64,000 bases of DNA from the NCBI GenBank assembly GCA_046483495.1, contig JAWODC010000044.1, positions 96,001 to 160,000 of the forward strand, written 5' to 3'. The position numbers were made by a program, and so were the translations under genes. Numbering within the stretch: position 1 is the stretch's first letter; each line of letters opens with the position of its first letter. Shown here in pieces: positions 1 through 64,000 of this stretch. The notes under the pieces were generated by a model. The model made no database searches, was not told the DNA's origin, and saw nothing but the letters and a program-made list of their open reading frames with translations. This DNA comes from Desulfobacterales bacterium. GTDB taxonomy: Bacteria; Desulfobacterota; Desulfobacteria; Desulfobacterales; UBA5616.

Positions 1-1151
1 TTGAATTCGGCGGCTTCCGTATCCGCCGTGCCGGTCATGCCCGCAAGCTTGTCATACATTCTAAAGTAATTTTGAAAGGTGATCGTGGCCAGTGTCTGGT
101 TTTCATTCTCTATTTTTACATTTTCCTTTGCCTCGAGAGCCTGGTGAAGCCCCTCGCTGTATCGTCGTCCCGGCATTAAACGGCCGGTAAACTCGTCGAC
201 AATAATCACCTCGCCGTTTTTTACGATGTAGTCGACATCCCTCTTGAAAAGGGTGTGGGCCTTAAGTGCCTGATTGATATGGTGAAGCAATTCGATGTGT
301 TTCTGGTCGTATAAATTATCCACCTGAAGCAGCTTTTCACACTTGGCAATGCCCTCTTCCGTCATGACGGAATTTCGGGCTTTTTCATCGATGGTGTAAT
401 CCTCGTCCCGGGTTAATTTGGGAATAACAGTATTCACCTGATAGTACAGGTGGGTCGATTTTTCGGCCGGACCCGATATGATCAAAGGCGTTCGCGCTTC
501 ATCGATCAGGATGCTGTCAACCTCGTCTACAATGGCGAAATTCAGCTCTTTCTGCACGATGGACTCATAGTTGAATTTCATGTTATCCCGGAGATAGTCA
601 AAACCGAATTCGTTGTTTGTGCCATAGGTAATTTCCGAATTGTATGCGTCCTTTCGTTCGGCATCGCTCATACCGTGCACGATGGTGCCCACTGAAAGCC
701 CCAAGAAACGGTAAATTTGGCCCATCCATTCCGTGTCTCTTCGGGCGAGGTAATCATTGACCGTTATGATGTGGACGCCTTTGCCGGTAAGAGCATTCAG
801 ATACGCCGGAAGGGTCGCGACCAGGGTCTTGCCCTCACCGGTTTTCATTTCAGCGATTTTCCCCTCGTGCAGAACGATGCCCCCGATAAGCTGGACATCG
901 AAATGTCGCATGTTCACGGTTCTGAGGGAAGCCTCACGCACGACGGCAAATGCTTCCGGAATAAGCTCATCCAGCGGTTGGCCGTTATTTATCCGCTGCT
1001 TGAAAATATTCGTCTGCCCTCTGAGTTCATCATCGGACATCTGTTTATAAGTGGATTCCAGATCATTAATCGATTGAATGACCGGCTGCAGTTTTTTCAG
1101 CTCCCGTTCGTTTTTGCTTCCAATAAGTGCTGTCAGTAATCTGGTTATCAT
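1..1151 (-). CDS. secA: Preprotein translocase subunit SecA (N-terminal part, runs off the window start)
   Basis: Not in the ORF track. Translated by hand from ATG 1151 (SD AGGAGG upstream): [21 protein letters not shown]...[29 protein letters not shown]...[15 protein letters not shown] motif ([11 protein letters not shown])...[21 protein letters not shown]. Confidence 0.98.
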
Positions 1152-1246
1152 TTGTCGGAAAATCCTCCTGGTATTTATGCTCGCGCCCCCGGCATGTTTC
1201 CAAAGCGCCCCAAATGCTATTTTCTTTAACACTTGCGCGGTGAATC

Positions 1247-1259
1247 AATCAACAGGTTA
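1247..1259 (+). promoter_or_regulatory. Putative IHF-binding site
   Basis: AATCAACAGGTTA is an exact match to WATCAANNNNTTR, upstream of secA. Confidence 0.4.
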
Positions 1260-1357
1260 ATGACGACATGCCGAACGAACCGAGTCCGTCCGATAATGTG
1301 CCGCAACCGATGTATTGGATCAATTGAATGGGTTGGGAAAATTATTCCGGATGGAAT

Positions 1358-2290
1358 TTAATTGAGGATATATTTCTCAGGATTTACTTGAATACCATTT
1401 AACAAAACTTCGTAATGCAAATGGGAACCGGTGCTTCGCCCCGTATCCCCGACTTTTCCGATGATATCGCCCCGTTTGACCGCCTCGCCTCGTTTTTTGT
1501 TTATTTCGTCGAGATGAGCATAACGGGTAACCATACCGTACCCATGGTCAATAATGACCGTTTTGCCCAACGCCCATTTTTTCCCTGCAAAGCTGATCAC
1601 ACCGTCAGCCGATGCCTTGACATCGGAGCCTTTTCTCGCTGCAACATCCAAACCTTTATGGAACTCTTTTTGACCGGTAAACGGGCTGGTGCGGTAGCCG
1701 AATCGCGAAGATATCCATCCGTCGGCTGGAACGATGGACGGTGTTGCGGCCAGAAGATTCTGCCTTTCCCTGATGAGCCCGAACAACTGCTCAAGCGATT
1801 CCTGATGATGGGAGGTAAGCGTTTCCAGCTGATCCATCTGGACATGCATCTCCCGCAGCAGGGCGTTATTTCCGGAAGAAATGACGTTCCCGGCTTCCAG
1901 GTCTTCCGGCAGGGGTCCCCCCACTCCGAAAACCTCTTCCTGGTTGTCGCTTTCTTCCAGGTTGGCGATGATTTTTATCTTTTTTTCAAAATCATTCAAC
2001 GTCACGAGTTCGGCTTTTATTTCGTTGATTCTTTGGGCGAACAGATCGATCTGGCTTTTTTGGTGCTCGATATTTTCGTTCTGTCGAGTAACGATTTCTT
2101 CAAGATTCCCATTATGGATGTCACTGGATTTTAAACGAATATAATCCAAGAAAACCGCACCGGAAAAAAACAGGAAAAACAGAAGGAAAAAACCGACGAA
2201 GGTGACCAGCCGACCCGAAGCGACGATTTGCCGCACCTTGGTTCCCTTGTGATGCAAAACGAGAATGGTGAACCGTTTGTGTTTATGCAT
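1358..2290 (-). CDS. M23 family metallopeptidase (membrane anchor plus coiled coil)
   Basis: HKGLD and STGSHLHYEV M23 zinc motifs and an N-terminal TM segment. Start could alternatively be 2314. Confidence 0.93.
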   Translation of the reverse strand: MHKHKRFTILVLHHKGTKVRQIVASGRLVTFVGFFLLFFLFFSGAVFLDYIRLKSSDIHNGNLEEIVTRQNENIEHQKSQIDLFAQRINEIKAELVTLNDFEKKIKIIANLEESDNQEEVFGVGGPLPEDLEAGNVISSGNNALLREMHVQMDQLETLTSHHQESLEQLFGLIRERQNLLAATPSIVPADGWISSRFGYRTSPFTGQKEFHKGLDVAARKGSDVKASADGVISFAGKKWALGKTVIIDHGYGMVTRYAHLDEINKKRGEAVKRGDIIGKVGDTGRSTGSHLHYEVLLNGIQVNPEKYILN

Positions 2291-2366
2291 TTCATCAACC
2301 CCGAATGCGCTCATACCAAACGAAATCCCGCTCGATCCGTTTTAAACCATATCCGCTGTTCTGGTA

Positions 2367-2379
2367 TAAACAGTTGATT
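2367..2379 (-). promoter_or_regulatory. Putative IHF-binding site
   Basis: TAAACAGTTGATT is the reverse complement of a WATCAANNNNTTR match. Confidence 0.4.
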
Positions 2380-2440
2380 TTTAACACAGGGATGGAAATG
2401 GTGTCAAGACCTTAGGCCGTTTCGGCCGGAATGGGATCGG

Positions 2441-2479
2441 GCCGACGGGATGATCGTATGCGCCATCCATCCCGTCGGC
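2441..2479. terminator. 12-bp inverted repeat downstream of folD (hairpin, no clear U-tract)
   Basis: GCCGACGGGATG...CATCCCGTCGGC. Confidence 0.45.
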
Positions 2480-2533
2480 GTTATAGGAATCAGGGGAACC
2501 CGGTGACCGCCATTTAATAAACGGCATATGACA

Positions 2534-3442
2534 TTATTGGATGCCCAGCTTGAACTTAAGGGAGTTCAAGGTGTTTTTCATCAGCATGGTAATGGTCATC
2601 GGTCCAACGCCGCCCGGAACGGGGGTGATATAACCGGCGATTTCCTTGGCCGTGTCAAAATCGACATCTCCTCTCAAAATGGCGACTTTTTTGCCGGTTT
2701 TTTCACTTATTTTTTCTCCCACGCGATTGACGCCCACATCGACGACGCATGCGCCGGGTTTAATCCATTCGGGCTTGACGAGGTTTGGGACTCCGGCCGC
2801 CACGATGAGAATATCCGCACGTTTGCAGTGTTCGGCCATATCCTTGGTACGGGTATGAACGACCGTCACCGTGGAGTTGGCCCCGGGGCCTTTTTGCAGC
2901 ATCATATTGGCAATCGGTTTGCCGACGATATTGGAACGCCCGACGACTACCACCTCAGCGCCGCTGGTTTCAACACCCGCCCTGACGATCATCTCCTGGA
3001 TACCGGCAGGCGTACAGGGCGGAAACCTTACTTCACTTCCGCCGATCATGAGTCTCCCCACATTCACAGGGTGGAATCCATCCACATCCTTGTCCGGATC
3101 GATGGCGTTCAACACCTTTTTTTCATCGATGTGTTTGGGAAGGGGAAGCTGCACCAAAATGCCGTGAATGGCATCATCCTTATTGTACTTGTCAATCAGC
3201 GCAAGGAGAGCCTCCTCTGAAATGTCCGGGCTTTGATTATCCTGAATCTCATGGAACCCGACCCGGTGCGCGGTTTTAATTTTCAGGGTTACGTAAGAAA
3301 CAGAAGCGGGATTTTCACCCACCAGAATGGTGACCAACCCCGGAACCACGCCGTGCTTTTCTTTGATCTGCGACACTTCTTCCGTGATTTCATTCAGGAT
3401 TTCCTCCCGAATGTCCGTACCTTTAATTAATTTCGCCGTCAT
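2534..3442 (-). CDS. folD: Methylenetetrahydrofolate dehydrogenase/methenyl-THF cyclohydrolase
   Basis: HGILVQLPLP, KDVDGFHP, PCTPAG, GRSNIVGKP and ITPVPGGVGPMT motifs. Confidence 0.98.
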   Translation of the reverse strand: MTAKLIKGTDIREEILNEITEEVSQIKEKHGVVPGLVTILVGENPASVSYVTLKIKTAHRVGFHEIQDNQSPDISEEALLALIDKYNKDDAIHGILVQLPLPKHIDEKKVLNAIDPDKDVDGFHPVNVGRLMIGGSEVRFPPCTPAGIQEMIVRAGVETSGAEVVVVGRSNIVGKPIANMMLQKGPGANSTVTVVHTRTKDMAEHCKRADILIVAAGVPNLVKPEWIKPGACVVDVGVNRVGEKISEKTGKKVAILRGDVDFDTAKEIAGYITPVPGGVGPMTITMLMKNTLNSLKFKLGIQ

Positions 3443-3554
3443 GTTTGTCTCCTTTCGCGTACATGGTCAAAAAAGCTTTTTCGAATAAGCCAAAAAGAAA
3501 ATACAGGCAACAAAAAAATCGAAATCCGGCCGACCTTTGCGGCCATGAAGATGC

Positions 3555-4592
3555 CTACAATGGATACGGCACCTGGTGCAGACCGGTGGCCTGATCCATG
3601 CCCATCATAATATTCATATTTTGCACCGCCTGCCCGGAAGCCCCTTTTACCAGATTGTCGATGGCTGAAACCAGCACCGCCCGCCTGCTCCGCTTATCCA
3701 CATGGAATCCGATATCACAAAAATTGGTCCCTCTGACATGCAGTGTGTTCGGCATTCGGCCCTCCGGGCAGAGCCGAATGAACGGCTGGGCTTCGAAATG
3801 AGAACGAAAGCATTGTCCGATATCCGCTTCACTCACGCCCTCCTGCAGCCCGACATACGTGGTCGTCAGCATGCCGCGGGTCATCGGCACCAGATGGGGT
3901 ACGAACGTAATGTGAATCGGCACACCCGCTTCGCGTTCCAGGACCTCCTCTATTTCAGGCGCATGGCGATGTTCGCCGACTTTGTAAGGCTTAAACGATT
4001 CGTTCACTTCACAAAAGTGGGAAGTGGGCGACAAGGAGCGCCCCGCCCCGCTCACGCCGGATTTGGAATCGGAAACAATGGTGTTTTCCACGATCAAGCT
4101 TTCTCTTATCAAGGGAATCAGCGGCAAAAGGATACTGGTGGGATAACATCCGGGATTTCCGACAAGCCGGGCCGGCCTGATGCTGTCGATGTACAGTTCA
4201 CTCAATCCGTATACCGCCTGTTTCAGAAGATCCGGAGCCGCATGCGGCTGGTAATAAGTTTCGTAACGTTCGATGTCCGAAAACCTGAAGTCGGCGGATA
4301 GATCGACAACCTTTATGCCGTTTTCGATCAAGGCCGGCACGATTTCCATGGGAACCTTATGCGGCAGGGCCGTAAAAATCAAATCCGCCGCAGAGCACAG
4401 CCGGTCAAGCAACATATCTTCACACACAAGGTCTATCACACCCGCCATAGCCGGATAGATATCACTGAATTTTTTTCCCGCATACTGCCGGGATGTAATG
4501 ATGCTTAATGCCGCTTCAGGATGGCCGGCCAGTATTCTGACAAGTTCCGCACCGGCATATCCGTTTGCTCCGACAACACCGACTCTGATCAT
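3555..4592 (-). CDS. argC: N-acetyl-gamma-glutamyl-phosphate reductase
   Basis: MIRVGVVGANGYAG, DLSADFR, NPGCYPT, SGVSGAGR and IDNLVKGASGQAVQNMN. Start trimmed to ATG 4592 after SD AGGAGG. Confidence 0.97.
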   Translation of the reverse strand: MIRVGVVGANGYAGAELVRILAGHPEAALSIITSRQYAGKKFSDIYPAMAGVIDLVCEDMLLDRLCSAADLIFTALPHKVPMEIVPALIENGIKVVDLSADFRFSDIERYETYYQPHAAPDLLKQAVYGLSELYIDSIRPARLVGNPGCYPTSILLPLIPLIRESLIVENTIVSDSKSGVSGAGRSLSPTSHFCEVNESFKPYKVGEHRHAPEIEEVLEREAGVPIHITFVPHLVPMTRGMLTTTYVGLQEGVSEADIGQCFRSHFEAQPFIRLCPEGRMPNTLHVRGTNFCDIGFHVDKRSRRAVLVSAIDNLVKGASGQAVQNMNIMMGMDQATGLHQVPYPL

Positions 4593-4843
4593 ATATCCTC
4601 CTTGGTGCCCGTCCGGAAACGAGAAAATTTCAGGTAAAGGCGATGAAAAATGACCGCCCGGCATGTCAAGGATTTCCGGCCGACGCAGAAACGGCAACCT
4701 CTTTCCGGATAGGCACTTTTTAACGCAGCAGCTTCCCGTGCGATTTTCACCCGCCGTTTGGGCATCCGTTTTTAATGACGGGGTTGCCGCCGTATTTTCT
4801 TGCACTACGGCGAAATTTTTTACCTACCAGATCCAACGTTCAT

Positions 4844-4856
4844 TATCAAGCAGTTG
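4844..4856 (+). promoter_or_regulatory. Putative IHF-binding site in the argC/TRAP divergent region
   Basis: TATCAAGCAGTTG is an exact match to WATCAANNNNTTR. Confidence 0.4.
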
Positions 4857-4982
4857 AATGATTTAAATGGATCAGTGTCTTATCTTCGATTCGCAGACGG
4901 AATCTATTGACAATGTCCCTTTAAAAATAATAGGTAATGAGTCCAGCAATATCCTACCAACCAACGTCGCAAGGAGAAAAGC

Positions 4983-6017
4983 ATGAAACGATTCGCTGTC
5001 GCAGCACTGATGCTCTTTTTTTCCACCGCCGTTTTGACGGCCTGGCCGGCCTCGGCATCCGCAGAAACGGTGAACCTGACTTACAGCATCTTTTTCCCGT
5101 CCACTCACGGCCAATGCGAAGCCGGAGTCGCCTGGGCTGAGGAAATCGAAAATCGATCGGACGGAAAAGTAAAAATTACCGTTTTTCCGGGCGGAACACT
5201 TACCAAAGCAAACCAAACCTTTGACGGCGTCGTCAATGGAATTACGGACATCGGAATGTCCTGCTTCGCCTATACGAGAGGCAGGTTCCCGGTGATGGAG
5301 GCCCTTGACCTTCCCTTAGGATACTCGAGTGGAACCGTAGCCACCCGTGTCGCCAACGAATTCTTCCAAATGAACAGTCCTCAGGAGTTGGATAATGTCA
5401 AAGTGCTGTACTTGCATGCCCATGGACCCGGACTGTTGCATACCCGCAAGCCGGTGAGAACGCTCACCGATATCCAAAAGATGAAAATACGCTCGACGGG
5501 ATTGAGCGCAAAAGTCGTGGAAGCTCTCGGCGGTGTGCCGGTGGCCATGGACCAGGGCGCCACCTACGAAGCGCTGCAAAAAGGAGTGGTCGAAGGGACG
5601 TTCGGGCCGATCGAAGTGCTCAAAGGATGGCGACAGGCCGAAGTGATTTCTCATACCACGGATTGCCACTCGATTGGATACACGACCACGATGTTCGTCG
5701 TGATGAACACATCGAAATGGAATGCACTGCCGGACGACTTAAAAAAGGTTTTTGAAGACGTGAGCAGCGAGTGGATCGCGGTCCATGGCAGCACTTGGGA
5801 TGAGGTTGATGAAGCCGGACGGCAGTACACACTGAGCCGCGGCAATGAAATCATTTCCCTCGACCCGGAGGAGCAAAACAAATGGAGGCGCGCGGTCCAG
5901 CCGGTGATTGCGGAATATGTCGAATCCGCTGCGGCAAAGGGAATTCCGGGGCAAAAATACGTAGACGATATCACCGGCCTGATTTCGACAATCACCCCGA
6001 ATTCCGAAGGAGAATAA
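4983..6017 (+). CDS. TRAP transporter substrate-binding protein (DctP family)
   Basis: Signal peptide, MKIRS motif, YEALQKGVVEG; followed by small and large TRAP permeases. Confidence 0.93.
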   Translation: MKRFAVAALMLFFSTAVLTAWPASASAETVNLTYSIFFPSTHGQCEAGVAWAEEIENRSDGKVKITVFPGGTLTKANQTFDGVVNGITDIGMSCFAYTRGRFPVMEALDLPLGYSSGTVATRVANEFFQMNSPQELDNVKVLYLHAHGPGLLHTRKPVRTLTDIQKMKIRSTGLSAKVVEALGGVPVAMDQGATYEALQKGVVEGTFGPIEVLKGWRQAEVISHTTDCHSIGYTTTMFVVMNTSKWNALPDDLKKVFEDVSSEWIAVHGSTWDEVDEAGRQYTLSRGNEIISLDPEEQNKWRRAVQPVIAEYVESAAAKGIPGQKYVDDITGLISTITPNSEGE

Positions 6018-6018
6018 G

Positions 6019-6510
6019 TTGCTCGAAGAATCGGACCGGTGGATTGCAAAAACGGCATCTGCATTCAATCTGATGGCGGCTGCATGTGTGGCCGCCATGA
6101 TGGTGTTGACCTGTGCCGATGTTTTTCTGAGGCTTTTTCGCCGTCCCATTACCGGAACTTACGAACTGGTCGGATTTCTGGGCGCCCTTTTCGTTTCATT
6201 TTCGCTGGCCAACACCTCCGTACTGCGGGGACACATCGCCGTCAATTTCCTGGTTCAGCGGTTTTCACCCCGCACACGAGGCATGGTAATGCTTGTCAAC
6301 GACCTCATTGCCGCCATACTGTTTTTCCTGGTGACCTGGCAGTTCTTCGTGTATTCCCGGAGCCTGAAAGCGGCCGGTGAGGTTTCCATGACCCTACAGA
6401 TACCCGTTTACCCGATCGCCTGCGGCGTCGGTTTTGGAAGCGGACTTTTGTTTGTCGTGCTGTTTTTACGGTTTCTTAAATCATTCATCCTGTACGTTAA
6501 ATCCGATTAG
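6019..6510 (+). CDS. TRAP transporter small permease (DctQ)
   Basis: Four hydrophobic segments, DVFLR and GHIAVN motifs; TTG start. Confidence 0.9.
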   Translation: MLEESDRWIAKTASAFNLMAAACVAAMMVLTCADVFLRLFRRPITGTYELVGFLGALFVSFSLANTSVLRGHIAVNFLVQRFSPRTRGMVMLVNDLIAAILFFLVTWQFFVYSRSLKAAGEVSMTLQIPVYPIACGVGFGSGLLFVVLFLRFLKSFILYVKSD

Positions 6511-6529
6511 AAAAGAAGGACAATTGTGA

Positions 6530-7831
6530 ATGGCACCGACAACGGTGGGTATCCTGGGTTTATGCTGTCTATTCATCTTCATCTTCTCCAACATGCCGGT
6601 AGCATTCGTCATGGCCGGCCTCGGCTTTCTCGGTTTCGGGTATCTCGTTTCATACGATGCGGCAATGAACCTTCTCGTGGTCGACTTGTTCGAGGTATTC
6701 GGATCCTACAATCTCACAGTCATTCCGCTGTTTATTTTGATGGGGCAGATTGCGTTTCATTCCGGCATCAGCAGCCGGCTTTTTGCCACCGCCTATAAAT
6801 TTATCGGTCATTGGCCCGGCGGCGTCGCCATCGCCACGGTCGGGGCCTGCACCGGATTTTCCGCCATCAGCGGATCGACGAATGCCACGGCGGCGACAAT
6901 GGCAGCCGTGGCGTTGCCTGAAATGCGAAAATACGGCTACGATGACAAACTTGCCACGGGTGTCGTAGCCGCCGGCGGCAGTATGGGAATCCTTATTCCG
7001 CCGAGTGTTATTTTTATTATTTACGGAATCATGACAGAACAGTCCATCGGTAAGCTTTTCATGGCCGGAATTGTTCCGGGGCTGATGCTGGCGCTTCTTT
7101 TTATTTTGGCTGTCGTTATTTGGACGACAATTCACCCGGATCTGGCGCCGAGGGGCCCAAAAGCCGGATTCCGGGAAAAGTTCCGGTCCCTTTTTGGACT
7201 CATCGAAACGATCATTTTGTTTTTTATTGTCATGGGCGGACTGTTCATGGGCATTTTTACACCCACCGAAGCAGGGGCGATCGGTGCCTTCGGTGCGCTT
7301 CTTATCGCCGTATTCCGACGCAACCTCCCTTTCCATAAATTCCTGACCGCCCTGTACGAGACAACCCGGCTTTCCTGCATGATTCTGGTGATTGTCGCCG
7401 GGGCCACCATTTTCGGTCATTTTCTGGCCGTTACCCGAATTCCGTTCGACATAGCCAACTGGGTCGTCGGATTCGATCTGCCCACCTGGGCGATCATGGG
7501 AATGATTATTTCGGTCTACCTGGTCGGCGGATGCTTTATCGATGCACTTGCCCTGATTATGCTGACGGTCCCGATTTTTTACCCGGTCGTCAATACCCTC
7601 GGCTATGATCCCATGTGGTTCGGCGTCATCATCGTCCTGGTCACCCAAATCGGCGTCATTACACCACCGGTCGGGGTGAATGTCTACGTTGTCAGCGGGG
7701 TGGCCTACGATGTTCCCCTGCACGTCATTTTTAAAGGCGTATTTCCATTTTTATTGGCATTGATCTTTGGAACCATGCTATTAATTCCCATACCCCAAAT
7801 CGCGTTGTTTTTACCTGGGTTGATGCAGTAA
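6530..7831 (+). CDS. TRAP transporter large permease (DctM)
   Basis: IPLFILMG, GILIPPS, FTPTEAG and ITPPVG motifs. Confidence 0.96.
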   Translation: MAPTTVGILGLCCLFIFIFSNMPVAFVMAGLGFLGFGYLVSYDAAMNLLVVDLFEVFGSYNLTVIPLFILMGQIAFHSGISSRLFATAYKFIGHWPGGVAIATVGACTGFSAISGSTNATAATMAAVALPEMRKYGYDDKLATGVVAAGGSMGILIPPSVIFIIYGIMTEQSIGKLFMAGIVPGLMLALLFILAVVIWTTIHPDLAPRGPKAGFREKFRSLFGLIETIILFFIVMGGLFMGIFTPTEAGAIGAFGALLIAVFRRNLPFHKFLTALYETTRLSCMILVIVAGATIFGHFLAVTRIPFDIANWVVGFDLPTWAIMGMIISVYLVGGCFIDALALIMLTVPIFYPVVNTLGYDPMWFGVIIVLVTQIGVITPPVGVNVYVVSGVAYDVPLHVIFKGVFPFLLALIFGTMLLIPIPQIALFLPGLMQ

Positions 7832-7867
7832 AAACCAAAATCACCCCATACGTCGTCAGGAGGAAAC

Positions 7868-8467
7868 ATGGCAGAACCGGTTGCCGTTTCAATTGAGGGC
7901 CATATCGCGGATATGCGGTTCAACAGTCCCGAAAAATACAATTTCCAGCATGCTGCCTATGGCTGGAAGCAATTGCCCGTGCCGGTCATTGCAGCCGTTC
8001 ACGGCATAGCATTCGGCGGCGGATGCCAAATCGCACTGGGCGCGGATATTCGCTTTTCCACGCCGGACGCCAAATTTTCCATCATGGAGATGAAATGGGG
8101 CCTGATTCCGGATATGTCTGCGTCACAAACCATTCGAGATCTGGTTCCCATCGATGTGGCAAAGGAATTGATTTTTACCGGCAAAATCCTCAGCGGAGAA
8201 GAAGCTGCCGCTCTTCATCTTGTCACCCGGACGTGTGAAGACCCGCATGGCCAAGCCATGAAGCCGGCGGGCGAAATCGCAATCAAGAATCCACATGCCG
8301 TCCGAGCCGCCAAAAAACTGCTGAATGATGTCTGGCACGACGATGCGGCCCGAGGACTCATGATGGAGTCCGAAGTCGAAATGACGCTTGCCGGCACCCC
8401 TAATCAACTCGAGGCTATCGCCGCCGATTTCGCCAAACGATCCCCGGTTTTCAAAGACCTGGAATAA
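7868..8467 (+). pseudogene. Crotonase/enoyl-CoA hydratase family gene with an apparent in-frame internal deletion
   Basis: PVIAAVHGIAFGGG and EMKWGLIPDM are present, but PEKYN runs straight into FQHAAYGW. The segment carrying the F(C/S)AGxD motif is absent; the ORF is only 199 aa. Confidence 0.6.
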
Positions 8468-8481
8468 CAGCATCTATTTCC

Positions 8482-9171
8482 ATGCATATCGAACTCAAGG
8501 AAATCACATTTAAGCACCACAAAACGACATCACCGGTATTCGAAAATGTATCCCACCGCATCCGGGGACCGGGATTTCACGCCCTCTTCGGACCATCCGG
8601 TGTCGGGAAAACAACACTGGCTAAAATTATCGCCGATGAAGTCCGTTATGCCGGTCATGTAGCCGGAAACCGCATCGAACGAATTTTATACACCTACAAT
8701 CTTGAACGCCTCCCCAATTGGTCATCCATCCGCATGATTCTAAGCAACGTTACGCCGACCGAAAAAAAAGATGCTCTAAGCGATATCGTCGATACGTTCG
8801 GACTCGGACCGGTAATGGGTTCCCGGTATTCTCAATTATCCCTGGGTCAACAGAATCGGGCCAATTTGACCCGATATCTCGTCCAGGACTACGACATGCT
8901 GATCATGGACGAGAGCCTTGCCAACGTGGATGAAAAAACAAAAGAAGCGATCATTTTAAAGATCAAAAACCGCCTTTCGGAAAAGTTATTTTTATACATT
9001 TCGCACAACGTGGCGGAGGTCTCCAAGTTCTGCAAAGAAATTTTCGTCCTGAGGCGTCCGGAAAAGCGCCCCAGGATCGTGTCCCTTCCGGGCTTCGACT
9101 ACACCGGAGAAGAAAAGCCGGACCCCTCGGCGCTAAACCGGATCATGCTGGAGATCATGAATGCTCTATAA
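8482..9171 (+). CDS. ABC transporter ATP-binding protein
   Basis: Walker A GPSGVGKT, signature LSLGQ, Walker B LIMDE, ISH switch. Confidence 0.9.
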   Translation: MHIELKEITFKHHKTTSPVFENVSHRIRGPGFHALFGPSGVGKTTLAKIIADEVRYAGHVAGNRIERILYTYNLERLPNWSSIRMILSNVTPTEKKDALSDIVDTFGLGPVMGSRYSQLSLGQQNRANLTRYLVQDYDMLIMDESLANVDEKTKEAIILKIKNRLSEKLFLYISHNVAEVSKFCKEIFVLRRPEKRPRIVSLPGFDYTGEEKPDPSALNRIMLEIMNAL

Positions 9172-9922
9172 GCGGCTCTATCAGTTTTTCATCGTATATC
9201 TGCTCGGCTTGTCCGGGCTTTTTCTGTTCAAGTATGCGTTGGATTTATCGGATTACGTCATCCCTTCACCGGCGGACGTATTGGAGACGGCCCGCTCTTA
9301 TTTTTTCGGTTTTCTTCTTGCCGTATTGAATACCCTTTCCGTTGCGATTATCGGCCATATCATTTCCATTATACTGGCCGCCTTGGTCGCTGTTTTCGCC
9401 ACACTGACAAACTGGATCGGCTCGTTTATCAAAACCGGCGCTTATAACATTCAAGCCTACCCCATCGTTGCGGTCGCCCCCATTATTTTCATCCTGTTCG
9501 GGGACGGCATGACATCCCGTTTGCTCATTACGGTGATGATCTGCTACTTTCCGATTCTGCTGTCCTTTATCGGCATCTTTTCCGAACCGATCGAAAACAT
9601 CGAACATTTTTATGCCGTCACGGGTCGCCTCACATTCAGATTTCAATTCAAAATCCGAATTTTTGAAAATATATCCAAGCTCGTTACGGTCATTTCGGGC
9701 AGCGCAACCGTTGCCATGGTCGGAACCATCGTAGCGGAATTCATTGCCGCAGACGCCGGAATCGGGTATCGGATTCGCATCGCTTTATATCAAAGCAACC
9801 TCTCAAAAATTTTAACCGCCCTTTTCCTGATCGGCATCTGCACATCCCTTTACCTGCTCCTGCTGGAATACGGAGGGCTTGTGATTAAGCGAAAATGGCT
9901 CGCGACTACGGAGGACGCCTGA
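9161..9922 (+). CDS. ABC transporter permease (SsuC/TauC-like)
   Basis: YVIPSP, PIVAVAP and IVAEFIAADAGIG motifs; hydrophobic. Confidence 0.9.
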   Translation: MLYKRLYQFFIVYLLGLSGLFLFKYALDLSDYVIPSPADVLETARSYFFGFLLAVLNTLSVAIIGHIISIILAALVAVFATLTNWIGSFIKTGAYNIQAYPIVAVAPIIFILFGDGMTSRLLITVMICYFPILLSFIGIFSEPIENIEHFYAVTGRLTFRFQFKIRIFENISKLVTVISGSATVAMVGTIVAEFIAADAGIGYRIRIALYQSNLSKILTALFLIGICTSLYLLLLEYGGLVIKRKWLATTEDA

Positions 9923-9923
9923 G

Positions 9924-10928
9924 ATGACCGGCTTAAAAAACATTATAAAATTCTTTCCGGCGATCGCGATGGTGATTATTTATGCCGGTAATTCGCCGGC
10001 CGGCGCCCAAGAGACCGCATCGATCGATTACCGGCTGAAATGGGTGTTCAATGCAAGTGTCGCCGGTGACATTTACGCCGAGGTGAATGGATTGTTTGCG
10101 TCAGCGGGGTTGAATGTCACCGTTAAGCCGGGCGGTCCTGAACGGGATGCGATAAAGGAAATCGAATTGGGTCGGGCTCAATTCGGTGTCGCATCCGCAG
10201 ATCAAGTGATCCGGGCCGTTGACAAGGGAGCGCGTATTGTGGTCGTCGCCCAGCTGTTTCAAATCAATCCGCTCCAGTGGATATACCGCCCGCGGAAAAC
10301 CTGCATCCGGACTCCCAAAGACCTCGAGGGGAAAATGATCGGAATTACCTACGGCGGAATCGATGAAAACATCATGAAGGCCTTATTGGCCAAACATCAT
10401 ATCGATGAAGATGACGTATCGTTTTACAGTGTCCGGTATGATTTCACACCGTTTTACCAGGGCAAAGTCGATTTATGGCCCATTTACCGCAATGCACAGG
10501 GTCCGATCATCGGCAGCAAGCTTATGGCAGCCGACGAAACGGTCGATTTCTTCGATCCGGATGCGCATGGCATTCATTCAGTGGCCAATTCCATCATCAC
10601 CGCCCCTTCCCTCCTGAAAAGCCATCCAAAACTGGTGGAGACGTTTCTCACAGCTTTGCTCGAAGGCTGGCAACTGGCCATGGATCCGGAAAATATCACC
10701 AAGACCGTCCGTACGATTCACATGTTCGACAAGGACACGTCTCCCGAAATCATCGAGCGTCAATTGATGCTGACCCGGCGGTTCGTGAAACCCTCTCCGG
10801 ATACCCGGATCGGGGCCATCGATGTACCGGCTTGGAAGGATACCGAAACCATGATGGTGCAACAGGAGCTTATCCCGTCACCGGTGGGAATCGAAGGTTA
10901 CCTGAAGGATTTATCTGCGCCTTTCTGA
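9924..10928 (+). CDS. ABC transporter substrate-binding protein (NMT1/THI5-like)
   Basis: Signal peptide, LKW...G, GLNVTVKPGGP and PKDLEGK motifs; operon position. Confidence 0.85.
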   Translation: MTGLKNIIKFFPAIAMVIIYAGNSPAGAQETASIDYRLKWVFNASVAGDIYAEVNGLFASAGLNVTVKPGGPERDAIKEIELGRAQFGVASADQVIRAVDKGARIVVVAQLFQINPLQWIYRPRKTCIRTPKDLEGKMIGITYGGIDENIMKALLAKHHIDEDDVSFYSVRYDFTPFYQGKVDLWPIYRNAQGPIIGSKLMAADETVDFFDPDAHGIHSVANSIITAPSLLKSHPKLVETFLTALLEGWQLAMDPENITKTVRTIHMFDKDTSPEIIERQLMLTRRFVKPSPDTRIGAIDVPAWKDTETMMVQQELIPSPVGIEGYLKDLSAPF

Positions 10929-11001
10929 TCCGGGTGTAGAGCATGGCCTGACCTTAGGCGAAAAAGACTACAGCCTTTTGGTTGCCTGCTGCAGGGCGCG
11001 A

Positions 11002-11946
11002 TCATGCCGCAATAATGGCGGCTACAGCGATGGCCAACACGGCAGGCGGATAATAGCTGGCCCGGTTGAACAACACCATGGCATTTTCCCGCACATCTGT
11101 TTTATAGAGATCCTTTGCGGGCAACACCAGCAGATAGATGCCGGCCGGTGCCGCACAGACGGCCCAAAGCGGGCCTGACGGAAGCCGTGAAACGATGATG
11201 GTAATGATGGTGAACAGAACCGCACTCGACAGGCATGCCACAACAAGGCGTGCCGATATCCGCGTACCGAATCGAACGGGAATCGTTCGGGCGTTCAGCC
11301 GCGCATCGATATCGATATCCGTCCAGTCCGCTGGAACATTTTGCCCTCCGATTTCCCAGAAAAATATACTTAAAAACAGTGCCGCCAGGAAAACCGGAGA
11401 CGGATCGGGATCTACGGCAAAAACAGCGGCTATTCCGCCGGTGGATTTGACAAAACCGCTGACAATGCTGCGATACGGAGACACATTCCACATCAGGCAA
11501 TACACAATTTCCAACAGCGTGCCTGCCGTAAAAATCACCAGGCATACCGGGTTCAAGAGATAAGCGCCGACCATCGCAACTGAAGCCCATCCGATTACCC
11601 AGGCCACGGCTTCTTTCATGGACAATAATCCCTGCGCCAGGGGGTGTCTGACGATGACGGCATCCAGATAACCCCTTCCCCCGCCTGACGTATCGTGACG
11701 CATGCGTTCTTTGTCCGGTTTTAAATCGATTGCATCATTCAATGCATAAACGGCGGTATAACCGGAAAAAGCGGTGATCATTCCCAAAAGCACGATTTTG
11801 AGGGGAGGGAAACCCCCCAGCCAGAGCAGTACGGCAAACGCCGGCGTGGCCATATCCAAAACCCCATGGGGGGTGCGCGAAAGTGCCAGGAACAGTTTGA
11901 AGCGGTCGATGCGGGTAGCCGGCGGCGTCATTGCCGTGGGATCCAT
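11002..11946 (-). CDS. UbiA family prenyltransferase
   Basis: NDAIDLKPD and DWTDIDID Asp-rich motifs, RHPLAQG, TIPVRFG; multiple TM segments. Confidence 0.88.
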   Translation of the reverse strand: MDPTAMTPPATRIDRFKLFLALSRTPHGVLDMATPAFAVLLWLGGFPPLKIVLLGMITAFSGYTAVYALNDAIDLKPDKERMRHDTSGGGRGYLDAVIVRHPLAQGLLSMKEAVAWVIGWASVAMVGAYLLNPVCLVIFTAGTLLEIVYCLMWNVSPYRSIVSGFVKSTGGIAAVFAVDPDPSPVFLAALFLSIFFWEIGGQNVPADWTDIDIDARLNARTIPVRFGTRISARLVVACLSSAVLFTIITIIVSRLPSGPLWAVCAAPAGIYLLVLPAKDLYKTDVRENAMVLFNRASYYPPAVLAIAVAAIIAA

Positions 11947-12075
11947 GGCGAATCATCTTTCCGAAATGATTGGGGTCGAAGCGAACTTTCGAAGAATCAT
12001 TTAATTCAGTATCTTACTCGCCATTACACGAAAAGTCAACATGCGGATATCTCCATATGTTTGTATTTATTTATA

Positions 12076-12088
12076 AATCAGGTGCTTG
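12076..12088 (+). promoter_or_regulatory. Putative IHF-binding site
   Basis: AATCAGGTGCTTG matches WATCARNNNNTTR with an AT-rich 5' flank. Confidence 0.35.
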
Positions 12089-12317
12089 TACAATTCTGGG
12101 TTGCCGCTTAAATTTCCGTTCATTTTTTTCATAATCTGCAGCCTTGGATAGAAAGATTCTGATACCGTCGTCTACCCGGCGCGGGCTTACCAATATGGCG
12201 GTATGGTGCAAATATCGTTATTGAAAAAGCGCCTCCTCCGATCTTTACTGACAATTCTTCCGTTTTGTGTTATTGGTCATCACGTTTTCTTATAAAAAAG
12301 ATAAGAGGAGATGCACC

Positions 12318-13604
12318 ATGAGTGAGCAGGAAACGCTGTTGGGCGACATCCGCGTGTTGGACCTCACCGGGGAGGCCGGAGTTTACTGCACCAAGCTCCT
12401 TGCCGATTTGGGTGCGGACGTTCTGCGCATCGAACCCCCCGGCGGGCACCCCATGAGAAACATCGGGCCGTTTGTCCATGATGACCCCGATCCGACGAAG
12501 AGCCTTTACTGGTTCCATTTCAACACCAGTAAACGCGGCATTACCCTGGCGCTTGAAAACGCCGACGGCCGAGAGATATTCAAGCAGCTCCTGAAAACCG
12601 CCGATATCGTGGTGGACACGTATCCGCCGGGTTATATGGAGAACATCGGCCTTGGGTACGAGGTGCTGAAGAAAATCAATCCCATGCTGATACAGACGTC
12701 CATCACCCCTTTCGGGCAAACCGGGCCCTACCATGATTTTCCGGCATCGGACATGGTTGCCCAGGCCATGGGCGGATTGATGTATCTCGCCGGTTTTCCC
12801 GAGAACCCGCCCTATAAACTCGGATGTTCTCAGGCATATCACAGCGCATCGGTTCATGCCGCCGTGGGAACGATGATCGCGCTGTATGCCCGGGACGACA
12901 TCGGAACCGGGCAGTTTGTGGACGTATCGCTCCAGGAGTCCGTCCTTATGTCGCTTGAAACCGCCATGCAGCATTACGACATGCGAAAAGAAATCCGCAA
13001 GAGGATGGGACGGGAAGAACCGACCGTACCGGGCATCGGGCTCTATCCCTGCAAGAACGGGTACGTCTTCTCATACGTCGTTGCGAGTTTCGGCGCCGGC
13101 TGGGACGCCATTATCGAGTGGATGGATTCCGAAGGCATGGCCGGAGATCTGAAGGACGACACGTACGACGATGTGTGGGAGCTGATCAGCAACTACAGCG
13201 CATTGGTGGCGCTGATCAATGATCCGCCCAAGCTGATGGCCATGCTCGAAAAATTCTCGCATGTAAGCAATCTCTTGAAAACGTTTTTGATGACAAAAAC
13301 GAAACAGGAGATATTCGACCAGGCCGCTGAAAGACGCATCATGATCAACCCGGTGCAGAATGCGAAAGATATCGTCGAGAGCCCCCAATTCAACGCTCTG
13401 GGTTATGTAACGGATGTCGAACATCCCGAATTGAACATGACCCTGAAGTATCCCGGAGCGCCGTATTACCACATTTCCGAGACGCCCTGGCGAATATCGT
13501 GCCGCGCACCGCTTCCAGGCGAACACAATTCGGAAATATATGAAAATGAACTGGGGATGACCCGTGAGCAGATCATGATTCTTCAAAGCGAAGGGGCCGT
13601 TTAG
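12318..13604 (+). CDS. Family III CoA-transferase (CaiB/BaiF), BbsE-like subunit
   Basis: RVLDL, LADLGADVLRIEPP, NTSKRGITL, ITPFGQTGP and GQFVDVS motifs. Start ATG 12318 after SD GAGGAG. Confidence 0.92.
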   Translation: MSEQETLLGDIRVLDLTGEAGVYCTKLLADLGADVLRIEPPGGHPMRNIGPFVHDDPDPTKSLYWFHFNTSKRGITLALENADGREIFKQLLKTADIVVDTYPPGYMENIGLGYEVLKKINPMLIQTSITPFGQTGPYHDFPASDMVAQAMGGLMYLAGFPENPPYKLGCSQAYHSASVHAAVGTMIALYARDDIGTGQFVDVSLQESVLMSLETAMQHYDMRKEIRKRMGREEPTVPGIGLYPCKNGYVFSYVVASFGAGWDAIIEWMDSEGMAGDLKDDTYDDVWELISNYSALVALINDPPKLMAMLEKFSHVSNLLKTFLMTKTKQEIFDQAAERRIMINPVQNAKDIVESPQFNALGYVTDVEHPELNMTLKYPGAPYYHISETPWRISCRAPLPGEHNSEIYENELGMTREQIMILQSEGAV

Positions 13605-13614
13605 GAGGGAAAAA

Positions 13615-14904
13615 ATGAGCGACAGGAAATTGCCTTTTGAAGGCATCCGGATATGTGATTTCTCGTGGTTTGCCGCATCTCCCGTGGCCACCAGGATGTT
13701 TGCCGACCATGGTGCGGAGGTCATTAAAATGGAGTCGTTTACGCATCCCGACGGCATCCGTGCTTCCAACCCGAAAACACCGGGCATGGAAGACAGCCTC
13801 AACGTAGGTGGTTGGTTTAACAACATGAACAGCTCGAAACTGTGCTTGGGGCTCAATCTTGCACATCCCCGGGCGAAACGCGTTTATGACCGCCTCATCA
13901 TGGCCAGCGATATCGTTGTCGAAAACTTTTCACCACGGGTAAAAGACCGTATGGGGCTCAACTACGAAGATTATGTCAAGATCAAACCGGATATCATATG
14001 GGTGGACCAGCCCATGCAGGGATTGAAGGGCCCTCACCGAAACCGCGCAGGCTTCGGGGCTGTCATCACCCCTCTAGGCGGGTTAAGCCACTTATCAGGA
14101 TATCCGGACCGTCCCCCCATCGGTACCGGAACCAACTACACCGATTATGTCATCAATCCGGGGCACCTGGCCCTTGCGATGACAGCGGCTCTCCGGAGGC
14201 GGCGCAAAACAGGAAAGGGGCAGCACATCATCATGGCGCAAGTCGCGTCCGCCGCTTCGATTCTCGAAACCGCAGTGCTCGATTATACGGTGAACAACCG
14301 CATTCAGGTAAGGACGGGCAACCGAAATCCCCATGCGGCGCCTCATGGATGCTATCCCTGCCGGGGCGAGAACCGGGATATTACCGTCTTGACGAATCTC
14401 GGGCCGACACCGGCGAAAAAGAATGACCGTTGGTGTGTCATCTGCGTGTTCAACGATTCCCAATGGAATTCACTGTGCGGTATCATGGGAAATCCACCAT
14501 GGGCTAAGGATGAAAAATTTTCGACTTTGTCGGCCAGAAAGCAAAATGAAGATGAACTGGACCGTCTTATCGGGGAATGGACCCTATCCCGAACGCCGGA
14601 GGAAATCATGATGCTCCTCCAAAAAGCCGGCGTGCCGTCCGGGGTGGTCCAGGATTCGGAAGACATTCTGATTTCCGATCCACAAATCAGATCCAGGGGC
14701 TATTATGTATACCTGGAGCACTGCGAGACGGGAAACAGCGCCTATGATGGATATGCCTATCACCTCTCCGAAACGCCGGGCAAGCTCAGAAGTCCCGCCC
14801 CACGAATAGGGGAGCATACGGAATACGTCTGCAAGGAAGTGCTCGGTATGCAGGAAGAAGAAATCGACGAGCTGATTGTGGAAGGGGTTTTGGAGATCGG
14901 ATAA
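13615..14904 (+). CDS. Family III CoA-transferase (CaiB/BaiF), BbsF-like subunit
   Basis: FADHGAEVIKME, DIVVENF, NYTDY and APRIGEHT motifs. Confidence 0.92.
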   Translation: MSDRKLPFEGIRICDFSWFAASPVATRMFADHGAEVIKMESFTHPDGIRASNPKTPGMEDSLNVGGWFNNMNSSKLCLGLNLAHPRAKRVYDRLIMASDIVVENFSPRVKDRMGLNYEDYVKIKPDIIWVDQPMQGLKGPHRNRAGFGAVITPLGGLSHLSGYPDRPPIGTGTNYTDYVINPGHLALAMTAALRRRRKTGKGQHIIMAQVASAASILETAVLDYTVNNRIQVRTGNRNPHAAPHGCYPCRGENRDITVLTNLGPTPAKKNDRWCVICVFNDSQWNSLCGIMGNPPWAKDEKFSTLSARKQNEDELDRLIGEWTLSRTPEEIMMLLQKAGVPSGVVQDSEDILISDPQIRSRGYYVYLEHCETGNSAYDGYAYHLSETPGKLRSPAPRIGEHTEYVCKEVLGMQEEEIDELIVEGVLEIG

Positions 14905-14965
14905 AACCATTCCGGAGGTGAGACGATAAATGCGCCGCCTCACCTCCGGGTCGGGCTTATCGCAA

Positions 14966-15835
14966 TCACGAAAGGGCTTCCTGAACCGCCTTTTCCAGTT
15001 CAGTGAAAAAATCATCCAGGGTGGTATTCTGGTATGCGAGAATGCGCTGGGATTCGTGCGTATCATACCAGGTAAACCAGCCGGGATGATCCAGAAAATG
15101 CATTTCATCCAGTGGAATTTCCATGATTTCCCCCCATCGGCTCACATATTCTCTGCCGGTTACCTGCCAGCTTTTCCCGCCCGCGAGAATCAAGGTTTTC
15201 CCGAATGCTTCCGTTTTTCCGGGAAGTGCCGCCATCGCCGTGGCAAGATCCTTCAGGCAGATCAGTTCGATTTTCTGGTCTTTCTGAAAGGCCCAGGGTT
15301 CCGGTGGATCCAGGAAGGCGGGAATGACCACCCCGGATATCCTCAGGTTCACGAAGTTCAGATTCGACCCGAACAGGATCTTCTCGGCTTCCACCTTGCT
15401 TTGCGCATACCAGTCCTTCGGCCGGGGCGGATCATCCGGACCGATCGGCCTTTCCGAACCGTCGCTGTCGCCGTAAACATGAACGGATGACGTGAAAACC
15501 ACGTCCGGCGGATTCGAGGTTTGGGAACAGGCATTCAACAGCACCCGGGTTCCCTCGACATTGATCATAAACGTTCTTTCCCGGTCGACTTCACTCCCGG
15601 GAGGCAAAACAGCAGCGAGGTGGAACACGAGATCCACGCCGTTTACGGCATTCTTCAACGACTCCGGAGCCAGGATATCTCCCCGGTGAATCGTGGTATT
15701 TTCCCACCCGTCGAAAACATCGTAATCGCAGGAAGGAAGATCGAAAATTCTCAGATGATGCCCCTGGTCCTTCAGCATAGCGGCAAGCATCCGTCCGAAA
15801 CTCCCCGCCCCTCCGGTAATTAGAATATCCGCCAT
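14966..15835 (-). CDS. NAD-dependent epimerase/dehydratase (extended SDR)
   Basis: TGGAGSFG, FHLAA, TSSVHVYG and YAQSK motifs. Confidence 0.9.
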   Translation of the reverse strand: MADILITGGAGSFGRMLAAMLKDQGHHLRIFDLPSCDYDVFDGWENTTIHRGDILAPESLKNAVNGVDLVFHLAAVLPPGSEVDRERTFMINVEGTRVLLNACSQTSNPPDVVFTSSVHVYGDSDGSERPIGPDDPPRPKDWYAQSKVEAEKILFGSNLNFVNLRISGVVIPAFLDPPEPWAFQKDQKIELICLKDLATAMAALPGKTEAFGKTLILAGGKSWQVTGREYVSRWGEIMEIPLDEMHFLDHPGWFTWYDTHESQRILAYQNTTLDDFFTELEKAVQEALS

Positions 15836-15872
15836 GATGCATATCCCTTTCTGGATAGAAAACCGTCAAGCC

Positions 15873-16151
15873 TTATCCGCCGGCCATGTGGACCACGATG
15901 GAAATCGATTCGCCGGGTTTGAGAGGCTGGTCTTTTCTCTCGAGGTCCCTGCCCTCACCCACGCACAGAATGCCCGGTTTGAATTCCAACGTTTCAGAAT
16001 CCCATAAACTTTTGGGAAGGCTCTCACCGAAACGTCTGCCGATTTCCGCCAACAGATCCCCGTACACGGCACCCTCAGGCAGCTCGAGATCTGCCGTGTC
16101 CGTTCCGATATATTCTTTGAACAATCCTAATAAATGAATCGTTACGTTCAT
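15873..16151 (-). CDS. MoaD/ThiS family sulfur carrier
   Basis: 92 aa ending in HMAGG (C-terminal Gly-Gly); in the AOR cassette. Confidence 0.85.
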   Translation of the reverse strand: MNVTIHLLGLFKEYIGTDTADLELPEGAVYGDLLAEIGRRFGESLPKSLWDSETLEFKPGILCVGEGRDLERKDQPLKPGESISIVVHMAGG

Positions 16152-16232
16152 AGACGCCGAAATCCATATAACCGGTGTCCATCCGGAAACAAGTAAATTG
16201 GAGTGAATCAGCCATTTCCAGATGGGCACTGA

Positions 16233-16574
16233 CTAAGTCATAATAACCGTTTTATCCTTTAAGGATTGTGCAAAGGCCATAACGGCATCGGCAAATCCTT
16301 CCAATCGCCACTTCAGATCATCCAATTCATCCGTGTCCTGTGCATCTTCCCATGCTTCTTCGAGGTTTTGTGCCGCATCGAACACCGGAAATGCCAGGTT
16401 CGCACCTTCCTTCGTTCGAAGGGAGGGCTTGTTTTTCATGCCGTTCAATTCTTCACATGCCTTGCGGGCATCTTCCAGCAGTGACCCGTCTGTAAAAACC
16501 CCGGCATCGCCCACGCCGGTCAAAACGTTTCCCGCCACATCGATCGCCTTATTCACATAATCTTTTCCGTTCAC
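16233..16574 (-). CDS. Hypothetical acidic helical protein
   Basis: GTG start with SD AAGAGG; co-oriented between AOR and MoaD. Confidence 0.75.
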   Translation of the reverse strand: MNGKDYVNKAIDVAGNVLTGVGDAGVFTDGSLLEDARKACEELNGMKNKPSLRTKEGANLAFPVFDAAQNLEEAWEDAQDTDELDDLKWRLEGFADAVMAFAQSLKDKTVIMT

Positions 16575-16608
16575 GCAAATACCTCTTCTTTTGATGGTGA
16601 TTCAGCAT

Positions 16609-16660
16609 GAGAAAGAGAAACCGAGAAGCCATGAAAAAGCACTTCCCGGTCTTTCTATCT
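16609..16660. other. Imperfect inverted repeat between AOR and the downstream gene
   Basis: GAGAAAGAGAAACCGAGAAG...CTTCCCGGTCTTTCTATCTC. Confidence 0.4.
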
Positions 16661-16703
16661 CCTACGTTTCTATTGTCTTTTAAGCATCATGTTACGGAAC
16701 TGC

Positions 16704-18560
16704 TCAACCCCCGATTTCTTCGGCCGCCCGGCTCAAGCCAAGGGCCTGAAGTTTGTCTTTGGTCGGAATGCCCGTTTCATTCCATCCCCGGAGTTGGTAG
16801 TACTCGTTGAGCTGGTATTCCAAATCAGCGGCTTTACCGGCCGCTCCGCCATCGGGGAGAGGGGTAACCAACCGCTCGGGAAGTACATCATCCTTGCGGG
16901 TAATGCCCTCCCTGCAGGCGAAAGCACGCTGCAGGTTCAAAATGCGTTCACCCACCTGCAGAATGGATTGGGTCGTATACGGCAACCCGGTAGTCAGCGT
17001 CATCAAACCGGCGATGTGGGACGGCTGCAGCGCCAATCCACCGAACATGCAAATCGCCATGGAGTTGAAAAGTCCCGACAAGTCCTGGGCGACCTTGGCT
17101 GCCAAGCCTTTATTTTTCTTGTCGAATCGGCCTTGCTTGTAGCGAATGCCCGCCTCCGTCGAGATCAAGCCCATTTCAAACATGAAAGAACTGCCCTGCA
17201 CATGGCATGCCCCCCGGGTACCGGTGGCATAATTCACCGCCAGGCTTTGGAAGGCCCTGGGATCGTGCATGGGTACCTCCATCCCCTTGACATGTATGGC
17301 ATACTCCCCGGTTCCCTTGCCGATTTTTTCGGCGGCCTTCTTGCATCCCTGGGCCAGAACCGCACCGAATCCCTCGCCTTTACCCATCTGTTCGAATATC
17401 TCGATGGCGGCGTCCACATTACCCCAGGTCAATTCGATGCCGCCGGTGTCCTCTTTCGTTATGGCGCCTTTTTCATAGGCCTCCATGGCCCATGCTACGG
17501 TGCATCCGGCGGAAATGGTGTCCATGCCGTGCTTGTTGCAGATTTCTCCTATCCAGGAAACCGCTTCCAAATCGTCGATCAGCAGCATGGAACCGCATGA
17601 CCCCAGTGTTTCATACTCCGGACCCGGACCTTCATAGGCAAACCGGCCTTTAGGGATTTCGACCCAGCGGGCACAGCGAATCGGACAGTTAAAGCACGCG
17701 GCCGAATGAGGCTTAAGAATGGTTTCGGCCATTTTTTGTCCACCGAGATTCATGCATCCTTCCTTCCACAAACCGACCTGCCAATTTTTCACAGGCACGT
17801 CTCCGGTGGTCCATCCCATGTCCATGGAGGATGCCGTTCCCCACCTGCCCATCTGCTGTATTTGGGGGCTGTCCGTCAAACCCTGTATAATCTGCTTGGA
17901 CGTTTCATTAAAGAAATCGGGCAGGGCCACGTTGATTTTTTCTTTTCCCCTGGCGACGACCGCCTTGAGATATTTCGACCCCATAACCGCCCCGGTGCCG
18001 CCCCGTCCGGCGGCCCGTCCCTCGTCGTTCATGACGCAGGCAATCGGGGACAGGGTTTCACCGGCTGCGCCGATGCAGGCGATTCGGGCACGCTTTTCAC
18101 CGGTTTTTTCCCTTAAGATATCCTGTGTTTGGTAAGCGTCCTTTCCCCAGATATCCGTAGCATCCCGCAAATGGACACCGCCGTTGATCAATTCCAGGTA
18201 CACGGGTGAATCCGCTTTTCCGGTAAATACGATTCCATCGAATCCGCACTTCTTGAGCTCGACTCCGAAAAATCCCGAAGACGTAGATGTCGCCATGATG
18301 CCGGTCAGCGGAGACTTGGCGGATACCGTAAACCGGCCGGAGGTTGGAAAACGGGTTCCGGTTACCGGACCGGTCATAATGATCAGTTGGTTTTCCGGCC
18401 CCAACGGATCGGATTTGGCCGGGACATTGTCATATAGGATTTTCGTGGCAAAACCCGAACCGCCGATGAAATCCTGGGCCATTTGCGGATCGATTTCCTT
18501 TTCTTGGGTTGTTCTTGTCGTAAGGTCTACATACAGGATCTTTCCCATATATCCAAACAT
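16704..18560 (-). CDS. aor: Aldehyde:ferredoxin oxidoreductase (tungstopterin AOR family)
   Basis: KSPLTG, AAGRGGTGAVMGSKYLKA, ACFNCPIRC, GPEYET, GMDTIS and RGACH motifs. Confidence 0.95.
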   Translation of the reverse strand: MFGYMGKILYVDLTTRTTQEKEIDPQMAQDFIGGSGFATKILYDNVPAKSDPLGPENQLIIMTGPVTGTRFPTSGRFTVSAKSPLTGIMATSTSSGFFGVELKKCGFDGIVFTGKADSPVYLELINGGVHLRDATDIWGKDAYQTQDILREKTGEKRARIACIGAAGETLSPIACVMNDEGRAAGRGGTGAVMGSKYLKAVVARGKEKINVALPDFFNETSKQIIQGLTDSPQIQQMGRWGTASSMDMGWTTGDVPVKNWQVGLWKEGCMNLGGQKMAETILKPHSAACFNCPIRCARWVEIPKGRFAYEGPGPEYETLGSCGSMLLIDDLEAVSWIGEICNKHGMDTISAGCTVAWAMEAYEKGAITKEDTGGIELTWGNVDAAIEIFEQMGKGEGFGAVLAQGCKKAAEKIGKGTGEYAIHVKGMEVPMHDPRAFQSLAVNYATGTRGACHVQGSSFMFEMGLISTEAGIRYKQGRFDKKNKGLAAKVAQDLSGLFNSMAICMFGGLALQPSHIAGLMTLTTGLPYTTQSILQVGERILNLQRAFACREGITRKDDVLPERLVTPLPDGGAAGKAADLEYQLNEYYQLRGWNETGIPTKDKLQALGLSRAAEEIGG

Positions 18561-18576
18561 GATGCCACCCCCCTTT

Positions 18577-19890
18577 TTATCTCATGTCTTCCAGATCGAT
18601 TTCCTCTGCCCGTTTAAAGCCGCCGGGCGGATAAATATCGCCTTTTTTGGCAAACATTTTGCTGTGTTTTGCACCGGCAGGTGCTTCGCAGAACGTAAAC
18701 GAAGAATCATCGTCGAGCGGGGGAATTTCGACCAGTTCAAAATCCCTGGTCCCCAATCCGATTTGCTGCCCGACATTCGGCTGTATCTCCTGGCTGATGC
18801 CCATGAATGATCCACAGGCCGTAAACTTGGGAAGCCCCGGTTCCATGACCCCTTTGGCCATGGCAACGGATCCGGGCATACCTGCCGACTCTGTCGCTTT
18901 TTGCAGGCACGCCGAATCGACAGCTACCGGGTCCCATGATGCAAATACCCCCAGATTGGGAATGATTGCCCGGTCGCTGTAAGTGACGCAGTCGCAAAAC
19001 GGGGAGATGTCAAGCGCCAGGTTGATGTAGCCGATTTTGTCTCTTCCGACCGCTTTTGCCGCAGCAAGCGCCGAATCCGCAATGGCGGCCGAGGTGGCGT
19101 CAAAGTAATCATCCGGCATCATGGCCACCCCGCACATGGCCAAAAGAGGCAGGCATGCCAGACATCCCACGCATTTTTCCCTGTCCCATTCGATCCGGTT
19201 GTTTGCAAAGGAGATGGCACCGACGGAACAGATCCGGCGGCATATATCGTAATCGGGGCAGTCTTTCCCCACGCACCGTTCCGGCACATATGGCCGTTCC
19301 CGAAGACCATACTTGGGATGACCGCCAAGGTGCAGGTTGAGTTTTCCTCGTTTGGAAGCACATCCGACCCCCATGTTTTTCAATGCACCGCCGTAAGTGC
19401 CCATGGGATGTCCTTTAAAATGGGTCAGCAGGATCATGGCATCGGCAAGCGCGATTCCCGACCCGACGTACTGTTCCTTCAATATAAATCCTTCGGGCAA
19501 ATCGATCCGGACATCATCTGTTCCGATAAATCCATCTGCGATTACGATAGGACATCCAACCGTAGACATCGTGAACCCGTTTCGCGCGATGGTTTTCAGG
19601 TGGTCCAGCGCCGTGACGCGTGAAGCGTATGTGAAATACGGAAGCGTCGTGGTGTCTACCACCATGGGGTCACCCCCAAGGCTTTTAATCTTGTCCACCA
19701 GGGCGCGCACGTAAACCGGACGTATATAGGCCGTATTATTGTACTCGCCCATGTGGAGTTTAATGGCCACCACATCATTGGGTTTAATTAAATCACCAAA
19801 TCCGGCCGTATCGAACAGCGTAAGCATTTTGGCAACCAGGCTGGTCTGATTTGATTGCGACCGGTCATCCATGAAGTATACCTTTGCCAT
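18577..19890 (-). CDS. DUF362 domain Fe-S protein
   Basis: VAIKLHMGE, LTHFKGH, GGALKNMGVGCAS, ferredoxin-type Cys clusters, CDC and DPVAVD. Confidence 0.88.
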   Translation of the reverse strand: MAKVYFMDDRSQSNQTSLVAKMLTLFDTAGFGDLIKPNDVVAIKLHMGEYNNTAYIRPVYVRALVDKIKSLGGDPMVVDTTTLPYFTYASRVTALDHLKTIARNGFTMSTVGCPIVIADGFIGTDDVRIDLPEGFILKEQYVGSGIALADAMILLTHFKGHPMGTYGGALKNMGVGCASKRGKLNLHLGGHPKYGLRERPYVPERCVGKDCPDYDICRRICSVGAISFANNRIEWDREKCVGCLACLPLLAMCGVAMMPDDYFDATSAAIADSALAAAKAVGRDKIGYINLALDISPFCDCVTYSDRAIIPNLGVFASWDPVAVDSACLQKATESAGMPGSVAMAKGVMEPGLPKFTACGSFMGISQEIQPNVGQQIGLGTRDFELVEIPPLDDDSSFTFCEAPAGAKHSKMFAKKGDIYPPGGFKRAEEIDLEDMR

Positions 19891-20101
19891 ATCAGGCCTC
19901 CTTTGAAGAAACTAGAGGAAATCGGGTTAATCACCACCTGTGACAGACTGGAATTTGAACACTTCTCGTTCCGGAACAGGCATGCTGAGAATGCAGAAAA
20001 TTATTGGACGAAATAACAATTATTCGAAAAAGGGTAATTCAGTCAAGATACTTAAAATTAAATCAGCTGCATGTCAACCGTTTTTAGAACCGGCCGCGGT
20101 T

Positions 20102-22114
20102 TCATCGGTCCAGGCATTCGATTAAGAAGGAGGCGATATCCGAAACCGTAATCCGGTCCTCAGCGTCAAGCAACTTAATCCCGTCATCGAGCATGTGCAG
20201 GCAAAAAGGGCATGAGGTAATCAGTGTTTCAGCCCCGGCTTCAAGAGCTTGTTGCACTCTCATTGCATTGAGACGGGTTCCTTCTTTGAAATCCATCCAG
20301 AGGTGCCCTCCTCCGCCGCCGCAGCAGAAACTTTCTTTCCCGTACCGTCTCATTTCAACTCTTTCAGTCCCCGGAACAGCGTCGATCAGCTTCCTGGGGG
20401 TCTCCCACATACGTTGATATCGTGCCAGATAACAGGGGTCATGGTAGGCGACCACACGGTTGAATGGGGGGGTTTTCAATCTTAGTTTTCCTTCACGCAC
20501 CAACCGATACAACAATCGGGTATAGTGAATGACGTCGTATTCCCCGCCGAATTGGGGATACTCATCTTTCAGCACCGTGTATCCATGCGGGCAGGATACC
20601 AGCAATTGGTTGAATTCGCGGCGGTTGAGTTGCGCCGCCTGCTCTTTGGCAATGAGTTGAAACATATGTTCATCGCCGATAACACGGGCCGGGTCACCGC
20701 AGCATTGTTCGTCGAATCCCAGGATACCGTAATCGACCGAAGCATAACCCAGCAGCGTGCACAGGTCGACAGCAATCCGGTGCTTTGCCGAATCCAATGC
20801 GGTAAGGCATCCTGTCCAGTAGAGAATGTCGCATCCCTCTCCGGGGGCTATCACAGGCACGTCCAAACCCTCCGTCCACTCGATCCGGTCTTTTTGCGGA
20901 GCGAATGGATTTCCAAGGCTTTCCATTGTTTTTAAAGCGGCAGCGGCATGCGTCGGAAGCCGCCCTTTCATAGCGATCTCATTGCGCCGGATATCGACAA
21001 ACAGATCGACATGCTGAATAAAGGCCGGGCAGATCTCTACGCAGGCCATGCAGGTTCTGCACAGCCAGATGAAATCCATATCGAAGGCGTTTCCGACGAT
21101 ATCCGTCGAGATCGTTTCGGATTCATCCGTTTGGGCGCTTTCTGTACGCCTCAAAAGTTCCCGGGATTCTTGAATGAGCGATTTGGGCGACAGCGGCTGC
21201 CCTGCATTCAGGGCCGGGCAAACGGCATCACAACGCCCGCAGTCTACACAGGCATCCAAATCCATCCGCTGTTTCCATGTGAAATCTTCAGTGCTTCCTA
21301 CACCGAAATTCAATTCGGCTTCATCGATATCATCCTGCTCCATGAGGGCTTCGAGATCGATGCGCGATAGTTCACCCGCAGGCCCCAGCTTTCCAAATCC
21401 TGCATTTACGGGCAGTAGAAGCAGATGAAAAAATTTCGTAAACGGAATGACGGCGATCCACACCATCACCAGGAGCGTATGGCCCCACCAGACGGCAAAA
21501 TGGAATCTGTTCCCCGCTCCGGAAACCAGCCGGGAAACCATCTCACCGATCGGGGATACCCATTCCCGGTTCTGCTCTTGAATCGCGAGCCGCCCTCCTT
21601 CCACCAGAAATCCCGTAATCACGATTCCGGCGAGCAGCAGCAGCATCAACAAATCCATACCGGACCGGTCCAGGGTGTTCGGTTTTAGGACCAGCCGCCG
21701 CCATAATGCCATTCCGATCCCGATGAGCATGAAAACGCCGGCCAACTCGCAACCCAGGGAGAAAGCGATATATACACATCCTTCAAACAAGGTGGTTCCA
21801 AAGTGGGTATCGAACAAGATGAGAAGCGTCGTTATAAACAGCACCAGGAAGGAATAGAATATCAGCGCGTGAAAAATACCCGGATATGCCCGGTTAAAGG
21901 TTTTCCGCTGAAGAAAGAGCGCCTTGTTCGCCGCCCATAACCGTTTGAATGCCCGGGAAAACCGCTTATTGTCCGCTTTTCCGGCCTGCCACACCCGCAC
22001 ATGTCGATATACGCCGTAACCCAAGATGCACATGGAAATAAAAAACAATAAATACATCACAGACGGGTGCGGAATATTCCAAAAAATTTCCCGGCTTGCC
22101 GATGCATACGCCAT
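20102..22114 (-). CDS. Heterodisulfide-reductase-related membrane Fe-S oxidoreductase (HdrF/FadF-like)
   Basis: N-terminal TM region with His residues, ACVDCGRCDAVCP, CRTCMACVEICP and two CCG domains (CCGDP; YHDPC...CCGGGGG...CPFC). Start trimmed to 22114. Confidence 0.9.
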   Translation of the reverse strand: MAYASASREIFWNIPHPSVMYLLFFISMCILGYGVYRHVRVWQAGKADNKRFSRAFKRLWAANKALFLQRKTFNRAYPGIFHALIFYSFLVLFITTLLILFDTHFGTTLFEGCVYIAFSLGCELAGVFMLIGIGMALWRRLVLKPNTLDRSGMDLLMLLLLAGIVITGFLVEGGRLAIQEQNREWVSPIGEMVSRLVSGAGNRFHFAVWWGHTLLVMVWIAVIPFTKFFHLLLLPVNAGFGKLGPAGELSRIDLEALMEQDDIDEAELNFGVGSTEDFTWKQRMDLDACVDCGRCDAVCPALNAGQPLSPKSLIQESRELLRRTESAQTDESETISTDIVGNAFDMDFIWLCRTCMACVEICPAFIQHVDLFVDIRRNEIAMKGRLPTHAAAALKTMESLGNPFAPQKDRIEWTEGLDVPVIAPGEGCDILYWTGCLTALDSAKHRIAVDLCTLLGYASVDYGILGFDEQCCGDPARVIGDEHMFQLIAKEQAAQLNRREFNQLLVSCPHGYTVLKDEYPQFGGEYDVIHYTRLLYRLVREGKLRLKTPPFNRVVAYHDPCYLARYQRMWETPRKLIDAVPGTERVEMRRYGKESFCCGGGGGHLWMDFKEGTRLNAMRVQQALEAGAETLITSCPFCLHMLDDGIKLLDAEDRITVSDIASFLIECLDR

Positions 22115-22190
22115 CGAATTCTCTCTTGATCCGGTGTAATAAGTTTGATTAATGTCCTTCTTTGCAATAATTTTTAAGAGGGATATCAGC

Positions 22191-23324
22191 ATGGTCGCAC
22201 AAATACAAGCCAAATTGGACAAATGGGGCGCCTCATTGGAGCATCGCATATTAAAGGGCCTTTCCAGTGAGTGGGAGGCGGCTTTATGGGTGGTGGACGA
22301 GCCGATTCGACGACGGATGAAAAAACCGTTGTTCTCCCTGGGCAATATGACGGCTCGCTATGGGTCCTGGTCGCTGGAAAAGAGGGAAATCCGCATCAGC
22401 CGGCATCTGGTCGAACATCATCCCTGGGATGCGGTTCGAGATGTTCTTCGACATGAAATGGCCCACCAAATGGCCGACGAAGTGTTCGCCGCGGCCGATC
22501 AAACAGCGCATGGACCTCTGTTTCAAGATGCGTGCAGACTGCTCAGGGCCAACCCAAAGGCTTCGGGCACATACCCCACTGCCCGGGAAATGGTTTTTCA
22601 AAAAAAGCATGATCCATCGGAAGCAAAACTGAGGCAGGTGAAAAAGCTCCTGGCCCTGGCGCAAAGCCGCAATCGCCATGAGGCAGCGGCCGCCATGAAA
22701 AAAGCCCATGAATTGATTGCCAAGCACCATCTCATCCATGACCAAAACAGCCCTACCGACGGCATCTACAGCATTTTTCTCGGAGCGCCGCTGCTTCGAA
22801 GATGCCGGGACGTTTATTTTCTGGCAAACATGATTTGCGAATTTTATTTTGTCGAAGGAATCTGGGTGCCGGCATTCGTGGTGGCGAAAGGAAAAATGGG
22901 AAGCGTTCTTGAAATATCCGGGACGGCGGCCGACATTCAGATGGCCGATTACGTATATCACTATGTCCGGCGCTTTATCGATTCTCAATGGGATGTATAT
23001 AAGGCCGGAAAAAATGTGAACCGGCGGCGCAAGACGGATTTTGCCGTCGGCATCATAGAGGGATTCACATCAACTCTTCGAAATGCTGTTGCCGCCGACG
23101 GCCATTCCGGACCGGAGGGTAAAAAGGATCTCGTGGTCGGGCGGAACCCACGGCTTGCCGCCTATATCGCCCATCGATACCCACGCATCCGAAAAATACA
23201 CCGAAACGGCCCCTCTCAGGATGCACGGATAATGAAAGACGGCGTTTCGGTCGGTAAAACGCTGGTAATTTTTAAAGGTATCCATCACCGGAAACGATCC
23301 CGACGTCTACTGCCGGAAAACTGA
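22191..23324 (+). CDS. SprT-like zinc metalloprotease domain plus DUF2786-like domain protein
   Basis: VLRHEMAHQ...HGPLF and VKKLLALAQSRNRHEAAAA. Confidence 0.8.
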   Translation: MVAQIQAKLDKWGASLEHRILKGLSSEWEAALWVVDEPIRRRMKKPLFSLGNMTARYGSWSLEKREIRISRHLVEHHPWDAVRDVLRHEMAHQMADEVFAAADQTAHGPLFQDACRLLRANPKASGTYPTAREMVFQKKHDPSEAKLRQVKKLLALAQSRNRHEAAAAMKKAHELIAKHHLIHDQNSPTDGIYSIFLGAPLLRRCRDVYFLANMICEFYFVEGIWVPAFVVAKGKMGSVLEISGTAADIQMADYVYHYVRRFIDSQWDVYKAGKNVNRRRKTDFAVGIIEGFTSTLRNAVAADGHSGPEGKKDLVVGRNPRLAAYIAHRYPRIRKIHRNGPSQDARIMKDGVSVGKTLVIFKGIHHRKRSRRLLPEN

Positions 23325-24029
23325 GGCACACGCCTTCTTTTCCATTCGGCATATGGCTTCAGCGAAAAGCAGGTCATCGGGGGTCGTTATTTTTATATTG
23401 AATCGGCTTCCTTCCACCACCCGGACGGGGCGGCCAAGCCGTTCCACCAACGAGGCATCGTCCGTTCCAGAAAAGCCGTTTTCAATCGCCGACGCGTGCG
23501 CCCTCAATATCAATTCATATGAAAACACCTGGGGTGTCTGGGCAATCCAGATGTCTTTCCGATCGATTGTCTTTTCAATCCGACTGTCGTCTGAAAATTG
23601 AATTCTCTTCAATGTCTCCTGAACCGGCACGGCCGTAATGCAGGCTCCGGTGGGTTCGGCCCCGGCAATGCATCGGGAGATACCGTTCGGCGTTATAAAC
23701 GGCCGAACGCCGTCATGAACAACAATCAAAGACGATCGGTCTTCAATGACGGCCAGCGCGTGATACACGGACTGCTGCCTCTCTCGTCCACCGCCCACCA
23801 TATCGATCGGCTTTTTCATACGGATACGGGAAAGAATGTTCCGACGGCAAAATGGCATGTCGCCTTCTGGGACGACAACATAAATGCCGTCGATGTCGTT
23901 GCAGCTGTTAAATGCCGCTATGGTCCGCGCCAGTATGGGGATGCCGTCGAGATGGAGATACGGCTTTCGTATATCTTTTCCCATTCTGACACTGCTGCCC
24001 CCGGCAACGATGATGGCGATCTTCTTCAT
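23307..24029 (-). CDS. ispD: 2-C-methyl-D-erythritol 4-phosphate cytidylyltransferase
   Basis: IIVAGGSSVRMG, GGRERQQSV, VHDGVRP, QTPQVF, TDDAS and NIKITTPDD. Start trimmed to 24029. Confidence 0.96.
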   Translation of the reverse strand: MKKIAIIVAGGSSVRMGKDIRKPYLHLDGIPILARTIAAFNSCNDIDGIYVVVPEGDMPFCRRNILSRIRMKKPIDMVGGGRERQQSVYHALAVIEDRSSLIVVHDGVRPFITPNGISRCIAGAEPTGACITAVPVQETLKRIQFSDDSRIEKTIDRKDIWIAQTPQVFSYELILRAHASAIENGFSGTDDASLVERLGRPVRVVEGSRFNIKITTPDDLLFAEAICRMEKKACASVFRQ

Positions 24030-24037
24030 AACCGGCG

Positions 24038-25357
24038 CTATTTCAAGTAGCCCAATTCCTTGGGCAGCGGTATGCCTTTTCCCATCGTATCTTCCCCGTA
24101 GTTGACGCCGGCCAGGATTTCGATGTCGGCCAGTGCTCGGGCATCCCCTTCGAACACGACCTCCGTGATATTTTCCTTGCTGATTTTGCCGCCCGCCCAT
24201 TGAATATCCAGGACGCTGCCGGCGTCGAACCGATCGTCACCCACACAAAGATCGACATGCCCGCCGTAGTGCTGGACGATTTTCGCGACCAACAGGCTGG
24301 GACGGCTGTGGAATCCGAGTTTGATGGGTATTCCCACCTTTATGTGACTCCTTTCGATATTTTCATTCAGGATTTCCCTGGCGAGATCTTTGCCTGTGGT
24401 GAGGTAATGGCAAACGTAATAAAGTCCGTAGTTGATCGTCCGATCCAGCAGTATGTCCGGGTTGACCATCTCTGCCAACCGTGTCTGCACTTTTTTGTAG
24501 ATGTTTTTGTATCCCGCTTCATACAGGTGCCGTTCATAAAAATGCAGCAATCTCCCGATAATCTGAAGCAGATGAAAGACGCTGGAAAAATATCCTCTCA
24601 ACTGCTTCAGTTTCCTGTTTCCAAACAAGTACCCACCGTGAATGACATACGTATCGAAAGAAGACTGAAGGTTGTGCACCAGCATTTCGAATCTTCTGAT
24701 TTCCACTTCGTTGACCCGGCTCGGGACAATCGCCAGGATCGCATCCAAATCGTAAGGTTCGAAGAAGCTGAGCTGGTCGAATTTGTCGGCGATGCTCAAA
24801 AATTCACTCGCAATCTTGACAATGTTCTGTTTCTGCTGATCCCTGTCTTCATCATCGATATTATAGTCCAGCACTTCCGGGGTCGTGATGCCGGGAAAAT
24901 CCGAGTGGTCGAAACCCTTGGCCGGCATGCGGATCTTCAGGCGGCCGGCTTCTTCGAGAATGGCAGGCGCCAATTTCATCAAGCATCGCGTCAAGAACGC
25001 CATTGTCAATCTGCCGGATTTTTCAAACTCTCGGGTTTCCCTAAGGTCGTAAAATGCCATTCGGTTCTGAATATGCTTTTGGGAATAACTGGCAAGGCTT
25101 AGGTGCCGTACCGCGGCCGCGAGTTCGCGGTAATAGTACCATTCGGTATTGTTTTTGGCGCCATGGTAATCCAGAAAATCTTCAAGCAACTGGGAATCGG
25201 CAATCAGCTTTGAATAGAGTTTTTTCGTAAATGCATGGTGTGAATCATCGACACTTGCAATATAAAGGCAGCACTTTAAATAATCATGCGAAAATAGTTT
25301 TACTTTTTGAAAAAAAGATATATCGCAATACGCGCCTTTTGCTTGCGTTATTTTCAT
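24038..25357 (-). CDS. Large protein with a C-terminal HPr phosphocarrier domain
   Basis: LGFHSRPS and DAGSVLDI in the last ~100 aa; ~335-aa unrecognised N-terminal region. Confidence 0.8.
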   Translation of the reverse strand: MKITQAKGAYCDISFFQKVKLFSHDYLKCCLYIASVDDSHHAFTKKLYSKLIADSQLLEDFLDYHGAKNNTEWYYYRELAAAVRHLSLASYSQKHIQNRMAFYDLRETREFEKSGRLTMAFLTRCLMKLAPAILEEAGRLKIRMPAKGFDHSDFPGITTPEVLDYNIDDEDRDQQKQNIVKIASEFLSIADKFDQLSFFEPYDLDAILAIVPSRVNEVEIRRFEMLVHNLQSSFDTYVIHGGYLFGNRKLKQLRGYFSSVFHLLQIIGRLLHFYERHLYEAGYKNIYKKVQTRLAEMVNPDILLDRTINYGLYYVCHYLTTGKDLAREILNENIERSHIKVGIPIKLGFHSRPSLLVAKIVQHYGGHVDLCVGDDRFDAGSVLDIQWAGGKISKENITEVVFEGDARALADIEILAGVNYGEDTMGKGIPLPKELGYLK

Positions 25358-25496
25358 GGCAATGATGTTTTTCCCTGCCGCTGCCGGACGGGGAAACCAC
25401 CGTCCCTTCAGCGGGTAACATATGGCTGCCGATTACCGAAGCATCGGCTCACAATATATATCCGGTGCAGCGCATCGGATTTTTCGAAACATAAAA

Positions 25497-25861
<365 letters not shown>

Positions 25862-25873
<12 letters not shown>

Positions 25874-26602
25874 TTCTTCATGTTGCCAATAAATCAATCG
25901 ATGACAGTTCGGACAATAGTGGATGCTGTCGCAACGCTGTATTTCGTTGAATTTTTGTGGGGGAATATTCATATGGCAACCCGAGCATACCGCGTTTTCG
26001 ACCCGGGAAATCGTAATCAGCCCAACGGTGCGCCGAGTCATGTCAAAATCCTTCATAATTTTGGGATCGATCCCCCTGATGATTTCATTTCTGGACTGCT
26101 CAAGATCATACAATTTCTTTTCGTCTTCCTGACGCTCTATTTCAATGTGCTTCTTTTCCTGCTCGATGTCACGAGACAAGGCGGAAAGTTCATCGTTTTT
26201 TGAACCGAACTGGTGTTCGGCTTCTTCTAAACGGTCCAGAACGGAAATCATCTCATCTTCGATATGGGAGTTTTTTCCCTTTATATCATCGATTTCTTTC
26301 AACGTCGCCTGGTATTCCTTGTTGTTGTTTACCGATCCCAACCTTTCCATGCTCTTGCGAATTTTGGCTTCATTGACTGAGAAATCCCCTTCGAGCTCCC
26401 GATATCGCTTTTTCAAGGTTTCGATGTTATCGGTTTCTTTTTCCACGGATGTTTTGAATGCCGTCAAGGCCTGATCCAGGTGGTCGATTTTCGAGGGAAC
26501 AGCGGCTATTTTTTTTCGAATCTCGTGAACGGCGACATCCGTTTCCTGAAGGCGGATGAGCGAATCGATTTGTTTCTTTATTTCTTCAGGCATCGTATCC
26601 AT
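25862..26602 (-). CDS. Coiled-coil protein with a C4-type zinc ribbon (DUF164/CT398-like)
   Basis: Long coiled coil, then CSGCHMNIPPQ...CPNCHRLIY; follows Nif3. Confidence 0.92.
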
Positions 26603-26620
26603 CCATATGCAGGTTTCATT

Positions 26621-27439
26621 CTATACGATTGCAAACGGGTCCTTTTCAAGCCGGCACGCCTGCACACGCAGCTCGTACCCGAGCAAATCGCATTCCTGTT
26701 GAACCCGTTGTGCAAGCACATCGAGCATTAAATGCTCCGAGGCAAAGTGGCCTATATCAATCAGTGCGCGATTCAAGGATTCCGCATCCCTGGCATCATG
26801 ATATTTCACATCCCCGCTAATCAGCACATGGGCATCGGAAGCAAAAAAGTCCGCCATGATCCCGGACCCGCTTCCACTGCAAACGGCGACTCGACAAACC
26901 GTTAAACCATGATGCCCCACGATTTTAAGATGCGGCGGGCCCGTTCGAAGCTTAACGAATTTCGAAAGCTCGATCAAGGTCATGGGGGCACGAAGGTTTC
27001 CAATGCGGCCGATGCCGAAATGGCTTACACCACGATTCGGTTCCGATGCCGGGCTGAAGCAATCGATGTCCTGTAATTCCAGCCTCCGGGCCAGCATATC
27101 GTTAATGCCGCCCGAAACCGCGTCCAGGTTCGTGTGCGCTGAAAAGACCGCCAGGTTGTGCCGCAAAGCCTTTTGGACGATTTTCCCGAAAGGGGTTTGC
27201 ACGTCAATGGATTTTACGGGCCTTATCAAAAGAGGGTGATGAGTGATCAGCATGTCGATTCCTTCGCAGCATGCCGCATCCACCACCGGCGGGCTTGCAT
27301 CGAGTGCAACCCATATATTACGCACCTGCCGGCGGTCATCCCCGACCTGAAGCCCGGGATTATCCCATTGCTCGGCCAATTCCGGAGGAGCCAGTTTTTC
27401 CATGACGCTTATGACATCCCACACAGACGCCGTTTTCAT
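26621..27439 (-). CDS. Nif3-like dinuclear metal center protein
   Basis: WDNPGLQVG, ITHHP, HTNLD, GSG and GHFASE motifs. Confidence 0.95.
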   Translation of the reverse strand: MKTASVWDVISVMEKLAPPELAEQWDNPGLQVGDDRRQVRNIWVALDASPPVVDAACCEGIDMLITHHPLLIRPVKSIDVQTPFGKIVQKALRHNLAVFSAHTNLDAVSGGINDMLARRLELQDIDCFSPASEPNRGVSHFGIGRIGNLRAPMTLIELSKFVKLRTGPPHLKIVGHHGLTVCRVAVCSGSGSGIMADFFASDAHVLISGDVKYHDARDAESLNRALIDIGHFASEHLMLDVLAQRVQQECDLLGYELRVQACRLEKDPFAIV

Positions 27440-27455
27440 GATACCTCTTCACAAC

Positions 27456-27493
27456 AAAAAAGGCGCGGTTAAATGTTAAAACCACGCCTTTTT
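27456..27493. terminator. Intrinsic terminator after tRNA-Ile (bidirectional form)
   Basis: AAAAAAGGCGCGGTT...AACCACGCCTTTTT. Confidence 0.75.
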
Positions 27494-27594
27494 ATTTTCA
27501 CAGCGGTATGGATTAATGTTCGCCCCATGAGCGTCTATCCATTATGCAATCCATATCGTTAAACCCATTTAACCGTATCTGAGAATGTATGGTA

Positions 27595-27667
27595 TGGGCC
27601 CACCTGGGTTCGAACCAGGGACCGACCGGTTATGAGCCGGTGGCTCTTCCAGCTGAGCTATGGGCCC
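27595..27667 (-). tRNA. tRNA with CAT anticodon, most likely tRNA-Ile2 (lysidine); CCA not encoded
   Basis: GGGCCCATAGCTCAGCTGGAAGAGCCACCGGCTCATAACCGGTCGGTCCCTGGTTCGAACCCAGGTGGGCCCA; lies downstream of rpoD. Confidence 0.9.
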
Positions 27668-27713
27668 TGACTTTAGTCGATTTTTTATCGCCGGAAACAT
27701 CATTTGTCAAGAA

Positions 27714-29516
27714 TTAGGTATCGATAAAGCTTTTTAATTTTCGGCTTCTCGTCGGGTGCCTCAATTTACGCAGTGCTTTTGCTTCAATTTGCCGAATACG
27801 TTCCCGGGTGACAGCAAAATCCTGTCCGACTTCCTCGAGCGTGTGATCCGCCTTTTCACCGATTCCGAACCGCATCCTGAGAACCTTTTCCTCGCGAGGC
27901 GTTAACGTGGCCAGCACCTTTCGGGTTTGTTCCGCCAAATTCAGGTTTACAGCCGCCTCTGAGGGCAGTACGAACTTTTTATCCTCGATGAAATCGCCCA
28001 GATGACTGTCTTCCTCTTCACCAATCGGCGTCTCTAAGGAAATCGGTTCTCGAGCGATCTTCAGCACTTTTCTTACCTTGTCCAGTGGTATCTCCATTTT
28101 TTCGGCGATCTCCTCGGGTGTCGGTTCCCTGCCGAGTTCCTGAACCAGATACCGGGAAGTCCGAATCAGCTTGTTGATCGTTTCGATCATATGGACGGGA
28201 ATTCGAATGGTCCTGGCCTGATCGGCGATCGCCCGTGTGATGGCTTGTCGAATCCACCATGTCGCATACGTGCTGAATTTATAGCCCCGGCGATATTCAA
28301 ACTTGTCCACCGCTTTCATGAGCCCGATGTTGCCTTCCTGGATTAAATCCAGAAACTGCAATCCCCGGTTCGTATATTTTTTGGCAATGCTCACCACAAG
28401 ACGCAAATTGGCCTTGGTCAATTCACTTTTGGCATCTTTTGCAACCAGACGGCCTTCATCGACACCGGTGATGATGCGTTTCAACGTCCTGCTCTTGGCT
28501 TTTATCAATTTTTCCTTTTCCTGAATCTGATTGTAAAATTCCATCAGTTCGCCATAGATACAGGAAATTTCATCTTTCGTTAATTCGCATCGGGCCTTCA
28601 TCCATTTATAGAAATCCGTTTTCGTTCGAAGGTTGTTCCGCAATTCGGAAATCGGTGAGTTAATGTTCTCCGCGAACATGCCGATCATTTGGTTCATGGC
28701 GTCAAACCATTCGATCTGCTCACGGATTATTTTTTCGATTCTATCGATTACACCACCCTCGAACCGCCAATCCTTCAGCAGTTCGAAAATTTTGTTGTTT
28801 CTTCGATTGATCGCTCTCCTGATCCGCCTCTGCTCGTCTATTCCCACTTTTCCGGAAAACAGCCTGTCCCGATAATCCTCATTTTCGAGATGAATCGCCT
28901 TGATGTTGTTAATCGTAGTGAGGAAATTTTCAATTTGCACGCTCTCATCGACATAGGCATCCCCCTCATCGATATCCCGCAATACATGCTTCGGCCGCAG
29001 TCTTCCCCCTTCGATATGCTTTCCAAGATCCAAGAGACATTTCACACCGGTCGATGTATCGATCAGCGCCCGCAAAATCCGCTGTTCACCCTCTTCGATT
29101 TTTTTTGCGATTTCGACTTCCCCTTCCCTGCTCAATAAGGTGACAAGCCCCATTTCCCGCAGGTACATTTTTACAGGATCCGAAACGCTGCCGTAATCCG
29201 AAGCCGAAGACTCATCTTTGAGCAATCCGTCATCATCGAATTTCTTCGGTTTATCCCGAACCGCCAACTTTCCTTCTTCAATGATATCGATATCATTGTC
29301 ATCAAGTATCATGAGTGTTTCGTCGAACTGTTTGGAAATGACCAAGTCCTTAGGCAGCGCTTCATTTATCTCGTCATAGGTTAAATACCCCTGTTTTTTT
29401 CCTTTTAAAACCAGATCGGTCAGAGCCTGTTTTGTTTCACGGTCTTTAGCTGCCGCATCCGATCCTTTTCGTTCGTTTTTTGTGTCCATCTTATTTTTAA
29501 CGCTTTGTTTTGACAT
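27714..29516 (-). CDS. rpoD: RNA polymerase primary sigma factor
   Basis: Region 1.1 [53 protein letters not shown] and [10 protein letters not shown]. Confidence 0.98.
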
Positions 29517-29562
29517 AAAGAATTGCCTCATTTTGTGTTTTTATATCTGTATTTGCCGGGTA

Positions 29563-31344
29563 TCAACATTTGTTGTCGGAGCCCGATGCCGCCTTTTTAT
29601 AACGACCGGAGGCGTTCTGCTTTTCTGTTAAAAGCTTAAAAAGCAGCTCCTGGTCATTGTCGCTTTCCGCAGCTTTAATGCGATGAATCAGCATTTGATT
29701 CATGCCTTTCCGGACCATGTGCTTGAACTGTCGAATCAAACGAAGGCAACCGTTTCGGTCCCAGGCATCCTCCTGGATGCTCATCTCCGATACAATACGT
29801 TTTTTTTCGTCGTCGAGCCTCTGGAAAATATCCACGATCGGTTCATTTCCGGCATCCACGCATTCCAAAATAATCATGCCTATGGATTTTAAAAGTCCAT
29901 TTTCAAATTTTTCCAGTATTTGCTGCGCGCGAATCTCGTCTACGCTCTCGGGAAACTGGAGCATCATTTCGATTATTCTGCGCTCGATCCGGTTTTTCTT
30001 TGCATCGGCACCATCCTTTTCGATATGCATCACCGGCGTTCCGGTTTCGCGGGCGGCTTGAAAATTCTTAAGCTTTTGCAAGATCGCGGCTTCGTCAATC
30101 ATGATGCGTTCCGACAATTCCTTGACGTACAGTGAACGGGCAACCGGATCTTGGATTTCGGCCAATGGCTGCATCATATCGCCAACAGTCCGAATTCTTC
30201 CTTCAGGTGACATGCCGTTTCGTTTTACGGCTACATCAATGAGAAAAGGGACGATATTTCGGGCCTCGGATGTCATTTTTTCGAATACTTTCGGGCCAAG
30301 GGCCCGAATGCAGGAGTCCGGATCATGGCCCTTCGGCAGCACCAGAATGCGGGCATTGACATTTTGTTTCATAAACGAACCCACGCTTCTTACCGCCGCC
30401 TTTATACCGGCTTCGTCGGAATCGTAGATGAGAACCATCTTTTCGGCAAATCCCCTCAACATCCTGATCTGCTCCACGGTAAGGGCGGTTCCAAGCGTCG
30501 CTACCGTATTTGTGAGTCCGTACTGATAGAGCGATATGCAGTCAAAGTACCCCTCCACGATATGAACCGTATCGGTCTTCCGGCACTGCATTTTGGCAAG
30601 ATGGATGCCGTAGAGCGAATTCCGTTTGTTGTAGGTAAGCGTCTCCGGGGAGTTGAGATACTTGGGAAGGGAATCATCAACCGCCCTGCCCCCAAAGCCG
30701 ATAATCCGTGCATGACTATCAAAAATCGGGAATATGATTCGGTTCCGAAAACGATCATACGTTCCGGGCGAACCTTTTCGTGGAATCACCAATCCCGACA
30801 GTTCGACCAGTTTTGGCGGAAATTTGCGCTTTAAAAATGGTTCGATATGATGCCATCCTGCCGGAGCGTAGCCCAATCCGAAGGCTTCCGAGGTCTTTGA
30901 ATCGATTCCACGGCGGTTCAAATACGCCAGAGCCGTCGCCCCGGTGTTTGGGTTCAAGCAATCCCGATAAAATGCCGCAGCGGCCTGGTGAAGCTCAAAC
31001 AGAAGTTCTCGGTCGCTTTTCCCGTGTCCATCCCGATCGGCGGCATTTCCGGGAATGCGAATGTTGCATCGATCGGCCAGCAACCGAATGGCTTCGGGAT
31101 ACGAAAGATTGTCCACCTTCATAACAAAGCCGAAAACATCCCCGCCTTCACCGCACCCGAAACAGTGAAAGATCTGCTTTTCCCGGTTTACTGTAAAAGA
31201 TGGCGTTTTCTCGGAGTGAAACGGACACAACCCGACGTGGTTTCGTCCGGCATTTTTCAACCGGACCACTTCCGAAACAATGTCCACGATATCGACTGAC
31301 TGTTTGATTTCGGAAACGATTTCCTCTGGAACCCTAAAGGCCAA
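29563..31344 (-). CDS. dnaG: DNA primase
   Basis: CPFHSEKTPSF...CFGC, DRFRNRIIFPI, KYLNSPET, VEGYFD and YDSDEAG. TTG start after SD AGGAGG. Confidence 0.97.
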   Translation of the reverse strand: MAFRVPEEIVSEIKQSVDIVDIVSEVVRLKNAGRNHVGLCPFHSEKTPSFTVNREKQIFHCFGCGEGGDVFGFVMKVDNLSYPEAIRLLADRCNIRIPGNAADRDGHGKSDRELLFELHQAAAAFYRDCLNPNTGATALAYLNRRGIDSKTSEAFGLGYAPAGWHHIEPFLKRKFPPKLVELSGLVIPRKGSPGTYDRFRNRIIFPIFDSHARIIGFGGRAVDDSLPKYLNSPETLTYNKRNSLYGIHLAKMQCRKTDTVHIVEGYFDCISLYQYGLTNTVATLGTALTVEQIRMLRGFAEKMVLIYDSDEAGIKAAVRSVGSFMKQNVNARILVLPKGHDPDSCIRALGPKVFEKMTSEARNIVPFLIDVAVKRNGMSPEGRIRTVGDMMQPLAEIQDPVARSLYVKELSERIMIDEAAILQKLKNFQAARETGTPVMHIEKDGADAKKNRIERRIIEMMLQFPESVDEIRAQQILEKFENGLLKSIGMIILECVDAGNEPIVDIFQRLDDEKKRIVSEMSIQEDAWDRNGCLRLIRQFKHMVRKGMNQMLIHRIKAAESDNDQELLFKLLTEKQNASGRYKKAASGSDNKC

Positions 31345-31474
31345 AAATAAGACCCTCCTTATCATTGAACCGGGAGCCGTTCAGAAGGTCATCACCGACT
31401 GAAAAGGCTGACCGTTCGTAAAAAAAGCACCGAATCGAATTTTGTTATTCTGGATGGGCATTAGTTAAATAGCT

Positions 31475-31503
31475 AAAATAACTATTTGTTCGGGTTTTGT
31501 CAA
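31475..31503 (-). promoter_or_regulatory. Sigma70-type promoter for dnaG-rpoD
   Basis: TTGACA-17 nt-TATTTT. Confidence 0.55.
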
Positions 31504-31793
31504 GTCAATGCTGCATGTTTTCGGCGGGTTGCATATCAGGCTGCATCCGGATTGTTGGTCCATTCGCTCGATATGACCCCTTGTTTTCAGCTGTCCCGCT
31601 ACTATGGAGTCGTTTCGAAGCAAAGCCGTTTGCACCTTTTGAAAGGAAGTGCGAAGTCGTCATTGTGCAGCAAGGTTTTTGTTTAAAATAAACAACGTTT
31701 CGGATGTTATGGGCAGAGCGGTTTGGGCTTTTCGATATGAAATCCGAAAGTTACGATGAAAACGAAACGGCCTTTTTGGATAAAAGGACCCTT

Positions 31794-32525
31794 TTAGGAA
31801 TGGAAACCAGCCAATTGAATCGCCTCTTTTAAATTCAAGGTGCCGCTGTACAGGGCTTTTCCCGTGATGACGCCCACCACCCCGAATTCAGCCAGCGGCA
31901 GAAGGTTTTTGATATCCTCGAGTGTTGAAACGCCGCCTGAAGCAACCACCGGGATGGAAACCGCGGCGGCAAGCTTCCTGGTTTCATCGATATTCGGGCC
32001 GGTTTGCATACCATCCCTGTGAATATCCGTAAAATTGATGGCTGCAACCCCGCTGTCTTCGAACCGCGCGGCCAGGTCTGCCGCTTTTATCCGGGTGTTT
32101 TTTGTCCAACCCTCTGTCGACACCATGCCGTTTCTGGCATCGATGCCGACGATGATTTTGCCGGGATATCTTTTGCACAGGTCCGACACCCACCGGGTAT
32201 TTTCAACGGCTTTGGTTCCGATAACGATTCGTTTTACGCCCATATCGATATACCGGGAAACCGTGTCATCATTCCTGATTCCGCCACCCACCTGCACATC
32301 TCCGTCAACCGCACTCAGTATCCGTTGAATGGACATCAGGTTCTTCGGCTGCTTTTCGATCGCGCCGTCCAGGTCGACGACATGAATGGTGTCGGCTCCC
32401 TGTTCCTGCCATTTCCGAGCGGTTTCTACCGGATCATCGGAATAGACGGTTTCTTTGTCCATGCGCCCCTGAAGAAGCCGTACACAGTTTCCGTTTTTGA
32501 TATCGATTGCCGGGATTATTTTCAT
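31794..32525 (-). CDS. hisA: ProFAR isomerase
   Basis: IIPAIDI, HVVDLDGA, QVGGGIR, TDIHRDG and ASGGV motifs. Confidence 0.98.
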   Translation of the reverse strand: MKIIPAIDIKNGNCVRLLQGRMDKETVYSDDPVETARKWQEQGADTIHVVDLDGAIEKQPKNLMSIQRILSAVDGDVQVGGGIRNDDTVSRYIDMGVKRIVIGTKAVENTRWVSDLCKRYPGKIIVGIDARNGMVSTEGWTKNTRIKAADLAARFEDSGVAAINFTDIHRDGMQTGPNIDETRKLAAAVSIPVVASGGVSTLEDIKNLLPLAEFGVVGVITGKALYSGTLNLKEAIQLAGFHS

Positions 32526-33220
32526 TTTAACGGAAAATCCTTCATGATTTTATCGAGACCCTCTTGGGCCAGGTCCTCGGCAGTCACCCAGCGTCCTTTT
32601 CGTTGAATGAACGCTTTCAATGTCAATAGATCTTCACTAAGCGCCTGTTGCGTTTCATTGAATACGCCGGACCATATGACGTATCCTTCCGGTAAATCCA
32701 AGAGATGAAATCCAAATGCTGCCGATGCCGGAGTTTCAACGGCATATCGCTTTCCGACACGCTGTTTGAATCGGTACACGTAGCCCACCAGCGCATAATC
32801 AGCAGTCATTTTGCGGCCTGCGGCGATCACCTGATCTTTCTTGACGATCCCACCGCCGGCCGATTGGAAGGCCGGAAGTGCCTCTTTCACCTGTTTCGGG
32901 GTGATAAGATCGAGGCGGGGGTGTCCGGTCAAGCGGGCCACTACGGCATCTGCAAGAAAATCCTCTGCGTTTTCCATCACTTCCCCGGTCATAAAAAAAT
33001 CGCCGCTGATCGGATCGGCGACGCTTCGATGAATCCCGTACAACTGTACCATGTTTCCGACCGGGAAAATTGCGACCACCGCTCTTTCTCCGGATGCATG
33101 ATGATCCGCCGGCAGGGTTTTCGGCCGGTCGGCAACGCACCCATACAAGAGAGTGAGGGTCATTAGAAAAAGGAGGACAGCGAATCGCGTTCTGCGAACG
33201 CAAGGCGATGCATCCGTCAT
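32522..33220 (-). CDS. Putative lipoprotein
   Basis: Lipobox LLYGC after a hydrophobic stretch; tightly coupled to hisB and hisA. Confidence 0.75.
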   Translation of the reverse strand: MTDASPCVRRTRFAVLLFLMTLTLLYGCVADRPKTLPADHHASGERAVVAIFPVGNMVQLYGIHRSVADPISGDFFMTGEVMENAEDFLADAVVARLTGHPRLDLITPKQVKEALPAFQSAGGGIVKKDQVIAAGRKMTADYALVGYVYRFKQRVGKRYAVETPASAAFGFHLLDLPEGYVIWSGVFNETQQALSEDLLTLKAFIQRKGRWVTAEDLAQEGLDKIMKDFPLK

Positions 33221-33221
33221 T

Positions 33222-33809
33222 TTATAAAATCCCTTTCGATGATTGTACGCCCGGCAGCCGGGGCTCTCCGGTGCAGGCTTCGTCGAGTGCCCGGCCGAGG
33301 GATTTAAAAACGGATTCGATCATGTGATGTTCATTTTCTCCATAGAAGACATGGATATGCACATTCATAGCGCTGTGAATACTGAGGGCGCGAAAAAATT
33401 CTTTCGCCAGTGCCAGGCCGAATTTTCCTGGGGCCTCCGGAACACCGGGTACACGGTAAACGAGGTAGGGGCGTTTTGCTAAATCCAGCGCCACCGCAGA
33501 CATGGCATCGTCCATGGGTGTTACCGCATAGCCGTACCGTTTTATTTGCCGCCGATCGCCGAGTGCCGAATCAACAGCATCGCCTAAAACGATGCCGACA
33601 TCTTCAACGGTATGGTGGAAATCGACGTCCAGATCGCCGATCGCATTCACTGACAGATCGAAAAAGCCATGGACGGCAAACAGCGTCAACATGTGGTCGA
33701 AAAAGGCTATGCCCGTAGATATCTGTGCGATGCCCGACCCATCCAGACAGAGGCTGATCTCAACTTCTGTTTCGCTCGTTTTTCTTTTTTCTTTGGCTGT
33801 TCGCTGCAT
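33222..33809 (-). CDS. hisB: Imidazoleglycerol-phosphate dehydratase
   Basis: FFDHML, DFHHTVED, PMDD and NEHHMIES. Start 33809 or 33836. Confidence 0.97.
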   Translation of the reverse strand: MQRTAKEKRKTSETEVEISLCLDGSGIAQISTGIAFFDHMLTLFAVHGFFDLSVNAIGDLDVDFHHTVEDVGIVLGDAVDSALGDRRQIKRYGYAVTPMDDAMSAVALDLAKRPYLVYRVPGVPEAPGKFGLALAKEFFRALSIHSAMNVHIHVFYGENEHHMIESVFKSLGRALDEACTGEPRLPGVQSSKGIL

Positions 33810-33922
33810 CCACACCCCCGGTGCGGTCATATTCATTTCAAAAGTCTTTTACCGCAATTGAAATACTACAACCTTCTACGCGAAGTCAAGGAGTCTTTTT
33901 GGGATCACCATCTGGGAAAGAG

Positions 33923-33951
33923 AAAAAACCCCTTGTATATCAAGGGGTTTT
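33923..33951 (-). terminator. Intrinsic terminator after tRNA-Ala
   Basis: AAAACCCCTTG-ATATA-CAAGGGGTTTTTT. Confidence 0.8.
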
Positions 33952-33957
33952 GAGAGC

Positions 33958-34033
33958 TGGTGGAGATGAGGGGGCTCGAACCCCTGACCTCGGCATTGCG
34001 AACGCCGCGCTCTCCCAGCTGAGCTACATCCCC
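33958..34033 (-). tRNA. tRNA-Ala(CGC)
   Basis: GGGGATGTAGCTCAGCTGGGAGAGCGCGGCGTTCGCAATGCCGAGGTCAGGGGTTCGAGCCCCCTCATCTCCACCA; G3:U70 pair, encoded CCA. Confidence 0.97.
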
Positions 34034-34213
34034 ATTTTAAAATTGCACTTTTATCAGAATGTGAAGATCAGGTCAATCAAAAAAGCCCTTGCGTTGCACC
34101 GTCGATCATTATAAGTTTATATGATTTACCGAAGGCGCATTTCGCGAGCGGAAAAACGCAACTTCGAACGAAATATGTCGGCTTTGAATGAAATGACAAG
34201 GACATGATTTTTG

Positions 34214-35944
34214 ATGAAAAGAACCTTGGTACTGAAAGACGCATATAAGACGTTTACGTTGGACCAGGATAAAACCGCCTCCCCCGGGGAAACGGTTCAG
34301 CAGGTTAAACAAAGACTCAACGCCATCGATTTGGACGTACTCAGTGATACGGTCCGAATCGACAACGGCAGATTGAATATTCCTGTCTATTTCAGCATCT
34401 GCGGAAAAGACGCTGCCGTCGTATGCAGCACTCATAAACAAATGGGAAAGGGCGCCACACCTGAACAGGCGGAAGCCAGCGCGACCATGGAATTGGTGGA
34501 ACGGTTCAGTTTTTACAGCTTTATGAAGGATCGAAGCAATTTCATCATCGGAAAAGCCAAGAACCTTTCAGCCGAAACGCTCGCGTTCGATAGGATTGCA
34601 GCATCGGTGCACGACCGGTCCGATGATGTGGAAAAGGCGCAACAAATCTTTGAAAATCTCGAACTCAAGTGGACCTGGGGACACCATCTCACACGGGATA
34701 TACCGATTCTGGTGCCGTTTGACTGGTTCTATACGATTAATGAATTCAACGGCGCATCCACCGGAAACTGTGTTGAAGAAGCCTTATGCCAGGGAATCTG
34801 CGAAGTCGTGGAACGTCATGTCTCTTCTCTGATCAGCCGAAATCGAATAACACCCGCGGCAATCGACCCGAAAAGCCCTATCGACCCGATGGTCGTCGAA
34901 ATGATCGAAAAGTATACGAAAAATCGAATCCAAATCTACATTTCAGATTTCACACTGGATATGGGGATACCCACCGTCGGTGTTCTTGCCTATGATCCGT
35001 TGACGTTTCCGGATACCAGTGAAATCGTGTGGACGGCCGGAACCGCCACACACCCTGAAAAGGCGTTGAGCCGTGCGCTTTCCGAAACGGCTCAGCTGGG
35101 CGGCGATTTCAACAGCGGGGCCAACTACGTGGCAAGCGGTCTGCCGAAACTTTCATCGATCGCCGAGGCCGGTCACGTCATCAATGCCCCCGGCAATCGT
35201 CATATTCGTGACCTGCCGAACATCTCGCACGATAACGTGCGCATCGAAGTCGAGCGGTGCGTTGCGGCGCTTTCCGAAAAAGCCATGGAAGTTGTCGTGG
35301 TGGATACATCCCATCCCCGGCTCGGTCTGCCGGCCTTCTATACCCTTGTGCCCGGGGCGCATTTCAGAGAGCGGGCTGAAAATACAAGTGCAGCCTTGTT
35401 CTCGACCAAGATTATAGCGGAACAGTATCCCCCCGAGCAGGCCCTTTTCGAATTGATTCACATTGACGAGCACATCTTGCCGAACAAATACTTTATCAAA
35501 TTCTATATCGGAAAATGCCACTTGGCCTTGGAGCGTCCGGAGCAGGCACTAACGTATTTCGAGCAGGCCCTGAATCTCGAGCCCGTCCGGCAGGATGCGG
35601 CATCCGTTTATTCCTATATGGGCGTGTGCCTGAAAGAAATGGAGCGATTCGAAGAAGCGCTGGCCGTTCTTGAAAAGGGGCGCCGAATCGATGATGAAAG
35701 AACGGATATCCATAACCTCATGGGATTTTGCCGGTTCAAACTGAAAGACCATCATCAGGCGATAGCAAGCTTCAAAAAAGTGATCGCACTCAACCCGGGC
35801 TCGGCCATCGATTATGCCAATATCGGCGTGAATTACCGTGAACTGGGAGATGTGGATTCGGCTGTTCATTTTTTCCGGACGGCCCTCGCTCTCGATCCCA
35901 CCCTCACTTTTGCCAGAGACGCGCTTGAAAAATTAACCGCCTGA
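34214..35944 (+). CDS. YcaO-like family protein with C-terminal TPR repeats
   Basis: QMGKGATPEQAEASATMELVER, NGASTGN..EEA...ICEVVERH and RALSE; TPR-like repeats in the last ~150 aa. Confidence 0.9.
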   Translation: MKRTLVLKDAYKTFTLDQDKTASPGETVQQVKQRLNAIDLDVLSDTVRIDNGRLNIPVYFSICGKDAAVVCSTHKQMGKGATPEQAEASATMELVERFSFYSFMKDRSNFIIGKAKNLSAETLAFDRIAASVHDRSDDVEKAQQIFENLELKWTWGHHLTRDIPILVPFDWFYTINEFNGASTGNCVEEALCQGICEVVERHVSSLISRNRITPAAIDPKSPIDPMVVEMIEKYTKNRIQIYISDFTLDMGIPTVGVLAYDPLTFPDTSEIVWTAGTATHPEKALSRALSETAQLGGDFNSGANYVASGLPKLSSIAEAGHVINAPGNRHIRDLPNISHDNVRIEVERCVAALSEKAMEVVVVDTSHPRLGLPAFYTLVPGAHFRERAENTSAALFSTKIIAEQYPPEQALFELIHIDEHILPNKYFIKFYIGKCHLALERPEQALTYFEQALNLEPVRQDAASVYSYMGVCLKEMERFEEALAVLEKGRRIDDERTDIHNLMGFCRFKLKDHHQAIASFKKVIALNPGSAIDYANIGVNYRELGDVDSAVHFFRTALALDPTLTFARDALEKLTA

Positions 35945-36044
35945 TATGTTGCCGATTCGCTGAATACCGCTTTGATCGCGGAACACGTTCAAACAGCTCC
36001 GGCCGCAGAAACTGGCCCGATTATGTCCATCAGGAATTATTTTT

Positions 36045-36833
36045 TCATTTCCGGATGGATACCAGTTCGCTTGCAAGTTTCATGTAATCCCGTGCGCCGT
36101 TGCTGCTTTTCCGGTAATTCACGACAGGTTTTTTTACATAGGCGCTTTCCGCCACCGTCGTATTGGCGCGAATCACAGTTTTGAGCAAAAGATCCCTGGT
36201 CTTTTCATCGGTTTTCAGCTGCTCGAGAATCTGCCGGCATACCCGGGTTCGCCGGTCAAAAAAGGTCGCCAGAATACCGGTAATATTCAGCTTCGGATTT
36301 ATCCCTTCGACGACGGCCTCAACCGTGTCAAACAACTCATCCAAAGCGGCGTACGCATAGGGATGCGTTTGGCAGGGCACCAGCAATTCATCGGCAAAGG
36401 CGAATACATTTACCGTGAGCAACGAGAGGCTCGGCGGCGTATCCACCAATACGAAATCGTATCCATTCGTTACGGCTTCCAGGGACTCTTTAAGGCGGTT
36501 TTCCCTTCCCTCTTCAGCCACCAGTTCCACTTCGGCACCCGCGAGATCGGCAACGGACGGAATGATCTCGATGCCCGGGTAGTCCGTTTTAACGACCACG
36601 TTTCGGCCGGGAAAAGCAGCCGGATCCAATAACATATCATAAACCGTGGGATTTTTTTCGGGCACATCGACGTTTAAACCCCGCGTGGCGGCGGCCTGCG
36701 GATCCATATCCACGATTAGAACAGACTTGTTTTGATTTGCCAATGCGGCTCCCAAATTGATGACGGTAACGGTTTTGCCGACCCCGCCTTTCTCATTCGC
36801 CACGGCAATAACTCTTGCTCTTTTTGGCTCCAT
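36045..36833 (-). CDS. ParA/Soj family ATPase
   Basis: ANEKGGVGKT, VDMDPQ and VDTPPSL motifs. Confidence 0.93.
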   Translation of the reverse strand: MEPKRARVIAVANEKGGVGKTVTVINLGAALANQNKSVLIVDMDPQAAATRGLNVDVPEKNPTVYDMLLDPAAFPGRNVVVKTDYPGIEIIPSVADLAGAEVELVAEEGRENRLKESLEAVTNGYDFVLVDTPPSLSLLTVNVFAFADELLVPCQTHPYAYAALDELFDTVEAVVEGINPKLNITGILATFFDRRTRVCRQILEQLKTDEKTRDLLLKTVIRANTTVAESAYVKKPVVNYRKSSNGARDYMKLASELVSIRK

Positions 36834-36860
36834 CCCAGAGTACCCCCTCTTCTCTACTCG

Positions 36861-39146
36861 TCATGTTGAATCGTCGTTTTGCAGCATTTCCCGCTTGTGG
36901 TCGATCGTCAAGATGATTGTTTTTGCCGTTTGCTTCATATCGGCCAATGATTCGGCCGCCTCATCGCTCATGGTGCCTTTTTCCCGAATAAGATCTTTCA
37001 ATTTCGACAAATCGGCGTGATAAGCCTCAAAGCGGCTGCCGAGATCATCGGCAACAAAGTTGACCGCCCCCGACACAAGCTTCAACAAGTATTGAAATTT
37101 GATGTTCTCCTGATAGTTCTTGAAGTGAAACAAAATCGCCCGTTCCATTTCCCGCTTCATTCGAATAACACCGTCTTCCAATGCCTTGTAGGCCTCTTCC
37201 CGGTTGTCCACGACGGGTTTATTGAACAGTTTCTTTACCAGTTTCAAAACGGAGTAAAAACCGAATCGTATCGTTGCGTCGGTTTTAATTCTGGCGGAAT
37301 AGCGCAGGGTGGATTCCGCCGAGGGAAGCTCGAGATTTAAAATATTTTTGACGGCATTCAAATCGATGGAGGATGCCCCCTCGACATGAACTGAAACAGG
37401 CGTTATGCCGATCTTTTCAACCGAACGGTTGTATGCTTCGAGCGCTTCAACCACCATGCCTTCATACGGGGTGTAGATCGATTCCAGGAAACCGGCAATT
37501 CGTATTTCTTTCTCTTTTATATAGCCGAATACACGGGGAATCACCGTTTCAGCCATGTATCGGTCGACCTGCTGCCTGAAATCCTGGAAAATCAGAAAAA
37601 GCGCATGATGAAATCCTGAACTCTGCAAAACATCGGCATAATCGCCGACATTAACGCGGAAATTCCGGACATACTGCAGCACGGCATCCGGGATACCGCC
37701 CGCCCTGGTGCTGAAGAACTGATCCACATCCTTCTTTAATTCGCTCGTCAGCTTTTGGGCTCCACCGTCCAATGTGTCTTTGATCAGACGCTGAATATGC
37801 CTGAGTTTATCATCGTGGCCGGATATTTTTTCGATAACCTGTCGGGCTTCACCCCGATCACCGGCAAGCACCTTCTGATGCAGGTCGATCCAATGGTGAA
37901 TGCCTTCTGCAACTACGCTCAACCGTCCGAGATGATTATGAAAGAGCAATTTCGCCCGTTGATTGCTGATGAGCAGCTGCAGCTGCTCGAGCAGCCGCTT
38001 CTTTTCACTGAACGTGCTGCCCGCGAATGCCGCCATATTATGCCATTGGAGAAGACGATCATCATCTTTTTTGGTCAATCGGTTCTTCATCCTGTCGAAA
38101 AGGATGAAAAGAGATGAAAAAGCGAACACTTGCGGGTCAGGCTTGATCAATGAAATTTCCTGGCGCACCTTTTCAATCAGCGCATCCATTTCTTCGATGG
38201 TTTCATGCTCGTTGAAATCACAATTGACCACGAAAAGAATGTTGTCCAGAATTCCCATCGCCTTGATGATGGATAGAAATCGGACATCCGCCTGACGGAG
38301 TCCCGTCCGGCTGCTGATCACATAAATAGTCAAATGTGCCATAACCAGATAATCCTGGATTTTGGCCAAATGGAGCGGGTTCGGAGAATCGCTGCCCTGA
38401 CAATCCGCCAGTTCGATATCGTGGGCTATGAGATCATCCGCGTCTATTTCGAGCAGAATATCTTTCAAATAGACGGAAAGCGCGTCGTCGCCCACGAAAT
38501 CTTTGTGGGAGTCGAATCCTTTGCCGATATATTCGACCTTTCCGCTTTCCGAATCGACCGTGTGTCTGACGGCTTCGAACCCCCTCAGGTAGTTTCGAAG
38601 AAGTATGCATCCGGCATTTAAGGTATCCCCTTTCACGAAAAAGTCCGGACCCAACTGCTCCAATTGTGATTCGATCAGCTGTCTGTCTTTTTTTCGGCGA
38701 ATATCGAATTGCCCGGTTTCGGGGGACTGCTGCAAGGACGGCAAAAGGGATATCGCCTGCTCGATATCCGCATTCACGTCATCCCAGGATTTAAAGAAAA
38801 GGGTGGCTTTCAAGGCGCTGCCCTTACGAATACGCGTGACGATGGACGTGATTACGCCGGCGCCTCTTTTTAAATAGTCACCGGATAATAGTGAATTAAC
38901 AAAGGTGCTCTTTCCGGATTTTATGGCGCCGACCACCGCTACGCGCAGCACCTCCTCTGAAACCTGTTTTTGAACCCGGTTACATATCTTTCGATAGTTG
39001 TCTGCGGTCTGTGCCGGCATGCCTGAAATGGATGCCAGGTGATCCAAAAGGCCGTCCAAATCGCTGCCGACGCGGGCGACGTCATTTTTGCCGATGTGTA
39101 AATCGTTCATGTTTTTCAAAAACCTTCCTCGGCCCGTATCTGTCAT
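36861..39146 (-). CDS. Bacterial dynamin-like GTPase
   Basis: G1 VGAIKSGKSTFVNSL, G2 VITS, G3 DCQG, G4-like NCD; long helical C-terminus. Confidence 0.85.
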   Translation of the reverse strand: MTDTGRGRFLKNMNDLHIGKNDVARVGSDLDGLLDHLASISGMPAQTADNYRKICNRVQKQVSEEVLRVAVVGAIKSGKSTFVNSLLSGDYLKRGAGVITSIVTRIRKGSALKATLFFKSWDDVNADIEQAISLLPSLQQSPETGQFDIRRKKDRQLIESQLEQLGPDFFVKGDTLNAGCILLRNYLRGFEAVRHTVDSESGKVEYIGKGFDSHKDFVGDDALSVYLKDILLEIDADDLIAHDIELADCQGSDSPNPLHLAKIQDYLVMAHLTIYVISSRTGLRQADVRFLSIIKAMGILDNILFVVNCDFNEHETIEEMDALIEKVRQEISLIKPDPQVFAFSSLFILFDRMKNRLTKKDDDRLLQWHNMAAFAGSTFSEKKRLLEQLQLLISNQRAKLLFHNHLGRLSVVAEGIHHWIDLHQKVLAGDRGEARQVIEKISGHDDKLRHIQRLIKDTLDGGAQKLTSELKKDVDQFFSTRAGGIPDAVLQYVRNFRVNVGDYADVLQSSGFHHALFLIFQDFRQQVDRYMAETVIPRVFGYIKEKEIRIAGFLESIYTPYEGMVVEALEAYNRSVEKIGITPVSVHVEGASSIDLNAVKNILNLELPSAESTLRYSARIKTDATIRFGFYSVLKLVKKLFNKPVVDNREEAYKALEDGVIRMKREMERAILFHFKNYQENIKFQYLLKLVSGAVNFVADDLGSRFEAYHADLSKLKDLIREKGTMSDEAAESLADMKQTAKTIILTIDHKREMLQNDDST

Positions 39147-39191
39147 CGTACCTCATAAGATCAGGGAAAACCGTCGTATAAAAAGTTGGGG

Positions 39192-39220
39192 ATTTTACAA
39201 TGCCTTAGATTAATTGTCAA
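39192..39220 (-). promoter_or_regulatory. Sigma70-type promoter for dynamin-parA
   Basis: TTGACA-17 nt-TAAAAT. Confidence 0.65.
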
Positions 39221-39492
39221 AATTATTTCTCGCGCTTTTTCCGAATCCCGGATTCCGCACCGCCTTTCATACAATTCATAAATCGTTGTAAAATTTAAGA
39301 GTTTATGCTATAATTGATAATTTAAAATTGATGATTAAATCTCCCGGTTTTGAAGCAACGGCGGGAACTTCGGTAATACACGCGCAAAACAAGAGGTCTG
39401 AACGGTATCCGCCGGAAGCACATGCCGCCGGTGTAAAAATTTTGATGCGTTTGGTATGAGGCGTGTCGTATTGTAAAAGAGGAACTATTTTT

Positions 39493-39645
39493 ATGTCTGA
39501 AAAACATCCGGAATGTCCGTTGTATAATCCTTTGAATTGTAAAGAGTACTACAATCCAAAAATCTGTGCATTTGTTCGCAAAGACAAGATTTGTCTTAAA
39601 AAGAAAAAGCCCAAAGCAAAATCAAAGGTCAAGGAAAAAGCGTAA
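39493..39645 (+). CDS. Small 4-Cys, Lys-rich hypothetical protein (50 aa)
   Basis: SD AGAGGA then ATG. MSEKHPECPLYNPLNCKEYYNPKICAFVRKDKICLKKKKPKAKSKVKEKA. Confidence 0.65.
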   Translation: MSEKHPECPLYNPLNCKEYYNPKICAFVRKDKICLKKKKPKAKSKVKEKA

Positions 39646-39703
39646 TTTAAGGCAATCCGGCCGAGGTATTCAAGCAAGTCGATCCCGCATATGTTTTTGC
39701 CAT

Positions 39704-40285
39704 CTAAGCGTTGCCCGCCGTGTTCGATAAAAAAGACGGATCAATTCCCACCCGCTTCATGGCTTCCTTCCATTTTTCGGAAATCGGAGTACTAAAAATA
39801 ATGTCGTCGAACGCCGGGCATGTTATCCAGGAATTTTGCCGTATCTCCGACTCCAATTGTCCCGGTCCCCAGCCCGCGCAACCCATAAAAATCATATAAT
39901 AACGGGGACCGGTTCCCAATGAAATCGCCTCGAGCAGATCCATCGTGTTGCTCATGGCCAATACGGAAGATACCTTAAAGCACCCCTCCCAGTCGAATGG
40001 CGGTCCGTGAAGAATGAAAATCTCATTGCTGTGAACCGGCCCTCCAAAATAGACGGGAATGTCATCGGCACCGGAAACATCGTGCAATTGCAGCTCTTCA
40101 AACAGGTCTTTTCCTGAAACCATCGAAAAAAGTCGGTTGATGATCAAACCGACCGACCCCAGAGATGTATGTTCGCATATACACGTCACAGTCATGGAAA
40201 AGTTAGGATCCATCAGACCCGGCATCGCAATGATAAAATTTCCCTTAAGCGAGTCCGTCCCTATGTTTTTTTTTGCATGTGCCAC
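39704..40285 (-). CDS. YqgE/AlgH family protein
   Basis: IAMPGLMDPNF, GLIINR, GGPV, GWGPGQLESEI motifs. Confidence 0.95.
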   Translation of the reverse strand: MAHAKKNIGTDSLKGNFIIAMPGLMDPNFSMTVTCICEHTSLGSVGLIINRLFSMVSGKDLFEELQLHDVSGADDIPVYFGGPVHSNEIFILHGPPFDWEGCFKVSSVLAMSNTMDLLEAISLGTGPRYYMIFMGCAGWGPGQLESEIRQNSWITCPAFDDIIFSTPISEKWKEAMKRVGIDPSFLSNTAGNA

Positions 40286-40417
40286 GTTCTCCCCCCTTTA
40301 ACGCGTTGTTCAAAGGCTTTTATCCGGATTTATCACTTTTATCGATGATGATCAAGCAATGCAGCATTACATAATCGTTTGTAATATGATGAAAATCATC
40401 CTGAATCGCTTTGCCGC

Positions 40418-40446
40418 TTGACCCGGTTGGAAATAATTTGTAATTT
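40418..40446 (+). promoter_or_regulatory. Sigma70-type promoter upstream of glycerate kinase
   Basis: TTGACC-17 nt-TAATTT. Confidence 0.45.
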
Positions 40447-40455
40447 GGGACCGCT

Positions 40456-41802
40456 TTGCGATTCCCTACTGCCAAATCAATTCACACCCTGCGAAAAGAC
40501 GCCGCGGATATATGGCTGTCCGGCGTTCATGCCGTACACCCCTTACAGGCGACTTTCCGATTTTGCAGCCGCAAACAGGGGGTATTCAGTATTAACGGCA
40601 CCTCATATGACCTCGATCGTTTTAAACGCGTTTTTGTCATCGGTGCCGGAAAAGCGACCGCCTCCATGGCGAAGGCGATCGAGAACCTGCTTGCGGATCG
40701 AATCGACACCGGGCTGATCAATGTCAAATATGGTCATACCGAATCCTTATCGCGGATTCGCATGAATGAAGCCGGCCATCCGACCCCGGATGTGAGCGGT
40801 TTGTCCGGAGCTGCGGAAATGTTTCGCATGGCTCAGTCGGCTGCCGCAGACGATTTGATATTGTGTTTGATATCGGGAGGCGGTTCTGCGCTGCTGCCGC
40901 TGCCGGCGGACGGCATTTCCCTGTCGGACAAACAACGAACCATTCAGGCGCTTTTATCATGCGGCGCTGCGATTCACGAAATAAACACCATACGCAAACA
41001 TATTTCTGCGATTAAAGGAGGCCGGCTCGCAAAAGCAGCCGCACCGGCTTCTGTTTTTACATTGATACTCTCCGATGTCATCGGTGACGATCCGGCGGCG
41101 ATTGCATCAGGCCCTACGGTTCCGGACAATACAACCTTTCAGGACTGCATAACGGTAGTCGACAAATACCGGCTATGGGACATGCTGCCGGCATCCGTTC
41201 TGCAGCACATAAAAGATGGTGCAGCAGGTCAACGGGACGAAACGTTAAAGACTTCGGATTCGGATTTCGGCAATTCGGCACATGCCGTTATCGGAAGCAA
41301 TTCCGACGCGCTTGCCGCCGCCAGAAACAAAGCGGAATCGCTGGGGTATCATACGATGATTTTATCCAGCCTCATCAGCGGCGAAACGAAACCGGCAGCA
41401 GAATTTCATGCCGCCATTGCCGCTGAAATCAGAAAATCGGGGAATCCGGTCCCGCCGCCTGCCTGTATTCTTTCCGGTGGAGAAACCACCGTCCACGTAA
41501 CAGGCACGGGCCTCGGTGGACGAAATATGGAATTTGCGCTGGCTTATACAGCGGCAGCGGCCGGACAGATCGATTTTATATGCCTAAGCGCCGGAACCGA
41601 CGGTACGGACGGCCCTACAGATGCGGCCGGCGCCTTTTCCCATGCACTTACGCTGAAAAATGCGAAGCAATGCGGGATGCGGCCGGATGCATTTCTCGCC
41701 GAAAATGACAGTTATCACTTCTTCCAGCGAATCGGAGATCTTTTCGTTACGGGGCCGACCAACACCAATGTCATGGACCTGAGAGTTTTGATCGTGGTAT
41801 AA
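40456..41802 (+). CDS. Glycerate 2-kinase (MOFRL/DUF4147 family)
   Basis: GAGKA, GHPTPD, LISGGGSAL, SGGETTV, GGRN, GTDGTDG and TGPTNTNVMD. Confidence 0.95.
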   Translation: MRFPTAKSIHTLRKDAADIWLSGVHAVHPLQATFRFCSRKQGVFSINGTSYDLDRFKRVFVIGAGKATASMAKAIENLLADRIDTGLINVKYGHTESLSRIRMNEAGHPTPDVSGLSGAAEMFRMAQSAAADDLILCLISGGGSALLPLPADGISLSDKQRTIQALLSCGAAIHEINTIRKHISAIKGGRLAKAAAPASVFTLILSDVIGDDPAAIASGPTVPDNTTFQDCITVVDKYRLWDMLPASVLQHIKDGAAGQRDETLKTSDSDFGNSAHAVIGSNSDALAAARNKAESLGYHTMILSSLISGETKPAAEFHAAIAAEIRKSGNPVPPPACILSGGETTVHVTGTGLGGRNMEFALAYTAAAAGQIDFICLSAGTDGTDGPTDAAGAFSHALTLKNAKQCGMRPDAFLAENDSYHFFQRIGDLFVTGPTNTNVMDLRVLIVV

Positions 41803-41837
41803 AAAAGGTTATATATGTGTAAAGGATTGAAAACGAT

Positions 41838-42293
41838 ATGCGTGCGGTGATTCAGAGGGTTGAAAAAAGTTCGGTTCGTGTAAACGAAAAACCGATCGGC
41901 ACGATCGGCAACGGACTGATGGTGCTGCTCGGCGTCGGCAGAGAAGACGGCTTTGCAGATGTTCGTTACCTATGTGACAAAATCGTTAACCTGAGAATTT
42001 TCGAAGACGATCGTGGGAAAATGAACCGTTCGCTGGTGGAAATCGGCGGAGAGATGCTGGTGGTTTCCCAGTTCACCCTGTACGGCGACTGCAGAAAAGG
42101 CCGGCGCCCCTCGTTTACGGCCGCCGCAGAACCGGAAAAAGCGAATGACTTATACGAACAATTCGTTTCGTGCGTAAAAAAAAATGGAATCGCCGTTCAG
42201 ACGGGCAGGTTTCAGGCCGTCATGTCTGTTTGCATCGTCAATGACGGCCCGGTCACCCTCATAATCGACAGCAAGGAAAAGAAGAAAGAATGA
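41838..42293 (+). CDS. dtd: D-aminoacyl-tRNA deacylase
   Basis: [21 protein letters not shown] and NDGPVT. Confidence 0.98.
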
Positions 42294-43579
42294 TCCCACA
42301 ACACACCATCCGTCTATTTTTTCGATTCAGGCTCTTTCTGCCGCTTCTGATGTGTTTGCCGGTTTTTGTCTCCGCATCTTACGCGGATCGATCACCCCTG
42401 ACCGGTCAAGCAGATGCAAGCCGCCTGTACAGCCAAATCGGGGACCGAGACGCCGTCATCCTCATGGACCCATCCGGCCGCTTAGTGGCGGCAAAACATA
42501 TCAACAGGCCGATCATCCCCGCCTCTACCCTGAAGGTGCTCACCGCATTGGCATCCCTGCACTACCTCGGTGAGAGCCATCGGTTCTCCACCCTGCTCTA
42601 TCAGGATGACGAACACAACTTGTACATCAAGGGTTTTGGTGATCCCTTGCTGGTTTCAGAGACCATAAATGCGATCACCGCCGAACTGGCCGAAAAGCTT
42701 GCCAGCGTAAACGACATCATTCTCGATGCCGGCTATTTCGCCGATCCGATCTCGATTCCCGGCATCAGCGATTCGCTTCAGCCGTATGACGCACCCAATG
42801 GGGCCTTGTGTGCCAATTTCAACACGGTTAATTTCAAACGGCTTGAAAACGGCGTCTATACCAGTGCCGAACCGCAGACCCCCCTTATCCCGTTCGTCAT
42901 GAAGCGCGTACGGTCTTCGGAATGCGATCAGGGAAGGATCATGCTTTCGGCAAAAGCGCATGAATGCATTCTGTACACGGGCCATTTATTCGCTTTTTTC
43001 CTTGAAAAACATGGGGTTCGAACCGGATCACGTATTCGCATGGGCGACTGCGATCCCCATAAGGTCCGACATGTCTACACCCATGTTTCAGAACATGACC
43101 TGATGTCGGTTATCGAGAAAATGCTGCACTATTCCAACAACTATATCGCCAACCAACTGCTTATCGCCGCATCGGCAAAAGCCTACGGAGAGCCGGGATC
43201 ACTCGACAAGGGCGTTGCCGCCATCGAGGCGTTTTGCCGTGAAACCTTCGGTTCAAATGATATCAGCCTATCGGAGGGTTCCGGAATATCCCGAAAAAAC
43301 CGCGTTACAGCGTCTTACATGGCCGGTGTGTTGAAAACGTTTCAACCCTATCACCATCTTTTGCGCAAAGAAAAAAATATCTTTTTCAAAACAGGCACAC
43401 TGCGCGGCATCAGGACACGAATCGGTTATATCGCGGGACGGACGGGCGGGCTTTACCCGTTCGGCATTTTTTTCAACACCCCCGGAAAAACAGATGAGGC
43501 CGTTCTGAAGCAGCTTCGTGAAGTGGTGGACCGAATAGACGGACCAAACCGCGTCGCCGACAATCAGGGCGGAGATTAA
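42290..43579 (+). CDS. dacB: D-Ala-D-Ala carboxypeptidase/endopeptidase (peptidase S13)
   Basis: PASTLK (SxxK), SNN (SxN), GSGISR and KTGTL motifs. Confidence 0.88.
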
Positions 43580-43662
43580 CCCCCGCCCGCTCTCAAAATA
43601 CCCTTTCAATTCGGCAAGACCACCCCTGGATTGAGCCGGCGGGATATGCCGATTCAGGCGAT

Positions 43663-44433
43663 CTAGACGCTGGTGATATGCGCATAAGCGCTGTGGTTGT
43701 GGATGGATTCAAAATTTTCCGCACTAACGGAAAACCAGGTGATGTTTTTATCCTTCTGCAGCTTTACGGCAATATCCCGAACGATGTCTTCCACGAATTT
43801 CGGATTTTGATAGGCATATTCCGTGACATGTTTTTCATCGACTCGCTTCAAAACCGAATACACGTCACAAGAGGCGCACGATTCCACGAGTTCGATCATA
43901 TCTTCGAGCCAGATAAACTTTTTAAACCGCGTACTCAATTTTACCCGGCCTCTCTGGTTATGAGCCCCGCAATCGCTGATCTCTTTTGAGCAGGGGCAAA
44001 CAGAGGTGATGGGAACGATGACTTCGCAAACCAGGTCAAGCGTCCCATTGGGGTCACTGGAGCCGATAAAGGTGCAGTCGTAGTCCATGAGTCCCGGCGA
44101 ACTGCTGCGAGGTGCGGATTTTTCGATGAAATAGGGGAAGGCAACCTCAATGTGAGCCGAAGCGGCGTGAATGGCCTTTTTCATCTGGTCAAGGACCATC
44201 GATATATTTTTAAGGGATACTTCGGCACGAAATACATGAAGAATCTCCACAAACCGGCTCATGTGGGTGCCTTTATTCTTATGGGGCAGGTCTACATACA
44301 TGTTGATCGAGGCCACCGTATTTTGAAACGTATTCCGCCGGTCGGCGACTTTTATGGGATATCTCAGATTCTTGATGCCGACCTTATCGATCGGAATGTT
44401 TCGGTAATCTCTTTGATTTTGAACATCTATCAT
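43663..44433 (-). CDS. folE2: GTP cyclohydrolase FolE2
   Basis: KGTHMSRF, CPCSKEIS, AHNQR, NPKFVED and ESIHNH. Confidence 0.96.
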   Translation of the reverse strand: MIDVQNQRDYRNIPIDKVGIKNLRYPIKVADRRNTFQNTVASINMYVDLPHKNKGTHMSRFVEILHVFRAEVSLKNISMVLDQMKKAIHAASAHIEVAFPYFIEKSAPRSSSPGLMDYDCTFIGSSDPNGTLDLVCEVIVPITSVCPCSKEISDCGAHNQRGRVKLSTRFKKFIWLEDMIELVESCASCDVYSVLKRVDEKHVTEYAYQNPKFVEDIVRDIAVKLQKDKNITWFSVSAENFESIHNHSAYAHITSV

Positions 44434-44487
44434 CGTGATCATTTGAATACGATATTCACCTCCATTTTGGTTATTTAAACAGCGGCA

Positions 44488-45219
44488 TCATTGCAGCATA
44501 TAATCCATTTTAACACGGCTCAGCGATCTGAAGATATTTCCTTTAATTTTCTTGTTGCTCTTGTACAGGTCTGACAGCAGCCGCTTAATTTCACTGCGTT
44601 TCGACTGCCGTGCGGAGGGGCATGGATTTGGAAGGTCGAAAAATCCCTGCTCCTCTGCAAACCGACGGATGACATCCTCATCCACGAAAGCCAGCGGGCG
44701 TATGACCGTAAATTTTCCCTCGAAAAAAGATTGGGACGGAACCATCGTACTGATTTCCCCTGTATAGCACATATTCATAAACAAGGTTTCAATGATGTCG
44801 TCTCGATTATGGCCGAACGCGAGTTTATTGCACGCCAATTGGTCGGCGATTTCAAAAAGCCGCTTGCGTCTCAACCAGGAACACAGAAAACAAGGATTTT
44901 CACGATTTTCAGTGCTGTGAGCGATGCGGCCGAAATCCGTTTTTTCGACCCTCAACGGCATTATGGCGGATTCACAAAAGTCCGCCAAACGGCGGCCGAA
45001 AGCGTCATCGAATCCCAAGTCGATGTAAACGGGAAAAAGTTCATAGGTTACCGGAATTCTGAGACGCCGTTCATGCAACATCCATAAGAGCCCCAAGCTG
45101 TCGCTTCCGCCGGATACGGCCACGAGTATTCTGTTCCCGTCGGAGATCATGCGGTAGCGATGCAGCGCCCTGCCCATCGCCTTGTTTATCGTGTTGTATG
45201 TATTGGAATACTTAGGCAT
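44488..45219 (-). CDS. ttcA: TtcA-family tRNA 2-thiocytidine biosynthesis protein
   Basis: PP-loop SGGSDS, CFLCSWLRR, GHNRDD and IRPL. Confidence 0.82.
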   Translation of the reverse strand: MPKYSNTYNTINKAMGRALHRYRMISDGNRILVAVSGGSDSLGLLWMLHERRLRIPVTYELFPVYIDLGFDDAFGRRLADFCESAIMPLRVEKTDFGRIAHSTENRENPCFLCSWLRRKRLFEIADQLACNKLAFGHNRDDIIETLFMNMCYTGEISTMVPSQSFFEGKFTVIRPLAFVDEDVIRRFAEEQGFFDLPNPCPSARQSKRSEIKRLLSDLYKSNKKIKGNIFRSLSRVKMDYMLQ

Positions 45220-45302
45220 CGTGAATGCCGACGCGTGCCCGTTAAAAAAAACCTGTTTACCTGAAACGAAATTCTCATTTCCGGATGGACACCTGTTGAA
45301 TG

Positions 45303-45512
45303 TTACGTTTCGTCTTCCGATGTCTCTTCTTGAATCCGAACTTTACCCGCGGCAATTTCCCGCAATGCCACAACAATATCCTCGTTTTTCGGCGAACTGA
45401 CCAGGTATTCGGCACCCTCCCTGATCTGGCGTACCCGTTTGGCGGCCATGTTCACCAGAACAAACCGGTTCGGCACTCGTTTCAGGCAGTCTTCAATCGT
45501 AATGCGCGCCAC
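45303..45512 (-). CDS. rpoZ: RNA polymerase omega subunit
   Basis: MARITIEDCL..VPNRFVLV..AAKRVRQ...ALREIA. Confidence 0.97.
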   Translation of the reverse strand: MARITIEDCLKRVPNRFVLVNMAAKRVRQIREGAEYLVSSPKNEDIVVALREIAAGKVRIQEETSEDET

Positions 45513-45614
45513 GTTTTCACCTCCATTTATTTTTTTAAATCATAGAATGATGATCACAAGGTTTACAGCATCACCGGACATAGCGCCGGGACAGTGCACA
45601 CTCATCATGATATA

Positions 45615-46082
45615 TCATAAAATTTCGACGACTTCATAGCACCGCTTTCCGCCCGGAGCCTGAAGCAGGACTTCATCTCCAGGTTTTTTGCCGATAACGG
45701 CTTTGCCTAACGGGGATGCAATGGAAATCCGCCCCAATTCGATATTGCTTTCCTCCGGCCCCACCAATTGATATTCCACCCGTTCCCCGGTATCTATATT
45801 TTCCAGAACGACGGTGGAGGCAAACACCGCTCGATCCTTGGGCAGCGTTCTCGTGTCGATGATTTCTGCATGGGCCAGCTTATAGCTCAATTCGTTTATT
45901 TTAGACTCGATAAAGCTTTGGCGGTCTTTTGCAGCTGCAAATTCCGCATTCTCGGACAAATCACCGTGAGCGCGGGCTTCTTCTATGGCTTTGATATTTT
46001 CCGGCCTTTCAACCGATTTAATGTGGTCAAGCTCTTTTCTTAGCGTTTGGTATCCTTGCCGGGTTATGGGGAATCTATCCAA
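45615..46082 (-). CDS. greA: Transcription elongation factor GreA
   Basis: ARAHGDLSENAE and ISIASPLGKA. Confidence 0.97.
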   Translation of the reverse strand: MDRFPITRQGYQTLRKELDHIKSVERPENIKAIEEARAHGDLSENAEFAAAKDRQSFIESKINELSYKLAHAEIIDTRTLPKDRAVFASTVVLENIDTGERVEYQLVGPEESNIELGRISIASPLGKAVIGKKPGDEVLLQAPGGKRCYEVVEIL

Positions 46083-46149
46083 TTATCCTCCTTTTCGGCA
46101 TCTTCCTGAACATGTATTTCACCTTTTTTCCGGATGGTGCGCTCGGCAC

Positions 46150-47220
46150 CTATTCGTTTTCTTCCACGTACTTGACGATGAGGTCCCCCACCTGACCGGT
46201 GGAATACCCCATTTTACCCGCACCGAGATCCTTTATATCTTCCTTGAGCACTTTCATGACGGCCCGTTCGATCATGTTCGCGCCGTTTTCCCGGTTCAGC
46301 GTCTCGAGCATGATCTGGGCGGCCGATATAGCGGCTATCGGGTTTATCACGTTTAAACCGGTATACTTCGGTGCCGACCCGCCGATCGGTTCGAACATGG
46401 AAACACCAGCCGGGTTGATATTGCCTCCGGCGGCGATCCCCATTCCCCCCTGCACCATCGCCCCTAAATCGGTAATAATATCACCAAACATATTGTCCGT
46501 AACGATAACATCGAACCATTCAGGATTTTTTACCATCCACATGCACGTCGCATCCACGTGAGCGTAATCCGCCTCAATTTCAGGGTATTCTTTTGCTGTT
46601 TCAAAAAATACCCGCTCCCACAAATCGAATGCATAGGTCAATACATTGGTCTTGCCGCAAAGGGTGATCTTTTTTTTCCGGTTTCTTTTTAGGCAGTACT
46701 CAAACGCAAAACGGATGCACCGCTCCACCCCTTTCCGGGTATTGATCGATTCCTGAACCGCCACTTCATCCGGCGTACCCCTCTTCAGGCACCCTCCGGC
46801 GCCGGTATACAACCCCTCCGTATTTTCCCGGACCACGACAAAGTCGATGTCGTCCGGACCTTTGTCTTTCAAAGGGGTGTCCACACCCTCATAGAGCTTC
46901 ACCGGCCTCAAGTTGACGTACTGGTCCAATTCGAATCTAAGCCGCAGCAGAATTCCTTTTTCAAGCAGCCCGGGCTTAACGTCCGGATGGCCGATCGCCC
47001 CCAAATAGATGGCATCCTGTTTGGATATGGATGCAAGGGTATCGTCCGAAAGAATTTCTCCCGTTTCCATATAGTGGTCCCCACCCAGTGGGTACGGGAC
47101 GAAATGGATATGAAAACCGCATTTTGCCGAGACGGCTTTCAATACTTTAACGCCTTCGTTCACCACTTCCGGACCGGTGCCGTCTCCCGGTATCAACGCA
47201 ATCTCATAAGTATTTTTCAT
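46150..47220 (-). CDS. leuB: 3-isopropylmalate dehydrogenase
   Basis: PGDGTGPEV, VRENTEG, NMFGDIITD and FEPIGGSAP. Confidence 0.9.
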   Translation of the reverse strand: MKNTYEIALIPGDGTGPEVVNEGVKVLKAVSAKCGFHIHFVPYPLGGDHYMETGEILSDDTLASISKQDAIYLGAIGHPDVKPGLLEKGILLRLRFELDQYVNLRPVKLYEGVDTPLKDKGPDDIDFVVVRENTEGLYTGAGGCLKRGTPDEVAVQESINTRKGVERCIRFAFEYCLKRNRKKKITLCGKTNVLTYAFDLWERVFFETAKEYPEIEADYAHVDATCMWMVKNPEWFDVIVTDNMFGDIITDLGAMVQGGMGIAAGGNINPAGVSMFEPIGGSAPKYTGLNVINPIAAISAAQIMLETLNRENGANMIERAVMKVLKEDIKDLGAGKMGYSTGQVGDLIVKYVEENE

Positions 47221-47254
47221 ATGCTTCGATCACCTCTACTCGTTTGCTGTTTCA

Positions 47255-47281
47255 CCGATGAGCCGTTGAACGGCTCATTGG
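47255..47281. other. Hairpin between pssA and leuB
   Basis: CCGATGAGCCGT-TGA-ACGGCTCATTGG. Confidence 0.45.
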
Positions 47282-47324
47282 ATCAATCGAACGTTCTATG
47301 GATCTCCTGTAATCTGGAATTTTC

Positions 47325-48077
47325 TTAGGTGTCTCTCGCCTCGGCTTTCTGTTGCCTAATCTCAACGTACCGCCGAACGGAATTGACCGGACCTGAAAGG
47401 ATATAGGAGAACCCTAACAGAAACAGGGTTATGGCCGGCTGCGCCGCGATCAGAATGATGACCAGAATTGCAGCGACCAACACATTGAAGTTCATCCGAT
47501 TGAAAAGTTCAGGCTGTTTAAAACTGTAATATTTAATCGTACTGACCATCAAAAAGGATAAGCCGTACAGAAAAATAAGTACCGCCAACGGGTTGACGTC
47601 TCCCGGCGTTTGGATACGATTCGCCAGCAATACGGCCGCCGCCGTCATTCCAGCCGCCGCCGGTATGGGAAGCCCTACGAAATGGTCATTGTCGACGGTC
47701 CCGGCCTGGGTGTTGAATCGCGCCAACCGCAATGCGCCGCAGGCCAAAAAAAGGAATGCCGCCAACCACCCGATCCTTCCAAGCGGCTCCAACGCCCACA
47801 TGAACATCATTAAACCCGGCGCTATACCGAACGAAACAAGGTCCGCCAGCGAATCGTATTCGATCCCGAATTTGCTCGTCGTATTCGTCGCTCTGGCAAT
47901 TTTTCCATCCAGCATATCGAAAACCGCAGCGATCATAATGACGATCGCCGCCTGTATAAATTGTCCGTTGATTGAACAAATGATGGAGAAAAATCCGAAA
48001 AACATGTTGAATGTCGTAAACAGATTGGGAAGAATGTAAATTCCCCGCCCCCGTTTATTTCTCGATTTCCGCCTCAC
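47325..48077 (-). CDS. pssA: CDP-diacylglycerol--serine O-phosphatidyltransferase
   Basis: LPNLFT, DMLDGKIAR...FGIEYDSLADLVSFG, LRLARFN and FVGLP. Confidence 0.95.
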   Translation of the reverse strand: MRRKSRNKRGRGIYILPNLFTTFNMFFGFFSIICSINGQFIQAAIVIMIAAVFDMLDGKIARATNTTSKFGIEYDSLADLVSFGIAPGLMMFMWALEPLGRIGWLAAFLFLACGALRLARFNTQAGTVDNDHFVGLPIPAAAGMTAAAVLLANRIQTPGDVNPLAVLIFLYGLSFLMVSTIKYYSFKQPELFNRMNFNVLVAAILVIILIAAQPAITLFLLGFSYILSGPVNSVRRYVEIRQQKAEARDT

Positions 48078-48751
48078 GATAAATACCCCATGATCGATAC
48101 GCCTGCCTTGACGTTTTCTCCGATCGTTGCATTGACATCGAGGTCGGAAGGAAGATAAATATCGAGCCGGGAACCGAAACAGATCAACCCGAACCGCTGC
48201 CCGCGCCTGAAGTGATCGCCTTCCTGTGCATGAGAGATGATGCGCCGGGCAATCATTCCTGCAATCTGAATAATGCAGATATCTCTTCCTTCGTCTGTTT
48301 TCACATATACGGCGTTCCGCTCATTTTTTTCTGATGCTTTGTCCAGGCTCGCATTGAAAAAGGTCCCCGGATGATAATCCGTCTTGGTGATCATCCCGGA
48401 TTCGCAGATGCGGTTTACATGAACATTGAAAATGCTCATGAATATGCTGATCTTGATGCAGGAGGTCGGATAATACGGTGTTTCATCCAACCGTTCGATT
48501 CGGATCACCTTCCCGTCGGCGGGTGAAACCACTGCACCCTGCCGCGTCGGAATAACGCGATCCGGGTCCCTGAAAAAAAAACAAACGAAAACGGTCACCA
48601 TCAGTGCGAGAATCGCCAAAACGGTCAATTGCAAGAGCGCCAGAACCCCTGTTACAAATGCCGATGCAAAAATAAAGGGGTATCCGGCCCTGGCAATCGA
48701 AAAGGCCGTCGCACCCGGTTTATCCGACCAGGCGTAATCATCCATATGCAT
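48074..48751 (-). CDS. psd: Phosphatidylserine decarboxylase proenzyme
   Basis: FFRDPDR, SPADG, FNVHVNR, NER and FGSR cleavage motif. Start 48751 or 48745. Confidence 0.95.
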   Translation of the reverse strand: MHMDDYAWSDKPGATAFSIARAGYPFIFASAFVTGVLALLQLTVLAILALMVTVFVCFFFRDPDRVIPTRQGAVVSPADGKVIRIERLDETPYYPTSCIKISIFMSIFNVHVNRICESGMITKTDYHPGTFFNASLDKASEKNERNAVYVKTDEGRDICIIQIAGMIARRIISHAQEGDHFRRGQRFGLICFGSRLDIYLPSDLDVNATIGENVKAGVSIMGYLS

Positions 48752-48794
48752 ATTCCAACAGTTTTGTTGCAACGGAATTTATAAAAATTTTATA

Positions 48795-48823
48795 TTTATA
48801 CCCAGCCCGTCGGGACTTGTCAA
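48795..48823 (-). promoter_or_regulatory. Sigma70-type promoter for psd-pssA
   Basis: TTGACA-17 nt-TATAAA. Confidence 0.65.
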
Positions 48824-49054
48824 TAATAACCGGGGACTTACCGTTCAATTATATGGATGCTTGACAGAGCCGTTGGGCCCGTTTGCCGGCAATTGGAGCG
48901 AGATGGGAGAGACGGGCGCGGCGAGCGGACGGGATGGGCCTTCCACTCGGTTGGGGCTTGCATTGGTTGAATGTATACCATTATGGCGCGGGTGGCGGAT
49001 GAATGCAGCCGATATGCGGACCATGTTTTTACCCCGCCTTCGGCGATGGTGCCC

Positions 49055-49783
49055 TTAACGTTTGTTTTTACGGGCTGCTGTCGTTTTCTTTTCGGCATAG
49101 TGGATTACAGCTTTTAGAAGCGATGCGCTGTGTCCGATTTGACGGTAAGCCTCGGCTTTGGATATCAGCCTGTTTTCATTTTCGAGTTCGGCTCCCTTTC
49201 TAATCGACAGATTTGCAATCCGGGCGATGTGCGCCGCCACATCCTTTTCCGAATCGAGTGAAATCGGATAAATCGCTATCTTGTCGAGATGTTTCAAGAC
49301 ATCGGCATTGATGCGGCCGTCGGTGAGGGAATGGCATCTTTTGTTGTACGCGTTATATTCGGTGTTGTGAAGGGGCTGCGACAGGTCTCCGATGTAATGC
49401 GCGCAAAACGCCATGTGATTTTCCGGGTATTCACCACGGGAGGCCTCCTCGATATACGTTCTCAAAGAACCGAGGATGGCACCGTAAAGATGCCCTGAAA
49501 ACGTGAGTTTATCATATTTTTCAGCCTGCTCGAACACCATTTCGGTCGTAATGACACGGTCATGGGGATTGGCCGAATAATGGTTTAACGACTCGCGTCT
49601 TCCGGCTTTTACTTTCACCAGGTCCGCCGCGGCGGCATTGTACCACTTTTTGTAGCCGGCCGCCTTGGCAATGGCGATATGCGTTTCATCATACCACGCT
49701 CCGGCAAGGTCCGGCAGCCACAGCAGAGGGAGAAACAGCAACAAAACGGTTGCACGAGACGCTGAAGCAACGATTTTTTTCAT
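49055..49783 (-). CDS. Secreted zinc-dependent phospholipase C / S1-P1 nuclease fold protein
   Basis: Signal peptide then W..ETH (mature N-terminal Trp), HYIGDLSQPLH and H...D. Confidence 0.78.
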   Translation of the reverse strand: MKKIVASASRATVLLLFLPLLWLPDLAGAWYDETHIAIAKAAGYKKWYNAAAADLVKVKAGRRESLNHYSANPHDRVITTEMVFEQAEKYDKLTFSGHLYGAILGSLRTYIEEASRGEYPENHMAFCAHYIGDLSQPLHNTEYNAYNKRCHSLTDGRINADVLKHLDKIAIYPISLDSEKDVAAHIARIANLSIRKGAELENENRLISKAEAYRQIGHSASLLKAVIHYAEKKTTAARKNKR

Positions 49784-49795
49784 TCGGTAATGCGG

Positions 49796-50506
49796 TTATC
49801 CTTCCATTTCGGGCAGCCAAAAGGGACCGGTTTTCCCGATCTCCTGGAGCCTCGGGATAAAGCCCATCATGTATTCGGATAAATGTGAGAAGTAATCCGG
49901 ATCCAGCCTTCGTTTAAAAAAGTCCAACGAAAAAAGGGCAATGAGATCGGTAAGCGGGACGATACCGTCACGGGTGGACGGATCGAATTGGGCCCAATTG
50001 TTTAAATGTTCTTCCGACCGGAAGAAATGCATGGTGCTTCAGGCATACGGCATCTTCGCCATCCACTCCGGAAACGGCACCGATACATGCCCGATGATCT
50101 CCGCCGGTTGGGCGTCCTGCAGAACACCATCTTTCATTTCCACGTGAATGGGTTCACCGCAATCCAGGCAGGGAGAATCGATTTCGATCGTTTTTCCGGG
50201 GTACAGCCAGCTGACCGCCAGCGATTCGAACGCTCATTGTGCGAACCATTTCCGCTCCCCATCGATGGTGACGCTATACGGCGTCGGAAGGTTGTTGAAC
50301 GGCGCAAACGATACGATGATATCGGTTTCCGGGTAAAGCCATCCCGGAATGCCGCTGTTGAATAATTCGTGAAGGGTTTTGCGGCCTTCTTCAACGGAAA
50401 CCCCCAATTCCCGGGCAATTTCCGTATAGTGCGGTGCAACGCCCGTTTCCATCATTTTTTTTATGATGAAATGGAAGGTCCTGTTCAGGGTGGCGACATC
50501 ACTCAT
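49796..50506 (-). CDS. MerB (organomercurial lyase)-like selenoprotein with two in-frame TGA (Sec91, Sec156), 236 aa
   Basis: SD AAGGAGG and ATG at 50506. One frame reads ...KWFAQ-U-AFESLAVSWLYPGKTIEIDSPCLDCGEPIHVEM...MPYA-U-STMHFFRSEEHLNNW...; TGA at 50234-50236 and 50039-50041. Confidence 0.85.
50009..50026 (-). promoter_or_regulatory. Candidate bacterial SECIS for the second UGA
   Basis: UUCUUCC-GGUC-GGAAGAA, a perfect 7-bp stem starting 12 nt after the UGA. Confidence 0.7.
50206..50222 (-). promoter_or_regulatory. Candidate bacterial SECIS for the first UGA
   Basis: GCUGGC-GGUCA-GCUGGC, a 6-bp stem (two G-U pairs) starting 11 nt after the UGA. Confidence 0.5.
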
Positions 50507-51022
50507 GGCGGCACCTCCTTGGGTCAAATTATGGGATTGAAGTGACGTTCATTTCCGTCACGATGACGGGGCGGCATCGGCTTTTTCAGTTGTCGGTGTT
50601 CGAAGAACATGAATCCCGGTGTGATCGCAGCTGCCACAGGTTCTGGCTGCTAATTTCCTTAACACGTCGAATACAATTTCTCAATCACATTGTGCCGAAA
50701 ATGAAAAAAACAGCCGAATTGACTGTCTCTATCCGGGAATGAGAAAATTCGCTCCAATTCAAGCCGGCCGGGAAATCTTAACGCAGGAATACGTTGCTTT
50801 TTTTTTGAGGCTTAAAATTTCCGGACAACAAGGAAACGGATTGAACCAGCCATTTTGGAAGGAATCTTACTATCTTTTAAAGTTACTTTTAGTAATTTTA
50901 AGATAATTTTTTGCGATTTATATTTAAATATTGACAATAAACATTTTTTATGTCGGTTCGGTCTGTATCATCGGGCCGAAAGGTCTCCGGACAAGTCAGC
51001 CGGTTGCGTCAGAAAATTCGGC

Positions 51023-51772
51023 TCACCCATACACACTGGCGAACATGGGAAGCGGATCTGCGAGCCCACCGATGGAGGTGATGGGATATCGGAAGCCGAA
51101 TTTGGCCAGTTTCTTCATACCGGAAATGGATTTTTCCACCTCGTTCGGCGGCAGCGCAATAACCACCTCGTCGTCCGCGACCTGTCCTAGGGATCTTTCA
51201 CCGTAGCAGGGGACCGTAAACGCCGGTTCGTTGCTGATATAGCACTGCGACAGATGGTCGGAACAGGAGCCCTCGCCCACGAAATAGAACCGGAACCGCT
51301 GATGCGCTTCCTTTTGTATTCCGTTCATGACGAACATGATTTGAGCCGGATTCCCGTAAATCAACACGACATCCGGATCGAATTCCATACGGGTCAACGG
51401 CGAAAGCGCCACCCCCTCGCCGGCCGGTATTCGCGGACAGTCCTTCAGCTGGGCAACGGCTTCTTCCGGTGTTCCGACCCATGTTTTACTCAGCATTTTC
51501 GCCTCCGCCCGGATTTCTTCTTCCGTGGCATCGTGCAAACCATGGAACTGGGAACACCGCAACAGGAGCTTCTTGTCCTGGGTCACGCCCACGATCTGCC
51601 CCATAACCCGTGCCGCGAATATGGCCTGACAAAATGTATAAGGATGGTTAAAGCGGAACACATGCGCCAGTTTGTCCAGCGACTCGGCATCTTCGTATTT
51701 TTTGTATCCGATGGGGTCGGTTCTCAACCGCAGCATGTCCTTCAACGTTCGGCCGATCTCTTTCCATTCCAT
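51023..51772 (-). CDS. DUF169 family protein
   Basis: LRLRTDPIG, TFCQ, PDVVLIYGNPAQ, SCSD and PCYGER pattern. Confidence 0.82.
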   Translation of the reverse strand: MEWKEIGRTLKDMLRLRTDPIGYKKYEDAESLDKLAHVFRFNHPYTFCQAIFAARVMGQIVGVTQDKKLLLRCSQFHGLHDATEEEIRAEAKMLSKTWVGTPEEAVAQLKDCPRIPAGEGVALSPLTRMEFDPDVVLIYGNPAQIMFVMNGIQKEAHQRFRFYFVGEGSCSDHLSQCYISNEPAFTVPCYGERSLGQVADDEVVIALPPNEVEKSISGMKKLAKFGFRYPITSIGGLADPLPMFASVYG

Positions 51773-51853
51773 TTTTCTCTCCTTTTCACGTTTACTTATC
51801 TATTTATTGAACCGGAAATCGCCTTTTCCGGTTGATCACGACAAAGACGATTC

Positions 51854-52948
51854 TCACCGATCCAGTGGCTGTGCATCGCTTTCGAAATAGGCATGAAATT
51901 TTTTCGGCAGCCGCCGGTAATCGTACGAATCGATGTGTCGTGAAAAATCGACGGCATTATAGGTGTTCCAGAACAGCACGACAGAATGATTCGGGTCGCC
52001 GGATGCCGCCCGGTCGATCAATGCGGCCATTGCTTTTCCGGTGTAGGTACCTTCGAGATCGATCCCCTCGCTTTCTTTCAGAAGGCGGACGGCATTCATG
52101 CCCTGCTCGGTAAATTGCGCATACTGCTCACCGAAAAAGTCGTGGTGAAAACGGGTGTTCGTCGGTTCCGGTTCAATCGGTGGAAACGACGGGTCCATTC
52201 GGGCAATCCATTCGGCTGTCCCGGCAAACAACCGCGTAAACTTTTTTTCATCGGCATAGGTTCTATCGGTGACCCTGACACAATCCACCGTTGTGGACAT
52301 TCCGGCCGCTTTCAACCCCAGCGCCAATCCAACGGCGGTTCCCATGGTGCCCAGAGCGACGAAAATGCGGTCCGGTTTTGGAAGAAGCCCCGCTTCCACC
52401 TGGTTCCGGAGTTCAAAAGCCGCGTTCACATAGCCCAGCACCCCGATCCGTGATGATCCCCCGGGCGGCACAATATACGGAAGTCTACCCTGCCGTATTA
52501 GATGACTCGCCAACGTCAGCATAACGGGCAGACAGGCGGAAGCCGACGATCGGAAGTGGCGCAGCCGTGCATGGTGCGCGTGGCCCATCAACAGGTTTTT
52601 CCCGACATACCGTGCGTTCGGCTGCTCGAGCAAAATGGAAGTCGATTTGAACCCGAGTTTTTCCGCGTATATGGAAGTCGCCAGGGCGTGATTCGAACCC
52701 GCATATCCGAAGGTCAGAACGGATTTTTTCCGTTTCCGAAGCGCATCACCCAGAATGAACTCGAGCTTTCTAACCTTGTTTCCACCGTACACCTCACCGC
52801 TCGAGCCGTCGTGCTTAAGGTATAGGCCGTCCATCCCGAGGATATCGCCAAGACGGCGAAGGGGAATTACAGGAGTCGGAAAACCGCCTATGGGCACGTG
52901 CGAAACGCGATCGATTAATCGGGGAAACGCTTCAAACAGCGGCAGCAT
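51854..52948 (-). CDS. PLP-dependent D-cysteine desulfhydrase/ACC deaminase family enzyme
   Basis: PTP, YGGNKVRKLEF, GSNH, PPGGS and EGTYTGKAM. Confidence 0.9.
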   Translation of the reverse strand: MLPLFEAFPRLIDRVSHVPIGGFPTPVIPLRRLGDILGMDGLYLKHDGSSGEVYGGNKVRKLEFILGDALRKRKKSVLTFGYAGSNHALATSIYAEKLGFKSTSILLEQPNARYVGKNLLMGHAHHARLRHFRSSASACLPVMLTLASHLIRQGRLPYIVPPGGSSRIGVLGYVNAAFELRNQVEAGLLPKPDRIFVALGTMGTAVGLALGLKAAGMSTTVDCVRVTDRTYADEKKFTRLFAGTAEWIARMDPSFPPIEPEPTNTRFHHDFFGEQYAQFTEQGMNAVRLLKESEGIDLEGTYTGKAMAALIDRAASGDPNHSVVLFWNTYNAVDFSRHIDSYDYRRLPKKFHAYFESDAQPLDR

Positions 52949-53000
52949 GGTTCGCCTCTCTTTTGTTTTTTACGGGTTAGCCGGCAAAAAGCAACTGCTT

Positions 53001-54332
53001 CTATGTCGGCAGTTTGGCTCGGCGGTTGAACGCTTCCCAGGCTCGTTTATGGAGGAAACCGCGCTTTCCGTTCGGCCGGCTCTGTTTTACCTGGACCATC
53101 CATTTGTCTTCGAGAGCGGCGGCATATTGAAAGCATGCATGGGAAAACTTCCCCCTTTCATCTCTCTTTCGCCCTGCCGTTTTAAGCGCCTTTGTGAAAA
53201 ATTCCTGCTCGAAGGCCTCTCGCTCCCGGCAAAACAGGGTCGACCGGTTTTCGAAATCTTCCAGGACGGCGCGGTGAAAACGCTCGTGCCGCCAAAAAAG
53301 CGAGTGCGGGTCGTATACTCCCGTAGGGGTGGGACCGGTATCCGGCGGCTCTATGTCCGTCCACAACGGTTTGAATATGCCGGTGCAGGGCGCCGACGTC
53401 CCCGTCAAAAAATGGGTGGGGTGGTCGGGGTGCAGGTAAGATATCATGGAGCCGGTTGTCTGGCTTCCCCGTACCGGTCCGAAACAGGCGTGCATGCAAA
53501 CGCCGGCACCGGTAAGTCCCACATCCGGCCGTCTTTCGCCCTTACCCCGAATGTCGTGATCCCTGAGAATGGCTGCGGCCGACGAAATATCGATATTGCC
53601 GGCGACGTTTTCAAGCAGCAGTTGTGTTCGCCTTCTTCTGCTCCGGCAGTCACTCAATGGGGTATAAACAAAATCCGAATAGCACTTCAAAAAATGAAAA
53701 TTTTCCCGCTTTGCCGCCCATTTTCTTCTTAGGGCATACGCCACAAGATCCGGAGAGGCCATGTCCCACTCGCCGCCGATGGTCAGACCGTTCGAAATCG
53801 TATAAATGCCGTTTATTTTCTTTGCAGCCCAATGACGGTCTACGGTCTCGAGAAGCCATGCTTCCCGGGGATCGGCAACGATAAAGCTGTTGTGGTAAGC
53901 GATCGTTTTCGAAAAGCCGCAGTTCCCCCCCTGCCCGAACGTTTCAAGCAGTTCCGTCATCACACGAACGGCGCCTGCAGCCGACGTCGAGCGTTCGAGA
54001 CCCAGGCGTAGAAGGTCCATCCCGATCAGGGCGTTTTTCCTGCTCGCAGGCAGCTTTGAAAATATCGCCTCGTTCCCGATGGTCACCCCATGCTCGTTGG
54101 CGCCCATTTCCGCCCCCCATATCCAGAATGGTTTGGAAAGAAGCACGGCATGGGTATGAGGGACCTGGGGAATGTGGATGTACGTGCATGCCACCGTACT
54201 GCCGGGGGAATGATCTTCAGCGGGGATCACCTGGATCATTTGCGCTTCGTTGGGTTCGCGATCGGAATTTTTGGCAAAAACAGTCACGCCCGTCCGGGTG
54301 GCATCCCCTGTCGCAACGAATGTGTCACACAT
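53001..54332 (-). CDS. C69 family (secernin-like) dipeptidase, Ntn hydrolase
   Basis: N-terminal MCDT, AKNSDREPNE, WGAEMGANEHGVTIGNEA and GMDLLRLGLER. Confidence 0.92.
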   Translation of the reverse strand: MCDTFVATGDATRTGVTVFAKNSDREPNEAQMIQVIPAEDHSPGSTVACTYIHIPQVPHTHAVLLSKPFWIWGAEMGANEHGVTIGNEAIFSKLPASRKNALIGMDLLRLGLERSTSAAGAVRVMTELLETFGQGGNCGFSKTIAYHNSFIVADPREAWLLETVDRHWAAKKINGIYTISNGLTIGGEWDMASPDLVAYALRRKWAAKRENFHFLKCYSDFVYTPLSDCRSRRRRTQLLLENVAGNIDISSAAAILRDHDIRGKGERRPDVGLTGAGVCMHACFGPVRGSQTTGSMISYLHPDHPTHFLTGTSAPCTGIFKPLWTDIEPPDTGPTPTGVYDPHSLFWRHERFHRAVLEDFENRSTLFCREREAFEQEFFTKALKTAGRKRDERGKFSHACFQYAAALEDKWMVQVKQSRPNGKRGFLHKRAWEAFNRRAKLPT

Positions 54333-54341
54333 GGCGCTCCT

Positions 54342-54791
54342 TTACTCGCGCTCCCACACCAGCACGCCCTGGAATTTTTCGTCCCCGAATGCAAAGGGCG
54401 GGGTTTTCAATGTCAGCCGGTCTCCGTTGAATTCAAAGAACCTCACCTGGTCGGCTCCCACCCAATTTGGAAACAGGCTTCCCTCCACATGCGTGATCAG
54501 CCGTTGCTTTTCGAGATCCAATTCGAAAGGGCCATAATAGGCAATATAACCTTCAAACGCCGATTTTATTTCTTCGAAGGTGCCGTTCGAGGGATCTTCG
54601 GAAGCAAACCCGGGTCGTCCTTTTCGCATCAGCTGAGCGGACATGAATCCGGATCGAGAAAAAATCACCCGGCCCAGTGCATCGTCTCCAAGAGGGTGAA
54701 TCACCTCGCCCCCGGAGGTTCTGAATTCGGAAGCGATCAGCCGCCAGGATCCGGTAAACTGCTTGAAAATGGTGTCGTAATCGGTCTTCAT
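54342..54791 (-). CDS. Lipocalin-like domain protein
   Basis: GSWRL, GFMSAQL, YIAYYG, SLFPNWVG.DQ.R and LVWER. Confidence 0.85.
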   Translation of the reverse strand: MKTDYDTIFKQFTGSWRLIASEFRTSGGEVIHPLGDDALGRVIFSRSGFMSAQLMRKGRPGFASEDPSNGTFEEIKSAFEGYIAYYGPFELDLEKQRLITHVEGSLFPNWVGADQVRFFEFNGDRLTLKTPPFAFGDEKFQGVLVWERE

Positions 54792-54935
54792 CGGCAAGCT
54801 TTCATGTGAGGTTGGTGTGTGGCGGGGAAAGAGCGACCCCGTACCGGATTTCTGCAGTAATCACCATCAGGCGGGTAGCGTTTTCGGAAGTTTGCGGCGT
54901 CCGGTCCGCTCTTCCTTGAACCCCGAAAGTTGAAT

Positions 54936-55580
54936 TTATAAGTCTAGGTGCATAGAGGCGATTCCCGGGGTCCCGAAAACGTTTTCGAAATCCGGGTGGC
55001 TGTATTCCGTTACGTAGCGGAATCCGACTTTTTCATAGGCATTTTTGGCCGGCGTGTTCCCCAGGATATAACCGACCTGCGATGCTGCAAATCCCTGCCG
55101 TCGCCCTTCTTCGATAATTTCCTGAAGCAGACGGTTGATGATCCCCCGGCCCCGGTACTCGGGCCTTGTCGCGACCCATTCGAGATTCCAGCGCCCGTCA
55201 TGATACACATACTTGATGGAGGTCATCGGCGCGATTCTTTCCGGAATCGCCATCAGTTCAGATTCCGGCAGGTCCATTTTTCGAAACGCTTCCAGCATGG
55301 CCGGGGCAAGATTTTTGGGGCCGTACCGGCTGTTTTCAAAGGCGGCCAACGCCGCTGCGGGTTTTTGGTCCACCTCTGCAACGCGAAAACGGGTCCAATG
55401 GCCGAAGTGGATCGTCTCCGTATGGATCAGCGCACTGAGCTTTTCAAGGCGCTGTTCGTCCGGTCCGGGAAACGCAAGATCCCACATCCCGATAGGAAGA
55501 TGGGAGCGTGCCGCTGCCTGCATGACCCATGCAAGGAACGGGGCATCCGATTCTTTGGCCGGTCTGGTTTTTACCACCAT
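54936..55580 (-). CDS. GNAT family N-acetyltransferase
   Basis: VATRPEYRGRGI and NTPAKNAYEKVGF. Confidence 0.92.
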   Translation of the reverse strand: MVVKTRPAKESDAPFLAWVMQAAARSHLPIGMWDLAFPGPDEQRLEKLSALIHTETIHFGHWTRFRVAEVDQKPAAALAAFENSRYGPKNLAPAMLEAFRKMDLPESELMAIPERIAPMTSIKYVYHDGRWNLEWVATRPEYRGRGIINRLLQEIIEEGRRQGFAASQVGYILGNTPAKNAYEKVGFRYVTEYSHPDFENVFGTPGIASMHLDL

Positions 55581-55888
55581 AAGCGGGTTCTCCTGTCAGT
55601 GCTGTTATACAATGAAACGAAAGGTTCAAAAAGCAGGCCTTGGAAATTCAGGGGAAACGAAATTTTTTTTATTATGCCCTATTTGGAGAAAAACGTAAAC
55701 AGGTTTTTCCCGGCAGGTGTCGGCCGGCCACTCGCTTCCTGCGTTTGGCGTCAATTTGGACCAACGCTTTCATTCAGCTTTCGGCAATTCATGCCCTGTC
55801 TCGTCGCGCCCGTCGCGTTCGTCTCGCTTTTCCCGTCGGCGAATGGTCCAATCCGCTTGACTGTGAATTCCGAAACTTTCATTTATAC

Positions 55889-55917
55889 TTGACCGCGGTA
55901 TCCATTTATTCTATGTT
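55889..55917 (+). promoter_or_regulatory. Sigma70-type promoter for the IclR cluster
   Basis: TTGACC-17 nt-TATGTT. Confidence 0.55.
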
Positions 55918-55934
55918 CAGCTTTACCAAATTCA

Positions 55935-55951
55935 GTTCGATAATATCATAC
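55935..55951. promoter_or_regulatory. Candidate IclR operator (imperfect palindrome)
   Basis: GTTCGATAATATCATAC between the promoter and the iclR start. Confidence 0.3.
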
Positions 55952-55967
55952 AAATACCCAGGATCCA

Positions 55968-56729
55968 ATGAGCATTCAGTCCGTCGGCAGAGCACTGCAA
56001 ATCTTATCTTTATTTACCCATGAACAACCGCGGCTCGGGATCACGGAAATCAGCAGGGCAATGCATCTCCCGAAACCGACCGTTCACGGACTCGTTCAGA
56101 CAATGGTGAATTTTAAATTTTTAACCCAAGATCCGGAAACACGAAAATATTGCCTCGGCAGAAAACTGTACGAGCTCGGGTCCGTCTTTACCTCACACAT
56201 CAAAATAAACCAGGTCGGGACAATGTCGGCTCAGGAGCTGGCGGCCCGAGTGGGAATGGCGGTCAATCTCGCCATCTGGGATGATTCTTCGGTATTGATG
56301 ACATTTCGCGGGGCATCGAACTACCAAAATCTTCAACCCCGCCAATTCGCCTCCCGTATACCCGCCTACTGCAGTTCACAGGGAAAGGCGATTCTATCGT
56401 CGCTTCCCGACGACGCGTTGGTCGAATACCTGGACAGCACACGTCTGATAGCTTATACCCCGAATACCATTACGGATCGTGATAAACTAACCGCAGAGCT
56501 GCAGCACACTCGAAAACAGGGGTTCGCCGTCGATTGTGAAGAATACATTATCGGCATCTGCTGCATCGGGGCCCCTGTACTGGACAATACCGGTTTTCCT
56601 GTCGGCGCCGTCAGCATTTCCGGAAGCAAAGAGCAGATCTTCGGGGAAAAAACACATCAACTATCCTCGGATCTTATCAAGGCGGCCATGGAAATCTCAT
56701 ACCAAATGGGATATCTGCCGAGGATATAA
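55968..56729 (+). CDS. IclR family transcriptional regulator
   Basis: IQSVGRALQIL, HTH LPKPTVHGL, YCSSQGKA and YTPNTITD. Confidence 0.96.
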   Translation: MSIQSVGRALQILSLFTHEQPRLGITEISRAMHLPKPTVHGLVQTMVNFKFLTQDPETRKYCLGRKLYELGSVFTSHIKINQVGTMSAQELAARVGMAVNLAIWDDSSVLMTFRGASNYQNLQPRQFASRIPAYCSSQGKAILSSLPDDALVEYLDSTRLIAYTPNTITDRDKLTAELQHTRKQGFAVDCEEYIIGICCIGAPVLDNTGFPVGAVSISGSKEQIFGEKTHQLSSDLIKAAMEISYQMGYLPRI

Positions 56730-56769
56730 CCGAATAACCCTAAAACCCCCCAACGGGAGGATCCATGTT

Positions 56770-57882
56770 ATGCAAGTGTATGGCTCGAATGAATTAATGG
56801 AACACGTCCTGAAGAACGATCTGTGCATCGGCTGCGGGGCTTGTGTCGATCTGTGCCCCTATTTTCGAACCTATAAGGGAAAGACAGCCATGATCTTTCC
56901 CTGTACGATCACCAAGGGGCGCTGCCACGCCTTTTGCCCAAAAGCGGAATCGGACCTTTCCGAGCTGTCGTTGGCTGTTTACGGCAAGCCCTACGACGGA
57001 AGCCCACTCGGACACTATGAATCAGTATGGGTTGCATCCGCCGGCGAAACCATGCCCGTCGGGCAATTCCAGGCAGGGGGAACCGTTTCCGCACTGATGA
57101 CCATTGCCATGAAAAACAACATGATCGATGCCGCCGTCCTGACCGGACGCAAAGGATTGATTCCCACGGCCGAACTGGTCACCGAAGCGGATGCCGTAAC
57201 CCGTTTCGCCACATCCAAATATACTGCGGCACCAACCCTTTCCGCAGTTAACCGGGCGGCAAAAAAGGGATTGAATCGGCTCGGCGTGGTGGGGACTCCC
57301 TGCCAGATGACGGCTCTCGCCCAGATGAGCACCAATCCTTTCGATGAAGCCGATTTTCATGATCCCGTAGCGCTGAAAATCGGGCTGTTTTGTACGTGGG
57401 CACTGGATACGAGGCGATTGACCGCTTTTCTGAAAGATCGAGTGGATATTCCGAGCATCCAATCCATGGACATTCCACCGCCGCCGGCCGAAATTCTGGT
57501 GGTGAAAACGGAATCGGAAACGATTGAAATTCCACTGGACGAAATACGGCTTCTGGTTCCCGGCGCATGCGGGGTTTGTCCCGATATGACCGCCGAATGG
57601 GCCGATGTGTCGGTAGGGATCCTGGAAGGCGAACCGAAACGAAACACCCTGATCGTCCGGACGCAAACCGGAAAAAATCTCGTGGACGCCGCCGTCTCGG
57701 AGGGTTATCTGCAGTTATCGGATATGCCGGAAGAAAATTTGGAGCATTTGAAATCGGCAGCGGCAAACAAGAAAAAACGGGCGGTGGCAAAGGCGCTGGA
57801 AGACGGCCTGCTCAATCCGGAAAACGGCAGCCATGCCGTAATGCGAATCGAAGCGTCCGTTGTCGAACGGATTATTGCATAA
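56770..57882 (+). CDS. Coenzyme F420 hydrogenase/dehydrogenase beta-subunit (FrhB/FdhB)-like Fe-S flavoprotein
   Basis: CIGCGACVDLCP, QAGGTVS, SKY, VGTPCQ, IGLFC, CGVCPD and ADVSVG. Start trimmed to 56770. Confidence 0.88.
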   Translation: MQVYGSNELMEHVLKNDLCIGCGACVDLCPYFRTYKGKTAMIFPCTITKGRCHAFCPKAESDLSELSLAVYGKPYDGSPLGHYESVWVASAGETMPVGQFQAGGTVSALMTIAMKNNMIDAAVLTGRKGLIPTAELVTEADAVTRFATSKYTAAPTLSAVNRAAKKGLNRLGVVGTPCQMTALAQMSTNPFDEADFHDPVALKIGLFCTWALDTRRLTAFLKDRVDIPSIQSMDIPPPPAEILVVKTESETIEIPLDEIRLLVPGACGVCPDMTAEWADVSVGILEGEPKRNTLIVRTQTGKNLVDAAVSEGYLQLSDMPEENLEHLKSAAANKKKRAVAKALEDGLLNPENGSHAVMRIEASVVERIIA

Positions 57883-57897
57883 AACAAGGGGGAAAAC

Positions 57898-59829
57898 ATG
57901 TCTATTCTGATCAATGGAGAACCCGGCAAACGGTATCTGGTCATGGGAAATGAGGCCATTGCCCGGGGGGCGCTCGAAGCCGGTGTGCAGGTGTGCGCCG
58001 GATATCCGGGAACCCCTTCCTCGGAAATCATCGAAAGCCTTTCAAAGGCGGCCGGAGACCGAAACATCTATGTGGAGTGGTCGGCGAATGAAAAAGTCTC
58101 GATGGAGGTGGCGGCGGCCGCTTCCTTTGCGGGGCTGCGGTCCATTTGTCCGATGAAGCAGAACGGTGTGAACGTCGGCTCTGATTTTCTGCTGCACCTG
58201 GCGCTTTCCGGAACCCGGGGCGGGATGGTCATCGTGCCCTGCGACGATCCCGGTGCCCTGTCAAGCATCAATGAGGGCGAATCCCGCCAGTTTGCACGTC
58301 TTTTCGAAGTGCCCCTGCTGGAACCCGGTGATTTTCAGGAGGCCAAAGACATGGTGAAATGGGCGTTTTCGCTGTCCGAGGACCTTCGAAGCATGGTGTT
58401 CGTCAGAAGTGTCACCCGACTCTCTCATGCCAGTGGAAATGTGCTGTTCGACAGGCTCCCGGAAGATGACAGAAAAGCCTGTTTCAAACATGACGGTTTC
58501 CTGCTCGATGAAATGGAGGGCATTGTGACCAGCGCGCCGGTGGATTACAAGCACGGTCTGCAGCATGCAAAACTCAAGAAAGCCGCCGAACAGTTTGAAA
58601 CCTCTCCCTTCAATACTTATACCGGGCCTGAAAATCCCGAACTGATGCTGATCACCTCGTCGGCATGCACGTTTTACTGCAAAGAAGCCATCGGCCTGTT
58701 GGGCGTCGGTGACCGTGTGGGACTGTTGAAGCTCGGCACGACCTGGCCCCTGCCTCCGAATTTGATGGAAACCTATTTATCGAAAACGGATACATTTTTT
58801 ATCGTCGAGGAAGTCATTCCCTTTATGGAGGAGAATGTAAAAATTCTTGCCCAGGAAACGGCCCCACGAATCGGCATCAAGACCATCATGGGCAAACGGG
58901 ACGGGAAACTTCCCATGGTGGGCGAACTGAACCCCGATATCGTAACGGAAGCCCTTGCAGGACTGCTGAATATTTCCTACAAGCCCCAGCCCGACGATTA
59001 CGTCAAACGCAGTCAGGAAATCGTCGTTCAGGCGCCCGGCCGTGAACTGACATTCTGTCCGGGCTGCCCCCACCGCGCGTCCTTCTGGACCATCAACAAC
59101 GTTCTGAAGATGGATAATCGGCAGGGGTTTGTCTGCGGCGATATCGGATGCTACAGTCTGGCCATGCTCCCCACCGGCTTTTCGGCATCCAAGACGATGC
59201 ATGCCATGGGATCCGGAACGGGAGTGGCATCCGGGTTCGGAAAGCTCAAACAATTCGGCATGGACCAGCCTGTACTCTCCGTCTGCGGTGACTCGACGTT
59301 TTTTGCATCGGCCCTGCCGGCCCTTTTCAACGCCGTTCACAACCAATCGGACCTCACCATGGTGGTGCTGGACAACAGCGGAACCGCAATGACCGGATTC
59401 CAGACGCATCCCGGCCTTGCCGTCGACGCCATGGGGCAACATGTCCCCGCGGTCAGTATCGACGCCGTCTGCCGGGCCATCGGGGCAAAGGTTAAAATCA
59501 GCGACCCCTTCGACATCGAAGCCACGCAGGACGCCCTTTGTGAACTGCTTGAAGAAGATGGGGTGAAGGTTTTGATTTTGCGTCAGATTTGCACACTGAG
59601 TCCTGAAAAAAAAGCAAAAAAGCAATTCGAGGTTCTTGTCAATGAAGAACAGTGCCTGGGAGAGGATTGCGGGTGCGGCCGCTTGTGCACCCGTATTTTC
59701 AGGTGTCCCGGACTGATATGGAACAAGGAAAAGAAAAAAGCTGAGATCAACGAGGTCATTTGCATCGGCTGCGGCGTTTGTGCATCCATTTGTCCCAACA
59801 GCGCCATCGAAAAAAAGGAGGTTGCATAA
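57898..59829 (+). CDS. iorA: Indolepyruvate:ferredoxin oxidoreductase alpha subunit
   Basis: MGNEAIARGA, YPGTPSSEI, FCPGCPHR, GDIGCY, GDSTF, DNSGTAMTG and a C-terminal ferredoxin. Confidence 0.95.
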   Translation: MSILINGEPGKRYLVMGNEAIARGALEAGVQVCAGYPGTPSSEIIESLSKAAGDRNIYVEWSANEKVSMEVAAAASFAGLRSICPMKQNGVNVGSDFLLHLALSGTRGGMVIVPCDDPGALSSINEGESRQFARLFEVPLLEPGDFQEAKDMVKWAFSLSEDLRSMVFVRSVTRLSHASGNVLFDRLPEDDRKACFKHDGFLLDEMEGIVTSAPVDYKHGLQHAKLKKAAEQFETSPFNTYTGPENPELMLITSSACTFYCKEAIGLLGVGDRVGLLKLGTTWPLPPNLMETYLSKTDTFFIVEEVIPFMEENVKILAQETAPRIGIKTIMGKRDGKLPMVGELNPDIVTEALAGLLNISYKPQPDDYVKRSQEIVVQAPGRELTFCPGCPHRASFWTINNVLKMDNRQGFVCGDIGCYSLAMLPTGFSASKTMHAMGSGTGVASGFGKLKQFGMDQPVLSVCGDSTFFASALPALFNAVHNQSDLTMVVLDNSGTAMTGFQTHPGLAVDAMGQHVPAVSIDAVCRAIGAKVKISDPFDIEATQDALCELLEEDGVKVLILRQICTLSPEKKAKKQFEVLVNEEQCLGEDCGCGRLCTRIFRCPGLIWNKEKKKAEINEVICIGCGVCASICPNSAIEKKEVA

Positions 59830-59832
59830 GTT

Positions 59833-60453
59833 ATGACAAACGTCACTCTTGCCCACGATCCGTACAACCTGATTATCGCCGGCGTGGGGGGACAGGGAAA
59901 CGTCCTCGCCTCGCGGGTCGTCGGGAACATGCTGTCCAGAAAAGGATTAACCATTACCATCGGTGAAACGTTCGGCGGAACGCAGCGTGGCGGGTCAGTC
60001 ATGAGCCATCTTCGGATCAGCGCTGATTCCGCTTACTCCCCCCTGATCCCGAAAGGAAAAGCCCATATGGTGATCGGGCTCGAACCCACGGACACCATGA
60101 GGGTATTGGGGACCTACGGCAACCCCGAGGTCAAAACGATCTGCAATACCCGGCCGATTCATCCGGTTCAAGTCATTTCCGGTGAACTCGCTTATCCGGA
60201 CCTTAAAGACGCCGAGGAATGGATTCGCGAACTGAGCAGCGCCGCCTGGTTTCTCGATGCCACGGATGTGGCCATGAAAATGGGTGCCGCCATTCTGGGA
60301 AATATCATTCTTATCGGTGCACTGGCCGGTTTAAACGAGCTGCCCATGGACAGGGGTGATTTTGAAGCCGCCATCCGCATGACGTTTTCCGGGGAAAAGG
60401 TCGATACCAATCTTAAAGCGTACGATAAAGGCATCGAGATGATTGCGAGTTAA
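59833..60453 (+). CDS. iorB: Indolepyruvate:ferredoxin oxidoreductase beta subunit
   Basis: AGVGGQG and GTQRGGSVMSHLRI. Confidence 0.94.
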   Translation: MTNVTLAHDPYNLIIAGVGGQGNVLASRVVGNMLSRKGLTITIGETFGGTQRGGSVMSHLRISADSAYSPLIPKGKAHMVIGLEPTDTMRVLGTYGNPEVKTICNTRPIHPVQVISGELAYPDLKDAEEWIRELSSAAWFLDATDVAMKMGAAILGNIILIGALAGLNELPMDRGDFEAAIRMTFSGEKVDTNLKAYDKGIEMIAS

Positions 60454-60516
60454 AACGATTGTGACATGAGCGTAAGCCCCTCATCCAAGACCCTATTTTA
60501 AAAAGGTTTCGTTAAA

Positions 60517-61248
60517 ATGAAGAACGTATCGCTTTTTATCCCCTGTATTGTGGACCTTTTTATGCCCGATACCGGTGAAGCCGCAGTGAATTTATTGCGC
60601 AAGCTCGGCCTCTCTCCGATCTACCATGAAAACCAGACGTGCTGCGGCCAGCCGGCATTTCATGCCGGCCATTCCGATGAGGCGGTTAAGCTGGCCAAAC
60701 GCTTCATCGAAATTTTCGAGGATGACGAAATCATCGTGTGCCCCTCGGGATCCTGCGTGGTGACGGTCAAAAAACACTATCCGGAAATGCTTGCCGACGA
60801 TCCGAAATGGCAGCCACGGGCGGAATCCGTTTCCAATCGCATTTTCGAACTTTCGGAGTTCATCGTCGATCACATGGGTGTAACGGACGTGGGGGCGCGC
60901 TTCAACGGCAAGGTCGCCTACCACGAGTCCTGTCAGCTCAGCCGTGAACTAGGGGTGGTGGAACAACCCAAATCGTTGATTCGCGCCGTTGCGGGTACGG
61001 AATTGGTGCCGCTGCCGAATGCATCGGTCTGCTGTGGCTTCGGCGGAAAGTTTTCCGTGGATTACGCCGATATCTCCGAAGCACTGGTGAAGGAAAAAGC
61101 CGGCCACTACATTGCGTCGAAAGCCGATCTCCTGGTTGTTTCCGAACCGGGATGCTTTTTAAACATCAACGGCTACCTCACCCGGCACCATCCGGAGCAT
61201 AAAGCGATGCACATCGCCGATTTTTTAGCCGGACCGGCGGATTGTTAG
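60517..61248 (+). CDS. LutA/LldE-like (Fe-S)-binding protein
   Basis: QTCCGQP, PSGSC, YHESC and CCGFGG. Confidence 0.9.
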   Translation: MKNVSLFIPCIVDLFMPDTGEAAVNLLRKLGLSPIYHENQTCCGQPAFHAGHSDEAVKLAKRFIEIFEDDEIIVCPSGSCVVTVKKHYPEMLADDPKWQPRAESVSNRIFELSEFIVDHMGVTDVGARFNGKVAYHESCQLSRELGVVEQPKSLIRAVAGTELVPLPNASVCCGFGGKFSVDYADISEALVKEKAGHYIASKADLLVVSEPGCFLNINGYLTRHHPEHKAMHIADFLAGPADC

Positions 61249-61301
61249 TCCGCGGTCAAACCGCGAAAACATCCATATGACAGCCAAGGGAATCTTTTGT
61301 C

Positions 61302-62729
61302 ATGCAAATCAAAACGAAGGAATTCAAAACGGTCGCCAAAAAGGAGTTGAACAACCCTCATTCAAGGATATTTTTAAATCTTCTGCCGGTGGTCCTGTCC
61401 TCGCTCCGAACGCTTGCTATGGAATCCTTTCCCGACCCGGAGGCCGCGCACAAACTGGGCGGCATTATCCGGTCCGAGGCGGTGGCCCGTCTCCCGGAAT
61501 TGCTGGAGCGATTTGAAGCAAACGCCGTAAAGGCCGGGGCAACGGTATTTTGGGCCGAAGATACCGATGCGGCGAACGCCTATATTCTGAAACTCGCCCG
61601 GGATAACCATGTCGAATATGTCACCAAGGGCAAGTCCATGGTGACCGAAGAAATGGGGCTCAACGAAGTCCTGGAAAAAAACGGCATAAAGGCGTATGAA
61701 ACCGACCTGGGAGAATTCATCACCCAGCTTCTCGGCCGCCCGCCGTTTCATATCGTCGGCCCCGCCGCCAACATACCGACGGATCAAATACGCGACGTTT
61801 TCATGGAAAAAGCCGGTCTTGAAACCCCGACAACGGATCCGGTCGAACTCGGCTACGCGGCACGGCGGTACCTGCGGGATAAATTTTTCAGAATGAAGAT
61901 GGGCATCACGGGCGTCAACTTCGCCGTGGCCGAAACCGGAACCATTATTAATGTGGAAAACGAGGGCAACATTCGGTTCAACAAGTCATCCCCCGATATT
62001 CAAGTGTCCGTCATGACGATCGAGAAGGTGATTCCAAGCATGAAAGACGCCATGCATCTGTTGCGCCTCGTTTCCCGCAACTGCACGGGCCAGCATATCG
62101 GCAGCTATGCCTCGATGGATACAGGTCCCCGAAAGTCCGATGAAGTCGACGGCCCGAAAGAGCTGCACATCGTAATTCTCGACAACGGCCGGAGCAGTCT
62201 GTACCAGGATGCCGCAACCCGCCAGGCTCTTCAATGCATCCGATGCGGCGGATGCCTGAACATATGCCCGGTGTACGGCATCATCGGCGGGTATCCTTAC
62301 GGCTGGGTGTATTCGGGCCCCATGGGTCAGCTGCTGACGCCGATGCTGCTGGGAATTTCCGGCTGCCATGACCTTTTGTGGGCCTGTACAGGCTGCGGCG
62401 CGTGTCGTGAATACTGCCCGGCGGGAATCGATCATCCCCGGGTCCTTCATTATTTGCGGGATCTGGAAGTCCGCGGGGATGCGGCATTCAAGGCCCCCCC
62501 GCCCCCGATTACGGAAAAAATGGCCTACCGGACGTTTGCGGGTATTGCGTCAAATCCCATGCTTTGGAAAATGACCGCAAGGGCCATGCGCACGGTACTC
62601 AATCGCGGCGCCGATTCGGAAAAACTCTCCCGGGGGCCCGGACCCATGAACACCTGGCTCGAAGGGCGGGATTTCCCCCGGATGCCGAAAAAAACCTTCC
62701 ATGATCGTTGGAAAGAGATAATGGATTGA
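61302..62729 (+). CDS. LutB/LldF-like iron-sulfur protein
   Basis: KSMVTEE, ETDLGEFI, ENEGN, CIRCGGCLNICP and CTGCGACREYCP. Confidence 0.93.
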   Translation: MQIKTKEFKTVAKKELNNPHSRIFLNLLPVVLSSLRTLAMESFPDPEAAHKLGGIIRSEAVARLPELLERFEANAVKAGATVFWAEDTDAANAYILKLARDNHVEYVTKGKSMVTEEMGLNEVLEKNGIKAYETDLGEFITQLLGRPPFHIVGPAANIPTDQIRDVFMEKAGLETPTTDPVELGYAARRYLRDKFFRMKMGITGVNFAVAETGTIINVENEGNIRFNKSSPDIQVSVMTIEKVIPSMKDAMHLLRLVSRNCTGQHIGSYASMDTGPRKSDEVDGPKELHIVILDNGRSSLYQDAATRQALQCIRCGGCLNICPVYGIIGGYPYGWVYSGPMGQLLTPMLLGISGCHDLLWACTGCGACREYCPAGIDHPRVLHYLRDLEVRGDAAFKAPPPPITEKMAYRTFAGIASNPMLWKMTARAMRTVLNRGADSEKLSRGPGPMNTWLEGRDFPRMPKKTFHDRWKEIMD

Positions 62730-62819
62730 CATATTCCACGACACTCGAAAACAATCGATATTGCGTGGGGACCGTCAAACGTGTCCCTCACCCATATGTT
62801 GCCTCAAAAGGAAAAAAAA

Positions 62820-63485
62820 ATGGACAGCGCACGCGATCGCATTTTAGAACGACTGGGAAAAATAAAACCGGTTCATATTCCCGAGCGGATTGAAATGCCG
62901 CCCCCGTATGAGGCCGAATTTTCCCGGGAGGAACTCATCGAAAAGTTTGCCGCAAAATTGACGGAGCAAACCGGCGTCTTCCATCGGGCCGCCGATCGGG
63001 AAGGCGCCCTGGAAGTCTTGAAGGAAATCGCCGAAGAGGAGAAATTGACCTGCATCATGGCTTCGGAAAACGGCCTCGTGAATTCACTGAACCTGCCTGA
63101 ATGGGGAAAGGCGCACGGCATAACGGTATTTTTCCCCCATGATTTTGAAGAAACCGGGGCCTACAAGGATGCCGTTTTCAACAAAGCCGATGCCGGCGTT
63201 ACGGCTGCTGATTTCGCTGTAGCCGAATCCGGCACCCTCGCGATCATTCATGACAGGAATAACGCCCGTCTTTTATCTCTGGCCCCCATTTTCCATATCG
63301 CTGTCGTGGATATCGATCATGTGGTGCCGGTTTACGAAACGGTGATCGAATCCGCCTACAATACAGGCGATTTGCCGTCACATGTCACGTTTATCACCGG
63401 TCCGAGCATGACGGGGGATATACAGGGACAGATGTTCAAGGGAATGCACGGTCCGAGAAAATTGGCCGTTATTTTGATCGGATGA
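62820..63485 (+). CDS. LutC/LldG-like (LUD domain) protein
   Basis: ARDRILERL, AVAESGTL and FITGPSMTGDIQ...GMHGP. Confidence 0.9.
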   Translation: MDSARDRILERLGKIKPVHIPERIEMPPPYEAEFSREELIEKFAAKLTEQTGVFHRAADREGALEVLKEIAEEEKLTCIMASENGLVNSLNLPEWGKAHGITVFFPHDFEETGAYKDAVFNKADAGVTAADFAVAESGTLAIIHDRNNARLLSLAPIFHIAVVDIDHVVPVYETVIESAYNTGDLPSHVTFITGPSMTGDIQGQMFKGMHGPRKLAVILIG

Positions 63486-63586
63486 GACCGGCCGTTTACC
63501 CGCTTACCGCCCTTCATCGTCATGTATTTTTAGCGTGTCGGGAATGATACCCGACCGCCGGAACCGAAAAAAACTGGAGAAGCGTT

Positions 63587-64000
63587 ATGGAATTAAGAAG
63601 CAAACGACGGTTTCCCGAGCTGAACGGATTAATGTACGCCTGTGGTTTTACGGAGCACGAGGTGGGAAAACCCATGGTGGGGGTGATCAACGCCTTTTCG
63701 GAGGTGGTGCCCGGGCATATGAACCTGAAGCTGCTTACGGATATGGTAAAAACCGGCATTCGAATGGCAGGCGGCGTGCCCGTGGAATTCCCCTGCATCG
63801 CCATGTGCGACGGCATCGCCACCGGAAAATACCAGATGGCCATGCGCAATCATATTGCCGATGCCATCGAAATTCTGATCGAATCGCATGAATTGGACGG
63901 CATGGTGCTCTTGTCCGGCTGCGACAAGATCGTGCCGGGCCAGATGATGGCCCTGGCCCGATTGAACATTCCGGGCATTCTGGTAACCTCCGGTCCCATG
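63587..64000 (+). CDS. IlvD/Edd family dihydroxy-acid dehydratase (N-terminus, runs off the window end)
   Basis: Not in the ORF track. Hand translation: MELRSKRRFPELNGLMYACG...VVPGHMNL...AGGVPVEFPCIAMCDGIATG...LSGCDKIVPG...SGPM. Confidence 0.9.
   Translation, partial: MELRSKRRFPELNGLMYACGFTEHEVGKPMVGVINAFSEVVPGHMNLKLLTDMVKTGIRMAGGVPVEFPCIAMCDGIATGKYQMAMRNHIADAIEILIESHELDGMVLLSGCDKIVPGQMMALARLNIPGILVTSGPM

Follow-up and report, generated by a model that had tools for sequence, protein, structure and literature searches.

The described systems closest to the gene reported here are the organometal lyase MerB and the MerB-fold selenoprotein SaoL. MerB holds R-Hg with a pair of thiolates and protonates the carbon through Asp99, to which protonated Cys159 hands its proton, and Asp99 is essential, the activity of a natural Ser variant being much reduced (as described in parts of PMC10114901); the canonical signature is Cys96, Asp99, Cys117 and Cys159, and MerB encoded without MerA is common (parts of PMC8261052). 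SaoL, in the bioRxiv text of Haft and Gwadz (10.1101/2022.07.06.499078), carries a single selenocysteine (Sec) at the Cys159 site, within a CU motif, retains Cys and Asp at the first of the two sites, and belongs to a nine-gene SAO locus; the authors also report that no selenoprotein of MerB type was found in a mer operon. SaoL with its one Sec is the only MerB entry in the table of a 2026 review (PMC13188914), and the accessible parts of a 2022 review and of the deep-Sep supplement hold only single-Sec sequences of MerB type. Anoxic demethylation by sulfate reducers is described as having no identified enzyme or pathway and as perhaps partly abiotic (section 10 of PMC10114901; the enzyme gap also appears in the parts of PMC8261052 available).

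The stretch of DNA analysed here (the window) is 64,000 nucleotides long and comes from a Desulfobacterales bacterium (contig JAWODC010000044.1 of assembly GCA_046483495.1). On its minus strand a frame of 236 codons runs from an ATG at 50506 to a TAA at 49798–49796, with in-frame TGA at codons 91 and 156 and no further stop. It is one intact open reading frame of a kind that gene callers usually fragment, and a plain ORF list breaks it into pieces of 97 and 78 amino acids, as the first-pass annotation of this DNA had expected when it read through both TGAs to a 236-residue product with a good Shine-Dalgarno sequence. The 64 codons between the two UGAs place the recoded positions 65 residues apart, compared with 63 for the corresponding cysteines of MerB, also as first described. 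The features of the gene are as follows.

49796..50506, minus strand: whole gene, predicted MerB-fold double selenoprotein of 236 amino acids (ATG to TAA; PF03243 match)
50514..50520, minus strand: Shine-Dalgarno-like AAGGAGG, 7 nt 5' of the ATG (read from the sequence)
50306..50506, minus strand: N-terminal winged-helix domain, about residues 1–67, as in MerB (model helices 4–21, 27–34 and 38–49)
49937..50293, minus strand: MerB catalytic domain, residues 72–190 (PF03243 match)
50234..50236, minus strand: UGA codon 91, predicted Sec at the MerB Cys96 position (TGA conserved in relatives)
50225..50227, minus strand: Glu94 at the position of MerB Asp99, the proton donor (alignment)
50206..50222, minus strand: SECIS-like hairpin 1, 6 pairs (2 of them G-U) and a 5-nt loop, 12–28 nt after the first UGA (consensus fold)
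50159..50170, minus strand: Cys113-x-x-Cys116 knuckle, with Cys113 at the structural Cys117 of MerB (alignment to MerB)
50039..50041, minus strand: UGA codon 156, predicted Sec at the MerB Cys159 position, the site shared with the Sec of SaoL
50009..50026, minus strand: SECIS-like hairpin 2, 7 pairs and a 4-nt GGUC loop, 13–30 nt after the second UGA (consensus fold)

Contigs from public sequencing runs show TGA, not TGC or TGT, at these codons. One from DNA run X1 spans 49835–50602 with 0 differences from the window; this support is not independent, since X1 may be the source sample. A contig from RNA run X6, which belongs to another study, spans 50167–50317 with 0 differences and bridges the first UGA, and a contig from X3 (50033–50253, 0 differences) holds both UGAs and is not counted as bridging them because they lie too close to its ends. 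The RNA-library contigs of X3 and X6 reach a depth of 2–5 over parts of the gene; such contigs are no proof of transcription, and DNA may contaminate a library. X2 does not cover the gene, and a promoter and terminator scan at the gene gave counts at chance level. Upstream, at 50701–50800, lies an intergenic repeat of about 70 nt with 77 blastn matches in the genome, relatives of which are present at high depth in an RNA library.

The window genome (96.7% complete) contains selA, selB and selD above their cut-offs together with a tRNA-Sec, and its selD has an in-frame TGA of its own. Among 40 carrier genomes checked, selA is present in 36, and the four without a match are 75–99% complete. The recoded columns were then compared among relatives. 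In 46 genome loci, the window included, which range from 39 to 100% identity to the window protein, column 91 is TGA in all 46 and column 156 in 45, so that the double UGA occurs in 45 of 46 loci, those other than the window being 39–81% identical to it. (This count leaves out L007 and L008, which are the same genes as L010 and L011, the fragments L075, L076 and L078, and 21 distant loci, L041–L060 and L077.) In metagenome loci, taking the best 80 of at least 562 matches, 79 are TGA/TGA and one is TGT/TGA, column 156 being TGA and Glu94 being retained in all 80. A search of 400 sampled genomes of the phylum gave 55 matches besides the window's own; the double-UGA form is present in 37 of the 400 (about 9%), and 2 of 5 further genomes from the window genome's family have it too. 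Several carriers have two copies, and the window genome has a single PF03243 match. A plasmid search returned only distant Cys-type matches of less than 60% identity.

Called proteins in the databases give a complementary picture. Among the best 120 of 299 database proteins, 84 have Cys at column 91, 81 of which end just short of column 156; one is Cys/Cys, and 34 have Trp at both columns. The relatives thus carry UGA or Cys at these columns, apart from the Trp/Trp records (full-length records P0152–P0187, some of them named alkylmercury lyase), which come from contigs of about 2.5 kb at most and fall into 90% clusters together with fragments of 90 and 73–77 amino acids. Because the contigs are short and the records cluster with fragments that end or start at the UGAs, we infer that gene callers made these records by code-4 miscalling. 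One locus of the 46, L035 in genome G330, has a Val codon at the second UGA, Gln for Glu94 and a stop near its start; it keeps both hairpins in a genome with selA, and is apparently a decayed member.

A putative SECIS element follows each UGA. The loop begins about 17–18 nt from the UGA in hairpin 1 and about 19–20 nt in hairpin 2, the consensus energies are -8.3 and -9.1, respectively, and both hairpins agree with the bacterial SECIS model in loop size, in the G close to the beginning of the loop and in spacing (as given in the parts of PMC13188914 available). The pairs of hairpin 1 are kept in 45–46 of 46 loci, with one two-sided change; over both hairpins together pairs are kept in 39–46 of 45–46 loci, with two-sided changes at three positions, and those in hairpin 2 replace T-A by C-G in the outer pair and T-A by G-C in the pair beside it. 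Synonymous codons are frozen here: among pairs of loci with the same residue, codon identity is 0.99 at Ser95 and 0.90 at Leu96 in hairpin 1, and 1.0 at codons 161–164 in hairpin 2 (of which 161, 163 and 164 are four- or six-fold degenerate), whereas 109 other four- or six-fold codons measured in the same way average 0.34 and reach 0.78 at most. Single-sequence folding against shuffles is no better than chance for hairpin 1 (z +0.34) and modestly better for hairpin 2 (z -2.05). A near-identical hairpin 2, with a C-G to T-A swap, occurs in a separate double-UGA family (below).

Might the two UGAs instead be nonsense mutations in a pseudogene, sequencing errors, or Trp codons? The Trp/Trp records (34 of the best 120 of 299 database proteins), the decayed look of L035 and the absence of a single-sequence folding signal for hairpin 1 can be cited for such a reading. 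Against it, the double UGA is conserved down to 39% identity, Cys alternates with UGA at both columns, and selA accompanies the gene in most carriers checked; the Trp/Trp records themselves fit code-4 miscalls. TGA is the commonest stop of the window genome (903 of 2168 long open frames), so its code is not one in which UGA means Trp. Selection is not relaxed beyond the UGAs either, since dN/dS is 0.05–0.29 in the segments after each UGA where it could be computed (7 pairs), values similar to that of the first segment except in one nearly identical pair. From UGA conservation, dN/dS and TGA stop usage the pseudogene and UGA=Trp readings were rejected, and we regard an artefact of any of these kinds as very improbable. 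The gene thus has selA, selB, selC and selD in its genome, UGAs that are conserved and aligned with Cys of homologues, and SECIS-like hairpins after them, and SelB almost certainly reads both UGAs as Sec to give a 236-residue double selenoprotein. To this extent the earlier proposal of Sec at both MerB ligand sites is strongly supported by machinery, conservation and hairpins alike.

The fold is that of MerB. The translation with TGA as Sec matches PF03243 (Pfam MerB) at 88.9 bits against a cut-off of 27, which bears out the first-pass assignment, and falls below the canonical MerB models NF033555 (44.5 against 200 bits) and NF009710 (49.8 against 193 bits). An AlphaFold model with Cys in place of Sec has a pLDDT of 95.6 and superimposes on MerB2 with Z 17.6 and an rmsd of 3.3 over 191 aligned residues, and on MerB with Z of about 16; the best unrelated row has Z 4.5. 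Residues 1–67 match LexA-type winged helix-turn-helix (wHTH) domains with Z 4–4.5, and the protein matches MerB over its whole length. Alignment to solved MerB and MerB2 (phmmer) and to plasmid MerB puts the columns in register, Sec91 with Cys96, Glu94 with Asp99, Cys113 with Cys117 and Sec156 with Cys159, so both TGAs lie on MerB Cys positions as first proposed. In place of the canonical signature the window protein would therefore present Sec91, Glu94, Cys113 and Sec156. The change from Asp99 to Glu94, which the first-pass annotation did not mention, is a property of the family: Glu is found at this column in 44 of 46 genome loci and in 119 of the best 120 of 299 database proteins. In 42 full-length loci the conservation of Cys113 and of Cys116 is 95% or more. 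The pocket also has invariant residues unlike those of MerB, Gln90 for Trp95 and Ser66, Pro69, Phe70 and Asn72, and this rebuilding suggests a specific, more polar ligand. In sum, the window protein shares with MerB (PF03243; 3F0O, 3F2F, 1S6L) and MerB2 (5C17) the two-domain fold over about 190 residues at 19–23% identity, and differs in the predicted Sec of both its ligand positions, in Glu and Gln where MerB has Asp99 and Trp95, in the CxxC knuckle, in a C-terminal helical extension and in the lack of a mer operon.

SaoL is the known precedent for Sec in this fold, and any novelty rests on the architecture with two, as the first-pass annotation had supposed. The two proteins have in common the MerB fold, Sec at the Cys159 position and occurrence in anaerobes, and the function of SaoL is likewise an inferred one in the accessible part of its description (10.1101/2022.07.06.499078). 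The window protein differs in having two predicted Sec, Ala before the second (so that the CU motif is absent), Glu94 and no conserved locus. It scores 48.6 bits with the SaoL model NF040728 against a cut-off of 140, three other loci of the phylum pass this model at 148–175 bits, and no Sao model of NCBIfam matches among the 8 neighbouring window proteins.

The sampled genomes contain a second double-UGA MerB-like family (L164–L188, for example L057:199-834 on the plus strand), of about 210 amino acids, in which Asp99 is kept; no published description of it turned up in the literature searched. UGA stands at both ligand columns in all 25 of its loci, it is present in 25 of the 400 sampled genomes, and both double-UGA families occur together in 10 of the 37 carriers; it was not found in the window genome. 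This Asp-type family resembles the Glu-type family of the window protein in its UGAs at both ligand columns and in a nearly identical hairpin after the second, and differs from it in being only about 20% identical, in having another hairpin after the first UGA and in lacking the C-terminal extension. A quick tree of 82 rows and a careful tree of 34 rows, used for AU tests on groups named after the first tree, place the Glu-type group on a single branch (support 100/100) within which Sec/Sec, Cys/truncated and Cys/Cys members are intermixed. A joint clade of the Glu-type and Asp-type double-UGA families is rejected (p-AU 0.010), as is a joint clade with the three SaoL loci (p-AU 0.009). On the simplest reading of this unrooted tree, Sec was gained at the Cys96 site at least two times.

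Several related genes lie outside these groups. L054:2015-2644 (minus strand, genome G115) is MerB-like and has a double UGA, with Gly where MerB has Asp99; it belongs to neither family. In genome G385 a distantly related MerB-like gene has UGA at the Cys159 site (L161:3762-6951 and L055:1987-2637), and downstream of it on its strand come a merT/ferredoxin/metal-binding fusion and a merA above cut-off; this gene is a probable selenoprotein in a mer-like operon, and its position upstream of the merT-domain gene and merA places a UGA at the Cys159 site in a mer-like context. The loci L042–L046 and L050 carry Cys/Cys Glu-type MerB-like genes of about 290 amino acids, and in 6 of 7 loci the same flavodoxin-like gene lies directly upstream, with which they may form a two-gene unit.

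The window gene is flanked by a DUF169 gene and by an S1/P1-nuclease-like gene whose Pfam match is below cut-off, and no mer or sao match was found among eight window neighbours. The nuclease-like gene (49055–49783, minus strand) begins 13 nt past the stop codon, has an N-terminal hydrophobic stretch and is absent from the recurrent neighbour clusters. A scan of 86 immediate neighbours, and of the 25 clusters that recur most often around 126 loci, gave no mer gene, and these 126 loci (flanks of 1.5–6 kb) share no conserved operon, no neighbour occurring in more than 10 of them. The clustering took in 61 second-nearest ORFs, part of which were also scanned with Pfam. The commonest are ComEC-like (10), adenosine-kinase-like (9) and DUF169 (7) genes, mostly from one set of related loci. 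DUF169 was not adopted as a partner; it is upstream in 7 of the 126 loci and has 3 copies in the window genome. With three candidates scored per genome, merA exceeds its cut-off in 16 of the 400 sampled genomes, and among the 37 carriers in 1; the best candidate of the window genome reaches 395.8 against 454.45 and is without the C-terminal Cys pair. Since MerB without MerA is common, a merA partner is not a strict indicator. hgcA occurs in 20 of 37 carriers and in 101 of 363 other genomes (nominal p 0.002, uncorrected for kinship and genome size), an enrichment that is weak because neither is controlled. The window genome has dsrA and no hgcA above cut-off. The first-pass annotation had called the protein a double-Sec organometallic lyase; the double Sec stands, and "lyase" is a proposal only, in view of Glu for Asp99 and Gln for Trp, further weakened by the absence of mer neighbours and of merA from the window genome and from 36 of 37 carriers.

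What, then, might the protein do? We tentatively favor the reading, held at a little under even chances, that it is a bis-selenolate organometal lyase, MerB-like and acting without a mer operon. The selenolates of Sec91 and Sec156 would clamp a soft metal or metalloid that has a carbon ligand, this two-fold coordination would loosen the metal-carbon bond, and Glu94 would pass on a water-derived proton and so free the hydrocarbon; the inorganic ion would be removed by cytoplasmic sulfide or thiols, not by MerA, and selenium might let the site rival bisulfide for substrate in a sulfate reducer. About half of that already cautious expectation falls to methylmercury as the substrate in the cell, and the remainder to other organometals or organometalloids. 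The reading is favored by the MerB geometry and register with a carboxylate retained, by the G385 UGA gene in its mer-like context, by the greater frequency of hgcA in carriers and the presence of dsrA, by the commonness of MerB without MerA and by the lack of an enzyme for anoxic demethylation. Two selenolates would bind tighter than thiolates, mercury so held may be hard to release, and a selenolate would be poor at proton transfer of the Cys159 type. This problem of product release and the loss of the Cys159 proton relay count against a lyase, as do the change from Asp99 to Glu, the rebuilt pocket, the absence of mer context, the lack of merA and hgcA above cut-off in the window genome, and the two copies or second double-UGA family (the latter in 10 of 37 carriers), a large investment for a trace compound.

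The same absence of mer context would suit an enzyme that uses its selenol pair for redox or nucleophilic chemistry on the MerB scaffold, the selenolates cycling with a diselenide while a non-metal bond (S-S, C-S, C-Se, S-O or C-halogen) is cleaved or reduced, Glu94 serving as the acid and a thioredoxin- or flavodoxin-like protein performing re-reduction. We consider this possible, at odds somewhat below those of the lyase. Characterized selenoproteins are mostly oxidoreductases (section 7 of PMC13188914, in the part available), a thiol-peroxidase-like redoxin lies directly upstream in 4 of 126 loci, a C_GCAxxG_C_C/CCG/FAD-oxidase cluster adjoins 5 of 126, the flavodoxin-like gene precedes the sister Cys/Cys Glu-type loci (6 of 7, above), and a distant Cys homologue in Sphingomonas sits beside genes of CoA metabolism and not of mer. 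These redox neighbors are, however, lineage-local and common in carrier genomes, none of them occurring in more than 10 of the 126 loci, and the characterized members of the MerB fold are organometal lyases.

A catalytic role of either kind would be unnecessary if the selenolates and Glu94 simply held a soft metal ion (Hg, Cu, Ag or As) in a binder, chaperone or sensor whose wHTH relays the ion or binds DNA. In MerB a single change at position 99 (D99S) makes a Cu(II) binder, and the fold is derived from a treble-clef zinc finger and is kin to the copper protein NosL (both from parts of PMC10114901). The conserved CxxC knuckle and wHTH agree with such a role; yet a carboxylate at the catalytic position and the invariant pocket residues are kept, no metal transporter or regulator recurs in the neighbor clusters scanned, and the wHTH is no sign of a regulator since MerB carries the same domain. 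We therefore think a non-catalytic function unlikely, and leave only a slight chance to functions outside all of these readings, among which the organometal lyase is the one we carry forward.

Sec in the MerB fold is already known, and Sec at both ligand sites with Glu as the acid and no operon is apparently uncatalogued. No paper naming a two-Sec MerB in its title or the start of its abstract was found, which does not establish absence from print; NCBIfam of June 2026 has no two-Sec MerB family with Glu, and a BSepDB supplement, whose text is possibly incomplete and may omit a family list, gave no match to MerB.

The genes described here would constitute a common selenoprotein family that recodes the two ligands of an already known active site, 65 codons apart, each with its own SECIS. 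Because of its Sec and Glu sites and its fragmented gene calls, mercury-gene surveys that demand Cys96, Asp99 and Cys159 in called proteins cannot see it. It is a concrete candidate for an enzyme that breaks down methylmercury in anoxic sediments independently of mer; should its role be another, it may represent new selenium chemistry on the MerB fold; in either case its natural Sec/Sec, Cys/Sec and Cys/Cys relatives permit direct comparison of what selenium contributes. An improbable and broader proposal is that at least two separately derived double-Sec MerB-fold families in anaerobic Desulfobacterota cleave methylmercury or another organometal without a mer operon and pass the metal to sulfide. 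If this were true, these families would have been overlooked by merB surveys because gene callers cut them into three fragments, and they would supply sulfate reducers with an enzyme for a demethylation that has so far gone unexplained.
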